Shown piece after piece: positions 1-64,000 of a DNA stretch of 64,000 nt. Made by a program: the position numbers and the translations under genes. Location of the stretch: contig OX597814.1 in assembly GCA_951406725.2 (NCBI GenBank), positions 52,824,001-52,888,000 on the forward strand, written 5' to 3'. The notes beneath the pieces were generated by a model that was not told where the DNA came from, did not search any database, and saw only the letters and a list, made by a program, of their open reading frames with translations. This DNA is from Octopus vulgaris (taxonomy: Eukaryota). Numbering within the stretch: position 1 is the stretch's first letter; the number at the start of each line of letters is the position of its first letter.

Positions 1-442
1 AAATTCCCTCTAATTAATCCTTGTCTTCCAGGAAGAATACACTGGAATACATGTAGTTATAGATAGACAAAATGACGGCATGGTCATAGCTGGAATGCCT
101 TTTTTATCACTTAGTTTAAAGTAAAACAGGCAATTTAAGAATGATGAGAGAAAAAGAGGAATTTATCCTTAAATCAAGAGGTCTGGTTTAAATACTTGGT
201 TGCATTTAGTAGAATGAACCCTACTTTGGTTCTCAAGGACCAGGTGCTGGTTTTAAACTGGGTAACAGGTTAAACCTATTATCCAAGAACTCAGAATACA
301 AAGAGCTGAAACAGATACTACAAGGTATCTTGTTCAACATGCTATGAATTTTCCCAATCCACTGCCTTGGACTGGTATTTTATTTTATTAACTCTGAAAG
401 GAAGAAAGATACACTGAATACTGCTGAATCAAGGTTTTAAAC

Positions 443-697
443 CAGTGGTTTGCAACTGGATTCCATATGACCTTTGGGGGTCTATACAAGATTTCATTGT
501 TAAAAATTATGTGCAATAAATTGGTTATACTTTTACAGTACATGAAATATTTCAGCCATTTCTTTTTGTACAATGCCTAATAATATATAATTATAAAAAA
601 ATAATAGGATTTTAAAAACATTGCATGGCTATGAGGGTCCACCCAAGTAAAATATGGATAAAAGGGGCCCATAGGTAAAAATGGCTGAGAACCATTG
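443..697. mobile_element. hAT (Charlie-like) non-autonomous DNA transposon/MITE
   Basis: Termini CAGTGGTTTGCAAC...GCTGAGAACCATTG resemble the hAT TIR CAGTGGTTCTCAAC; 8-bp TSD TTTTAAAC (435-442) / TTCTAAAC (698-705) with one mismatch. Confidence 0.75.
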
Positions 698-969
698 TTC
701 TAAACAACATTTATTTTACAATGGTTGGAAATATTCTGATGTGTAGATACATCCCTGCTTTGTCAGCCTAGAGAAACAAATAGTAAAGTAATGATGATGA
801 TTATAATGGCAAAAGCTGGATTAATATACAGCATGGGCCAAAAGTCATGCACAAAATATGTTCAATACGTTCCAGAATTGTTAAAAGGCATGCTTCTATT
901 TTTCTAAAATTGAATAAAATAAATAAAATGATGATGACTACACACCTACTTGTACATGATAAACTAAAT

Positions 970-994
970 GAACAACAACAACAACAACAACAAC

Positions 995-1045
<51 letters not shown>
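970..1045. repeat. (CAA)n(AAT)n compound microsatellite
   Basis: Directly visible; explains the poly-Q/poly-N and poly-L ORFs. Confidence 0.95.
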
Positions 1046-1050
<5 letters not shown>

Positions 1051-1443
1051 TAAAACATCAAATGTTTTGGTGTGTGGCTTCTGACTCTCCCTGTACTATA
1101 GAACTTAAAAAATACTGCAGCAAAATAAAAACAACAAAACAAAGTAAAATAATAGAAGTTGAATAAATCTACTCCTCCGTTCATAAATATATCAGAACCA
1201 ATTGTATCATAGGCTGAGGGAAACCTGCTGCTGGTAATCATGTAATCCAGTACCACTTGCTCCAAGACAAGTAGTTGGTGATTAAACTGGACTCCTACTA
1301 GGCCTGCCCAGTAAGTAGGGAGTGTGGAACTTTAGCAGAATAAAAACAAAACCTGTTAAAAGTAATGAACTCCTTGAGAGCCAATGACACCCCTTTCTTG
1401 AGGAGGAAATGGGTGCTACCAGGTTTACCAAGCCCAATGAGAA

Positions 1444-1570
1444 TCATCATCATCATCATCATCATCGTTTAACGTCCGCTTTCCATGCTAGCATGGGTTG
1501 GACGGTTCAACTGGGGTCTGGGAAGCCCGAAGGCTGCACCAGGCCAGTCAGATGTGGCAGTGTTTCTGGA
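1444..1570 (-). mobile_element. RTE 3'-tail copy ending in (GAT)n
   Basis: (CAT)n-CGTTTAACGTCCGCTTTCCATGCTAGCATGGGTTGGACGG matches the 3' end of the RTE at 6207. Confidence 0.85.
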
Positions 1571-1702
1571 AGTGACAACTTCTATACTGGGTTGATTGAA
1601 AGCCCAGGAGTGAAGAAGATTGGTAAAAAAAAAATTTAGGTACCATAATAACAGAAATGCTATGTGAATGATTTTAGTTTTCATCAATATGAGTTGACTT
1701 AC

Positions 1703-1872
1703 TTTTATCAGTGGAATCCTTAGGGAATTTTGTTGTAATTTGTTGTAATTTTCAAAAGTACTGTATGTGACATATGACTGAGTGCTACCAGTAGTATATA
1801 AAAGAAAAAGCAGTTCCTTTTTGAATACAATTTTTGGTTGATCTCTGAAACGAGCATCACTAATCCAAATAC
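1703..1872 (-). CDS. TMEM231: TMEM231 coding exon 2 (170 nt); gene continues beyond the left window edge
   Basis: Acceptor tttttctcag and donor GTAAGT. Encodes GIWISDARFRDQPKIVFKKELLFLLYTTGSTQSYVTYSTFENYNKLQQNSLRIPLIK, similar to vertebrate TMEM231 GFWLKRSSYEEQPTVRF...[21 protein letters not shown] (recalled). Phase matches exon 1. Confidence 0.93.
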
Positions 1873-2199
1873 CTGAGAAAAATACAGAATAAAAACAAAA
1901 TAAATGCTCAAAATAGCTCATTTAACGAATGTACTGTCTTTAAACAAAGTGTCCTATGTATTTTTTGGTGCCTATAATAATTTGATATGATTATTGTGAT
2001 TTATAAAGAAGAAACAGCATAGTATCTACAGAAGCAGATGTTAAGCTATGTATTAGAAAAGTTTGGACAGCACTTAAAAGTCTCAGCACAAAAATGGAAA
2101 TCTAAGCTCTCAGACAATCTGAAAAGGAACATCTGCACAGTACTTTAAACTGTATTACTTTATAGTTCTTTCAGTTAGACACTAATCAAAAAGCATGAA

Positions 2200-2570
2200 A
2201 TTATGCAGGCTTTGTCTCATTTTGAATGTGTCTTTGAAGGATTACCCAAGCAGAAAAAGATCATATAATAAGCTGCCAGATGTATCAGACACCATTAGAG
2301 AAAGAAGGGTCTGCTGGTTAGTGACACTTTGTTTTTGACACCTCAGAACAGTTGCCATGTGAAGGCATACATTGATTAGTGATGTCACAAAGTGGAACTA
2401 TCACATACTATGGAAAATAGAGATGGATGATCAGGGTCATGCAAATCTGAGGAAGCTTGAATTGATGATGACAATAAGTTTGGGTAGTTGTGGGACAATA
2501 ATAAAGGGGGGGAGGGGAGAAAGAAATAGAGTAGAAGAATGTGTGGCTGATCCAAATACCTGAGACATTT
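2200..2570 (+). mobile_element. Degenerate LINE (RTE-like) C-terminal remnant
   Basis: Broken frame YNKLPDVSDTIRERRVCW resembles the RTE ORF2 C-terminus. Confidence 0.4.
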
Positions 2571-2899
2571 TGAGTGTCTTCTGGTAAAGTAAATCAATCT
2601 ATGCAACTATTAATTATTAAATATATAGGGCATAACTTATACACGATAATATAGGAGCAGCAGCAGTACAAGAAGTAACACTTACTGAGTTTCTTCTCAT
2701 AATTGCAATCAAAATTCACTGAAGTAGCTCTGTCAGGGCTTATCCAGCACTTCTGACAACTTCAAACCAAATTCTGAAATAAACCAACCATGTAGCGGCT
2801 CTACAGCAAAAAACCTGTTCTACTCTGACCCTTTCCTCTCATTTTTACTCCCTTTTACTTCTCATCTTCTCAGGGTTTGTAGTCTTTTAAGTTACATGG

Positions 2900-3100
2900 T
2901 CAATTCACTAGTGTTGGTGGTATGAAAAAAAGCACCCAGTAGTACACACTGTAAAGTGGTTGGCATCCAGTCATAGAAACTATGCCTAAGCAGACACTGG
3001 AATATGATACAATTCTTGGGCTCATTGGGTTCTGTGAAACCATCCAACCCATGCCAGCATGGAACATGGACATTAAATGATGATGATGATAATGATAATA
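2900..3100 (+). mobile_element. RTE 3'-tail copy
   Basis: AAAAGCACCCA...CCATCCAACCCATGCCAGCATGGAAC...TTAAATGATGATGAT. Confidence 0.8.
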
Positions 3101-4201
3101 ATGACAATGGAAGGTTCACAACTTCTGCTTGTTTCAAACACTACCACTTGAAGTATATGTCTAAGCAGATTTTCCAGATTTCACTTCTTTGGCATGCAAA
3201 ACCATGAAATGTATAATAAACCATGAGAGATCAAGCAAATGTTTACACCTGTTGTCATAAATAAGACACTTTCCTTGTCTCCAAAGGAATCATATAATTC
3301 CACTAGCTATAGAATACTGGGAACCTCAAGTCTTAAGAGTTTGTGTTTTCTAATGCTACGAACCGCTGCATACCTTGGAAACCTAATATTTTGCAAGACA
3401 ATAGATATGCATGTTTACCTTGAGAGTTCCACACTTGCATGATACTGAATCACTTATTATGATGCCTAACAGGATTGTAATTAGATATACTGAATTGTTC
3501 AAAAGAGTTTTGATCTATGATTTTGACCCTGGAGATCTGCTCGAAAGTATTTTAAGATGATGTGGTGTGGTAGGTGGAAGATTTAGTGGCTATTTCTAGT
3601 AAATCAAGTGATAGTGTAGAGCTCTCTCCTTAGTTTGTAATGAAGTAAACTACAGAAAATTTTCGAAACACTAAACTGGCGATCCTATTCATTACCGTTT
3701 TTATATATAAGGTTAATCGCCAGTAAAATTTATGACGTAGGGGATCGGTTAGAGTTAAGTAAGAGTCTAGGGCGAGGAGCTAAGTAGCAGGCTAGTCCAA
3801 GGTTGGAAAGCTATACTTATATTGAAATATTTTGTACATGCACTAAAAATACGGGGCTGCACAAAATTTCTGTTTGTTTTATGATGTTTGGGATACCTGT
3901 TTTTAGGGGATGTGTTAAGAAATAATCCGTATGTAAATATAGTACTAACGTTTCAATTGGGTATGGCAATTAGTATACCATGAAAAAATTTAACTCGGAA
4001 GTATTCATCTTTTACGAGAAATGATAATTTATTTTTTAATCAATCTTAATACTCGAAATTTATAGGAGAGAGAAAGGGAGCAGGAAATTGTGTCGTTGTC
4101 AATGAGATGTACAATAAACAAAATTGAGTAGCAGACGCAATCATATAACTTGTTATATATTTAAATTTAATAAACTCAATAATTTGGCGACAAAAGCTTA
4201 C

Positions 4202-4340
4202 CATCATTAAGGTAAATTACTACAAGAGGTAGTATGTATGTTAAAAGAGTAATGAAAACCTGTAGAGCTGTAGCTTTGGAGAAAATGTGACTTCGATATC
4301 GGCGTAATTCAGCATGAGAAAAGATTTCAAAGACCGCCAT
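4202..4340 (-). CDS. TMEM231: TMEM231 coding exon 1 (139 nt)
   Basis: ATG at 4340 gives MAVFEIFSHAELRRYRSHIFSKATALQVFITLLTYILPLVVIYLND-G, then donor GTAAG. Similar to the TMEM231 N-terminus MALYELFSHPVERSYRAGLCSKAALF...LTYIPPLLVAFRSHG. Too short for the ORF track. Confidence 0.93.
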
Positions 4341-4352
4341 GTTCAAACTAAA

Positions 4353-4408
4353 GTTGCATCGGAAATGTAACCGCGGTAACCATAGTAAGGATATTTCGTC
4401 ACTTCCGG
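4353..4408. promoter_or_regulatory. TMEM231 proximal promoter: RFX X-box cluster and ETS motif
   Basis: GTAACCGCGGTAAC (4367-4380) fits GTNRCC-N2-RGYAAC exactly. Near-matches GTTGCATCGGAAAT (4353-4366) and GTAACCATAGTAAG (4376-4389). ETS motif ACTTCCGG at 4401-4408. Confidence 0.75.
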
Positions 4409-4689
4409 GTTCTGAAATCCCACCCTAAAGCTGTATGTTTATGTTTACGGAATAAATACATTTATAGTGATGGAAATTGTTAGGAACTAAGGGTACGCTA
4501 AGGTTCAAGTGGTTGAAGTTGAGGTGTTGGGGGCTAGACACTATAAGTCTCCCGCTGTCCGTGGGTTGATAAATAGGAGTACACCATAATCGTGCGTTGT
4601 ACCTTTCCCAATCAATCTACATTTAGTTATTTTTTAATCTTCTTTGTACTGAGTATAACTACATAAATGTTCCCCTACTGATTTTGTTT

Positions 4690-5000
4690 CCTCATAACTT
4701 TAAGAAAATGGGCGCTTTTTGATGAAATTTTCTACAAATATTTTCAAATGATGTAGATTACAGTTATATCGGAACTTAATATAGTAAAAAAAAAATTTCT
4801 TTTTTTTAAATGGTGGGCGCTAACACATCATTAACTTTTTCAAAATTTTAAAGTCTCATTTTGTAGATACGTATGTGTGCGCACTCTTCACTTTTTTCTC
4901 ATTTTTTTTTCTAAAAATTCCTATATGATCGTAATTTACATAATCTGAAAGGTATTTTTTGAATATTTCACCAAAAAGTATCCATTTTCCTCAAAGTTAT
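4690..5000. mobile_element. Degenerate MITE with long imperfect TIRs
   Basis: CATAACTTTAAGAAAATGG ... CCATTTTCCTCAAAGTTATG inverted pair; related copy at 5650-5972. Confidence 0.55.
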
Positions 5001-5084
5001 GCCATAGAATTAATGAAATAGCTAGTCTCTAAAGCAGTAAAAAAACGTACTTAAAGCAGATAGTTACGAGATCTTACATTATGA

Positions 5085-5339
5085 AATGTAAATCGACCCA
5101 GGACTTTAAAAAAAATCTAATACTTATTCTAAGTTACAGGGACGTAAACAAACCAACACCGGTTGTCAGGCGGTGGTGGGACACGCCCATACATACAACA
5201 GGCTTCTTTCTGTTTACCAAACTCACAAGTCGGCCGGGGCTATAGTAGTAGACATTCGCTCAAGGCGCTGCACAGAGGGACTGAATCTAGGATCATATGG
5301 TTAGGAAGTAAGCGTCTCAATCACACAGCCACGCCTACA
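5085..5339 (-). mobile_element. tRNA-derived SINE family A (degenerate)
   Basis: Reverse complement of the head at 6001 and of part of the tail at 9345. Confidence 0.75.
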
Positions 5340-5649
5340 ATTACTATACCTTTAGTAATTTACTCTCGCATGATTGGAGAATTAGATCTCTGCAGACCAT
5401 CTTAGAGCAGTTTGGCACTACTTCTTTGAAAATAAGTTGTATTCAAGTCAATAAGTGAGCCGCTATCAGGTTAATCGATCTGCTGGAAATAGCAACCAAA
5501 TCTTACCCCAAATCACAACGGTTGAAACGTCTTTGATCAACTTTGATTGGGGCTAAACAACACTGTCAAACTGTTTTATAATAAGCACAATTCTTCATCT
5601 GGAACTTTGGCTGATTCTAAATTCTATGTCGAATAGCTAATCCTAGTGT

Positions 5650-5972
5650 GGGCATACACATATAAGAAAGTGAGGCATCCATATACAAATGTGTCCCTCT
5701 GCCAGCTTTATTTCCTCATAACTTTCAGAAAAATGGATATTTTCTAATTAAATTTCCTACAAACACACATTGTGTAGATATATATGTGATGTATGTTAGT
5801 ATGTGTGTGTGTGTGCCCACTACTCTTTTTCTTTCTACTTTAAATTCCAATATAATCCTAATTTACAGTATCTGAAAAGTATTTATAGAAAATCTCATCC
5901 CAAAATACCCATTTTTCCAAAAGTTACAAGGAAACAAATTTGGCCGGGGCCACACTTGTGTAGGTATGCCCT
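5650..5972. mobile_element. Degenerate MITE (same family as 4690-5000)
   Basis: GGGCATAC...TTTCCTCATAACTTTCAGAAAAATGG versus CCATTTTTCCAAAAGTTACAAGGAAA...GTATGCCC. Confidence 0.55.
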
Positions 5973-6000
5973 AAGTGAAACATTTGCATTAAACAAAACA

Positions 6001-6160
6001 GGCGTAGGAGTGCCTGTGTGGTAAGTGGCTTGCTTACCAACCACATGGTTCTGGGTTCAGTCCCACTGCGTGGCACCTTGGGCAAGTGTCTTCTACTATA
6101 TCCTTGGGCCGACCAAAACCTTGTGAGTGGATTTGGTAGATGGAAACTGAAAGAAGCCCA
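6001..6160 (+). mobile_element. tRNA-derived SINE family A, 5' head (tail displaced to 9345-9548)
   Basis: Pol III A-box-like GTGCCTGTGTGG, B-box GGTTCAGTCCC and CCTTGGGCAAG core, followed by (TA)n. Uninterrupted copies at 17704 and 52890. Confidence 0.88.
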
Positions 6161-6162
6161 TT

Positions 6163-6206
<44 letters not shown>

Positions 6207-6208
<2 letters not shown>

Positions 6209-9197
6209 TCATCATCATCATCGTTTAACGTCCGTTTTCCGCGCTAGCATGGGTTGGACGGTTCAACCGGGATCTGGGAAGCCAGAGCTGCACCAGGCTC
6301 CAGTCTGATCTGGCAGTGTTTCTACAGCTGAATGCCTTTCCTAACGCCAACCACTCCGCGAGTGTAGTGGGTGCTTTTTATGTGCCACCGGCACAGGTGC
6401 CAGGGGAGTCTGGCATCGGCCACGATTGGTTGGTGCTTTTAACGTTCCACCGGCACGGAAGCCAGTCAAGGCGGCGCTGGCATCAGCCATGTTCGGATGG
6501 CGCTTTTTATGTGTCACCGGCACAGAAGCCAGTCGAGGCGGCGCTGGCATCGGCCATGTTCGGATGGTGCTTTTTTATGTGCCACCGGCACAGAAGCCAG
6601 TCAAGGTGGCACTGGCATCGGCCACGTTCGGATGGTGCTTTTTATGTGCCACCAGCACAGGTATCACAACTACTATTTCCATTGATATTTATTTCGATGT
6701 TCATGTACTTGACTCAATAGGTCTCCTCAAGCACAACGGGATGTTCTGGAATCCAAGGTACTTTGAATGGGCAGAGGATATGCGGGACTGGTGCAGGAAG
6801 CAGCCCGGGTCTTTGCAGTCACAGCATGTCTCCAGAGATCTCGGTCCTTCGTCATTGCCTCTGTGAGGTCCAACACTCTGAGGTCATGCTTGACTACCTC
6901 ATCCCATGTCTTCCTGGGTCTACCTCTCCCCCTGATACCTTCAACTGTTTGGGAGCAGCACTTCTTCACACATCTCTCCTCATCCATCCGCAGTACATGA
7001 CCATACCATCACAAGCGTCGCTCTTGCACACCACATCTGATGCTTCTTATGTCCAGCATTTCTTTCAGGGTGCTTACCCTCTGTCGTGCGCGCACACTGA
7101 CATTACACATCCAGCAGATCATGCTAGCTTCATTTCTTTCAAGTTTATGCATGTCCTCTGCAGTCACAGCCCATGTTTCACTACCGTGAAGCATGGCAAT
7201 TCGCACACATGCATCATACAATCTACCTTTCACTCTGAGCGAGAGACCCTTTGTCGCCAATAGGGGTAGGAGCTTTTTAACTTTGCCCAGGCTATTCGTA
7301 TTCTAGTAGTGATACTCTCTGAGCATCCACCTCCACTACTAACTTGGCCACCCAGGTAGCGGAAACTATCAACTACTTCTAGTTTGTCCCCCTGGAGTGT
7401 GATGGAATCTGTTTTCTGAGTATCTGTGGTGTCCATTGTCCCTGTGAATCTGCCACACTTGAAAGCTATCTTATCAGTTAATTTCCCTTTGATGTTGCTG
7501 CACCTCTTATGTGTCCATAGCTTACACTGGGTACATCTTATGAAGTTTCTACCTACGCCTTTTCTACAGATCGAGTGTGTGCTGAGTTCGCCTTTTTGTT
7601 TACTATAACTTTGGTCTTTGCTACATTTACTCTAAGGCCCTTTGATTCTAACCCTTGCTTCCACACCCGAAATTTCTTTTCTAGTTCCAGTAGTGATTCT
7701 GCTATGAGAGCCAGGTCATCAGCATAGAGGAGCTCCCAGAGGCAACCTGTTTTGAATTCCTCTATTATTGCCTGGAGGACTATGTTGAATAAAAGGGCAC
7801 TGAGGGCTGAGCCTTGGTGTACACCTACTTCTACCCGGAATTCTTCACTATATTCATTGCCAATCCTAACCTTGCTGATAGCCTCTCTGTACAGGGCCTG
7901 TACAGCCCTTATTAGCCATTCATCAATCACCAGTTTCCGCATCGACCACCAGATAAGGGATCGGGGGACCCTGTCAAAGGCTTTCTCCAAGTCCACAAAA
8001 GCTATGTAGAGGGGTTTATCTTTAGCTAGGTACTTCTGCAGTTGTCGGACCAGGAATATAGCATCAGTGGTGCTTCTACCCGGCACAAAACCGAACTGCA
8101 TCTCATCTAAGCAAGTTCTCTCCCTAATGAGATGGGTTATGACCCTCTCTGAGACCTTTATCACCTGATCCAACAGTTTAATACCCCTGTAGTTATTTCT
8201 ATCTAGAGCATCACCCTTACCCTTGTAGCAGTTGACTATGGTGCTGCTACGCCAGTCATTGGGTATGACTCCATTATGAACTACCTGGTTTACAATGCGG
8301 GTGACTAGGCCATAGCCCACATAACCAGCTGTTTTAAGCATCTCAGCAGGGATTCCTGATGAGCCGGGGGCTTTACCTGGTTTCATACCCTTAATTGCCT
8401 TAACTACAAGGAAGCTGTTTATTCGGATAGCTGGTCCCTCTACTGGGTCAACATTTGGCAGGCTCTCCTCCTCCCATTCATTCTCCACATTCAGCAGTCT
8501 TTCATAATGGCTTCTCTAAGCCTCTTTCTTTTCACCATCATTAGAAGCAAGTGCCCCATCATCCATGTGGACACATTTCTCTCCTGTAACATCACTATTT
8601 TCTCTCACACACTGTCTAGCAATCCGAAATACCTCAGTTCTTTGGTCCTCACGTCGCTGGACATTGGCAAACTTCTTCTTTTCTGCTACATCTTTGGCTA
8701 TGTATACCTGCCGCCCAGCCTCCCTTTTGGCTACCTGGTACAGTTCCCTGCTACCCCCATCCCTCCAGGCTTTCCAGGCCTGTTTCTTTGCACTAATGGC
8801 TTTGTCTACTTTGTCCACCACCACGTAACTCAGCAAGCTGTCCCGTAGGAATTTCCAGCTACCTTCTATGTCCGACGTCTGGAGCTCCTCCTCCCTCTCA
8901 TCAAATTTCTTGATGAGGATGTCTCTGAATCTCTGACCATGTGAAGGGTTCTTTAGCTTCCAAATGCTTCTTTTCTGGATTGGTCTGTTTCTTGGAATCC
9001 TTCTGGCCTCAAGCCTAAAGTCACTAATGATTAGCCTATGCTGAGGGGTACATTCTTCACCCGGGAGGGTCTTTGTATTTAAGAGCAACCCTGCATCCCG
9101 CTGTCTGGTGAGGATGAAGTCTATTTGGCTAGCGGAGTCTCCTGACTGATAGGTTATAAGGTGGCAGTCAGGTTTCCTGAAGTTAGTGTTGCAGATT
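6207..9197 (-). mobile_element. RTE-clade LINE, 5'-truncated and frameshifted (APE C-terminus, RT, 3'UTR, (GAT)n tail)
   Basis: ORFs 8516-9274, 7553-8488, 7230-7436, 7009-7260 and 6727-6987 carry SQIDFIL, GKAPG, NYRGIKLL, QFGFVPGRSTTDAIF, FVDLEKAFDRV, GVHQGS, LLYADD, FRYLG, LHGSETW and RGRGRPRKTW. Confidence 0.96.
6370..6660. repeat. ~59-bp minisatellite (about 5 units) in the RTE 3'UTR
   Basis: Unit GGTGCTTTTTATGTGCCACCGGCACAGAAGCCAGTCAAGGCGGCGCTGGCATCGGCCATGTTCGGAT is repeated. Confidence 0.9.
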
Positions 9198-9344
9198 AAA
9201 AGGTTACATGCATCACCGCAAAATGTGGGAGTAGTTAGGAATCTAAATCGTAGGAGACAGACACACAACTTCACTTTTATATATAAAGATATATATATAT
9301 ATTATATATATATATATATATATGAATGTGTGTGCATATGTTTG

Positions 9345-9548
9345 GGTGTCTGTGTTTGTCCCCCCAACATCGCTTGACAACCGATGTTGGTGTGTTTATG
9401 TCCCCGTAACTTAGTTCGGCAAAAGAGACCGATAGAATAAGTACTGGGCTTACAAAGAATAAGTCCTGGGGTCGATTTGCTTGACTAAAGGTGGTGCCCC
9501 AGCATGGCCACAGTCACATGACTGAAACAAGTAAAAGAGTAAAGAGTG
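9345..9548 (+). mobile_element. SINE family A 3' half
   Basis: TGTTTGTCCCCCCAACATCGCTTGACAACC...GACTGAAACAAGTAAAAGAGTAAAGAGT; same tail as in the intact copies. Confidence 0.88.
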
Positions 9549-9989
9549 TCTGTTATTCAGTGTAACATAAATTTAATAATTGTGTATGTGTGTGTGAAGG
9601 TACATAGCTTAATGGTTAGAAGGTTACGCTTACGCTCATAAGCTTGTGGGTGATTTCTGTACTGAGCAATGTGTTGCTGCAGTCTATCCAGCTGAAAATA
9701 AACACCAACCCCTACCCCTGAGCTGTCACTATTCTTGATGTTTTGATTGGTCAAAGAGTAGGAGATCTGAGTTAGTGCTTATTTTCTGTTCACATCTACA
9801 ATGGCACCTAAAAGAATTAATGAAACATTGACACCTAAAACATACTACCAGATCGTATTTGTTTGCAAGAGGCTGCTATGTTTTTATTCTTATGAATATG
9901 TTTCTGTCATTTTGCAAAAGTTGAGAAAAGAATTGAACTTGGCAGAATTTGAACAGAAGGCATTTTACAGTTCTATATTTAAGAACCCA

Positions 9990-10101
9990 GGTTCGAAATT
10001 TCCCCAAAACACCTGATGAAGGCTGGAGGGTATATCAGCCAAAACACTGTCTTAACAACAAACAAGATGAGGACAAATATTCGTCAAATGTAAATAATGT
10101 A
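9990..10101 (+). mobile_element. PLE terminal fragment with decayed hammerhead
   Basis: AACAC-CTGATGA-A-GGCTG...CAGCC-AAAAC (GAAA replaced by AAAA)-ACTGTCTT at 10008-10053. Confidence 0.55.
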
Positions 10102-10319
10102 GAAGACATTTTGTTTGATGTTCACATGATACTGCCAATACGTGTGTGTGTGTATACATACATACATACCTTGTACCTGGACTTCACATCTCTTTCTCTC
10201 TCTCCCTCTCTTTCTTAGTGAGCAAACCATATATTCACTTCTTCTGCAAGACACCATACTTTTGTTCATCTGTCATAGTTTCTTATCCCTCCTTTTCTAT
10301 GCCCCACTCAGTTGAGGGG

Positions 10320-10895
10320 TCTTATCTTGCAGGTGTCTGGTGAGCTCACCAATACTGATGTTGCATAAAAAGCACCCAGGACACTCTTTTATGTGGTTTG
10401 CATTAGGAAGGGCATCTAGCTGTAGAAACCATGCCAAAGCAGACAGTTTGTCTGTCCAACCCATGCCAGCATGGAAAAAAAAGGATGTTAAATGATGATA
10501 ATCTCTCCCCCCTCCCCCTCCCTTCCTCTTTCTTTTCTCTCTCACTCTCTTCTCCTCCCTTCTCTCTTCTTTTCCAACAGGGGTAACCATGTATCTCCTC
10601 TACTGCAAGACACCTATCATACTCTAGCCTCTTGCTACCTGACACAAAGCCATCTCCTCCAAAAACTATTTACCCTTCAGTTGAAGTGTCTTGTTTTGCA
10701 ATTTACTTGGTAACTTCAGTGGTGCTGGTGTCACATAAAAAACACCTAGTACATCTTGTAAAGTGGTTGGAATTAGGAAGGGTACCCACCCATATAAACC
10801 ATGTCAAAGTAAACAATAAAGCATGACATAGTTCTCTAGCTTGCCAGCTCCTATCAAACTGTCCAACCCATGCAGGCATGGAAAACAGACATTAA

Positions 10896-10930
<35 letters not shown>
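10320..10930 (+). mobile_element. Two RTE 3'-tail copies (10320-10500, 10700-10930)
   Basis: TTAGGAAGGGCATC...CCAACCCATGC...TTAAATGATGATG. Confidence 0.8.
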
Positions 10931-11350
10931 ATATAAATACATAGATATAAAAAAAGTTGCATATTTATTTTCTATTTTTATTGATATAACCTGATGCTTA
11001 AATTTTCCCTGGAAGCATTTTCCAGCTAAATCTTAACAATAAGAATTTCACTTTGGAAGACACTGTTATAAACTAGGACGTATATCTAAAAGCAATTAAT
11101 TTCTCAACTGAGATGAGAAAACTGCACCAGGTTGTAATTCAGATCACAAGACTTAATCATGTATTTCTCATTCCTCAGGCGCTTCTTTCAGCAGCAATCT
11201 GACATCTTAAATCACTTGGTCATTGCAATTTCCACACATGCATTTTTACTCTAGTTATTTTTTCCCTTATACAACGGGAATGTGAATCCTGTAAAAGCTC
11301 TCTGCTTAATGAAAGAAGATTGCTGTTTGACATCCATGATTCCATGTTAA

Positions 11351-11557
11351 CCTTTTTATTACAATATTTCTGTTGAAATGCACTACCTTTGCTATTTTGA
11401 AAATAATGAAGACTTTCATAAAATTATTTTGTCATTTATAAGCTAGTATTTGGAACATAAATTAACATGAAATTTTAATGGAAGGTTTTAATTCAGATCA
11501 TTGAGAGTTTGTATCCTGGAACTAGAGGTAGCCTCAGGCAGGTTGGTATCAAAAGGG
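11351..11557. mobile_element. TTAA-flanked piggyBac-type MITE
   Basis: TTAA-CCTTTT...AAAAGGG-TTAA; homologous copies at 21149 and 57735. Confidence 0.75.
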
Positions 11558-11614
11558 TTAACATAGATGGGATAGTTTTGTGGGGATGGTTGATTTAAAA
11601 GAAGAATGCACCAG

Positions 11615-11786
11615 CTACTGCTTCTTAATTATGAGAAACAAAATAGAGCCTAGAATGCTGATACTCTGAATTTCTCTCCTGCTACAACTGTTGACTCGCA
11701 ATGGAACACTAACATCATCAACCTCATCTGTTTCTGAAGGTCTAAGTATAAAAGCCTCTGACACAGTTTGTTCCTTGAAACTAATT
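11615..11786 (-). CDS. Candidate terminal coding exon of an unidentified gene
   Basis: Acceptor ttttttatag; 57 codons ISFKEQTVSEAFILRPSETDEVDDVSVPLRVNSCSRREIQSISILGSILFLIIKKQ*. Phase compatible with candidate exon 15978-16067. No homolog recognised. Confidence 0.3.
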
Positions 11787-12629
11787 CTATAAAAAATTAA
11801 CAGAAATTACACAAGGCAGATGTTGGTTTATTGAAGATTTGTAAACCATATTACACAAAAGCTGCCAAGGACATGTTGAATATATACTGTAAATGGCTAC
11901 AATGGCTTTATAGAAAACTGTCTTGACAACATCTTTGATGCAGTGATAATTATATTAATGATCTATAACATTTTGGTGAAGAATACAATTATATTGACTC
12001 CTAACTCTAAAATGTAAAGGCGACTCCTGTGGAACTTGAGCTTAAATTGTTGAGGGACACATCTCAGTACTGATAGAAACTTAGTTCAAAGCTCTGCATT
12101 TTCAGCTGCTTGTATGATAAAGATCTCCTGATCTGAAAGGTACTTTAAGAGTTTGTATTATGAAATAGTTTTATAGCTTAAATGAATAAAAGATAAATAT
12201 TTCTTTAACTACAACATTAGTTTGACTCAAGTAATATCCTCCGGATGATCTGATTTTATTTTATGGAAGCTATGAACTGTGACATGTAGAATCAAATTTA
12301 TTGCTCAAATACAAAATGAAATGTCTGCATTACAAATGAACACAAAATATATGTACTGGTGGTCCAATACTTTATTCACTTTTTCTTCTATAGCATCTTT
12401 ATTGCTGAGTGGTGACTGTGTGTTATAACAAATACACATGCATCATTCTTTGTATACAAAAAATGATACATATATATTTGATATGGTACACACCAACCAT
12501 GCACCACTTCCAGTTTCTTGGCTTTTATTGGAACCTGCTGTGTTACACAGTACTCAGTAACTATAAACAAAATTAGCTAAATGTCAGTGGATCATACCTT
12601 ATCATTTGACTAACTTAATATGCCAATGA

Positions 12630-12860
12630 CACATAAAAGGACCCATGATAGTGACATGTTAAAGGTACCCATGCCAGTGACATGTTAAAGTCACCTGGTA
12701 CATTCTGTGAAGTGGTTGGCATTAGGAAGGGCATCCAGCCATAGAAACCAAATCAAAACAGACTGGAGCCTGGTGCATTTCTCTGGCTTATGAGTTTTAG
12801 TCAAACTGTCTAACCCATGCCAGTACGGAAGACAGATGCTAAATGATGATGATGATGATG
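12630..12860 (+). mobile_element. RTE 3'-tail copy
   Basis: GGTTGGCATTAGGAAGGGCATCCAGC...(GAT)n. Confidence 0.8.
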
Positions 12861-14359
12861 AAGCTGACATAACTTAATATGCACCATAATTAGTTGGCCA
12901 AACCATTAGTTCCAGGTTAATGCTGACCTGGAGTTAAGTAGCAACAACAAATTAATTCAAGAACTGGTGGAGATGGTGATACCTCAGTGTGGTTGCAATC
13001 CAATGACTGAAGCAAGTAAAAGGTTAAAGATATGGGATATATGGCAATGACACTAGAGCTATTATCTCACTGAAGCACCTAGTGAATGCTGTAAAGTGGT
13101 TGGCAAATGAGTGACAAAATCCTTTAGTTTTATTGAGAATATAACTTCTTTAGTGATGATATCATGGCATAAAGCACAAAGTACACTCCGTAAGGTTGTT
13201 GATAAGGAGAGCAACTAGCTGGAGAAATCAAACCACCAAAAATGAAATTTATGAGCTGGATTTAGACTTCCAGTTTTTCTAGAAGGATAATACTCCTGAA
13301 TAAAAACTGATTTGAACCATGATTACCTGTCCAACTCCACTTTCATGGAAAATGGATGTCAAATGATGATGAAGGGGAGGATAAGGAGGAGGAAGAAAAT
13401 TATTGCAACAATACATTTTGAATTTTCCCAGTACCCCTTCTTCCATCCCATCTTCTCCCTGCCCATGAACTCTTCTGGAAATACACCTCTGATACTCTGA
13501 TATCTAACCGCTTTCTTTTTCTTTTTCTTACTCTTTGCTGTTTCTCTTCTTTTTTCTCTCCCTTAATTTCTCTTTTCTTTTTCTTTCTTTCTCACTTACC
13601 ATTTTTTTACATTTTCGTAATGAAAACACATCATCATCATCATCATTGTTTTAGCATTTATTTTATTCTTTATTACACAGAGGGGTTTGATGAGCTTGTA
13701 TGTTTTAAGGGCGAAGAAACATTTTGGAAGTATAAAGTTAACTTTTCTAGCCAGGAATTGAAGCTAAGTCAGAGACTCAGCAAAGAATTTAACCACCTCA
13801 CACCACTAAATATTGAATTAATGCTAAAATCTTAAGAATAAATTTTTGATCTGTTCTTAGAGAAGTCTATTGACAGAATTATTAAAGAAATCTTTCAATA
13901 TTATAAAACTCATCAAATGGAATAAAGAAAATAAATCAAGAACACACGAATAAAATAAAATAAAACAAATTAAAGGGGAAAATGAAAGCTGGTATCAAAA
14001 TAGATTTAACAGAATATTTTTCTTCAAATTTATTTTAATTTCTCAGGAAATCTTCAAAATTTCTGATTGAATAGAAATTTGATGTACTGTTATTTTCTTT
14101 CTCTTTCCCCCTACTTCTATCTCTCTCTTTTTAGCCTCTCGTGTGTCTGTGTGTGTGTGTGTGTGTGTGCATATACAGGTGCATACACACACACACACAC
14201 ACAAATTCTCTCCCTTCTCTTGTATTTTGCCTTTCTGTTTTCTTTTTCTTCCTTTCATTTTTTCATTCTTTTGTATCTCTCTCTCTCTCCCTTTTTTTTT
14301 CCCTTTTTCCTTCTTTCCTCTTTCTCATTCATCTTAAGAATACCAATAAGAGTAAAAAT

Positions 14360-14690
14360 AGCAGCAGCAGCAGCAACAATAATTAGGAGAGTAGAAGCAT
14401 TGTACCATTACCACCATCACCATCACCACCATCACTTATACCACTAGACAACCACCACCACCACAACCACGACGATGACGACGACGACCACCACCACCAG
14501 TGTCATTGCTGATACCACCACTGTTGCCCATTACTGCCATCACCATCACCATCACCACCACTGGTGTCACTATCTCTGCTACCGCCCACTACTGTTGCTG
14601 CTATCTCTCCTGCCATCATCACCATCACTACCACAGTCACCACCACCACCAGCTACTACTACTACTACTACAACTACTACTCTGGCATTG
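14360..14690. repeat. Compound trinucleotide low-complexity block (CAG/CAC/CAT/CTA)
   Basis: Directly visible. Confidence 0.9.
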
Positions 14691-15977
14691 AGTATCAACA
14701 AGAAATTCTATTTGAGTACAGACCAAAAGTGAGAAAGATGTAGAGAATAGTGAAGATGCTATGACTGAGGAAGAATATCAATTTAGAAACTACAGAACAA
14801 TTCATGAAAAAAAAAAAGAAAAGAAAAAAAATAATCTGCCACAGGAAATAATTACAGAACCTATATTTTGAGATGAAAATACACAGAATACAAAAATAAA
14901 ATCCTTTCCTGAAAATACTTATTTAGAGGTAAAAAATTAAAAATTAGACAAATATTTCACAAAATTTCTATATTGATGACCATTCCATACGAACAGTGAC
15001 CTCAAAATACTGAAAGGATGTGAAACAGCTTTGAGCAGAACAGAAACATTGAAGTTATTGAAAATCAACTGGGAAGGAAAGGGAAATGGAATGTTGTGAT
15101 GTTCATACTGTAGTCATTGATAGTGATGATTATGATGATTATGATGATTATGATGATGATGATGATGATAGTGGTGGTGGTGGGGATGGTAACAAATATG
15201 TTGTGATGTTTTTCTTTTGTTTGACTGTTTGCTGGTTTGTTTTTTTAATCTCTACTTTTTTTCCATGCTGGCATGGGTTGGACAAGGATGTGTTGCAAGT
15301 AGGACTTTATGGCCAGATGCTCTTCCTATCACCTACCCTTAACAGTTTTTCAATTAAGGGATATTTTTTTTTGTTTTTATTCCACAAGTTTTTTTGAAAA
15401 ATCAGAGTTACAGGTCATAGTGCCAAAAAGAAATCTTAAACATCATTCAGTGTTTTGCTCAGACAACATTATGAGATGTCAGCAGTCATGTACTTTTGCA
15501 TACACACACATACTTACATGAACATAAGCACACACACAGACACAGTGCATGCACACACACACACGCACACACACACACACACACACACAACATATACTCA
15601 ATGGGCTTCCTGTAACTTCCATCTACCAGATTTCCTCACAAGACATTGGTTGGCTTACAGTTATTTTACAAGACATTTGCTCAAGGTGCTATGCAATAGA
15701 ACTTAGGCCAAAACCGAGTGGTTGTCAAGTGAACTTCTTAACTACACAATCATGCCTAGCATAAATGATGTGATGGGAATAGGCTTTAATTGGGAATTAA
15801 AATCATATTCAAATTAATCAAGACTTTGGGGAGGATATGAGCTGAGCATGGCAAGTTAACTAAATGCTTGTAAATAAAAAAAATTTAAATTCATTCCATG
15901 CAAGAACATTATCCAGGTGTCTGTATAGTAAATTATTGAACTTCTTATTCTACTCATTTGTTATCAGAGAAACTTAC

Positions 15978-16067
15978 CCCCCAAAACGAGTAACAGTTTG
16001 ATTTCTAGTAAGGGCCGACCTTACTGTCATTAGCATATTGGACATATAGCAGGAATATTGGCAGAGT
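15978..16067 (-). CDS. Candidate 90-nt internal exon
   Basis: ttttag acceptor and GTAAGT donor; only one frame is open (LCQYSCYMSNMLMTVRSALTRNQTVTRFG). Confidence 0.3.
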
Positions 16068-17129
16068 CTAAAACATCAATTCACTGTCTAGGAATCAAAC
16101 TTGAATCACTGACAAGGTTTGGTGATGCCAACAAGTGACCAAGCCATTCAAATTTATGATAAGCACACTAAGAATTTGTTTCTATTTTATTAGTAGCTAG
16201 TTTGACCAGTGAAAAGAAAAAAAGAACAATAGAACTAACAGATGTTTAACTCATATGAAATCCATTTGTTGTAAACAAGCATCCTTTTGAACAAACAGCA
16301 TATTGAAATCTCATTAAACATTTCTTCTTTGATGCCTTTTCTTTGTCGGATATTGGCCATATATAGATGGTGCACCTACTAGCTTGTAAGTGATCATGGC
16401 ACAGTTTAAGACAGCTTGCTGCAGGAATTTATACTACTCAACTTTGGTTATGGAATGTGATAACAACAATTGTAGTTGTATGCAGTCAAGACCAATGGCT
16501 GCAGGAATTTATGCCACTCAACTTTGGCTACAGAATTCAACAACTTTTGTTCACTCAACAACAGCTATTGTCATTTGTAACACATGTCTCACATGAATTG
16601 CTTCACATGATGTAAATATTTCTTCTCTGTTGTTTGTCATGACAACATTTTTTGTTAACGATAATAAATATTTTGCATTTGGAACTTCGCACAAACTATT
16701 GTTATTCCATCTATCAATCAATCCAAAATATTCTATTGTTATTGATATAATAACGATAAGCGACAATTGGATGCTTGCTGGGCACTGGAATACTCTATAA
16801 AGCAGTTGCACCTCAATTGGCTTTCTTATATGCAAGCATGCTGTCTGGTTTGATGAAAATGATGTAAAGATAGAACAGCTGCTTTCTGAAAGGCAAAAGT
16901 ACATCTAGCTGTTCTCAATTGGATGGAGTGCACAGCAAGCAACCAGCTAAATTAAAGCTGTGAATACTTTGTTACAAAAAAACAAAGACAAAAAAAACAA
17001 CAGCTGCATTTTAAAAACTTTTGATGATTTTTCACAATGTGAAGGCCCTCTATTCTAGTCTGAGATAATTATACACCCCTCAGAAAAGTGGTAGAATACC
17101 AACGAGGTATAAGGATGACTCACATCCAT

Positions 17130-19000
17130 TCATTAAGAAAAGTGTCATCCTGATGCACTGGTGGGAACATTTTAGTGACATACTAAACTGATCTTCAACA
17201 ATTTCTAGTGAGGTTCTTGAATGTATTGAACAATTTTCAGAAGATACCAATTTAAATCTGCTGCTGAATATGGAGGAGCTGGTAACTACCATCAGCAAGG
17301 CAAAATGCAGGAAACCTCTTGTGTTGACAACATCCCAAGAGAAGTCTATAAGTATGGTGAGAAGGAATTGTGTAATAGACCTCCCCAATTTTTCAGAGAA
17401 TGTTGGTAATGTGGTAACCTACACCAGTAACTCAAGGATTCTCAAACATTTACAAATGAGATGGAGACTGACAGAACTTGAAATTACCAAAGAATTCCCT
17501 TTCTTTTAATTGCATGGAATATTTATGCACAAATTTTGCTCAAGCAGTTGCCAAAATATCCAAATAAATTCTTCCTAAAAGTCAAGATAGAGTTCATGTG
17601 TCTTGAAGCACCAATAATAATGATTTCCATCTTGTAACAAATTCACTTTATACCATGTTCATTGACTTAGTGAAAGCTTTTAACAGAATGTGAAGAAAAG
17701 GTACAGGCATAGCTGTGTGGTAAGAATCTTGCTTCCCGAGCACATGATTCCAGGTTCAGTTCCACTGCGGGGTACCTTGGGCAAATGTCTTCTACTATAG
17801 CCTTGGGCTGACCAAAGCCTTGTGAATGAATTTGGTTGATAGAAACTGAAAGAAGCCCATTGTACATGTATGTATATATATATACATACATACATACATA
17901 CATACATGTATATATATAATATATAAATATATATCTGTGTGTGTGTGTGTGTGTGTTTATGTCTGTGTTTGTTCTCCCATCACCACTTGATAATTGGTGT
18001 TGGTGTGTTTATGTTCCCATAACTTAGCAGTTCAGCAAAAGAGACTGATAGAATAAGTACTAGGCTTAAAAATAAAAGTAAGTCCAGGGGTTGACTTGTT
18101 TGACCAAAACCCTTTAAAGTAGTGCTCCAGCATGGCTGCAGTCAAATGACTGAAACAAGTAAAAGAATAAAAGAATAAAAAAAAGCTCAAAAGATATGGT
18201 TTTCTGGACAAATTTGTGGAAATAGTCAAGCAGTTTTCCATGATGGTATGTCTGCTACAATCTTTTTTAAGAGTGACAACTCAGCTTCCTTTGAGCAAAG
18301 CAGGCTATATACACCTGTATTTGCATTTTCCTGGATGCTGTGCTTGAAAGGATAGCAAGTGAGCTCACAGGTAGTGTGAATATCTACTCAAGAATGGCTG
18401 TGAAGTTGTTGAACCCCTCTTGGATAAGACCTGCTAGGAAGTGCTGTGAGATGTGTATTCATAAATTTCTCTTTACTGAAGATTCAACACCAGCGAGCCA
18501 TATTTTGGAAGATATATACAGAAAATTACACATGAATTTGAATGTACATTGTTAGCTTTTGACCTCTCAATAAATGTAAAAATTACTGTTACTGAAACAA
18601 GAGTGCTGGAGCATAAAATTGTGAATTATCATCAAGACTGAATTATCCTCTGTAAGTGTGATGAAAAGGATCATATATTTGGGCTGTACAATTTTTTTTG
18701 TCTGATGTCAACAGCTTGAATGTAAAGGTGGCTCACCATACATAGTCAGCAGCAGTCATCTTTTGGAAGATCAATGATCAAATGTGGAAGCAACAAAGCA
18801 TAAAACTAAAAAAAATATTGAGTGTACTGAGTTCTAATATTACCTTTTTTGCTGTAATCTACTAAGACCTACACATTGTGTTGTCAACATCAAAAATCTG
18901 ATGAGCTGCCTGTTATGTGAGCTTTGATCTATAATGAACATTTCCTGACAAGACTACATCTCCAACCAGTAAGCCCTGCAGTATGCAAGTATCTTTATCT
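17130..19000 (+). mobile_element. Old BovB-like RTE LINE remnant interrupted by a SINE
   Basis: Broken frames WWEHFSDILN...EELVTTISKAK, KFVEIVKQF-HDGM and FLFTED (decayed FADD). Confidence 0.7.
17704..18190 (+). mobile_element. SINE family A, full structure (head, microsatellite, tail)
   Basis: A/B boxes, internal (TA)/(TG)n and AAAAGAAT tail repeats. Confidence 0.9.
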
Positions 19001-19209
19001 GCCGGCAGGTTATACTTGATTGCAAGTGACAACCAAAAATATCTGATTCTCTTAGAATAATTTTCAACAAGTAAAATGAAGAGTTTGAACATACAAAATA
19101 GTAACTTTAAGTCTTTTGCTAGTTACTCTTGGTATATATCCATATATGTAAAACCCTGATATCCACACCAGTAGCTTCTCTGGGAGCTTTCTATTTTGCA
19201 TCCAACCTG

Positions 19210-19720
19210 AGACCGGCCTTGAAGTGCAGACTCATCTTCCCCGAGGAGGTAGTAGTAACATCACTCTGACCAGACATGTTCCTGCCCCCTAGTGGTGCAA
19301 AAAACAATCATTATGTTTGAACTTACAGTGCTTGGAAAACAGATTTAACATTTTTAAAGGTCTAAAGAAGATCAAATATCAGGACTTGGTCAATGAAGTC
19401 CTTATTAAGAGATAGCATTCAGCCTCATTCCCTATTGGAGTTTGTGCCTGTGATTTTATAGCTTGGTCGGTGCAGTATTTCCTGCAGAAGATTAGTCTGG
19501 AGCCCAAACAACAGAAGAAAGCCAGCAAGGCAATAGATATGGCAGCTGAAACCAACTCAAGGTGACAGTGGTTGATAAGAGACCACAGGTGTATCCCTTC
19601 CAAATGTGCAGACTAATTCATTCCTTGTTGCCTCACCCAAGCAAAGTGTACAGGCTAAGGGGTGAAATGCTTGTGATCCTGAGATACCTCGAGATGATAC
19701 CGAATGGTTTCCCATATTAC
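19210..19720 (+). mobile_element. 3' end of an RLE-encoding (HERO/NeSL/R2-group) LINE, pseudogenised
   Basis: LIFPEEVVVTSL*PDM...KTIIMFELTV-W...KIKYQDLVNE...FPIGVCACDF...KKASKAIDMAAE...QWLIR matches the PD-(D/E)xK restriction-like endonuclease C-terminus. Confidence 0.8.
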
Positions 19721-19879
19721 AAAGGATTCAGAAGAAGAGCTTGCAATGTCTCTGAGTTGTGCTTACAGTTCTAGCATAGAGCAAAGCATCTCCAATGTTT
19801 ATATCACCTTATTTCAGCAACAGAAGCCACAAAGAAACATTAATTATAAAAAGATTGCTATTTGGAGAGAGTTGTGTTA

Positions 19880-20460
19880 ATCCGTAAATAGTGTAGTAAT
19901 GGTTTAAGAAATTTCACTATGGAGATGAGAACCTTCTGAATAAACCACATGAGAAACCAAAGTTTGCTATAAACAAAGAAGAGTTGAGAGAGCTGGTGAA
20001 AAGAGATTCTTGAGCAACAGTTTAACAACTTGAAGTAGACTTGAAAGCATATACTATGATTTTACTACCATTTGTATGACATTGAAAAAGAAGACAAGTT
20101 GGATAAATAATTCCACACGAACTGACTGACAATCAGAAATTGCTTAATACAGCTAATCTACTGTAATAATGACCCTTTTTTTTGCACCCTATCATTACTT
20201 TTGTAGAAGAATGTATATTGCTTGATAATAATAAACAATCTGGGCAATGGCTAGATGCAGGTGAAACTTTAAAAATTTCCTGAATTGATCGTTATACTTC
20301 ACAAAATTTATGGTAACTGTGTTATGGTTTGCAACAAGGGGGAATTAATCACTGCACACTCAATGCTATCAGGAAATTGAATAAATGTATAAATAAACTG
20401 AAATCCAGACAACTAAGATCAGTTAAAACTTGGAACTGCTTATGTAACTTAACATTCTTG
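19880..20460 (+). mobile_element. Degenerate mariner transposase remnant
   Basis: WFKKFHYGDENL..., KLDK*IPHELTDNQK (WVPHEL motif), IITFVEECILLDNNKQSGQWLD. Confidence 0.75.
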
Positions 20461-21148
20461 ACTCAAGAAGCCATAATTAAAACAATTTAGCTGTTCATAA
20501 ACTCGAAAGAAGTGTAATTTTTTTAAAAAACAAAGATATCTAATTTAACATGTTGACAAAAATGAAAAAAAAAAAATAATAGCACAATAGATCATGATAA
20601 AAAATACTGGAACGTTATTTTCATTAAATAAATTTGATTCATTTTGTTTACTTTTTGGTAAAAAAACATTTAATGTATTATACCCTAATATGTGTGTGTG
20701 TGAATGTGTCATGTGCATGTATGTGTATGTATGCATGTAAGTGTGTGCTTGTGTGCTTGCGTGTGTGTGAGCGCGTGCATTTGTGTGTGTGTTTTTGTTG
20801 TGTGTGTGTGTATCTTTTTGCTTGTTTGTATCTTTTGCTGATGTATATAACTGAATGATGTAACCAGCAGCTATAAAATTGAAATACTGATGTTTTCAAA
20901 AATAATACACTGTGAGATATTTGCTCCACACTGAGTTGTGACAGACTCCTTCTCATTCTTACAGTCATAATTAAGGTGAACCAGTGAACCTAATATTTAT
21001 CAAAACTAGTAAAAATAAATAAATAAACAAGCACAAGAAGAAAATTCCTGCAGTAACTTTGAACTCCCAATCTACAAGCAGCAACTAATCTAACACTATA
21101 TTTTTCATCTCTATCCTCCTTCACCATATGGAGAACACTGTTATTTAA

Positions 21149-21337
21149 CCCTTTCGTTACTGTATTTATTTTGAGATGCTCTGTGTTTCTTTCAATTACT
21201 TTAAATATATCAAAGAATTTAGTAAAATAACCTAGTTATCATTCAGCTAATGTTAGGAACATAAATTATGTAAGATTTTAATTCAAAACATATGAAACAA
21301 GACATTTATACTCAGAGCCAGAGCCGGTTAGAAAGGG
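21149..21337. mobile_element. TTAA-flanked piggyBac-type MITE
   Basis: TTAA-CCCTTTC...GAAAGGG-TTAA. Confidence 0.8.
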
Positions 21338-21367
21338 TTAAGTAACATTTACTTTAATAAACTAATA

Positions 21368-21520
21368 GCTGCGTGGTTAGAAGTTTGCTTCCTAACCACT
21401 TGGTTCTATGTTCAATCCCACTGTGTGGCACTTTGGGCAAATGTCTTCTATGATAGTCACCGGCTGACCAAAGCCTTCTGAGTGGATTTGGTAGACAGAA
21501 ACTGGAAGAAGCCTGTCATC
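21368..21520 (+). mobile_element. SINE family A head (a tail lies at ~22545-22735)
   Basis: GCTGCGTGGTTAG...GTTCAATCCCACTGTGTGGCACTTTGGGCAAATG. Confidence 0.75.
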
Positions 21521-21559
21521 TACTATAATAATACTCTTGTGTATTTCTCTGTCACAACA

Positions 21560-21920
21560 TATGAATGAGAAAGGAAGGGGTGATGGCAAACTTGGTAGTG
21601 GGATAATGGAAGTTCTATGGTGAAAAAAAAATCAGTGTTTCAACTCTGCGTCAGTATATATGTGTGTGTGTATGTAAAAGGGAGTCATGTGAATGTTTGT
21701 GTGTGTGTGTGTGTGTGCAATGGAAGTGGGATGGTGAAAATTCAATGCTGAAAAGAAAAATCAAACCATGTTTCAACTCTGTGGGTATATGTGTGTGTGT
21801 GTACAAGGGAAGTATGTGAATGTTTGTATCTGTGATTATTATGTACCTTATTTTATACCTTATTTATATATATAAAATACTACAATTAGCTGTCAATTTT
21901 GACAGCATGGGGCCAGCTAG
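21560..21920 (+). mobile_element. Non-autonomous Helitron 3' portion
   Basis: Hairpin GCTGTCAA-TT-TTGACAGC (21889-21906) then CTAG|T at 21917-21921; internal imperfect duplication. Confidence 0.55.
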
Positions 21921-21933
21921 TATATATATATAT

Positions 21934-22163
21934 ATCTGTAAAATAATATGTGACAATTATTCGGTAACCAAGATAAAACTGAGTTTCGGATGCTGAGGTG
22001 GAAATCCACACCATCTCTTCGGTTATCTAGCCATCTCGGCATCCGAAACTCAGAGTTTTATCTTGGCTACCGAATAATTGTCACATATTATTTTACAGAT
22101 AAATTTCCTCTATTTACATAATATTGAGGTCTCTTTCTTTTGTTATCTTACCGTTTTTACCAA
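21934..22163 (+). mobile_element. Short PLE end with inverted repeat, inserted in (TA)n
   Basis: Arms 21934-21993 and 22039-22100 are reverse complements; unique 3' extension; hammerhead-like fold on the minus strand at 21971-22028; second copy at 29667. Confidence 0.65.
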
Positions 22164-22476
22164 TATATATATATATATATAATGATAGTCTCTTGAGTCT
22201 GAGAGAGATAATTCTGCAATTTCTTGCTGAACAACATGCACAATGATTTGTTTGTAGTGATCAAATGTATGAATTGCATATTACATCAGTCCCTCCTTCA
22301 AATCAACATTGCCTGTACAGGTGCACAGTAGGTCACACATCAGATGTTGAAGTGATCGCAGAGCAATGTACAATGAAATGTTTTGCTGATGAACACAACC
22401 ACCTGCCTGGTCCAGGAATTGAACCCATGATCTCATGATTGCGAATGCAACACCTTAGCAATTTGGCCACATGCCC

Positions 22477-22512
<36 letters not shown>

Positions 22513-22759
22513 GCACGCATGTATATATATGTATGTGTACCTGTCTTTATGTTTGTGTTTGTCCCCCATCACCACTTGACAACTGCTGCTGGTTCGCTTA
22601 CATCCCCACAACTTAGCAGTTCAGGCTTAAAAGAAAAAAGTACTGGGGTTGACTTGTTGGATGAAACACATCAAAGCAATGCCCTGGCATTGCCACTGTC
22701 CAATGACTGAAACAAGTAAAAGATAAAAGATAAAACATTAACTTCATCCTTATATAATC

Positions 22760-22955
22760 CTTTCTACTATAGGCACTAGGCCTGAAATTTGAAGAGGGGA
22801 ATTAGTCAATTACATTGACACCAGTACGCAACTGTACTTAATTTATTGACTCTGAAACGATGAAAGGCAAAGCTGACTTTGGCAGAATTTGAACTCAAAA
22901 TGCAAAGATGTACAAAATACCGCTAAGCATTTTGCCCAGTGTGCTAACGATTTTG
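22760..22955 (-). mobile_element. SINE family C
   Basis: Reverse complement of ATCGTTAGCAC...GAGTTCAAATTC...GCCTTTCATC. Other copies at ~26930-27160, 28890-29285, 36595-36810, 37235-37430, 46050-46265 and 47805-48020. Confidence 0.8.
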
Positions 22956-22992
22956 AAAAACAAAAAAAAGGCAAGGCTAATAATAAATAACA

Positions 22993-23330
22993 AGACGCAG
23001 GAGTGGCTGTGTGACAGGTAGCTTGCTTACCAACCACATGGTTCTGGGTTCAGTCTCACTGCATGGCATCTTGGGCTGAAAAGCCAGGAGGCAGCACCAG
23101 GCTCCATTCTGATCTGGCAAGGTTTCTACAGCTGGATGCCCTTCCTAACGCCAACCACCCGAAGAGTGTAGTGGGTGCTTTTTACATTCCACAGGCACAG
23201 GAGCCATTCAGGGCGGGAGTGGGCACTGGCATCGACCTCATTCGGATGGTGCTTTTTATGTGCCACCAGCATGAGGAGTCAGTCAGGTGACACTGGCATT
23301 GACCCATGCATGAATGGCGCTTATTGTGTG
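22993..23330. mobile_element. SINE A head fragment fused to an RTE 3'UTR fragment
   Basis: GACGCAGGAGTGGCTGTG...GGTTCAGTC, then GCACCAGGCTCC...GGATGCCCTTCCTAACGCCAACC. Confidence 0.75.
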
Positions 23331-23483
23331 TCAGAATATAAGTAAAAAAGAACAACCAGCAACAGTATAGCAGCAGTGGGCGAAATATGGCAAAGCATTT
23401 CATCTAGTGTGATAAAGATTCTGCCAGCTCACAGCCTTAACTTCATCCTAATATAATGATCAGCACAACATGTTTGAATATTG

Positions 23484-23776
23484 TTCCTTCTCGAGCCACG
23501 TCTGGCTCATAAGGGCTGGTTTCCCAGTTTCCTTGGCATATAGGTTCCCCACCTGGATGGGATGCTGGTCCGTCGCAGGTGAGCTGCAAGATGCAGGAGG
23601 AAAGAGTCAGAGAAAGTTGTAGCGAAAGAGTTAGCAGAAGTTCGCCATTACTTTCTGCCGGAGCCGCATGGAGCTTAGGTGTTTCTCTCATAAACACACA
23701 TTGCTTGGTCTGAGATTCGAACTCGCGATCCCTCGACTGCGAGTCCGCTGCTCTAACCACTAGGCCATGTGCCTCC
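23484..23776 (-). mobile_element. Intact tRNA-derived SINE (family D) with 16-bp TSD
   Basis: Minus strand GGAGGCACATGGCCTAGTGGTTAGAGCAGCGGACTCGCAGTCGAGGGATCGCGAGTTCGAATCTC (A and B boxes); TSD ACATGTTTGAATATTG at 23468-23483 and 23777-23792. Confidence 0.92.
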
Positions 23777-24259
23777 ACATGTTTGAATATTGACAGGGCA
23801 TAACTAAATGAACAGAGTTAACATAATATGAACTTGAATACCAAAGTAAGAGCAAAAATGAGAATAGTATTAAAAGCTTGTTAGAATCAAGCTGGAGAGA
23901 AACTACATTTGCAATGCGAAGACTTAAAACTGGAGGAAAATAGATAGCAGAAGCTTTAGAAAGTGCTACACATCTGGGTAATGGTTGTTGTTGTTGTTAT
24001 TAATGGTGTTGCTTTATTAAATTAATGTAATTATGAATGTTATTTAATAAGAAAAAAAAAGAATAAATAACAAACAAAATTAAATAAAAATTTCAAGTAA
24101 AGAAAGAAATGCAAAATGCAACAAAATGACAAGCTTTCTCTCTCTCTCTCCCCTCCCCTCCCCCTCCATCCCCCTCTCTCTGTCTCTCTCACTCACTCAA
24201 GTTTTTTATTTTTGTTGTGTTTATTCTACATATTTACTACTGGCCTTGTTAATGATAGC

Positions 24260-25140
24260 AGCAATGATGATGGTGATGATGACAACACTGATGATGATGA
24301 TGGGGGGTAGTAGTGGTGGCAGCAGCAATAATACTGTTGTTGTTGTTGGTGGTGATGATGATGACAACACTGCTGATGATCATGTCAATGATTTTGATGA
24401 TGACGATGATGATAGTTGTGGTGGTGAATATGAAGGTGATTGTAGATAAGATTATTATGTAGATAATATTGATATATCATCATCATCGTCGTCATCATCA
24501 TCATCATCGTCATCGTCATCATCGTTCTTGTTGATGTCATCATTGTCACTATCATCATGATTGTCATTGTAGTTGTTATCATTACTATCAGCACCATCAG
24601 CATCAGCATCATCATCATCATCAACATCTCCACATCCTCTTTCATGATGGTCACCAGCACTATAATTATTTCCATCTACATCATAATCAATTTCTCTTCT
24701 ACCACCATCTCCTCCCACATCACATGAACAGTAACACTACCATCACTTGTACTATATTCCAAGAGTAGCTATTGCTTTCCTTCTCATTTGTAACATCTCC
24801 ATTATCATCATTATCATCATCCTCACCACCACCACTACAACTGCTGCTGCTGCTGGTGCTGCTGCCACTGGCAGTGCAGCTGCCACCACCATTACCATCA
24901 TTACCATTGCCAGTATTACAAGAGCTGCTACTGTTGCCAGCAGCAGCAGCAGCAGCACCACCACCACCACTACCACCACCAGCACAATAAAAAAAATCAT
25001 CATCATCATTATCACCATTACCGTCACCATCACCATCATCACCACAACCACCACCACCACCATTATCAAAATCATCATCATTATCATCATCATCACCACT
25101 ACCATCAATCCCCCACCCCCATCATCATCATCAATGACAG
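24260..25140. repeat. Large compound trinucleotide block (GAT/GGT, then CAT/CAC/CAG)
   Basis: Directly visible; source of the poly-D/M/T/H/I ORFs. Confidence 0.92.
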
Positions 25141-25649
25141 CAATAGAAATGCTACAACAAATAAAATTTACAGTTCCAAATCTTGTGTATTTCTGTTCTT
25201 TTATTCAAACCTTACTTGTTATCTCAATCTGGTAAATTAGTTATTAGTTGAGATATTTAAAGTAAAACGTTAAATTAGGAATTTTGTCTGATGTTTTTTT
25301 GCAAAGCTTCTTCCAACTGAAACCATAGAAAAGCAAATAATCTACAAATCCATTTACCAAATGAATGTTCCCCAAAGCTTTTAAAAAATGAATGCTGCTT
25401 CTTGGAAAAAAAAAAAAAATTGAAGTCTGTTTAGGTGGGTGAGAAAATGTCTTCTTCATATCTGTAGTGACAGTATCTTCTTACCACAAAGTCTAGTCCT
25501 TATTACAGCTTGGTGACTTATATGTCTCAATGACCCTGAGAGCAGTGACCTTGACAGTTTCCCATGCTGGACAAGTCAAAAGATACAGGTCAGACTAATG
25601 TGGGCTAAAATGGGTTTGCATAGGGCTAACTTACTTGTTTATGACAGTC

Positions 25650-26100
25650 CATCAAAAGTGATACTGTATCATGGATCCAAACCATTCATACTCCACCACC
25701 TCTAGCACATTGTTTCTCTTGGGAGTAGATGTGGCTGACAAAACTGACACAAGAAAGGCAGATCCTGTGGCACTGAAGGCACTGAAAGTGACATCAAACA
25801 ACAGCTGCAGGGGTTTCATGATGACTCCTCGTCTCTTTGTGTAGTCTCCTATGTTTGGTTTCAAAGCACTCTACTCCAGCATCACACATGGACCTCCATG
25901 CCTTCAGCTTAATAACCAGGGGCTCCAACCAACTGGGAGAGACATGGCACAAAATGAGAGACCACTTGAGATGATCATGAAAATGAAGTTTTGGATGTCC
26001 ATGAGGCCTACTTTTAGTTTCAGTCTCGTTGAAGAGGAGCATCTTTGGGAGTTGGTTACCTGGCATACAAATCACGTCTGAATCACCTTCAGATAAGGTT
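25650..26100 (-). mobile_element. BovB-like RTE ORF2 C-terminal remnant
   Basis: LPKMLLFNETETKSRPHGHPKLHFHDHLKWSL...WRSMCDAGVECFE. Confidence 0.75.
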
Positions 26101-26499
26101 AATACCCCTACCAAGAAAATTGCAAAGTTTCAGAAGCATTAATATCAATTCATAACCAACAAGACTTGGGTTAGGAAGCATTTATGCTGGGCAGCAAAAT
26201 CTGAAAAAATTCACTGAGGCAGATTTTCAATGGCTGGATGTCCTTCCTGCAGCCAATCCCTGTGAAAGGCATCTAGCCATAGAAAATGATAACATAAAGA
26301 ACCAGAAAATATATAACAAGACATCTTATTTGGCACTCTAACAGTTCATCCAATCCAATACTCTGGACTTGTCCTTTATTTATGAACCCCTAAAAGATGA
26401 ATGGCAAAGGAAGTCAACCTTGGTGAGATTTGAACTGAAAATGTAGAGAAATTAAGCAAATACTGAATGCATTCCATCCAACTAAAATCTATACACTGC

Positions 26500-26825
26500 T
26501 GGTGCCATGTGCAAAGCAGTCATGCCAATACCATATAGAAAGTACTCATGCCAGTGTCATGTAAGAAGCCCCTATGCCAATGCTATGTATGAAGCACTAA
26601 TGCTGATGCCATGTAGTAGTACCGGTGCTGGTACTATATTAAAAGCACAAAGTACACTCTGTAATGTGGTTGCCATTAGGAAGGGCATCCAGCCATAGAA
26701 ACCAAGTCAAATCAGACAATTGGAGCCTGGTACAGCTTTCAGCTGGTCAGCTCCTGTCAAACCATTCAACCTATGCTAGCCGAGAAAACAGACATTAAAT
26801 GATGATGATGATGATGATGATGATG
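26500..26825 (+). mobile_element. RTE 3'-tail copy
   Basis: TTAGGAAGGGCATCCAGCC...(GAT)n. Confidence 0.8.
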
Positions 26826-27659
26826 CTATGTACCCAGGCAACATCTTACAGGCTGTCTACCTCTGTTTTGATACTATATATCCAATCTATTATGCTTGAT
26901 TGTTACAGTGAGATGTACAATAATAACAATTTCAAATTTTGGCACAATGCTAGCAATTTCCAGGCGAGTTGGATAAGTCAACTACATTGATACCACCCCA
27001 CCCCCCTTCCCCATGTGCAACTGGTACTTATTTTATTGAACCCGAAAGGATGAAAGGCAAAGTCAACCTCAGCAGCATTTGAACTCAGACTATAAAATTG
27101 GGAGAAATGTCACTAAGTAGATTTTGCAGATGTGGTAACGATTCTACTATTTCACCAACTTACCAATCAGTAAATAATGATACACACAATAGTTAGTACA
27201 ATTGTTATGGTCTGCATTGGAATAAGTTAAAACAACATAAAAGAAAGCAAGAGGGTAAAAAAGTGTATGATGGTGGTATGTGAAATGAGATGAGACTAAT
27301 TGATCTGGCAATCAATCAATCAAGCCTATGTTAACACCCTAGTTTCTATCTACACAACCTATATCAACTTACTATATTTATGATATCAATAACTGTGCAC
27401 TGTTCATTAAGTGTTCATTAAGATAGAATTAAAAAGCTATAAAAACCTAGCTTGACATACATACATATATATATTACGTACACTTTTGCTCACCTTATAG
27501 TAATATATATATATATATAAATGATAATAAACGATATATATATATATATTTATATATACATATATATACATATATATATATACACATATATATACATTAT
27601 ATATATATACACACATATATAGACATACACATATATATATATATACATACACATATATA

Positions 27660-27695
<36 letters not shown>

Positions 27696-27939
27696 TATAT
27701 ATTAAGAACAATCTTACTGCCTTGACCTTCGAAACGTGGAGTAGATGAAACAAAGGCCACTGAAGAAGGGGAATTTTCCTTGTTTTGTATGTCCTGTACT
27801 CTATTTTTTCGTTGTTTAAGAAAAATGTCCATCTCCTTGGTTTTGTGTTTATGTTTTCGTTTCTCATTGTGTTCGACGTTTTTTTGGTGTACATATATGT
27901 ATGTATATATGCATATGTTTTATTTATTTATTAATTTAT

Positions 27940-27973
<34 letters not shown>

Positions 27974-27974
27974 C

Positions 27975-28140
27975 TCTTTTACTCTTTTACCTGTTTCAGT
28001 CATTTGACTGAAACCATGCTGGAGCACCGCCTTTAGTCAAGCAAATCGACCCCAGGACTTATTCTTTGTAAGCCGAGTACTTATTCTATCGGTCTCTTTT
28101 GCCGAACTGCTAAGTTACGGGGAGGTAAACACACCACCAT
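27975..28140 (-). mobile_element. SINE family A tail
   Basis: Reverse complement of 9400-9548. Confidence 0.85.
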
Positions 28141-29556
28141 CGATGTTTTGAGTTTGGTGACTCTTGTCGATCAGATGTACCTGAGAGGGGCAACCCTGAA
28201 TGAACTGACAAAGCAAATAGCTTTATATATAATCCAGCCAACACATTGACTGATTTGCACTAGTAGATCGCCTGATCAAAAAAAATATCGGAGTAAATGC
28301 GCAAGCCCATTTTACTTCTGGGATCAAAATGGAAACTACATAGGGAATGAAGCAAACTCTTAATCACACTATTGTACCTGCACCCATGCTTTCTCTGAAA
28401 TTTTGGACAGCAGCCAAACTATTTAACCACCAATATATCATTTTGATTTATCTTTTCACTCATAGAGGGTCTATCAGTATGCCAGTCAGATCCAAGAAGA
28501 AATTTCCTGTTCTAATTATTGATTTTATAACTTCTAGCCTCAGATTTTATTACAAGCCTGCAGAAATCAAAAATTAATAAAGTTATTTTTACCTAAATCA
28601 AAAGTTACTTATTTTAGACCATTAAGTAAAACCATTTCATATCCTGTTTAAATGATCTCTCATGCAGTTGAGAGTCTCATGTTTGATCTAAATAATTGAG
28701 TATGCTATATGGAACTAGGTAAAAGTCAAACCTGGCAGATCAAATGCATTGAGTATGTAGATTGCTTCCAAACATTTGTCTGAATGTGACTCTCTGTGAT
28801 GATGGGTTTGCTTAAAAAAAAAACAATGACCATAACAATCACAATAATATGAACACGTACAGTAACAACAATCATTCTAGCAATGATAATCCTTTCTACT
28901 ATAGACACAAAGCCTGAAATTTTAGATGAGAGGACTAGATGATTACATTGGCTTCAGTATTTGACTGATACTTATTTTATTGACCCTGAAAGGATGAAAG
29001 CAAAGTCAACCTTGGTGGAGTTTGAACTCTGTCCAACATGCTAACGATTCTGATAACTTTAGCAATAATAATGCTTTCAAATTTTGACACAAGGCCAGCA
29101 AGTTTGGGGGTGGGTAAATCAATAACATCGACCCCAGTGCTAAGCTGGTACTTATTTTATCAACCCTGAAAGGACAAAAGGCAAAGTTGATCTCAGTAAT
29201 ATTTGAACTGAGAACATAAAGATGGGCTAAATGCTGCTAAGCACTTTGTCCGGCAAGCTAATGATTCTGCCAGCTCACCACCTTTAACAATAGTAATAGC
29301 AACAACAATAGTAATAATGATAAATAACAACAATGGTTATATCACAAATAATAAATAGAACCAGTCCTCTACATAGTTGCTTAACTTTCTAGAAATAGTA
29401 ACTAAATCTCTCTCAAATTACAGTAATATGGAGTTGATTAGGTCTGTAAATCCAACTGAGGAAAGCAAGGATATGAGACCTCCTCAACAAAGCGTTTTCA
29501 GCTCTATTGACTGCACTAATAGTGATCCATCCATCCATATATACATAAATACATAG

Positions 29557-29587
<31 letters not shown>

Positions 29588-29666
29588 CATACATACATAC
29601 ACACACACATACATATTATCTATATATATATATAAATATCTCTCTCTCCATATATATATATATATA

Positions 29667-29871
29667 TAATATGTGACAATTATTCGGTTGCCATAATAAA
29701 ACTCTGAGTTTTGGATGTTGCGGCGGGAATCTGCTCCGGCATCTTGTCGGTTATCAAGGCAATCAAAAAATGGCAACCGAATAATTGTCACATATTATAT
29801 TACAGATAAATTCCTCTCTTTACATAACATCAAGGTCTCATTCATTCTTTTGTTGTCATACTGTTACTATT
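29667..29871 (+). mobile_element. Short PLE end with inverted repeat (same family as 21934)
   Basis: TAATATGTGACAATTATTCGGTTGCCAT / ATGGCAACCGAATAATTGTCACATATTA inverted pair inside (TA)n. Confidence 0.65.
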
Positions 29872-30854
29872 AATATATATATATATATGTATACATACAG
29901 AGAGAGATAGAGAGAGAGAGTGAGGGAGAGGGAGAGAGAGATACAGTGACCCATTCTAAAATTAAAAACAAGATACATTAGATGATATGGTTCCAGGTAC
30001 ATTTTGCCCTATCCTGGAAATGGAATAGAATGAATATAGCTGGGGTGCCTTTAATCAAAGCTCAACTTGATGAAGGCTGATTTGAAGCTAAACAAGAGCA
30101 GCATTATTTCTGACAGTAATAATTGCAACATCAAGAACAAATCAAAGAACAGAACAACCAGATCAGAAACATCCAGAAATAATACCAAGAACAGAAGCAG
30201 AAAAAAAAAAAAGAAGAAAAATGATGCATGTCAGAACAAATACTTGAAAAACTCTTTGTTCTTCCACTTCAAAATTGAAGAGAGTAAATTGTAAACATCA
30301 CAATAGAGTTAGATTGAATAATAAATTATAACTGGAAAAAACTGTATTGAAGGAAGGTGTTTGATCTTCTCTCATGTAATTGGGATGTTGTAAAACATTT
30401 TTCTTTAACAAATTTTGAAGAAATAAATCTAAAGAATCATAAAAGTGTTTGTCATCAAAATTGATCAATAAAATGATTTGTCTTTAGGGTGGGGAAATGG
30501 CTGATAGGAAGAATGAGAGACTAAATACTTTATAACAAAGTATTTTTCTTTACATTCTGTATTTAATTCATGTCATATTTGATGTTACTTTTATCCTTCC
30601 TGGGTCAATGATATAAGTACTTGCTCTAAACTGTTTATAGTTAAAACTGTGCAAAAATATCTTGCATCAAGCTAAAGAAATCAATATTTTATTCAAGTGT
30701 AATAAAACAGAAACAATTGCTCGAATTTTCTGAATCAAGGACATTTATTAATAGGTCTATTGAACTACTGGTAAATGTAGCTTTTTGATTTTGAGGAAGT
30801 GAGAAACAAAATTTGTAACATTCATACCTTTCCAACACATGCTCAGTCACATAC

Positions 30855-31790
30855 ATACAGCTGCTTCACATCCAGTTTTCCATGCATGCATGGATAGTAT
30901 ACTTGAAGGAATAATAATTTTTATGGTTGTTTTCTTATTACTCAGATATACTTCTTTACACAAATACCACCCTTCATGCACATCTCGTATCTGTGATGTC
31001 TCTTCTCTAATAAACTATATCTGATTTCTTTTATTCTTAGTTTTTCTCTCAGAGCTTTTATGCCCCATTGCTTATGCACACTAACATTATACAACCAGTA
31101 AAGTATGTTCACTTCATTTCTTTCTAGCCTTCACACATCTGTTTTTAGTGTCTGTGTTTTGCTGCAATGAAGTGTAGCACTTTGTACTCAAGCACCATTC
31201 ACCTATGAGAGATTCCCTTGGTTACCAGCAAAATTAATAGTCCCTGAAATTTTTTATTCTAATTGTACTCTAGCTTCAATAATTTTGGGATATCCACGCC
31301 CACTGCTGATTAGGGCACCAGGTACAAGAAACTTCTTAGAGGGAGACTTGAGTATTTGAAAGAATTGATTTCATAGGAGACCTTACTGCTAACTTCTGTG
31401 CAATTGCTCCATACTAATCCCATCTCTGTAAACCTTCCTATGATCCCACTGCACTCTTGTGTACCCATTGTTTATATTGCATACACAGTATAGAACTCCT
31501 GCTGACAGATTTCCTGTATACAAAGCATGACTGCTTCCTTGACCACAGTAAAATTCTGTATCTTATTTTTCTGCTAATTAAAACCTTTGATTTAGTAATT
31601 TTACTTTAAAACCTCTTGATTTTAGTCTTTGTTCTCATGTTTAGAATATTTTCTTTTGTTTTTATTTAAAAATTTTTTTTGACTGATTTAGATGTGAGAA
31701 CAAGATATCAGTACAAAGAAACTGAATCTACTTGAGTGTAGCCCCACTCTTTCTCATGCATTTACCTCATTCAACAATGTTCAAATTCTA
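30855..31790 (-). mobile_element. Old degenerate copy of the 6207-type RTE
   Basis: GCACACTAACATTATAC...TTCATTTCTTTCTAGC and CCACGCCCACTGCTGAT align by eye with 7090-7350. Confidence 0.6.
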
Positions 31791-32599
31791 GAGCAGCAGG
31801 AAAACCCATAAGAGAACTAAAATTGATTGAAGCAACACAGACTACAAGTAGAAAACAAAAAAAACAAAACAAAAGAAAAACAGGAAAATCTCAATTAAAT
31901 GAGCAGGCATACATACTTCATCAAATAATAAAATAATTAACTAATAGAAACATTAATTTACATGACAGAAACAAAAGTTATTAACAACAGCAACATTTTT
32001 GCTAGTATTGCTGGTGAAAGAGAAGTATTAGACATTGTTTAGCCATTGGACAAAAAAAGGAGCAGTTTTGTGTTATTAAAGAGAGTGCCTCCTTGCTTGA
32101 GAGATGCATCCAAGAATAGGCAAAGAAAAAAGCTGAATTCCCTTTACTTCAGGAATGATGAAACAGTTTTACAAATGTCCTCAAAAGCAAACAGTTGAAA
32201 GGAGCCCTAAATGACATATAGAATAATACTACTTCTATATGAGATGAGACAGGGCATATGGGAGTATGTGTCTGGTAGCCAGTGGCAGATCTATAATATT
32301 GGGACCCTAAAACTTAAAATGTTATGGGGGCCCCTTTACAATTAGCATCCTTATAAGCAAGATCCTCAATGTGCTTGGAGAAACTCTAGGTATTCATGAA
32401 AATCAACTGGTTGCTCTGTTCAGGGACTATATATAACTTCCACAAATCCTTGGCCTGGTAGTACTGTCAGGAGACATTTCCAGTTTGAAATAAACTCTAT
32501 TTGCATGGAAGTGTTGTTTTCTGGGACTATCTAAGATATTCTAAGAGTGATGAAACCATTATACATGCATTCTTTCAATATCCAAAGAGTGTTTACTTA

Positions 32600-32920
32600 T
32601 CCCAAGATGCTGAACCTTTTGAGGGAGATGACCGAGGACCAAGATATGGAGTGCATTGTTGTACTCAAGAAGATCTGCTCACGAGAGAACTGAGATCCTA
32701 AAACCAAGGTGCCATGTAAAAAGCACTGGTGATGGTGCCACATAAAAAGCACACAGTATACTCTATACAGTAGCTGGCATTAGGAAGGGCATTCAGTAGT
32801 AGAAACCAAGCCAAAACAGATTATGGAATCTGGTGTGGCACCTTACTTGCCAGGTCCTGTCAAGCTGTCCAACTCATGCCAACATGGAAAGCAGATGTTA
32901 AATGCTGCTGCTGCTGATGC
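32600..32920 (+). mobile_element. RTE ORF end plus 3' tail
   Basis: EMTEDQD resembles AMTKDRDLW, followed by the TTAGGAAGGGCAT tail. Confidence 0.65.
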
Positions 32921-33457
32921 TAACTTGTTTTTTGTTGAAGAGCTGTTACTGCATGTAGTATGGATCCAGATTTCTACCAAGTCTACTTCAAAGATCGCCT
33001 CTCTGCAATCTTTAAAATGGACTAAGAAGGGCAGAAGATTTTCCTCTCTTTGGTGAATACAGCAAAAGATGTGTGAGATGCATGTAACTGAAAGGACTGA
33101 GGACACAGATTCCCCATTCACTACCAGTCAAGCTCTCATTAACATTTATTGAAAGGTGGGTGAAAGTAGAGAGCATGGTTTACTCTCAGCATGTGTCTGT
33201 AGGCTGGGAATGACAGCTAGGAGTGGGCACTTACTCTTGATAGTTAGGGATAATGCAGAATATGTGGGGTTCTTTGATTAATTCTGAACAGTGATTCTCC
33301 TGTTGGACAATCACCTATACACACAGGATTGTGTTTACTGAGTATATTTTCACTTTCTTTTTCACATTCAGTGGATTTCAATGTAAACACACCCACACCC
33401 ACTTTTTGCAACCTGTCCATGTAATGTTCCCATCTTCTGCAAATAAAAGAAATCATT

Positions 33458-33543
<86 letters not shown>
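33458..33543. repeat. (CAA)n microsatellite
   Basis: Directly visible. Confidence 0.97.
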
Positions 33544-35462
33544 AAATAATTGTTGTTGTTGTTGCTCCAGTTGTTTTATCATTATTATATTTACTTTCAT
33601 TGTTTAATCAAATGCAGTTCTATTACTCTCAATTCACACAGAATTTAGTTTTGTTTTTTTTTTTTCTATTGTGTTCATATTACTCTCTGTAATATATTTT
33701 TGCTGTGTAATATATAATAATGCTGTTTCCTTTATTTTGTGTGTGTGGAGAGGTCCTGGAGTTTTGTTTATGTATTTGTTTGAATCTATTATTATCATTG
33801 CTAAGACACCTATTATTGTAAGAATTATTCATATTTGCAATTATTACATTCTGTATATCTTGATTCCCAGGTCTTTATAAGTGGATGTTTTTTTTTTCTT
33901 TCTTTCTTTCAGAGATATATTGCCATCCATCTATTGACTAGAATATATTATTTTCATGCATTTGATAATAATATCATAGAAGCTTTCCTTAATATCTCTG
34001 TTTGTGTTATCGTTTTGGTCTAACCCAGGTAACCTTGGATGAGAGAGCTATGATCTAAAGTATTGCATACATGATCACATGTTTTTTCAGTCAGTGAACT
34101 ACCATATCTATTGTGTTTTTCCTCTAAGACAACAGAGTATGATTTGATGGGAATATGGTTGCTATGCCTAGCAAGTTAAGCTACCATGCAGAGGCTCCCT
34201 AGTGAGCTTGTCCCTGTCTCTGCTTCCTTTGTCATTGTCTGAAACCTTTTATGGTGTGTTTTTTGATTTCTTTTCTATTTATACTCAATAATTCTGGCAT
34301 ACTCTCCAACTTCGTTGTATCTATTTATATAATAATTCATTTTGGACATGCTTGGACAACTAGAAACAATATAACTGATTGGCTTGGAAGCATCTGCTAT
34401 GCTTTCACTAATCATTATAGACCTCCTATCCTCAACCCAATGGAACATTGAGGCCATGACAGCAGGTGTTAAAGAGGCCTTCACCAGCACTTGGCTGATA
34501 CTCATTTTCAGTTATATAGACTGGAACAAATTAAGTGCCTTGCTTAAAGATACAAAGCACCACCTGGTCCAGGAATCAAACCTATGACCTTCTGATTGTA
34601 AGCCAACACCCTAACCACTGGGTATGCATCTGGCTGGTTGGCTGGCTGGCTAGTTAGATGGATGAATAGATACATGAATTCCAGATCACTTCAACTCCAA
34701 ATGTGCTGATATCCTAGGTTATCCTTCCTCCCAACTGCCTTGTATAATGGATTTTGCTATAATATCATGCCTCATGGCAAGGCAATACTATGGAAATATT
34801 TTTGGAGAGCTACTAATAATGTGGGTTACATCTTCAACATTAATTTAACATAACTGATAACAGATGTATTTCTGTTGTACTGTTGTATATGAGAAACTTC
34901 AAAGATATTTATCATTTTGGGTCCTTATTTTCAATTTAGGCATACCTGGTCAATATCTACATTGATGTGGTTCTGCTTTGATATTTTAAATTTATGGCTT
35001 AGATCTTAACTAACAGCCACTTAAGTTCCCCAAATTAATAATGATACAGCAAACACTTTGTAAGGTTATTGATTTGTTATATGCAGAAGAGCTTCTCCTT
35101 TTGGTTGTGTAGCATTGCTTTGTTACACATTCTTCATTACAAGTGCCATAACAAGATATCTTTTCATCAATCACAATGTAAACATAGCATTCATCACTAG
35201 ACATTAAAAGAGATAATTAATCAGTTGATAGATAAGCAATCATACTAATTTGATGCAATACTTTGTTTCACAATCATTTATATAGCCACTCTTATCGTAT
35301 ACAAGTTCCATTCCAATGTATTGTAACAATGTGGAAAGAAAACCGAGGTGCTTCTACATACTGGATATGTTACATACATGCAGGTGAGGACATGAACAAA
35401 GGAGCTTTATGTTGAAATTACATTTCTATTTTCTCCTCACCTGATCATATAGTAGACACAAG

Positions 35463-36030
35463 CAGACATGGTTGTGTGGTTAGGAAGATTGCTTTGAAAT
35501 CATGTGTTTTCAGGTTTGGTCCCACTCTATGGTATCTTGGGCAACTATTCTTTATTATCCCCTACATGGCCTTGCTTTTTGCTTTTTGAGCCCAAAAATT
35601 AACTTAACTTAACTTATAGCCTGGTAAGTGAATTTGGTTGATGATGACTGTATGTGTACGTGTTTATATGTGTGTGTGTGTGTGTGTGTGTGCGTGCGTG
35701 CATGCGCGTGCGTGTGTGTGCGTGTGCATGCATGTGTGTGTGTATGTGTGTGTATGTGCATGCTTGTGTGTGAGTCTATATATGTGTGTGTGTGCATGTA
35801 CATGCATATGTGTGTGTGTGTGAATGTGTGTTGTTGTGCTTGTGTTTGCCTCCCTCTTATTGCTTGACAACTGGTATTGGCTTGTTTACATCCCAGTATG
35901 TAGCGGTTTGGCAAAAGAGACTGATAGAATAAGTACCAGACTTAACAATAAATACTTATTCGACTAAACCTTTCAAAGTGTTGTCCCAGCATAGTCAGTG
36001 TCCAAGTAAAAGCCAAAAGAGTAAAGATAA
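35463..36030 (+). mobile_element. SINE family A, degenerate
   Basis: Head, (TG)n body and tail. Confidence 0.75.
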
Positions 36031-37429
36031 AAGATATACTCTTTGAGCTGATTAGGGATCCTTTACATGACTGCTGACCAGCTGGAAACAGTAGCCAAAT
36101 CTTCCTCAAATCACACTCCACCATCTTAGGAAAAAAACATTTGGGATTATGTGAGCCAGGTTCTTTGCCAATAGGAAAAAGATGGGATAATCATGACTGG
36201 AATATCTTTGATGAACACTGATCTGGGAATAAATATCAATATGACCTTCGAGCCAGTGAGGTAGCCTCTGGTCATTTAATTTGCCAGAAACAACAGCCAA
36301 ATCTCCCTTGAATTACATCCTACTATTATAAGAAAAGTAAAGGAAGAAAATATTGGATAAAGTGGTCTAAAAAAGAAAAAAATGCTGGGATGGTATTAAC
36401 CTGAATGTCTTTTCAGTCTGTTCAGTTAGGGCAACAACAACAAATACAATTCACAACAAAACTGTGTAACTAAAATATCCTTCTGAGATACTCTATCTAA
36501 TCATTGATAATATTATTTGTTAAGCCTAGCCTCAAGATTGTGGATCCAGATGAGGGCAAATTCTTTATAGTGTTATTTAGTGTTCCTGGTAAGATGGGAA
36601 GCTGGTAGAACCATTAACATATGAGAAAAATTGTTTAGTGGCATTTCTTTCAGCTGTTCACATTCTGAGATAAAATTCTGCCATGGTGAACTTTACTTTT
36701 CATCCTTTCAGGGTTGATGAAATAAGTTCCTGTTGAACACTTGAGTCAATGTAATTTACTAACTCCACTTTCCCTAAAATTACTAGTATTGTTCCAAAAG
36801 TAGAAAGAATTACATAATGCTTTAAGTGTCAAAATGAGCCTGTAAATACCCAAGATATTTACACTAGATAAACAGTTCAACCGTCAGTAAGGAGTGCAAG
36901 TGGATTGTTTAGTAGCATGACAAGGAAATGGCCTACTGGAATGATTTGGCTATTCCTAGCAGCCTGGTGGTTTAGATGTGTTGTTTTTATTTATTGGTCT
37001 TGATGCTGTGATCACATTGCCATTGTTGTTGTTGTTGGGTATCATAAACATTGCAGTGATGTTTCTGGTTGACTTATGCACGCACTCTGCTTGCTAGTGG
37101 AAAGAGAACTCTATTTTATAGCGATTTCTTTCAAAGAGAATAAGGTGCCAAAAGATGGAACTTTAATTAAGATTCTGTTTTACCAGATGACGAAGTGGTT
37201 AGTTCTTGTTGATGCATCAATAATTAAGTGTTTACAAGGTAGCTAGCTGGCAGAAACATTTGCACGCCGGACAAAATGCTTAGCAGTATTCCATCTGTCT
37301 TTACATTCTGCCCAGGTCAGCTTTGCCTTTCATCCTTTCAAGGTAGATAAATTAAGTACCAGTTGCATACTGGGGTTGATATAATCGACTGGTTTCCTCC
37401 CCCAAAATTTCGGGCCTTGTGCCTTGAGT

Positions 37430-38354
37430 AGAAAAGCATTGTCCTGATGAAACATGACTCCTTTTGTCAATTTTCCTTGGTGTTTGGTCTTGATAGCCAT
37501 TCGTAGGTGCCTCAGCAAGTTGGGATAGTACACTTCATTGGTGTGGCCCTTTTGAAAATAGTCAATAAACACAATGCCTTTTGCATCTTAAAAAACTGAG
37601 GCCATCACTTTCACTGCAGATGAAATAACATTGACCTTCTTTGGAGCAGGTGAGGAGGGGTGTTCCCACTGCATGGATTGTCTCTGTCTCTGTCTCTGGC
37701 TCAAAGTGATGAAACCACCACTTGTCCTGGGTTGGGAAACATTCAAGGAAGCCAGCTTGATCTGCTTCAAACAATATCAGATTTTCCAGTGATGTGATCA
37801 GCCTGGTGTGCTTTGATCATGTTTTAGAGGATTTGGCACCCACTGAGCCAAGTTCATTGTGCAGAATATCTTCAACTCTCTCATGAGATATGCTAATAGC
37901 ATTGGTTATTTGATTTATAGTTAATTGCCTGTTATCCACCACCCTGTAGTGAACACAATCAGTGTTTCCCTTAGTGGTGGCAGTTGCAGGAAATCCAGAC
38001 TTTGGGTCATCTTCAAGACTTTCTCTTCCCCTCTTAAATTTAGCTGCCTACTTCTGTACCGTTGTTACTTTATGGGATGATGTTCCAGTGTTATCCCCTA
38101 ATGTCAGCATGAATGTTTTTGGAAGATAAGCCCTTTTTCTGCAGGTACTCGATAATACCACAATGCCAAATTTTATCCATTTTCAAGAGAAGGCGCTGTA
38201 ATTTTTGCAGTAGTCTTTGAGCAGTCACATGTCAGTTTACCTGGGAAGAAACAATGCAGTTATTAATAAGCATTGAAATTAAGGGATGCAAGGTTTCACA
38301 GCTCTAGTATCACTCCTTCATAGTTAGCCTATGAACTTTCAAGTCCACCCTCTT
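37430..38354 (-). mobile_element. Mariner element remnant (5' TIR to second catalytic D)
   Basis: QSMQWEHPSSPAPKK...KVMASVF and FIDYFQKGHT...YYPNLL...LTKGVMFHQDNA; TIR-like GAGGGTGGACTTGAAAGTTCATAGGCT at ~38326-38352. Confidence 0.85.
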
Positions 38355-38853
38355 AGTCCCAGATCACTTCTCATTAAGTAGACTTATTATTAAAAAAATT
38401 TATGACAGAGTCTATTCCTACTTTCTTCAAAAGAACAGTGTATTACTAATGATAAGCTTCCTTATTTTAAGACTATAATATAGAGTAATTTATTAGATAT
38501 TTTGGTACTATTTCCAGCAGGTCCAACTTCTGCATAGAGACCACCCACACACATTGGCTAGCATTGCTGATATTCTTGGCAAAAGAAATTACTGCCAAAC
38601 TACCAATTCCTGCTACCACCTATAAATATGAGACTTTATATCTATACAAGAAATAATAAAGTATGTAAATATATATAGAAGTGAGTATTAGAGCATATAT
38701 GAGACAGCAATTACATAAAATCTGTACAATTACATAGCACACCACATTATAATTTGCATTTTTCTTGTTGTTACATTCCTTTGCATCTCTCCAATATCTT
38801 AAGCCCTTACAGCCTATAAAAGAAATCGTTACAGAAAGAAAATGTTGTTGTTG

Positions 38854-38890
<37 letters not shown>

Positions 38891-39011
38891 CATCATACTT
38901 CAACAATGTAATATTTACAGTTAGATTCTCACGTGTATATGATACACACACACACACACACACACCACACACATTTATGTGAATATATCTAATATAATGA
39001 TATATATGATC

Positions 39012-39062
39012 TACCTACCTACCTACCTACCTACCTACCTACCTACCAACTTACCTACCTAC

Positions 39063-39118
<56 letters not shown>
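39012..39118. repeat. (TACC)n(TATC)n tetranucleotide microsatellite
   Basis: Directly visible. Confidence 0.95.
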
Positions 39119-39815
39119 GCTTACATACATAAGTAAACATATGTGCAAGTGTGTGTATGTTTATATTTTTATGTTATTCACATACGCTTAAACACACACA
39201 GATATGTACACAGAAAAATACATATGTACAGACACACACACATAGATATATGCACACAAAGACATACACATACACAGCCCAGTTCACACAGATATTTCTA
39301 AATTATTTCTTGAGATTGTGTGTATGTTTCATCCAATCTTTTATTAGAAAAAGCTGAGATAACTAATTACTTACTCAGCAACTAGAATAATAGCAGACAC
39401 CCTTCAGAGCTCTCAACATGATGGTGGGTTGCAGGAACATCATTCCTGGCTAGAGCAGCGCTCATAATTACAATATTTATGTGTAATTATGTGTAATTAT
39501 GTGCGTGTATGTGTGTGTGTGTGTTTCTGTAATTATATATTTATAAGCATGAAAGTACTTTTTGTTAATTTTTTATATACATTTTTGCACATGCATGTAT
39601 GCATGCACACACACACATATATATTAGTTTATAAAGACAAACACCAGATTACATATACATAAATATACAAATACTCATATATATATATGCACACACACTC
39701 ACATAAAAGTAGATAATAGATACTCATGTACTTCACAATATGTTTGTGTGTGTGTGTGTGTATGTGTGTTGAGAGAGAGGGAAGAGAGAAAGAATGAGTG
39801 GGAGAATATATATAT

Positions 39816-42712
39816 CATCATCATCATCGTCGTCGTCGTTGTTTAACGTCTGTTTTCTGTGCTGGCATGGGTTGGACGGTTTGACTGAGAGCTGGCAAGC
39901 CAGAAGGCTGCACCAGGCTCCAATCTGATCTGGCAAAGTTTCTACAGCTGAATGTCCTTCCTAATGCCAACCACTCCGAGAGTGTAGTGGGTGCTTTTTA
40001 TGTATCACAGGCACAGGAGCCAGTCAGGTGGCATTGGCATTGACCACACTCGAATAGTGTTTTTTACCTGCCCCTGTAATGGGTGCCAATCAGGAGGTAC
40101 TGGCATTGGCCATGACAATGAGTTCACTTGACTCAACAGGTCTTCACAAGCACAGTTTATTGCCCAACAATTGAAGGGTACTCTTAAATGGGCTAGTTAT
40201 GCTGCACTGGCATAGGCCAGAGCTACGGTCTCACTTGGCTTGCCGGGTCTTCTCAAGCACAGCATATCTCCAAAGGTCTCAGTCACTTGTCATTGCCTCC
40301 GTGAGGCCCAACGTTCAAAGGTTGACTACACCACCTCATCCCAGGTCTTCCTGGGTCTACCTCTTCCATAGATTCCCTCTACGTCTAGGGTGTGAAAATT
40401 TCACACAACTGTCCTCATCCATATGCAACACATGACCATACCAGCACAGTCGTCTCCCTTGCACACCACATCTGATGCTTCTTATGTCCAACTTTTCTCT
40501 GTTGTGTATGCACACTGACATTACACATCCAGAAGAGCATACTAGCTTCCTTTCTTGCAAGCTTATGCATGTCCTCAGTAGTCACGGCCTATGTCTCACT
40601 GACATGTAGCATGGCTGTTCACACACTTGCGTCATACATTCTACCTTTTACTCAGAGTGAGAGGCTCTTTGTCACCAGCAGAGGTAGGAGCTTTCTGAAC
40701 TTTGCCCAGGCTATTCTTATTCTAGCAGCTACACTCTCAGAGCATCCACCCCTACTGCTGACTTGGTCACCAAAGTAACAGAAGCTATCAACTAGTTCTA
40801 GATTTTCCCCCTGGCATGTAATGGAAGCTGTTTTCTGCACATTTTCAGTGTTTATTGCTCCTGAGCATTTGCCACACACACAAAACTATCTTCCCAGTTA
40901 GCCTTCCTTTGATATTGCTACATTTCTTATGTGTCCATAGCTTACACCGGATACATCTTATGGCGTTCCTACCTACACCTTTTCTACAGATTGAGCAGGG
41001 CTATCTACCTGAAGGGATTTGTGATTTGTCTGCTTTCCTACTTATTAAGACTTTGGTTTTTGCTGGATTGACTCTAAGGCCTTTTGATTCTAGACCTTGC
41101 TTCCACACCTGAAACTTTTCTAGTTCTGATAGTGACCTAGCTATTAGAGCAAAGTCATCAGCATAGAGGAGCTCCCAGGGGCATCCTATCTTGAATTCCT
41201 CTGTTATAGCCTGGAGGACTATGATGAATAAGATGGGCTGAAGACTGATCCTTGGTGGGCCCCTACCCCTACCTGGAATTCTTCACTATAATTGTTGCCA
41301 ACCCTCACCTTACTGGTAGCATCCCTGTACATGGCTTGTACAGCTCTCACTAACAACTCATCTATCCCTAGTTTCCGCATTCACCACCAGATAAGTGATT
41401 GGGTGACTCTATCAAAGGCTTTCTCCATATCAACGGAAGCCAGGTACAGAGGTTTATCTTTGGTTAGGTATTTCTCCTGTAGCTGTCTCACCAGAAATAC
41501 AGCATCAGTGGTGCTTTTCCCTCGCACAAACCCAAACTGCATCTTTTCTAAACTAACTCTCTCCCTAATTAGTTGGGCTATGACCCTCTTCTTGACTTTC
41601 ATTACCTGATCCAACTACTTGATACCTGTGTAATTATTCATATCTAATGCATCACCTTCACCTTTGTAGCAGTTGACTATGATGCTGTTTCACCAGTGAT
41701 TGGGTATGACTCCTTCATGTATCACCTGATTGACTATATGGGTGACAAGACTATAGCCGACACCGCCCGATATCTTAAGCATCTCTGTGGTGATTTCTGA
41801 TGGGCCAGAGGTTTTTCCCTGTCTTCATACCCTTAATTGCTTTATCTACCAAGGTACTGTCAATTCGGATAGCTGGTCACTCAGTTGGGTCAATGTTCAG
41901 TAGACTCTCTTTCTCCCATTCATTCTCTTCATTTAGCAATCTTTCATATCAGCATCTCCAAGTATCTTTCTTTGCAGCCTCATTAGTTGCAAGTGAGCCG
42001 TCATTCATGCAGACACATTTCTTTCCTATGACATCATGATTCTCTCTCACACACTGTCTTGCAATACAAAACACTTCAAGTCTTTGGTCCTCACGATGCA
42101 GAACATTGGCAAATTTTTTCTTGTCTGCTTCCCTCTGACTAAGTAAACCTGTCTCCTAGCTTCCCATCTGGCAATCTGATACAATTACCTGCTACCACTG
42201 TTCTTCCAGTCCTTCCATGCCTGTTTCTTTTCCCTAATGGCCCTGTCTGTTCCACCACCATGTTACCTTGGGTTGAGAGGGGCCTTTGCACCATCCACAG
42301 ATCTGGTCAGTAGCCCTCAACAGTTGTCTTCCACATCATGTGATGCTATATCCTCCTCTATTTCATCAAAAGCTTCAAGTAATACGTCTCTAAATCTCTG
42401 TCTATTCACAGGATCCTTAAGCTTTCAGACCCTTCTTCTCCATGCTGGTCATCTTCTGGGCATCCATTTAGCCCTGAACCTGAAGTCACTAACTACTAAT
42501 CTATTTTGTGCGGCGCATTCTTCATCTGGGAAGATTTTGGCCTTTATAAGTAGCTATCTTTCCCATTTCCTGGTGAGGATATAGTCAAATTGACTAGTGT
42601 GTCCATCAAACTGGTAGGTGAATAGGTGACTGGCTGGTTTCCTGAAGTTAGTATTACAAACCATAAGATCATTTGCCTCACAGAACTCCAGTAGCCTGAT
42701 TCCCTCCTCATT
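39816..42712 (-). mobile_element. RTE-clade LINE, 5'-truncated and degenerate (same family as 6207)
   Basis: NEEGIRLLEFCEAND (APE), MQFGFVRGKSTTDAVF, DMEKAFDRV, YADD at ~41155-41166, ARIRIAWAKF; same (GAT)n 3' tail. Confidence 0.95.
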
Positions 42713-43170
42713 GTGGGAACCAAATTTCAACTGTGCCTCGGAAAATCTAATCTATGCCACTACATGCTTAGGGTGTGGTAATCATTATATTGGCCAAACA
42801 AGAATATCACTCTGTCGAAGAACCACTCTCCACAAAGAACAAATCTGCCACCCACAATACAGACAGATACAGGTCAGTGAACACATAGAAAGGTATACTA
42901 GGAACCTTAATCCTAATTTCCTAATTTTCCCCTTTTATCAATGTTCACAGAAAATCTCAGTACAACAAAGAATGACTAAAGAGGCAACTTTCATCAATAA
43001 ATATCTTCCACAACTCAATATGAACACATGACTTAATACAGAACACTACTAACCTTTGAATTAATACCACCCATACATCCCATACACCATTCACATTACA
43101 GATCTATATCTACCTTAATTGCACCAAATCCAGAACTACTTACCTCCCTTACACATAATCTTTTTACTCA
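42713..43170 (+). mobile_element. PLE fragment: GIY-YIG endonuclease C-terminus
   Basis: FNCASENLIYATTCLGCGNHYIGQTRISLCRRTTLH...SEH...RMTKEATFINKYLPQLN. Confidence 0.88.
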
Positions 43171-43174
43171 GGGA

Positions 43175-43205
43175 CTAGTAGACCCGACACCGTTCGGTAA
43201 TTGGT
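43175..43205 (-). mobile_element. Helitron-like 3' terminus
   Basis: Minus strand CCGA-ACGGTG-TCGG hairpin, then GTCTA-CTAG|T. Confidence 0.4.
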
Positions 43206-45089
43206 GTGTATTCAAAGTAGTGGTCAGTAATTTTATGAAAATCTTGTTACATAGCATTATCAAACTTAGAACTTACCTATCACTTTATCTAGTCATCTGG
43301 CAATCTGTGGAAGAAAGATTCATGGTTTAATGGAATGGAAAGTGGCTGCAGCAGTGCATTGTGGAGTGCAGAAAGCAAGAAGAGGCAAGTAAGACATTTT
43401 GGTTATCCACTGTATTTGTCTTTCTCCATAGTCATCTTGATCTAATCTTACCACTAGACTGAAGATAGGCAGGAACAAGAGAGCATGGTTGACAGCAAGC
43501 AACTCTTCTTCACTTTAAACAAAGTCACTGTGCAAGTTATTAGCCATCCTAATGGGTGACCAGATGGCCTTCATTGCTCTGACCGATGAATATGAAAACA
43601 ACCAAAGTTATGATTTCTCATTAATCTGTTACAGTTCTTCACTACACCTATTGTGCACTCTATTCTCATATAAATAGGACATGATTTCATAACTTTTGGC
43701 ATCTCATGAGGTGGTGAATTGGCAGAAGTGTTTGGAGCATTGAATAAAATGTTTTGCAGTTCCTGCTGAGGCCATCTTTACAAGTCATCCTTCAAGGGTT
43801 GATAAATAATATACTAGTCTCAGGCAGAGGACTGGTGAGATTGTTATAACAGTGGATGGGGTGCCCTACAGTATTTGTTCTTGCTGTTTGCATCCTGGGT
43901 TCAAATCTTGCTGTAGTCTATTTGGGTGACAGATATAATCTCTTGCCCAGCTTAGCACCACCATCTAGCAACTTGGGTGATTTTAGTGGAGTTCATCTGT
44001 TACTAAGCATTTGGAATAAGGTCTCTTTTGAGGAAAACTTCCACCCTCTCACCAGTCTTGGAGGCCCTGAATTGGTATGTGAGTACTGCCTTTCCTCTTG
44101 AGCAAGCAATTAAAAAAATTATGCTATTATTTAATATACAGTCAATTCTGATCTATCAGAATTATGATCAAAGATGGTCCAATGTGATCATCTAATTCTT
44201 TAATTCAGTCATGTCTAATGTAGGATGTGATTTGAGAGAGATTTGGCTGCAATTTCTTGTAGGTTGAGTGCTGAAGAGGCTCCATCATTGATATTTACAA
44301 ATTGCTACAACTGTTTAACCCCATGTTTATTCTGATCTAGCATACTTGTGATTGAAGGCATTCCAGCTATGACCCTCACCTCTATATTTTTGGGGTACAG
44401 ACTACAATATCCAATGTGTATATGAGATAATAGAGTCTGATAGATTTTTTCAGATTACATTATCCAATGTACACCTTTTAAAGAGGGTTGTATGCAATTT
44501 GAGGGAATTCTTGCTGCTATTTCTTACGAGTTGAGCCACCATGTAGAGACTCTGTCATTTTTATTATAAAAGAAAGTGATTTTAGAGCTGGATATTATTC
44601 TTCATTTGATAGGAAGCAACGTTGGAACCTGTTTAATTAGAGAGACAAAGAATTATGTGCACATTACATTTCTCTCTCTTTCTCTCACATACATACACAT
44701 ACACACATAGATGTACATATAAACTTACAGACACAGACATACAACACCTACACATGCACCAAACTCATCAAATTTGTGCTTATAACTGTGATAAGTTGTT
44801 TAGTACCATAATCTTGCAGCTATTGCATTAATTTAATATCTCATAGCTGATAACAGATATATTAGTTTAGAAGCTGTTAGTAGCATGATTTAGTAACTAA
44901 TTATTGTCATTGCTAATTTATCATTTTCAGTCAAGCATTTACAACAATTAAGACCATTCAGTTGTGAAGACCCAGGTCTACTAATAACCTTGTAATATAA
45001 AAGCAAATGTATGTATGTTCAAGTTATAGGCCATAGTTTAGCACCTAGATAGCTTTTTTAGCTCCAGACTGAGACACCAAGAATATTTT

Positions 45090-45660
45090 AGGTGCAGGTG
45101 TGGTTGTGTGGTAAGAGAAGTTTTCTCCTTATTTGTATGGCTTTGGGTTCAGTCCCACTGTTTGGCTCCTTGGGTAAAAGTCTTCTACTATAGTCCCAGG
45201 CCAAACAAAGCTTTGTGAATAGATTTGGTAGACAGAAACTGAAAGAAGCCCATCACACACACACACACACACACACATATATGCTGTGTGGTAAGAAGCT
45301 TGTTTCCAAACCACGTGGTTCTAGGCTCAGTCCCACTGTTTGGAACCATGGGCAACTGTTTTCTACTATAGCTTTGGGCCAACCAAAGCTTTGAGTGAAT
45401 TTGGTAGATGGAAACTGAAAGAAGCACATTGAATATATGTGTGTGTGTGTGTTTGTTTTTGTCTCAAATCACTGTTTGACAACTGGTGCTGGTTTGTTTA
45501 CATTCCCATAACTTAGTGAGTTGGCAAAAGAGACTGGTAGAATAAATACCAGACTTAAAATATAGGTACTAGGGTTGATTTGTTCAACAAAAATCCCTCA
45601 AGGTAGTGTCCCAGTATGGCCACAATCCAGTGATTGAAACAAGTAAAAAATAAAATATAT
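45090..45660 (+). mobile_element. SINE family A: two tandem heads plus tail
   Basis: Heads at ~45090 and ~45283; tail at 45470-45655. Confidence 0.85.
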
Positions 45661-46680
45661 TCCCAAGCACTACAACAGGTATCAGAAAAAGTTTTTCGTT
45701 ATAAAGCTAATTCAATATTCCAAAGAACAAAATGTAAGAACAATATTTTATTTTATGCTCTATATATTTTGTTGTGTCTAGGGAGAGTTATGCCAATATA
45801 ATTAACACACACACACGCTGGTTTAGTTCCACTTATTTATCAAATATCCAATTGCTTTGTTTTTGTTTGTTGAAGCTCTTTTGTTGCTTCTTGCAACCTT
45901 TTCAATGACTATTAACTTAGTCTGTTATAGAGGCCACGTTTGTTTGAGATCTTTTTTTATTTTGGCACATTTTTATGAAGTTCAAATTAAGCCATCTGAA
46001 TTATTTGCTCAAAGTTCTCAGTGAATTCAGCATTTCCAGACCAACTGAATATTGGTTTTAAATTTTGGTACAAAGCCAGCAATTTTGGTGGAGGGAATAA
46101 GTCAATTACATTGACCCCAGTACTCAACTGGCACTTATTTTATCAACCCTGAAAGGGTGAAAGGTAAATCTGACGCCAGTGGCACTTGAACTCAGGATGT
46201 AAAGTCAGGAGAAATACTGCTAAACATTTTGTTTAGTGCAGTAACGATTCTGCTAGCTTGCCTCCATAGACCAACTGAATATTGTCAGCATCTATTCAAG
46301 ACAATTTATCCCAAATAAAAATATAGTTAACTCATGTGATTATATTTATTTTAAGTATTTATAAACCAAGGATAGGCCTGAGTATAGCTGCTAATGTATT
46401 ATATAAAGGTTTGATGTTGTACACCTTCATAATAATCAATAATATAAACTGGAAAATACTCTGTTTGCTGGCATTTAAGATGACTCTCATGTAAGATGTA
46501 CCCCTGTTTTACAAGTATATCTTGTGGAGAAGAAACACAAACAGATTTAATGTTTCATCATACACTTATTGAAAGGTATTTCAAAGTGGTTATGTAGGGG
46601 AAAATGTATGAGTCTGTGCATGTAAATGTAATGCCGTAATAGTTTATTGCAATAAAATATGAAACTATAAATATATATTG

Positions 46681-47118
46681 GTTTCAAATTCTGGCACAAG
46701 GCCAGCAATTTCAGGAAGGCCTAAGTCAGTAAAATCGACTCCAGTGCTTGAGTGGTATTTATTTTATTTGTCAGGCGAAATGTGTAGCCGTATTTCGTCT
46801 GCCATTACGTTCTGAGCTCAAATTCCGCCAAGGTCGACTTTGCCTTTCATCCTTTCGGGGTCAATTAAATAAGTACCAATTATGCACTGGGGTCGATATA
46901 ATCGACTTAATCCATATGTCTGTCCTTGTTTGTCCTCTCTGTGTTTAGCCCCTTGTGGGTAGTAAAGAAATAGGTATTTATTTTATTGACCCTGAAAGGA
47001 TGATAGGCAAAGTTGACCGCAGCAGCATTTGAACCCAGGATCTAAAGATGGATGAAATGCTGCTAAGCATTTTGCTTGTGTTTGCCTGATATGCTAACAA
47101 TTCTGCCAACTCATCACC
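46681..47118. mobile_element. SINE C (+, 46769-46972) nested in SINE C (-)
   Basis: 15-bp TSD GGTATTTATTTTATT at 46754-46768 and 46973-46987. Confidence 0.85.
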
Positions 47119-47132
47119 TTATTCATCATATA

Positions 47133-47349
47133 TGAGGGGGCGCTGAAAAGTTCTTGGCTTTGGGGTAAAAGAAAATACAAGAGGACAAGTTAGTTAAAAT
47201 TTTATTCAACATATTCCCCTCAGATTCACATACTTATTGCAGTGGTCCTTCAGTTTTTTTCTAAGCCCTGTAAAAGAACTCAGAAGGTTGGGCCTCCAAA
47301 CAGGCTTTTGCAATATCCTTAAAGCCAGGAACTTTTCAGCAGCCCCTCG
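47133..47349. mobile_element. Mariner-derived MITE
   Basis: TA-TGAGGGGGCGCTGAAAAGTTCTTGGCTTT ... AAAGCCAGGAACTTTTCAGCAGCCCCTCG TIRs. Confidence 0.85.
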
Positions 47350-48170
47350 TGTATTAACTATGTTATGCAAGTATCATATTTCAATTTCATTTTCTTTCAG
47401 ACTAACTGTATTGTGTTTTATATGTTGGTCAAGAGAATTGCCATACAGGATGTAAAACTCATATTTTTGACAATAATGTTTTTTGTAACTGTGATCAGCC
47501 ACCAGAGTAGCACACCACCATTATGTTTTTGTTGTCATCCACTCATTGCAAATAGCTGACATGAGGGATGAAAGTTTAACATTACTTTCATCTTCCGGGG
47601 AGAATTTTCATTTAGATAACTTTAAAGTATTTCTTAAAAGTAATACAGTTACTAAATAACATAAGGCACATTATCAGATGAGTGTTAGATATGATGGGGC
47701 AGGAGGTATAATCGGATGATGTGATCTCTCCATATAACTGGATGTAAACAATATTTTTGGTAAGACTGATATTTTGGCTTGTTTTTAATATATTATTATT
47801 AGTGAAGGTGGCAAGGTGGCAGAATTATTAGCATGCTGGGTAAAATGCTTAGTAGCATTTCATCTGTCTACATTCTGAGTTCAAATTCTGTCAAGGTTGA
47901 CTTTACCTTTCATCCTTTCAGGGTCAATGAAATAAGTACCAGTTGAGCACTGGAGTTGATATAACTGATGTACTCCCTCCCCTGAAACTGCTGGTCTTGT
48001 ACTGAAATTCGAAATCAATATTTTATTATTAGTAACATTTATTGCACCTTGTGGACTTATGTTTATCCCACTCTCTAGCTTACAACACTCAGTCACCCAT
48101 GAGTAATACAACCACATTAAATACTGGCAATTTGTTGACACTTTTAAAAATGAAAAAAACATGTCTTATA

Positions 48171-49020
48171 CGAGTTGGTATCAAAAAGTTTCCAGACTAG
48201 TTATGTCTAATAAAAAGTAACTTATTTACCTAAGTTTTAATATCATCTTCGAAATAGTCATCTTGTGCAGCAATATACCAGTCCCAGCACTCCTGCCACA
48301 TTTGGAATCTGGCCTGGAAGTCGTTTTCTGTAAGCGAGTCAAGGACCTTCTGCAGTTTACTCTGGATCTACACAATGGTGTTAAAACAGTGACCTTTGAG
48401 CTACATTTTCATCTTGGGGAAGAGATAGAAGTCCACAGGTGCTAAATCTGGTGAATAGGGTGGGTGTAGAAGCAATACCATGTTGCTTTTGACAAGAAAC
48501 TCACAAGTGAGGAGAACTTGGTGACAGGTTGCATTGTCATCATGAACAATGCAATTCCTCGCACTCCACAGATCCGGTTGCTTTCGTTGAATATCCTTCC
48601 TCAAATGCTTCAAATGCTTGTTGATTGTCCTCCAATCCTTATACACAAACTGACAAATTTTCTCCATGTTTCAGTGGGGATGTCCATGGTAGGGATGTTC
48701 TTCCACTTTTGAAATGCCTGTGCCATTGTGTATGGCCCATTGCTTCATCCTTGTAAATGTTGTCAAAGTATGTTCAATGTCTCTGTAGCAGACTTCCCAA
48801 GTTTAATGCAAAATTTCATGTTGGCTCTTTGTTCCACCTTCCTGTACATGACAAAAATTGCAGACTACAGCATACACATGATCACAAAAACACAAATTTC
48901 ACAAGCCACGAAATTAACACAGCAATGTTACTCGGAACACTGCCTCATGAAGGTCACTGCTAGCTCTCACTGAGCAAGCAACCATGTGCTGCCATCTGTT
49001 GGCATGCTGCAGAAATAGTA
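48171..49020 (-). mobile_element. Internally deleted mariner (DD34D) element
   Basis: IVHDDNATCH...LLHPPYSPDLAPVDFYLFPKMK; TIR TA-CGAGTTGGTATCAAAAAGTTTCCAGACT. Confidence 0.88.
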
Positions 49021-50559
49021 CATCTTAACATGTAAAAGCAACGACATTTTTAAAAAAGTGTTTTATTTTCATCAAAGTTATTTATTTCTCTTTGTCATTA
49101 TAACAATTCTAAAAATTATGCTTTTTATTGATTGAAAGGAAAATAAATATTACAAAACCAAATATCTCATATGAATGAAACTGATAAAATAATGGTATGT
49201 TATTTATTTTTGTGTAATATATACAAGCAAAGATATGCTGTGAATCTTCCCCAAGGATTTCCTCATTAAAATATTTCTTGAAATAGCTTAAAATATTCAC
49301 AGCTACAAGTAGAATCACATCTGTACTTCTATTGAAATTTACTCTGAACAAGTGTGAATACTATTTACAAATATAGAAGACACACGTCAGAATCACACTA
49401 GTTTTGGGAATGAGACTTTCTTTTGATTCATGTGAATTTTTAAGTAGGCGGATTTGAGTTGGTGATTTAGAAAAATAGGATAAGAAATATCTTGCGCAAT
49501 CAGCAAATACTCTGTAAAGACAAATAAAATAGAATTCTCAACTGGTGCAAGTGAGAGGAGTGAAAAGCAATCGAAATATTAAATGTAGGAACAAGAAAAA
49601 AAAAACATTGGAAAATATAATACAGCACTCTGGAAATATATATTAGTAAAAGTATGAATATGTAGAATGTAGAAACTATGTAAAATATATTGTTATCAAA
49701 CAATATATTCTGTATAGTTACCGCATTACTTATTGCTTATCAAATTAAAGAAAATCTGGAACACAATATACAAATTATTCCATAGGCTATGGCAAGCACA
49801 ATAAATTATCAGCACCAAACAGACTTATGTAGAGAGTAAATAGTAGATTTATTAATGATATACGAAAAAGATTAATTACTGTACTGTATTGAAAAAACAT
49901 ATTTTCCATTGTAAACATTTGTTTACATTGCTTTGTAACAAGTATATGAAAATATTCCCCATAAAATGTATTTAAAATAAGTAGTTATCAAATATAACTG
50001 TGGGATAATAAAATATTATTTCAACAAATTTACTGAATGTTTGTGAAATTGTTGTGGTGTTGCTGCTCTGTCACTACCTAGCAACTTATATCTCTGTTAA
50101 TTCTTTGTTCAAATTTTTATTCTGTATTTATCAATAGGTAGCAAATTGGCAGAGTTGTTACAACATTGGATAGAACTAGCAGAAACATTGCCCTCTGGGC
50201 AGTTTTCCGGTAACCATTAAATGATATATACATATTTGATTCCCAATTTGTGCCATTTTCCTGATATGTTGCATCTAATTTTCCTTTGCAGTGTATTTTT
50301 TTTGTCTTTTGACTAATATTGTCACTTGATAAATAAATTTAGAATAATAGCAAGCCTTCAAAGACAGTGTTAAAATTTATGAAGAAATCAGATAGTATGT
50401 TGACTTAATAAGATAAAAATTCTCAATTTATACATACTGGAAGATTTTGTAACTTTGCATGACAGTAAACTGAATTGCACATCTAATATGTACCAGAAAT
50501 ATAAACCAGAAAAAAAAATCATAACGAAAAACTTACTGTAGGTTCAAACATGTGATTAT

Positions 50560-50760
50560 CTTTCTTTTATCTTTTATTTGTTTCACTCATTGAACTGTGG
50601 CCATGTTGGGGCATTGCCTTGATTGGTTTAATTGAATAAATCAACCCAAGTACTTATTTTTAAGCATGGTACTTACTCTATCATCTCTTTTATCAAACCA
50701 CTAAGTTATGGGGATGTAAACAAAGCAACATCAGTGTCAAGTGATGGTGAGGGACGAACA
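50560..50760 (-). mobile_element. SINE family A tail
   Basis: Reverse complement of the family tail. Confidence 0.75.
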
Positions 50761-50912
50761 CATGTACAAAGACATGCACATGCATAAAAACATACATACA
50801 TGCATGAATACAAACATACAAATACATATACATACATACAAACACACTTACATATACTGTCAGTCACAATTAATGACATCTAATTTCTTTTCTTTTTGGT
50901 TTTATATTGCAT

Positions 50913-51482
50913 ATTCCCAACTCAACTTACTTTCTTCTTCAATTTCAACTCCCGATCGATGCCCGCAGCAAGTTCTTAAAAATTTATCTTACTATTTTAT
51001 TCGTTGTTACTACGTTTATTCATACATTGTTACGAAAATTTAACCTTTTAGGCTACTTTCAAGCCTTCGCCATAACTTGATTTATCTTTCCTATCTCTCT
51101 CTCTCTACAAAATTTAACCTTAGGCTACCTCACTTCCCATCTTTCCGCCATTGGCGGTCTTTTTCTTTTTCCCCCTCTTCTTCTTCTTATGCTAAAACTT
51201 GAAAATCGCCATTACCATTACGATTCTGCAATTTAAATTCCCAACTCAACTTACTTTCTTCTTCAATTTCAACTCCCGATCGATGCCCGCAGCAAGTTCT
51301 TAAAAATTTATCTTACTATTTTATTCGTTGTTACTACGTTTATTCATACATTGTTACGAAAATTTAACCTTTTAGGCTACTTTCAAGCCTTCGCCATAAC
51401 TTGATTTATCTTTCCTATCTCTCTCTCTCTACAAAATTTAACCTTAGGCTACCTCACTTCCCATCTTTCCGCCATTGGCGGT
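50913..51482. repeat. Near-identical ~245-bp direct repeat (50913-51158, 51237-51482)
   Basis: ATTCCCAACTCAACTTAC...TTCCGCCATTGGCGGT occurs twice, separated by a ~78-bp spacer. Confidence 0.95.
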
Positions 51483-51489
51483 GCGCCCG

Positions 51490-52220
51490 CCCCCACCACC
51501 AATACCGATGAACACTGTTCTCACCCCCACCACCAATACCGGTGAACACTGTTCTCACCGCCACCACCACCAATACCGGTGAACACTGTTCTCACCCCCC
51601 ACCACCAATACCAGTATACCCTGTTCTCACCATCTACACCGGATACGCCTTACTCATCTACACCGGGAACGCCCTACTCCCTCCTTCTGCCCCCACTACC
51701 CCTTCTCCTCATATGCTTTCACTGTGAAAAGACAAGCTGCTAGCGCCATACCCCTTCTCCTCATATGCTTTCACTGTGAAAAGACAAGCTGCTAGCGCCA
51801 TAGCTCATCAACTGCCCACCGATCTTACGCTTCCTCCTGACACTGCCTTTCCTCCTGACACTGCCTCATTCCGACCATCCCCTTTAGTACCCTCCCGCCT
51901 CGTAATATCCTACGTTTTTATTTCTTAGGAACCTACACCAACCCTTCCTGCCATCGTTCCTCCTTACCCCAACCTTCCCCACTGGTTGCTCCCCTATATT
52001 ACCCGCCTCAACTGGACCCCCCTCCCCAACTCAACTCTAGAATATCTGTATTTCTTTCCTCTACCTAATTACGTTACTCAGTGACGATAAATGCTGTGAC
52101 TACAAAGACCTGGGCTGCTTTCTGCAGCAATTCCACATACCCCCTACCCATTCTAAGTACCCCGGACCCCCAAAGTACCCTGGATCCCCAAAGTACCCCG
52201 ATCCCCAAAGTACCCCGGAC
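51490..52220. repeat. Cluster of short tandem duplications (~32, ~52, ~17 and ~18 bp units)
   Basis: CCACCACCAATACCGGTGAACACTGTTCTCACC x3-4; TACCCCTTCTCCTCATATG...GCGCCA x2; CCTCCTGACACTGCCT x2; AAGTACCCCGGACCCCC x4. Confidence 0.9.
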
Positions 52221-52224
52221 CTCG

Positions 52225-52487
52225 TTGCCCCCGTGCCGCTGACACGTTAAAATGCTCGAACCGATCGTGACGATGCCGGACCCTCCGGCCCCTGTGCAGG
52301 TGGCACGTAAAAAGCACCCAATCCACTCACGGAGTGGTTGGCGTTAGGAAGGGCATCCAGCCGTAGAAACTCTGCCAGATTCAGACTGGAGCCTGGTGCG
52401 GCCCCTGGCTTCCCAGACCCGGTCAAACCGTCCAACCTGTGCTAGCGCGGAAAGCGGACGTTAAACGATGATGATGATGATGATGAT
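52225..52487 (+). mobile_element. Young (CpG-intact) RTE 3'-tail copy
   Basis: GGTTGGCGTTAGGAAGGGCATCCAGCCG...CGGACGTTAAACGATGATGATG. Confidence 0.88.
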
Positions 52488-52608
52488 ACCCGCCTTCATT
52501 ATTTTATAACTTTCACATTACCATTTTGCTGATTCAGCCATTGATTCATATGGTAAATACTTATGTACTGATAGTTGGGATTTAACCACACTATCCAGCG
52601 ATAGAGTA

Positions 52609-52660
52609 GTCATTACTGATGAGCTTTTGATTCAAAGTGAAACTAAACTAGTATGATGAT
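52609..52660 (+). ncRNA. Type I hammerhead ribozyme, canonical core
   Basis: GTCATTA-CTGATGA-GCTTT(TGATTC)AAAGT-GAAA-CTA(AAC)TAG-TA-TGATGAT. Stems I, II and III all pair; GUA triplet; predicted cut after 52653. Confidence 0.85.
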
Positions 52661-52854
52661 CTCGCTCGCTGTGGGGTGGTTACCTCCCCTGCTATTACAT
52701 AGACATGTGCTTCTTTGTGGCCCTGAATTTTTCTTGTTTGGTTTTATTTACTTATAGCCGCCTTTCTTATAACTTATAATGTCTCAATAAACAAAGTTTT
52801 TTTTTTGTTTTTCCAATTAGTGAATAGATGTAAAGATTTTTCTTACTTCCTACT

Positions 52855-53250
52855 TGCCCAAAGTGCCACACAGGGGGACTGTACCCAGAACCACATGGTC
52901 CTGGGTTCAGTCCAACTGCGTGGTACCTTGAGCAAGTGTCTTCTACTATAGCCTTGGGTTGACCAAAGCCTTGTCAGTGGATTTGGTAGATGGAAACTGA
53001 AAGAAGCCCATTGTATAAATATATATATATGTATGTGTTTGTGTGTCTGTGTTTGTTCTCCACCATCGCTTAAATACCGATGTTAGTGTGTTTACATCCC
53101 CGTAACTTGGCGGTTCAGCACAAGAGACTGATAGAATAAGTACTAGGTTTACAAAGAATAAGTCCTGGGGTCAATATGTTTGACTATAGGTAGTGCTCCA
53201 GCATGGCTGCAGTCAAATGACTGAAACAAGTAAAAGAAAAAAGAATAAAA
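52855..53250 (+). mobile_element. SINE family A with inverted 5' segment
   Basis: 52855-52895 is the reverse complement of 52896-52937; body and tail follow. Confidence 0.85.
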
Positions 53251-54269
53251 GAATATATATATATAGTAGATGAAACGGTGCATCGTCTAAGAAATTACAG
53301 GGTAAATGTTTTTTAATTTTCTCCTGGTTTACGGAATTGACGTTATTTTGCGGTTAAAGCTTTTTGGCTGTTATTTCTAGTGGGTGAATGGCCTATTATG
53401 GCCGTTCCTTGATTGTGATGTTGAACTTAAAATGGTTTATGACTATTTAATTTTTTCCCACTAGGCCGCTGGTGGCAAAAGAATTCTACAAAATTTTTTT
53501 TGCCACCCTATATTGATTAAATATATATATATATATATAAGAAAAAAAGTTTGAAAATGCAATTTAAACGATGTTTATTTACTTAACCGGTTTCACTCTT
53601 TGGTAAAAGATTGTCAAAAGTAACATTAAAAGTATCATTGAATAATATGGGTTCAAAAAAGTTTTTTTACATAATTGTCACATTGGATATTATGCATTCA
53701 AAAAAGTTTTTTACATAATTGTCACATTGGATATTATGAATTCAAAAATGTTTTTTTATACAAAATTGTCACATTACATGTATAAATATAGTGTTTGGTA
53801 ACAGAGAAGTTCAATAGTGTGATGAGAATATTTGGAAAAATTGGTAGAAAAGGATAAAACAAATATATTATTGGAAATTTGGTTGCGTTAATTATTGGTT
53901 GTCGCAAATTGTCACATTACATGTATATATATACAGTCTTTGGTATATATATACAATCTTTTGACAGCAAAAATTAAAATGGATTTTTTATACATCTCAG
54001 AATATTTTAAGTTGAAGGCGAGAATATGTTGTTACTGACCTGTTTGTTTTGGCAGAAAGGTTGAATTGAGAGAAAAAAGGTTGTACCCAGTGTGGTGTAT
54101 ACTTCCCCTTCAAGCATCAATGGTTTTGGGGTTATCAGGAGGTTAGTATGCCTGCTGGTCAAGCAGCGTCTGTTTGTCACACACATATATACACACACAC
54201 ACAAGGAATGCAGAAGCTTACACTATTATATTATTATATACAACACTATTATATACAACATTATATACA

Positions 54270-54826
54270 CTATTATATACAACAACATTCCACAACTAAA
54301 TCAAGACCCACGCCTGAAAAAAATACTGGCAGCTCATAAAATAATAAAAAGTAAGAGACAACCTAAATCCCTAAAAAACCTCCTCACCAACGCAAAATTA
54401 CACAACACAAACCCACCGCCCACCATCAAAAAATGTGGTCGCCCCAACTGCAAGACCTGCATCCACCTCATTGAGGGATCGTCGTACAAGTTCCACTCGG
54501 GACACACATTCATCATAAAAAATAATTTCACGTGCGCATCAAAAAATTTACTTTACGTCATAAGGTGTGAAGGATGCCACGAAGACTACATAGGGCAAAC
54601 GAGCCTTACCCTCAGAGAAAGAATGACAGTTCACCGACAACTGAGGGACCCCTCCACAAGACAGATACCACTAAGTGGACACTTAGACCTTTGTGCACAC
54701 AATAAGTCCCCCAAATTCTTAGTCTTCCCACTATACCAATGCTCGGACAACACCACAGACCAAACACGAATAAATAAGGAAAGTAATCTTATTCAAAAAT
54801 ACAGACCACAACTAAACATACTCTAA
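54270..54826 (+). pseudogene. PLE linker zinc finger plus GIY-YIG endonuclease (RT missing)
   Basis: KRQPKSLKNLL...KCGRPNCKTCIH...FTCASKNLLYVIRCEGCHEDYIGQTSLTLRERMTVH...LSGH...RINKESNLIQKYRPQLN*. Confidence 0.9.
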
Positions 54827-54929
54827 CATACCCCCTGGAAACACATCCAGAGCAAGCACACAGGGACACGCGCACACTCACAGCATATCGTGCGGGCGGG
54901 CACATGCACGCATAGGACACACTAGCGGG

Positions 54930-55147
54930 CATTGACCGCACACATACGTGGCATACACACGCATGCATTATATATATGTAGGTTATGTACGTGTGTGAGT
55001 GTTGTGTGTGTGTGTGCACGTTGTGTGTGTGTGCGCGTGTGTATATGTGTGTGTGTGCACTGTGTGCGTGTGTGTGTATGTGTGTGTGTGTGCGCGCGTT
55101 GTGTGTGTGTGTGTGTGCACGTGTGTATATATGTGTGTGTGTGTGTG

Positions 55148-55188
<41 letters not shown>

Positions 55189-55224
55189 CATTGTATACGT
55201 GTGTATGTATTTACATGTGTATTT

Positions 55225-55263
<39 letters not shown>

Positions 55264-55464
55264 AGTGTTGTGTGTGCATATGCATGGTATGTATGTATAT
55301 GTGAGTACATTGTTTGTGTGTGTGTGCGGTATGTAGAGATATATTTGAGTGTGTACGCTATAGGTTTGTAATTTGTGTGTGTGGGTGTGTGTGTGAATTT
55401 TTTATATATATATGTGTGTGTATGTGTGTGAAAAAATATATGTATGTGCATGTATGTATGTATG

Positions 55465-55521
<57 letters not shown>

Positions 55522-56296
55522 GTGTATGTATATGTGTGTGTGTGTATATTTATTTGCATGTTTATGCGTGTATAAACATGTGCATTATTTGCATGCGCAT
55601 TGTGTATATGTATATTGTATGTATGTGTATTGTATATGTATGTGTACAATTAAGTGTATATATGTGTGTGTATGTGTGCATTGTATATATGTATATTGTA
55701 GGTGTGCCATATGTGCATGAATACATGTATATACATTGCGTGTATATATATGTATGCATTGTGTATGTATGTTATGTGTGTGTGTTTATATATATTATAT
55801 GTATGCGTACGTGTATGTGTATGCATTGTATGTATGTATATTGTGTGTATATGTGGTATATCTATGTATGTGTATGTAAACACTATTTATATGTATACAT
55901 GTATATATGTATATGCATTGTCTATATATATATATATATTATATGTATGTATTGCGTACGTATATTGCATGCATATATTGTGTATGTGTATTATATACAT
56001 GCTGTATTTGTATATTGTATGTGTATATATATGCTAGGTGTATTTGTGTGATATTTATATTATGTATGGATATGTGCGTGTGTTGTGTGTGTGTGTGTGT
56101 GTGTTGTGTGTGTATGTGTGTTATATATATGTGTGTATATTATATATAAATACATGTTATATTTGTGTGTTGTGTGTATATATTATATATGTGGGTGCGT
56201 TGTGTGTGTGTGTGTGTGTGTTCTGTGTGTGTGTGTGTGTGTGTTGTGTGTATGTGGTGTGTGTTTGTATACTATGTGTGTGTGTGTGTGTGTTGT

Positions 56297-56330
<34 letters not shown>
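54930..56330. repeat. 1.4-kb degenerate (TG/TA)n tract inside the PLE 3' region
   Basis: Directly visible. Confidence 0.95.
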
Positions 56331-56333
<3 letters not shown>

Positions 56334-57011
56334 GTGTGACAAACAGACGCTGCTTGACCAGCAGGCATACTAACCTCCTGATAACCCCAAAACCATTGAT
56401 GCTTGAAGGGGAAGTATACACCACACTGGGTACAACCTTTTTTCTCTCAATTCAACCTTTCTGCTAAAACAAACAGGTCAGTAACAACATATTCTCTGCT
56501 TCAACTTAAAATATTCTGAGATGTATAAAAATTCCATTTTAATTTTTGCTGTCAAAAGATTGTATATATATACCAAAGACTGTATATATATACATGTAAT
56601 GTGACAATTTGCGACAACCAATAATTAACACAACCAAATTTCCAATAATATATTTGTTTTATCCTTTTCTGCCAATTTTTCCAAATATTCTCATCACACT
56701 ATTGAACTTCTCTGTTACCAAACACTATATTTATACATGTAATGTGACAATTTTGTATAAAAAAACATTTTTGAATTCATAATATCCAATGTGACAATTA
56801 TGTAAAAAACTTTTTTGAATGCATAATATTCAATGTGACAATTATGTAAAAAACTTTTTTGAACCCATATTATTCAATGATACTTTTAATGTTACTTTTG
56901 ACAATCTTTTACCAAAGAGTGAAACCGGTTAAGTAAATAAACATCGTTTAAATTGCATTTTCAAACCTTTTTTCTTATATAATCCCACTCGTGCGATACC
57001 CCACAACTCAA

Positions 57012-57049
<38 letters not shown>

Positions 57050-57051
<2 letters not shown>

Positions 57052-58440
57052 AGCTGAGTGGCCCATTATTGTTGGGTAATTTTCACAATAGAATGCTTTT
57101 ATTTCAATTATTTTATTCCTTGTGAGATCATGTCTTCTATGACAGGTGTTTTGATCAGACAGATATCTACATTATTAGGATCAACTTATAATGTCTCAAT
57201 AAATGAAGTTTTTTTGTTTTTCCATTTAGTGAATAGAGGTAAAGATTTTTCTTACTTCCTACTCTTCAGCATGTAACTTGAAGCTGACAATGGGTGAAGA
57301 CAGGGCTCTTCAAGGTGTAAACCAGCAACTAGAAATGTTTGCCCTTCTGATTTGTTGGTAGTAATGGCAAAACTAAGACTTACTGGAAATTGAAGTCATT
57401 TGAACTGGAATGCGACACTGTCTGCTGAGTCTGTGCTATGGAGGCTTTTGTGTGCTCATCATCTAATTGATGCAGCCTGTGCTCAGGTGTCTCCTGAGAC
57501 TATGTAATGGAGGCTCATAGCCTCATATTCTGGTACCAGTAATATGCAGGTGTTAATTTAATTGGCTATTCATATCTCTTGTAAAAATTGCCTTTGTGTC
57601 TAATCAAAAGAAATCATTATTTATCTGTTAATTTAAAAATTCCATTGTTCTTAGATACTTAAGAACCATGCTGTATAATCTAAAGCAACAAATTTTGATG
57701 TTTAGCAATTTGAGCTGATTCCAATATGGTTTAACCCTTTTCATGTCAACTCACTTGAAATCACCTTTGAATCTATGATACAAACTTCCTAATTCAAAGA
57801 GATCTTAATTAAAACCTTCTATCAAAATTTTATATTTATGTCCCAAACACCAACTTAGTGACAGAATTTGTTTCACTAAATTCTTCAATGCTTTCAAAAT
57901 TAATTGAAACAAAGGCAGTATTTTCAACAGAAATAAGATAACAAAAGAGTTAAGGGGTCATTTACTTATTTGATTTAATGACTTTGGCTAGAAAACTTGC
58001 CATTCACAAACAGTGCTAGATTCTAATAGTTGGTCTGTTCTGATCTAGATTCTAAATTTCTCACGACAGCATGCCTTTTTTGGTGCGAGGTAACAAGTAT
58101 CTTATTATGCACTTTGATACTTTATAAAATTTCTAGATCTTTATCCATTACTATGCTGCTGGTAAAAATATCTGTTAATTATATATGTACCTTCTTTTTA
58201 TAGTAAACTGTTATGTAGTGAAAATCTTGTTACTTACTATGGTGGTAATAGTCTATCTATTTCTACCTTTTACCCACATGCATACACACTCTCTCTCTCC
58301 TCTTAATGTATTTCTCTCTCAACAACAACCTCTTGTTATAGTGAAAGTCTTTTTTTAGCTGTGTTGCATTGGTTTGAAAGACTTGCGTTTTAGATTACCA
58401 TGTTTTTAATCAAAACTTGTTAGTTACTATGATGACAACA

Positions 58441-58490
<50 letters not shown>

Positions 58491-58663
58491 CACACTCATA
58501 CTCTCTCTCTCTCACACTACATTTCTCAACAACAAATTTTTCTTTTCCTCTTTTTCTAAAAATACATTGTGCATATTTTGATTCCTATCCTTCTTTCCAT
58601 CCCTCTAATAGATGTTGTGATGGACAGACAGATGGAGGTCTGCTTCTCTTTTATAACATAAGA
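57050..58663 (-). mobile_element. Non-autonomous Helitron carrying a Pif1 helicase C-terminal fragment
   Basis: Minus 57415-57240 reads FQFK*LQFPVSLSFAITTNKSEGQTFLVAGLHLEEPC. 5' end A|TCTTATGTTATAAAAG; 3' hairpin CCCA...TGGG then CTAA. Boundaries uncertain. Confidence 0.7.
57735..57949. mobile_element. TTAA-flanked piggyBac-type MITE
   Basis: TTAA-CCCTTTT...AAAAGAG-TTAA; reverse orientation relative to 11351. Confidence 0.75.
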
Positions 58664-59047
58664 TTAATATCATATAAGAGTGAAATTGAGTTGGTTGCAT
58701 ACTGACTAAAGGTCAATAGTTTGTATTCTGTCATCAGTACTGCCATGTATCAACAGTGAAACTTAACTCGCAAAAGTTCAATTCAGTAGTTATAAACTAG
58801 TACCATGAGTAAGCATAATTCATAATCATAAAATGATAGGTCTGTATAATTGACATGGGCTTTGTTCATTTGCACAAATTGTTTCAAGAAAGAGACAGAT
58901 TCCAACAGGTTTAGCTCACACCAAAACTCTTGTGTGATATTAACAATTATATTAGATAACAAGTTATTTAATAATAGAAAACTTAAAACACAGCCCAGCC
59001 ATTATCTAAAAAGAAAAAATAACAAGATAGAAAGAAAAATGACATAC

Positions 59048-59215
59048 GTTGAGTAGTCTCAGAAATACCGGACCACTTTTGAATTACAGAGCTAGATGCT
59101 GTGCATGGTAATTCTTGATATATTGCTAAATTTGACCATTTTACTATTCCATCTATGCTTCGTTTTGGATATATATTCAATAAGTGAGGAGAGTTATCTG
59201 ATTCAAGATTCAAGC
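59048..59215 (-). CDS. Probable internal coding exon (168 nt, phase 1-1) of an unidentified gene
   Basis: Acceptor ttgtttattttcag and donor GTATGT; open frame LNLESDNSPHLLNIYPKRSIDGIVKWSNLAIYQELPCTASSSVIQKWSGISETTQ; non-repetitive context. Confidence 0.5.
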
Positions 59216-59285
59216 CTGAAAATAAACAATCTGGTGTATTAGAAATGATTTTGGATCAGTTAGACACTCATACAACAAAACACAT

Positions 59286-59326
<41 letters not shown>

Positions 59327-59569
59327 CATATGCAAACATGCACATCCATACATATATACATATAATTGCAAAGATTTTGATCTGATATTATGTGATGAAA
59401 AGCTTTGATACTCATAAATAAATAATTAGAGAATAGAGAAATGATTAATAATTAGTGCAAGTGTCTAATTAGTGAAAATAATGATATTTCCAAAACACTA
59501 CAATAAACAAGAGATACTAGTTGTCTAGAAGATTGTTTGACATCTTTGTACAAAATGTTCTTAAATCAA

Positions 59570-60030
<461 letters not shown>

Positions 60031-60992
60031 AATGCACTTGCTAAGTTCCCCCGAGTGAGCAATACTGGCAGCGGGGCTACCACTGCGGATTTTTATAGCG
60101 GGTTGGCAGAGCACATGTCCGACGACATCCTGGGAGAGACTCTAGGCTTTGATAGGGACCAGCTTGTCAACCTGTTTGGAAGAACATTCGGGCCAAGGTA
60201 TCTGGATAACTTCCAGAAATCCCTGGCCTGGTTGTGCTACCTATTGGTCTTGCCAGTTTGAGAGAGGTTGTCAAGGCATGGTGTTGGTGCCCCAGCCACA
60301 TGCTCGAGGTGCAGGCATGTCAGTGAAACTGTCATGCACATCTTCGTACATTGTGAGGAACTGAGGGGATTGATAACCTATGTTGAACAACTGGTGTCAG
60401 AAACAGAAAGAGTATGGTTATCGATTGAGTCTATCATCAAGATTGTATCGCCTTCCTCCTGTAACAAGGAAAAGGAGGCATCATTTTTTTGCGTAGTAGC
60501 CGTATTGAATGAGATAGTATGGGTGGCACGTAGAAGAGGAATTGAGACAGGCAACTTTATTTCCGGACACGGGTTGGTTAGTTTTTTTAACTACCACCTG
60601 TCCAGGAAGATCAGTCTGGAGAAGAGATGCCTGTCTCAAAGAATGTTTGAGAAAAGATGGACAAATGTCATAAGGAAGTTGAGAGTGAATAGGGCCTCAC
60701 TAGTGTAGCCGGTCTGAACGGAAAAGAAGGAAAAAAAATGGAAGGAAAAGAGAAACGAAAAATTAATTATAAAAAGGAAAAAAGAAAAAACTAGCAGGTT
60801 GAGCACAAACCCGGAAAAAACTATATATTATTATTTAATTTTTAATTCATTTTAATTCATTGATTCACCATTTCGATTTCATTATACTTGATGTTTACTC
60901 TGACTAACTAATGTATAATCCCAGTCCCTAAATGCTTTTGTTTTGTTCTTGTGCTGTACCCTCTATGTTAACCATGTATTGGCAATAAAGAA
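60031..60992 (+). mobile_element. Tx1/L1-group LINE 3' end with CCHC zinc knuckle
   Basis: LDNFQKSLAWLCY...LPV*ERLSRHG...CSRCRHVSETVMHIFVHC...IVWVAR...FEKRW; 3'UTR ends at AATAAAG. Confidence 0.85.
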
Positions 60993-60994
60993 AT

Positions 60995-61445
60995 TAGTGA
61001 ACAGAGACAACTGGAGTTGGCCACTTGAGACAAACAGCCAGAGGGAGAAAGAAACTTACAATCAGCAATTATGAGACACAACTTCCCTCGACTCTCTAAC
61101 TTTCACTAGCTCACTTTCTTTCCTCTATAACATTACCTTATCTCTATCTGTGGCTTACCACTACACAACGACGACAACACAAACTATACAAAGAAAATCT
61201 ACAATATCTATCTTTACTTTGCATGCTTTACGAATGTATCATACTAGCCCGTTGTGGTTTTGGCTATATACAAAGTAACGGTAAATAAATGTTTGTTTAC
61301 AACTTTGGTCACTGTTCTTCTTTCATCTTGCACATCTGCAACATCAACACCTGTTACAAATTGCTAACAACCAACAGCCAACAATTATCATCACAATAAT
61401 CGTTATAACTGGTGACCTCTGACTTCACCTAACAATACCGTTACA
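60995..61445 (+). mobile_element. Possible LTR remnant
   Basis: AATAAA at ~61284, PBS-like TGGTGACC at 61410, ends ...GTTACA. Confidence 0.3.
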
Positions 61446-61480
61446 ACATACACGTACGCACACACACACACACACACACA

Positions 61481-61512
<32 letters not shown>

Positions 61513-62123
61513 ATGACACTTAAGCTACTGGTTTGCCACTTCTTTATGTTAGTGTGGTTTGTGCTTTAAATTTGCAAGCAGTTGTAGAAGTGCTAACCAA
61601 ACTGTCTATGGAGTATTTCTCTAAAACAAGTTCAACAAATGAATAAGTGAAAATCTTCAATAGATTTCCTTTTCCTCCAGTTAAAATATCAGAACAAGGA
61701 AGTATTTATGGACACTTAATTTCCTTGCTCTTCAAGATTTTTACTAAGCGCATAAGAAATGTGACATTTAGTCTTAAAAGTAAGCAAACAAGAAGTGATG
61801 GATGAAGTATTGTGATGGTAGTGGCGGAGGTGGTATATACAGACTGCATGAAGAAGACAGAAAAAAGAATGGAAAAGAAAAAGAAGGAAAATTTTGTAGA
61901 ACAATGGGTAAATGAAAGAAAATGAAAGAAGTGAAAAAGGAGGAAATGAGAAGACGGATGATAGGAATTAAATAAGATGTGATGAAAATGAAAAATTAAA
62001 TTAAAATGATGACGATGATGATAACGATTATGATGATGATTATCATGATGATGGTAAAATAGAAAAAAAAATGATAGAAGTAAGAGAAAGGAAAACAGCT
62101 GTTATTTCCAAATCTATTGTTTA

Positions 62124-62174
<51 letters not shown>

Positions 62175-62240
62175 GTATATGTATATATATATCTGTATAC
62201 ACACACACATACGTATATACATATATACATATATATATAC

Positions 62241-62280
<40 letters not shown>

Positions 62281-62311
62281 ATATATATATATATACAGAT
62301 ATACATATATT

Positions 62312-62745
62312 TATATATAATATGTGTATAATTTAGAGAAAAACCTCTATTAAACAATTCAATAATGAAAGATGCTATTCACAATTTATAGAAAACATAT
62401 ACTATAAAAACCTTATTCTAAAAATCAATGAAGTACAAAAACAATAAATAGTAAACAGTAGTAAAAAGACTAAGTGCATTTCATGGCTATATTTTCAAAT
62501 AGATAATAATAATAAAATCAATTCAATACGCCATATTTTCATGTGATATATTTCTTATAAACGCTAAGTTCTATGTATTAAGTTTAAATTCTTAGTTAAT
62601 AGAAATCCTTTGATAAGATAAATTATGTTTTTATTTTAAGAAATATTGTTAAATGTTTTTCAATTATTTATAGTTAATACATGTATTTTCTATATTTATT
62701 TGATAATTAATGTAAGTTAAGATATGTACATTTATTCTATTATTA

Positions 62746-62781
<36 letters not shown>

Positions 62782-63070
62782 CATTATTATTTTAGACCTG
62801 ATGAGTGACTATATTTTTAAACAGAATTAATTTTAGATCGATTTAATTTTAAATCGAATTGATTTTACTATTATCAATTTGAAAATATAGCCATGAAATG
62901 CGCGTAGTCTTTTTACTACTATTTACTAGTTATTGTTTTTGTACTTCATTGATTTTTAGAATAAGGTTTTTATAGTATATGTTTTCTATATGGTGTGAAT
63001 GACATCTTTCATTATTGAATTGTTTAATAGAGGTTCTTCTTCAAATTATATACATATGTTATATATATAT
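62312..63070 (+). mobile_element. Non-coding PLE end with ~215-bp inverted repeat
   Basis: Arms 62312-62525 and 62856-63070 are reverse complements; hammerhead overlaps the right arm; (TA)n flanks. Confidence 0.8.
62794..62910 (+). ncRNA. Type I hammerhead ribozyme with long branched stem II
   Basis: AGAC-CTGATGA-GTGACTATATTTT...AAAATATAGCCAT-GAAA-TGCGCG-TA-GTCT; predicted cut after 62906. Confidence 0.8.
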
Positions 63071-63720
63071 TTTTAATAATATATTATCATTATTAATATA
63101 AGGAAATCAATATCGAATTTTTCACAAAGATATACCCATATGAAAGACTTTATGTATTAAAAATATAGATAAATATTAAAAATATAAATATGATGTCTAA
63201 AATAAATTTGAAAGTTTAAAAGTTTTGAATTAAGTTTTTAAGCATCTTACGATCGTTTCACAAAAGGGTTGTCCCTATAATGAAGTTCTATATTGATAAG
63301 CACTTATAGACAACCCTTCTGCTCTTCAGAGATATAAAATATGAATATTGTATAATGTATCGAATGATATTTAAAAAAAAGATTTGAATTAAAATTGTAA
63401 AATGGTGTTTGCAGAAAGATGTTTGTAAAATAGTGTTTGTTTGAAATATAAAATAAAAAGTAAAAATTACAACTTTTGATGAGAGTCTTTAAATCCATAT
63501 ATATTTCCTTGGTTATTCTACTGCAATAATCCATAATATTCATACTCAAAATCTGTCATATTATCTTGCATTCCAGTATAGTTCATGTAGTTAGTTTAGA
63601 TATTTATTTATATACATTTTTAATACATAAAGTCTTTCATATGGGTATATCTTTGTGAAAAATTCGATATTGATTTCCTTATATTAATAATAATAATATA
63701 TTATTAAAAAATATATGTAT
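63063..63720 (-). mobile_element. Second PLE end with ~115-bp inverted repeat
   Basis: Arms 63063-63180 and 63602-63720 are reverse complements; internal hammerhead on the minus strand. Confidence 0.8.
63244..63333 (-). ncRNA. Type I hammerhead ribozyme, canonical core
   Basis: Minus strand ATCT-CTGAAGA-GCAGAAGGGTTGTC...GACAACCCTTTTGT-GAAA-CGATCG-TA-AGAT; 14-bp stem II, palindromic stem III, GUA triplet. Confidence 0.88.
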
Positions 63721-63915
63721 ATATCGCTCATATTAGATATATAAATACTTTAATAGTATTTATATTATTTTATACAATGGAGTACTTAAAATAAATTCAG
63801 TATATAATATTCTTATTGAATATATTTACCTAATTATTTATGTACATATGTTATATATTGTGAAATTTGATTTAAAATTGCTAAATTGAATTATTAGTTT
63901 TGGAATTATATTCCC

Positions 63916-63988
<73 letters not shown>

Positions 63989-64000
63989 CAGACATATACA

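Follow-up and report, generated by a model that had tools for sequence, protein, structure and literature searches.

The hammerhead-like sequence at 52609-52660 of this Octopus vulgaris DNA raises the question of whether it is a compact ribozyme that stands and folds by itself, as a first-pass annotation had described it, or a part of a larger element. We addressed this question by analyzing the motif, its relatives in public sequencing runs and its surroundings in the whole stretch of 64,000 nucleotides, hereafter called the window.

A Complete Type I Hammerhead Motif

Direct reading of the sequence identified a type I hammerhead motif with a complete core and three stems on the plus strand, composed of the following parts:

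52609..52660 (+), the whole type I hammerhead motif
52609-52615 / 52654-52660 (+), stem I, 7 bp including two G-U pairs
52616-52622 (+), core sequence CUGAUGA
52623-52627 / 52634-52638 (+), stem II, 5 bp with a G-U first pair and a 6-nt loop (stem-loop II, 52623..52638)
52639-52642 (+), core sequence GAAA
52642..52652 (+), helix III and loop 3, A52642-U52652 plus CUA/UAG (1+3 bp) with a 3-nt loop
52651-52653 (+), triplet GUA
52653..52654 (+), predicted cleavage site after A52653, from its place in the hammerhead consensus

All core nucleotides, the 7-bp stem I and the 5-bp stem II can be read directly in the sequence, as annotated. With its CUGANGA/GAAA/NUH core, three helices and open helix I, the motif belongs to the type I hammerheads. 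The 10.1-11.1 pair, which is highly conserved in hammerheads (PMC4209133), is G-U instead of G-C in this copy.

A hammerhead descriptor run over both strands of the 64-kb window returned one motif at each of three sets of stem thresholds (7/5/3, 6/4/2 and 4/3/1). Among block-wise dinucleotide shuffles of the window, 0/300, 0/300 and 12/300 held a hammerhead at these thresholds, respectively, while the bare core pattern occurred at chance level (4 observed vs 3.1 expected in the window). The 52609-52660 motif is far above chance, and its absence from the shuffled windows at the two stricter settings bears out the view that it is a genuine type I hammerhead. It is the sole complete hammerhead found on either strand of the window, with no second complete copy. 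A minus-strand candidate at 14062-14026 was rejected because it lacks C3 and has stems of 2 bp.

The annotation had looked to Rfam Hammerhead_1 for confirmation, which did not come: no Rfam family matched the 52609-52660 motif at gathering score, and the best match was Hammerhead_3 (RF00008, clan CL00010), scoring 23.8 bits where the gathering score is 48.5. Hammerhead_1 was absent among the Rfam matches listed, where overlapping matches of the same clan are hidden. The motif resembles the clan in that core and stem II align, whereas its topology is that of type I and not of type III.

A 2-nt bulge (52607-52608), at 7 bp from the core in the predicted structure, marks a place where a contact between loop 1 and the 6-nt loop 2 could form. 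Loop 2 has a single A close to its 3' end (52634), and this A is variable in 2 + 2 family contigs of the two public runs with most matches (X6 and X8, respectively; see below).

The Motif Lies within a 268-nt Unit of a Many-Copy Repeat

The first-pass annotation overlooked that the hammerhead is part of a 268-nt unit that belongs to a repeat family. The features of this unit are:

52492..52759 (+), the 268-nt unit itself (37% GC), one monomer of a head-to-tail repeat with many copies
52492..52561 (+), portion of the unit that is shared most widely, with many more contig matches than at the ribozyme
52562..52701 (+), predicted rod of ~140 nt that extends stem I past the 2-nt bulge
52725..52759 (+), 3' segment that precedes the unit start in other copies (head-to-tail junction in loose contig ends)
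52760..52775 (+), terminal redundancy, where a short and diverged restart of the unit joins a second repeat via 5 shared bases
50848..50914 (+), decayed fragment like the 3' part of the unit (0/500 shuffles)

The longest open reading frame wholly inside 52492-52759 spans 48 amino acids from stop to stop. The stretch 52478-52880 was present, whole or in part, in 11 public runs from 7 studies (6 when a possible source study is left out) carrying four organism labels. Family contigs were obtained by aligning 4 of the 24 listed public runs to 52478-52880 at 80% likeness, which yielded 406 (X6), 244 (X8), 9 and 7 contigs; these counts take in neighboring repeats at 52771-52880, and depth is not copy number. 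Most contigs were less than 95% identical to the window (329/406 in X6 and 206/244 in X8). Run X10 is RNA only by our guess, and its 7 contigs (four on 52490-52558, one on 52643-52691, one on a neighboring repeat and one from the locus itself, identical over 52664-52814) were left out of the evidence. Across contigs of the four runs, the unit shows the multiple copies that characterize non-LTR retrozymes.

Several lines of evidence bear on the head-to-tail arrangement. Among the loose ends listed (24 of 268), all nine that precede 52486-52502 resemble 52725-52759 by eye, and they stem from all four runs; one loose end that was compared with the window matched solely 52725-52747, with 2 mismatches (0/100 shuffles). 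A single contig (X6 record 10) covers 52501-52724. The alignment of the restart (52486-52520 vs 52754-52789) is weak alone, as 9/500 shuffles scored as high. It is from the loose ends, this contig and the restart at 52760-52775 together that the 268-nt circle closes.

A tandem array was not observed: of the 21 joints, 15 are listed and none of these leads backward, and a contig (X8 record 17) extends 764 bases upstream of the unit without a further piece among the pieces listed. Among the joints listed, 13 link the left to the right part of the unit across unaligned sequence. Matches were also unevenly distributed along the unit, with 87 (X6) and 65 (X8) contigs carrying the variant at 52533 compared with 21 and 12 at 52646. 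Since 52492-52561 is matched in excess and the 13 joints connect left and right parts, the ribozyme region seems to be where the subfamilies diverge most.

Searches of viral and metagenome contigs returned 0 matches to the family motifs, and no target-site duplication was identified at the locus. The decayed fragment at 50848-50914 was not found by an nhmmer search of the window. It is followed by a 246-bp block that is present in 100% identical duplicates 324 bp apart (50913-51158 and 51237-51482), between which 51183-51240 weakly matches the 5' part of the unit (2/500 shuffles). By its sequence, the region 50848-51482 could represent an older head-to-tail junction that was split by an insertion.

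Variation of the Hammerhead among Relatives

Nine variants inside 52609-52660 were found among the 40 of 117 variant positions listed. None of these nine affected the core, three lay in loops, five leave pairing in stems I and II possible (52613 T>C with 52656 A>G, 52614 T>C, 52655 G>A and 52638 T>C) and one, at 52634, breaks the outer pair of stem II. The changes at 52613 and 52656 suggest compensation, in a table that does not link columns within a contig. The window copy carries U-G at 52614-52655, where many relatives have a Watson-Crick pair. Similarly, the 10.1-11.1 pair (52638) is G-C in 50% of the aligned depth in X6 (11 contigs) and 30% in X8 (4 contigs). One loose end from run X9 derives from a relative with a changed G12.

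The Locus Is Shared between Organisms and Lies in Mobile-Element Debris

The locus itself is genuine: two contigs of organism B match it without a difference over 52531-52846, and organism C carries it with 8 differences and 5 gaps over 52486-52864 (379 bases). Because the locus is common to organism C with these differences, the insertion is not recent.

The window represents animal DNA rich in microsatellites and retroelement debris. The motif sits between the (GAT)n tail of a repeat ending at 52487, which we take to be SINE-like, and another repeat, which begins at 52771 and has a further copy at 57183. The window yielded no host gene; the open reading frame 17192-17506, considered as such, was discarded, having no relatives among longer proteins and looking, by eye, like a degraded fragment of a LINE.

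Examples of single domesticated hammerheads are known (PMC6155905), and the intact core, together with the identity of the locus (52531-52846) in organism B and its similarity in organism C, could indicate that the host retained this one copy as an active ribozyme processing a through-running transcript, like the amniote intronic hammerheads. We regard this as very improbable, given that no host gene accompanies the motif in the window, that its surroundings are mobile-element debris and that the ~2% divergence in organism C fits selection and recent common ancestry alike.

The Hammerhead Caps a Predicted Rod

The motif had been described as compact, a description that does not hold: stem I is predicted to run on past the bulge into the ~140-nt rod at 52562-52701. 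The predicted rod has a z-score of -2.6 (1/200 shuffles), and 6/412 GC-matched 140-nt windows of the same contig fold equally well. When the 268-nt unit was folded as a circle, a rod with both ends paired was predicted (z -1.9, 9/200 shuffles). In these models, the hammerhead is not a stand-alone RNA and caps the predicted rod within the unit. Relatives do not confirm the structure of the outer rod: among the 22 outer-rod variants listed, 5 keep the predicted pair, 5 are at unpaired positions and 12 break a pair when taken singly, and three of the 22 (52572, 52692 and 52693) fit a shifted register pairing 52570-52574 with 52689-52693.

The predicted minimum was a different fold from the hammerhead, which lies 1.2-1.9 kcal/mol higher and, under strict constraints, accounts for 0.1-0.2% of the ensemble. 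Because folding programs omit core and tertiary contacts, this low share neither supports nor excludes activity. For the monomer, we estimate the chances of measurable cleavage at 10 mM Mg2+ to be about even and consider efficient cleavage at 1 mM Mg2+ doubtful.

These observations bear on whether the unit is an old satellite-like or dispersed repeat in which all hammerheads no longer work and the motif survives by descent only. The divergence of the relatives, most of them below 95% identity, is compatible with such decay, as are the weakened pairs of the window copy, the unfavorable hammerhead fold and an insertion old enough to be common to organism C. The core, however, is unchanged in the nine motif variants listed and five of the six stem changes are compatible with pairing, while the weight of the fold energies is reduced by what the programs leave out. 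Moreover, a dead repeat bears on present activity and not on origin. We therefore find this explanation rather improbable.

A Likely Leftover Monomer of a Non-LTR Retrozyme Family

We propose, with a probability of roughly two in three, that the hammerhead lies in a solo 268-base copy of a many-copy repeat that is a leftover monomer of a non-LTR retrozyme family. Membership of the unit in the retrozymes is likely. The motif, its many diverged relatives and the lack of core changes among the nine motif variants listed support this reading, as do the head-to-tail junction, the size and composition of the unit, its predicted rod fold and the Penelope-type remnants in the same DNA. Metazoan non-LTR retrozymes are described as 170-400 nt in length with less than 50% GC (Cervera and de la Pena 2020, PMC7229834), and the noncoding unit of 268 nt with 37% GC falls within these limits. 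Compared with the families in that study and in Li, Clavereau and Pollet 2026 (bioRxiv 10.64898/2026.07.22.740005), the unit shares the type I hammerhead, the noncoding low-GC sequence, many copies, a head-to-tail junction, a self-paired predicted fold, the occurrence of solo monomers and Penelope-type remnants in the same DNA. It differs in being a single unit, hence not "active" by the 2026 definition, and in its helix III (1+3 bp here, 1-2 bp in retrozymes).

By analogy with the retrozymes of coral, mussel and axolotl (PMC7229834), the hammerheads of multi-unit transcripts would each cleave, giving unit-length RNAs, which would likely be circularized by a host ligase. The circles would then likely be copied back into the genome, probably by enzymes of Penelope-like elements (PMC7229834). 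The lone locus cannot release a circle or unit alone because it holds one ribozyme only; its sense transcript would cut once, probably slowly. Solo monomers are reported to be common in retrozyme families and may be dead ends (bioRxiv 10.64898/2026.07.22.740005). Against the retrozyme reading stand the missing array and target-site duplication, the unconfirmed outer rod, the lack in the window of any sequence connection from the unit to a Penelope terminal repeat, the relative with a changed G12 and the mostly inactive Xenopus dimers, of which 1/9 predicted retrozyme dimers cleaved in vitro (bioRxiv 10.64898/2026.07.22.740005).

Remnants of the C-terminal GIY-YIG endonuclease were found at 54278-54823 and 42630-43028 (48% identical over 100 aa), and their motifs suggest that they are Penelope-type. 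Neither is joined to the 268-nt unit or to a recognizable hammerhead in the window. These remnants, 1.5 kb and 9.5 kb from the unit, raise the alternative that the unit derives from an autonomous Penelope-like element as its solo pseudo-LTR (3' end fragment), in which case the shared segments would result from partial-tandem insertions. Type I hammerheads occur in Penelope pLTRs, frequently with a palindromic helix III (PMC4209133), two opposite-strand joints (one contig each) recall inverted Penelope insertions (PMC8557442), and the joints listed lack a tandem array. Yet the 3' segment leads directly back to the unit start with no open reading frame between them, the unit follows neither GIY-YIG remnant, and the short open reading frames just upstream of it show no endonuclease remnant evident by eye. 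In the window, no reverse transcriptase plus GIY-YIG reading frame is flanked by the repeat.

The structure of the ribozyme points in the same direction. Minimal Penelope hammerheads share with it the type I topology, a palindromic helix III (in the relatives) and dispersed single copies; they differ in their short helix I (4-5 bp vs 7 bp and extended here), long helix II (7-8 vs 5 bp) and extra base between A9 and G10.1, which is absent here (PMC4209133), and no linked open reading frame was seen at this locus. With a helix III longer than a 1-2 bp stub as well, the motif falls outside the minimal Penelope class. We therefore consider a solo pseudo-LTR unlikely. Since retrozymes have been proposed to derive from pLTRs (bioRxiv 10.64898/2026.07.22.740005), the two readings shade into each other.

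Helix III Leaves Both Monomer and Dimer Open

The annotation had predicted that the ribozyme folds as a monomer, on the basis of a helix III that is longer than the usual stub. The latter part is correct, as 1-2 bp are typical of animal type I and Penelope motifs (PMC4209133). A monomer fold is also unsurprising because type I hammerheads active as monomers are normal in invertebrate retrozymes (PMC7229834). The energies weaken the prediction: the helix III hairpin by itself was calculated at +0.8 kcal/mol, and the dimeric hammerhead of the 52609-52660 copy scored better (-11.5 kcal/mol including duplex initiation) than two monomers (-7.2, 2 x -3.6). In the models, the longer helix III leaves the dimer option open, and the family keeps both monomer and dimer.

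The window copy and its relatives differ at the center of this helix. Position 52646 is A in the window copy, where the palindrome at 52642-52652 is imperfect and has no G-C pairs at the center of the dimer helix, which leaves the dimer with 4+4 bp flanking a 3x3 loop. Of the aligned depth, 74% (X6, 21 contigs) and 77% (X8, 12 contigs) have G at the same position. By inspection, a G here turns 52642-52652 into an odd palindrome that is also a 5-base direct repeat, and allows 10 dimer-helix pairs around one mismatch. A 10-bp dimer helix of this kind is known for the Aedes aegypti repeat hammerhead (PMC3088659, Fig. S8 legend), in which stem III and loop III form the helix as they could in the G52646 relatives; the window copy, with A at 52646 and its 3x3 loop, differs from it. 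Dimer-cleaving Penelope hammerheads are the subject of work by Lunse et al. that is cited in PMC6765202. Within the family, helix III could hence act in two ways, through a weak hairpin in the monomer or through a 10-bp helix in a dimer of neighboring units.

A more far-reaching scenario can be drawn from these features. Helix III would have arisen by a 5-base microduplication of a palindromic stub, switching between monomer and dimer cleavage, in an active cephalopod retrozyme family that makes viroid-like, rod-shaped RNA circles, with 52492-52561, the rod end opposite the ribozyme, serving as a signal for the Penelope reverse transcriptase. We offer this as a speculation with a small chance of being right; if true, 52492-52561 would provide a testable handle on how animal retrozymes are mobilized.

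Implications for Cephalopod Retrozymes

Hammerhead motifs number thousands in animal genomes, and a single locus matters little by itself. In the giant squid genome, 235 Rfam Hammerhead_1 matches have been reported (PMC6962438). We found no cephalopod retrozyme described in the mainly open-access literature searched; the main text of bioRxiv 10.64898/2026.07.22.740005 names three insects and one coral as its only invertebrates, and its supplements and those of PMC7229834 may list some. If the family is confirmed, it would extend retrozymes to a group for which that literature describes none, and offer a natural helix III for the comparison of monomer and dimer as well as a conserved nonribozyme segment that may be a mobilization signal.

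Other Repeats in the Window

The second many-copy repeat (52771-52854 and 57183-57263) shows no significant homology to the 268-nt unit (108 and 237 of 500 shuffles). The 5 bases that it shares with the unit restart could reflect a template switch. In some other copies, the sequence past 52845 runs into a hammerhead-5'-core-like sequence (X8 and X10 loose ends), and the repeat may be another ribozyme-bearing family, judging from these ends. A possible decayed hammerhead-like remnant without intact core bases was noted by eye at 57294-57345, on the downstream side of the second repeat; the segment that contains it begins directly behind a (TA)n run (57018-57048).

A strong hairpin at 52856-52933 marks the start of a SINE-like repeat and appears to be an inverted duplication of the repeat's own 5' part; inverted truncated copies are typical of Penelope-type insertions. 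Inverted repeats of ~670 bp (53534-54203 and 56313-56981), 98-99% complementary and containing 44-bp subrepeats, form a foldback-type element whose interior includes the GIY-YIG remnant (54278-54823) as well as a long microsatellite block. Further, a remnant of a LINE reverse transcriptase (RVT_1, E 5e-29) lies on the minus strand at 7553-8515, and a zf-RVT remnant lies on the plus strand at 60262-60708.

Follow-up and report, generated by a model that had tools for sequence, protein, structure and literature searches.

Two motifs with the core of a hammerhead ribozyme lie on opposite strands of a single octopus locus, each of them within a long foldback. What produced this arrangement, and do the two ribozyme-like sequences work together, separately or not at all? 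The locus belongs to a 64,000-nucleotide stretch of Octopus vulgaris DNA (the window; coordinates below are positions within it), and the genome searched was the 2.8-Gb assembly of 227 contigs. A preliminary description had seen two unrelated elements that were arranged tail to tail and met at a shared (TA)n. The analysis points instead, with high probability, to one 5'-truncated Hydra-type Penelope-like retroelement (PLE) nested in the 3' end of another, the two carrying pseudo-LTR type I hammerheads that have a long stem II and would likely cut only as dimers, in tandem RNA from an intact element. As a locus, it is ordinary retroelement debris. Its wider significance is modest and is carried by a genome-wide population of long-stem hammerheads and by an asymmetry of foldback tails, not by the pairing of the two hammerheads.

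Anatomy of the locus

Element 1 spans 62312-63918, and element 2 (63070-63839) lies inside its 3' end. On the left, element 1 adjoins a (TA)n-rich microsatellite at 62128-62311, its left insertion target (Tandem Repeats Finder array 62128-62323). The first part of element 1, at 62312-62527 on the minus strand, is an inverted and 5'-truncated arm with the short (untailed) end, and contains the 3' half of the hammerhead in antisense. The sense body follows on the plus strand at 62528-63066. It corresponds to the 3' untranslated part, or pseudo-LTR, of a Hydra-type PLE and begins about 370 bp past the stop codon of the parent ORF. The inverted repeat of element 1 (62302-62512/62865-63075) is 91% identical, and a gapped alignment of its arms (62307-62527/62853-63070) agrees at 199 of 221 positions. 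Element 2 comes from a second Hydra-type family. Its sense body, a 5'-truncated pseudo-LTR region, occupies 63070-63604 on the minus strand, with the short end at 63070. The inverted arm of element 2 extends over 63605-63839 on the plus strand, where 63605-63710 pairs with 63070-63175 (97% identity) and is followed by a family tail of about 115 nt. The long inverted repeats described earlier are thus present in both elements, and so is the reported lack of a clear ORF, as tblastn found no ORF remnant within the window elements.

The right boundary had been drawn at 63720 and has to be moved. Element 2 runs to 63839, which is the point where its other copies meet (TA)n. It is followed by the right copy of a target-site duplication (63840-63858, plus strand), by a displaced tail of element 1 (63859-63918, plus strand) and by the right flank of element 1, which a repeat scan identified as (ATT)n and then (TA)n (63919-63978). 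The left copy of the duplication, made by element 2, lies at 63048-63066 on the plus strand and matches the right copy at 18 of 19 positions. The duplication measures 19 bp, or 21 bp if two shared Ts are counted. Both repeats contain a private G, and among 33 element 1 ends only the window's own has this G. The displaced segment is known as a tail from the way it follows the element 1 end elsewhere: it stands directly after the end (gap 0-2) in 12 of 29 other copies, the remaining 17 being broken or stopping at the short end, and many copies run past the point matching 63066 into the conserved tail.

Since the tail of element 1 lies beyond element 2 and the duplication bears the private G, element 2 is placed as an insertion into element 1 at its TA-rich short end. 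Identity is also higher between the two arms of element 2 (97%) than between those of element 1 (about 90%), which gives the same order. On sequence grounds, these comparisons show that element 1 came first and element 2 later, with a 19-bp duplication, and the two are nested rather than tail-to-tail neighbours. In this course of events, element 1 inserted into (TA)n, and element 2 later entered the short TA-rich stretch between the short end and the tail of element 1, duplicating 19 bp. A target-site duplication of element 1 itself is not discernible in the microsatellite. A first look at the genome gave 2106 candidates for element 1 and 879 for element 2; these are not copy numbers, and 40 were scored per element.

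Parent elements and clade

Both families can be followed upstream into coding sequence. The element 1 family is contiguous with decayed RT and GIY-YIG frames in loci L061-L065, and an upstream walk from element 2 leads to a near-full-length, decayed and partially tandem locus (L135), in which the order is N-terminus, RT, endonuclease and then hammerhead. The single ORF with RT plus GIY-YIG endonuclease at the C-terminus, a feature of EN+ PLEs, is found as decayed frames in both parents, and intact ORFs of 821-828 aa are found in relatives that are 77-80% identical to the RT of element 1. The RT motifs MG-x-DS and YRDD and the C-terminal GIY-YIG lie upstream in both families. Among seven relatives with long ORFs (L138-L144), one has a hammerhead within 1.3 kb downstream.

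The Hydra clade is defined in PMC8557442 by RWK, DKT, a CxCx5C linker, the absence of CCHH, C-terminal CxxC and CxH, insertion at (TA)n and a canonical hammerhead. In the octopus parents, the CxCx5C linker and the C-terminal CxxC and CxH, which surround the conserved E and N, are present and CCHH is absent. RWK is found in the parent of element 2, and KWK and DKT in close relatives of element 1; DKT was not seen in the parent of element 2, which is frameshifted. Insertion at (TA)n and the canonical hammerhead core are found for both elements. The Neptune clade was the first guess for the parents and was dropped on the Hydra definition (PMC8557442); its traits, a CX2-5CxxC linker and CCHH, are absent from both parents. 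More general PLE traits are also seen, namely pseudo-LTRs, 5' truncation, partial tandems, an inverted truncated copy and an optional tail, and the variable-length target-site duplication is represented by the 19 bp at element 2. The earlier attribution of the hammerheads to PLE pseudo-LTRs tied to (TA)n is in agreement with parents, flanks and cores alike.

The assignment of elements 1 and 2 to the Hydra type is part of the explanation that is considered highly probable as a whole; named Hydra proteins were compared with the parents by eye. A Pfam search with ten parent or related protein pieces matched no RT family and gave one sub-threshold match to GIY-YIG, which counts against the assignment and leaves motifs and unnamed homologues as its basis. 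Among the homologues of a related ORF, a single one has a name, a protein of Octopus bimaculoides (66% across 30% of the query). The RT pieces of the two parents are 43% identical to each other, and the pseudo-LTR DNA of the two elements shares only AT-repeat matches. The word "unrelated" is therefore apt at the DNA level and wrong at the protein level: since both parents encode an RT and a GIY-YIG with Hydra-clade motifs, elements 1 and 2 are relatives.

Hammerhead motifs in the window

Hammerhead 1 (62794-62910, plus strand) has a stem I of 4 bp, its core at 62798, a stem II region of 90 nt (62805-62894), GAAA at 62895 and a predicted cut at 62906/62907. Its loop III is TGCGCG, versus CGCGCG in the family. 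Hammerhead 2 (63243-63334, minus strand) has a stem I of 5 bp, its core at 63329, a stem II region of 63 nt (63322-63260), the loop III CGATCG and a predicted cut at 63248/63247. Both have the CUGANGA, GAAA and NUH core with three helices, of which helix I is open, and in the monomer the helix III of each is only 2 bp long and is capped by a palindromic loop. Two canonical type I cores on opposite strands, as first reported, are thus present. A scan of the window with a descriptor (CUGANGA, a stem II no longer than 160 nt, GAAA, a loop, UH and a stem I of at least 4) found three sites, at 52609-52660, 62794-62910 (plus) and 63334-63243 (minus). The preliminary description had named motif density in shuffled sequence as a check, and 60 block shuffles gave a mean of 0.017 sites and a maximum of 1. 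Two looser scans returned the same three sites, with shuffle means of 0.2 and 0.53 (30 shuffles). The folding z-score is -2.1 for hammerhead 1, with 5 of 200 shuffles as good, and -3.2 for hammerhead 2, with 0 of 200. Rfam at E values up to 5 matched neither of the two motifs; elsewhere in the window, it gave a weak type III match at 52604-52648 and miRNA matches that were rejected as microsatellite artefacts. A candidate hammerhead at 28796 was rejected as a chance match (shuffle mean 0.65).

Several features bear on whether these motifs can cut. Hammerhead 1 has two C-to-T changes where most family copies hold C. In a plus-strand transcript that includes the left arm, the pair probability of its stem II is 0.0, versus 0.5-0.97 without the arm. 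By prediction, this arm takes the 3' half of hammerhead 1 into a duplex, and hammerhead 1 would be sequestered by its own foldback. Hammerhead 2 retains its stem II inside its foldback (pair probability 0.88-1.0). In neither motif does ViennaRNA give stem I a pair probability above 0.05, which counts against an active-ribozyme reading; for the 8-nt helix III, the self-duplex has a predicted energy of about -10 kcal/mol. Hammerheads 1 and 2 cannot complement each other, since they lie on opposite strands and have unlike loops III. Judged by these folding models, both ribozymes of the locus are probably inert relics. When four contig sets were compared with the locus, all matches were multi-copy and neither a locus-specific joint nor RNA ends appeared, a result that weighs neither way. 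Of the earlier statement that a transcript from either strand would meet a ribozyme and hairpins, the presence of a core on each strand stands, and a working ribozyme is doubtful in view of the predicted sequestration and the two decay changes of hammerhead 1, the 2-bp helix III of both monomers and the unlike loops III.

Long-stem hammerheads across the genome

Patterns that consist of the core and a C-R-N-N-Y-G loop were counted genome-wide, with both foldback arms included and decayed copies like hammerhead 1 missed. The exact pattern with a stem II region of 47-77 nt occurs at 17,618 places (13 for the reversed-pattern control), and that with 78-108 nt at 2,559 places (control 21). A slightly looser pattern with a stem II region of 10-40 nt occurs at 11,075 places (control 267). 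With comparable exact patterns, there are thus more motifs of the long form (about 20,000) than of the short one (about 11,000). The large ribozyme-retroelement population, unmatched by Rfam at these sites, that had been proposed from the window is borne out by these long-stem motifs.

The first 30 matches per pattern, at the start of C1, were sampled, giving 90 loci of which three fall in two bins. The 90 motifs form 35 sequence clusters, and for this reason the rows are not independent. Of the 90 loops III, 66 read as perfect palindromes, versus 1 in 8 expected, and each of the eight allowed palindromes occurs. A palindromic loop III is a mark of dimeric cleavage. The fold covers at least 80% of the stem II region in 30/33 long and 29/30 very long cases. 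A stem I of at least 3 bp is present in 27/30 short, 28/33 long and 14/30 very long cases, with 3, 8 and 11, respectively, in shifted controls. An inverted copy lies within 1.5 kb upstream of 32 of the 90 motifs. A Hydra-type frame lies within this distance of only one of them, which leaves most long-stem families without an assigned parent so far.

Among the relatives of element 1, stem II measures 17, 19, 38-39, 55-80 or 89-99 nt, and each subfamily carries a palindrome and a paired stem I of its own (unrooted tree, for the most part unresolved). Four different yet paired stems I are kept by these related subfamilies. The check for family covariation that had been proposed gave a weak result. 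In 15 rows of the element 1 group, 93% of cells are paired, and in five pairs both sides have changed (9 of 500 shuffles); the covariation score was reached in 20 of 500 shuffles. Both signals are weak and come mostly from one divergent row. At the level of sequence, paired stems I together with palindromic loops III argue for selection on the ribozyme.

In four of eight longer stretches, a family with an 85-nt stem II flanks Hydra-type ORFs. Its pseudo-LTRs are 99.3-99.7% identical in three stretches, and the family is considered very young because of this identity. The copies seen (L345, L346, L349 and L352; G000:C1:64855000-64863499 and others) form a 5.6-kb pLTR-ORF-pLTR unit with the loop CAGCTG and a weak stem I, and the ORF is split between frames.

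Formation of the foldbacks

Copies of both families show variable 5' truncation and copy-specific inversions. Among 24 assessable foldbacks, 23 have one tailed and one short arm (p 1.5e-6 against 0.5). This number includes the window's two (21/22 without them), and the loci were picked by score, not at random. The odd one out, L242, has two short arms, and two tails are found in none. The element 1 foldbacks L125, L157, L167 and L174 (3'-broken arm) and L173 (pieces 1.3 kb apart) were left out, and the element 2 loci L210, L214, L215 and L218, which have a shared junction and near-identical flanks, were merged. Element 2 copies at L045, L047-L051, L053 and L058 lie within a segmental duplication near several contig ends. 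At L001, L022, L157, L174 and L237, a small and biased sample, the break in the inverted element 1 arm falls +51 to +69 from the core, close to the apex of stem II.

In published PLEs, the tail is often at one end only and an inverted truncated copy is seen (PMC8557442). According to the Poseidon work in PMC11167929, two RT start sites bound the stretch that forms the tail, cutting and extension of both target strands occur in vitro, and insertion in this system did not need hammerhead cleavage. From the one-tail-one-short pattern, the published one-ended tails, the two RT start sites and the extension of both strands in vitro, we infer by analogy that the two strands use different start sites for priming. 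The endonuclease would nick both target strands, and the nicked 3' ends would prime reverse transcription in opposite directions, with a different internal start site used at each end. The two truncated cDNAs would then join head to head to give the foldback. Each foldback is most likely a one-off insertion product of this kind and not a member of a mobile foldback family.

A mobile family of the latter sort would be a non-autonomous, MITE-like one, with each element moving as a unit with its inverted ends. Long and well-matched terminal inverted repeats, the lack of an ORF, hundreds of related copies and a junction common to four element 2 loci are features it would have. However, 93-99% of the flank (1.5 kb) is likewise common to the loci with this junction, so they are segmental duplicates, and the element 1 junction is spanned by no other of 40 scored candidates, the one-piece match being at the window itself. 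Terminal foldbacks were flagged in 16/77 element 1 clusters and 16/61 element 2 clusters, with breakpoints scattered over hundreds of bases. Fixed terminal inverted repeats common to dispersed copies, as in MITEs and foldback DNA transposons, were not found, and longer copies continue into RT and endonuclease frames. The MITE-like reading is largely refuted and very improbable. Another route to a foldback, which we consider unlikely, would have a single cDNA snap back or switch templates at the stem II hairpin. Several arm breaks of element 1 do lie near the stem II apex (+51, +55, about +58, +60 and +69 from the core), but this sample was drawn with queries that start near +55, and the arm breaks of element 2, from +88 to +344, are not within its stem II. 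In addition, the end of the second arm would be identical or shorter after snap-back copying, whereas the tail sits on the short or on the long arm, varying by foldback.

The hammerheads themselves have also been considered in two other ways. With an intact-looking core on each strand, convergent and 330 bp apart, the pair resembles a co-opted bidirectional cassette for cutting or terminating the transcripts of either strand. Nesting, however, explains this geometry, hammerhead 1 is decayed and predicted to be sequestered, the loops III differ and no second such pair is found among element 1 and element 2 candidate loci, which leaves the cassette extremely improbable. A long stem II could also have inactivated the ribozyme, leaving a non-cutting motif that is a protein-binding or replication signal or a drifting AT-rich expansion. 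The weak stem I in the longest class and the labile length of stem II, 17-99 nt within one related group, are in line with this, as are the dispensability of cleavage in vitro and the lack of RNA ends at the cut site reported in PMC11167929. Yet at least 35 clusters with different palindromes retain the core, the cleavage triplet and the palindromic loop III, as does the very young family with its 85-nt stem II and nearly identical pseudo-LTRs. An inactivated ribozyme is for these reasons held to be unlikely. The preferred reading remains one of nested, one-off Hydra-type insertions. A more far-reaching version is tentative and falls short of probable: octopus Hydra-type elements may have evolved a distinct, active long-stem-II subclass of hammerhead, with about 20,000 copies in dozens of families that standard models do not see, which cuts as a dimer through a palindrome particular to the family, and their foldbacks may record an obligatory two-ended insertion that uses a different RT start site for each strand.

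Relation to known systems

The Hydra clade of C-terminal EN+ PLEs, as described in PMC8557442, resembles the octopus elements in its ORF with RT and C-terminal GIY-YIG, its CxCx5C, CxxC and CxH motifs without CCHH, its insertion at (TA)n and its type I hammerhead close to the 3' end. The same paper (PMC8557442) describes Hydra-1_Obim of Octopus bimaculoides as well as Penelope-13_HM, which is listed with one hammerhead per strand and with an inverted copy truncated at the 5' end. The locus architecture, that is inverted ends, tails, (TA)n targets and opposite-strand hammerheads, is already in print. The differences lie in dimensions and numbers. Stem II of the Hydra elements in PMC8557442 has 3-7 bp and loops of 3-10 nt (up to about 25 nt), versus 63 and 90 nt here, and their tails have 30-40 nt, versus about 68 and 115 nt here. 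Few Hydra families are given outside cnidarians in that paper, whereas a single endonuclease query gave 15,313 first-look candidates genome-wide in the octopus. The spacers searched by Craig et al. were of 7-17 and 35-50 nt (PMC8557442).

Metazoan PLE hammerheads of the minimal and dimeric types, as presented in PMC4209133, share with the octopus motifs a helix I of 4-5 bp, a palindromic helix or loop III and many families per genome. They also occur mostly as single truncated copies and in opposite-strand pairs 100-700 bp apart. Those with a 2-bp helix III and a palindromic loop are poor monomers and work as dimers (PMC4209133). Their enlarged helix II has 7-8 bp, in contrast to the irregular hairpin of 45-108 nt found here. 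Poseidon PAc of Anolis (PMC11167929) is similar in its two internal RT start sites, AT-rich targets and pseudo-LTR hammerhead; it belongs to another clade, and the link from two-strand priming to genomic foldbacks is made in the present analysis.

Non-LTR retrozymes (PMC7229834; bioRxiv 10.64898/2026.07.22.740005) also contain type I hammerheads in repeats without ORFs and are proposed derivatives of PLEs. Retrozymes are tandem ORF-less monomers, whereas the window elements are single truncated copies from ORF-bearing families and so do not qualify as retrozymes. Retrozyme-like tandem arrays were seen elsewhere in the genome, at L347 (G000:C1:10835500-10839999) and L348 (G000:C1:13782500-13785999). 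The arrays have four units of 594 bp and three of 535 bp, 98-99.6% alike, with a long-stem hammerhead per unit.

Two results look new, the long-stem-II population and the one-tail-one-short asymmetry of the foldbacks. A 2017 paper is said to deal with dimeric variants of PLE hammerheads. Counts in other genomes include 126,247 hammerheads in the axolotl (PMC7229834) and 235 Rfam hammerheads in the giant squid (PMC6962438). The main text of a 2026 octopus repeat annotation (PMC13282606) makes no mention of hammerheads, ribozymes or Hydra. In the literature searched, we found no hammerhead census of octopus or cephalopods and no PLE hammerheads with a long stem II; subscription papers, Repbase and Dfam entries and supplements could bear on this novelty. 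Censuses with short stem II limits or based on Rfam would miss most such motifs in this genome, because long forms outnumber short ones. Furthermore, the subfamilies with a stem II of 17-99 nt and the eight loop III palindromes make a natural series for testing the role of the PLE hammerhead. The one-tail-one-short rule gives genomic support for two-strand priming behind the inverted ends of PLEs, and the young families make this rule testable.

Other repeats in the window

The remaining hammerhead-like sites concern the earlier estimate of about six families in 64 kb, which stands in part. Three intact cores are present. The third, at 52609-52660, is a type I hammerhead with a short stem II and a 9-nt loop III, and its family is an older repeat with 403 first-look candidates and about 80% identity. 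The fourth is a degenerate copy of another short-stem hammerhead family at 10013 (10000-10100). A fifth is a variant with a U3/A8 core, a type reported in PMC4209133. It occurs at 56898 (plus) and 53617 (minus), once in each of two 670-bp inverted repeats (98.7%) that surround the 3' end of a Neptune-type PLE at 53534-56981. The open frame of this PLE (54101-54823) has a CxxxxCxxC linker and two cysteines before YIG. The sixth, in a repeat at 27760 (27725-27860), is ambiguous; its core is preceded by GAAAC, and it is possibly a permuted form. The window also contains two related 2.7-kb repeats at 6566-9216 and 39990-42681 (73% identity) and an exact direct duplication of 246 bp at 50913-51482.
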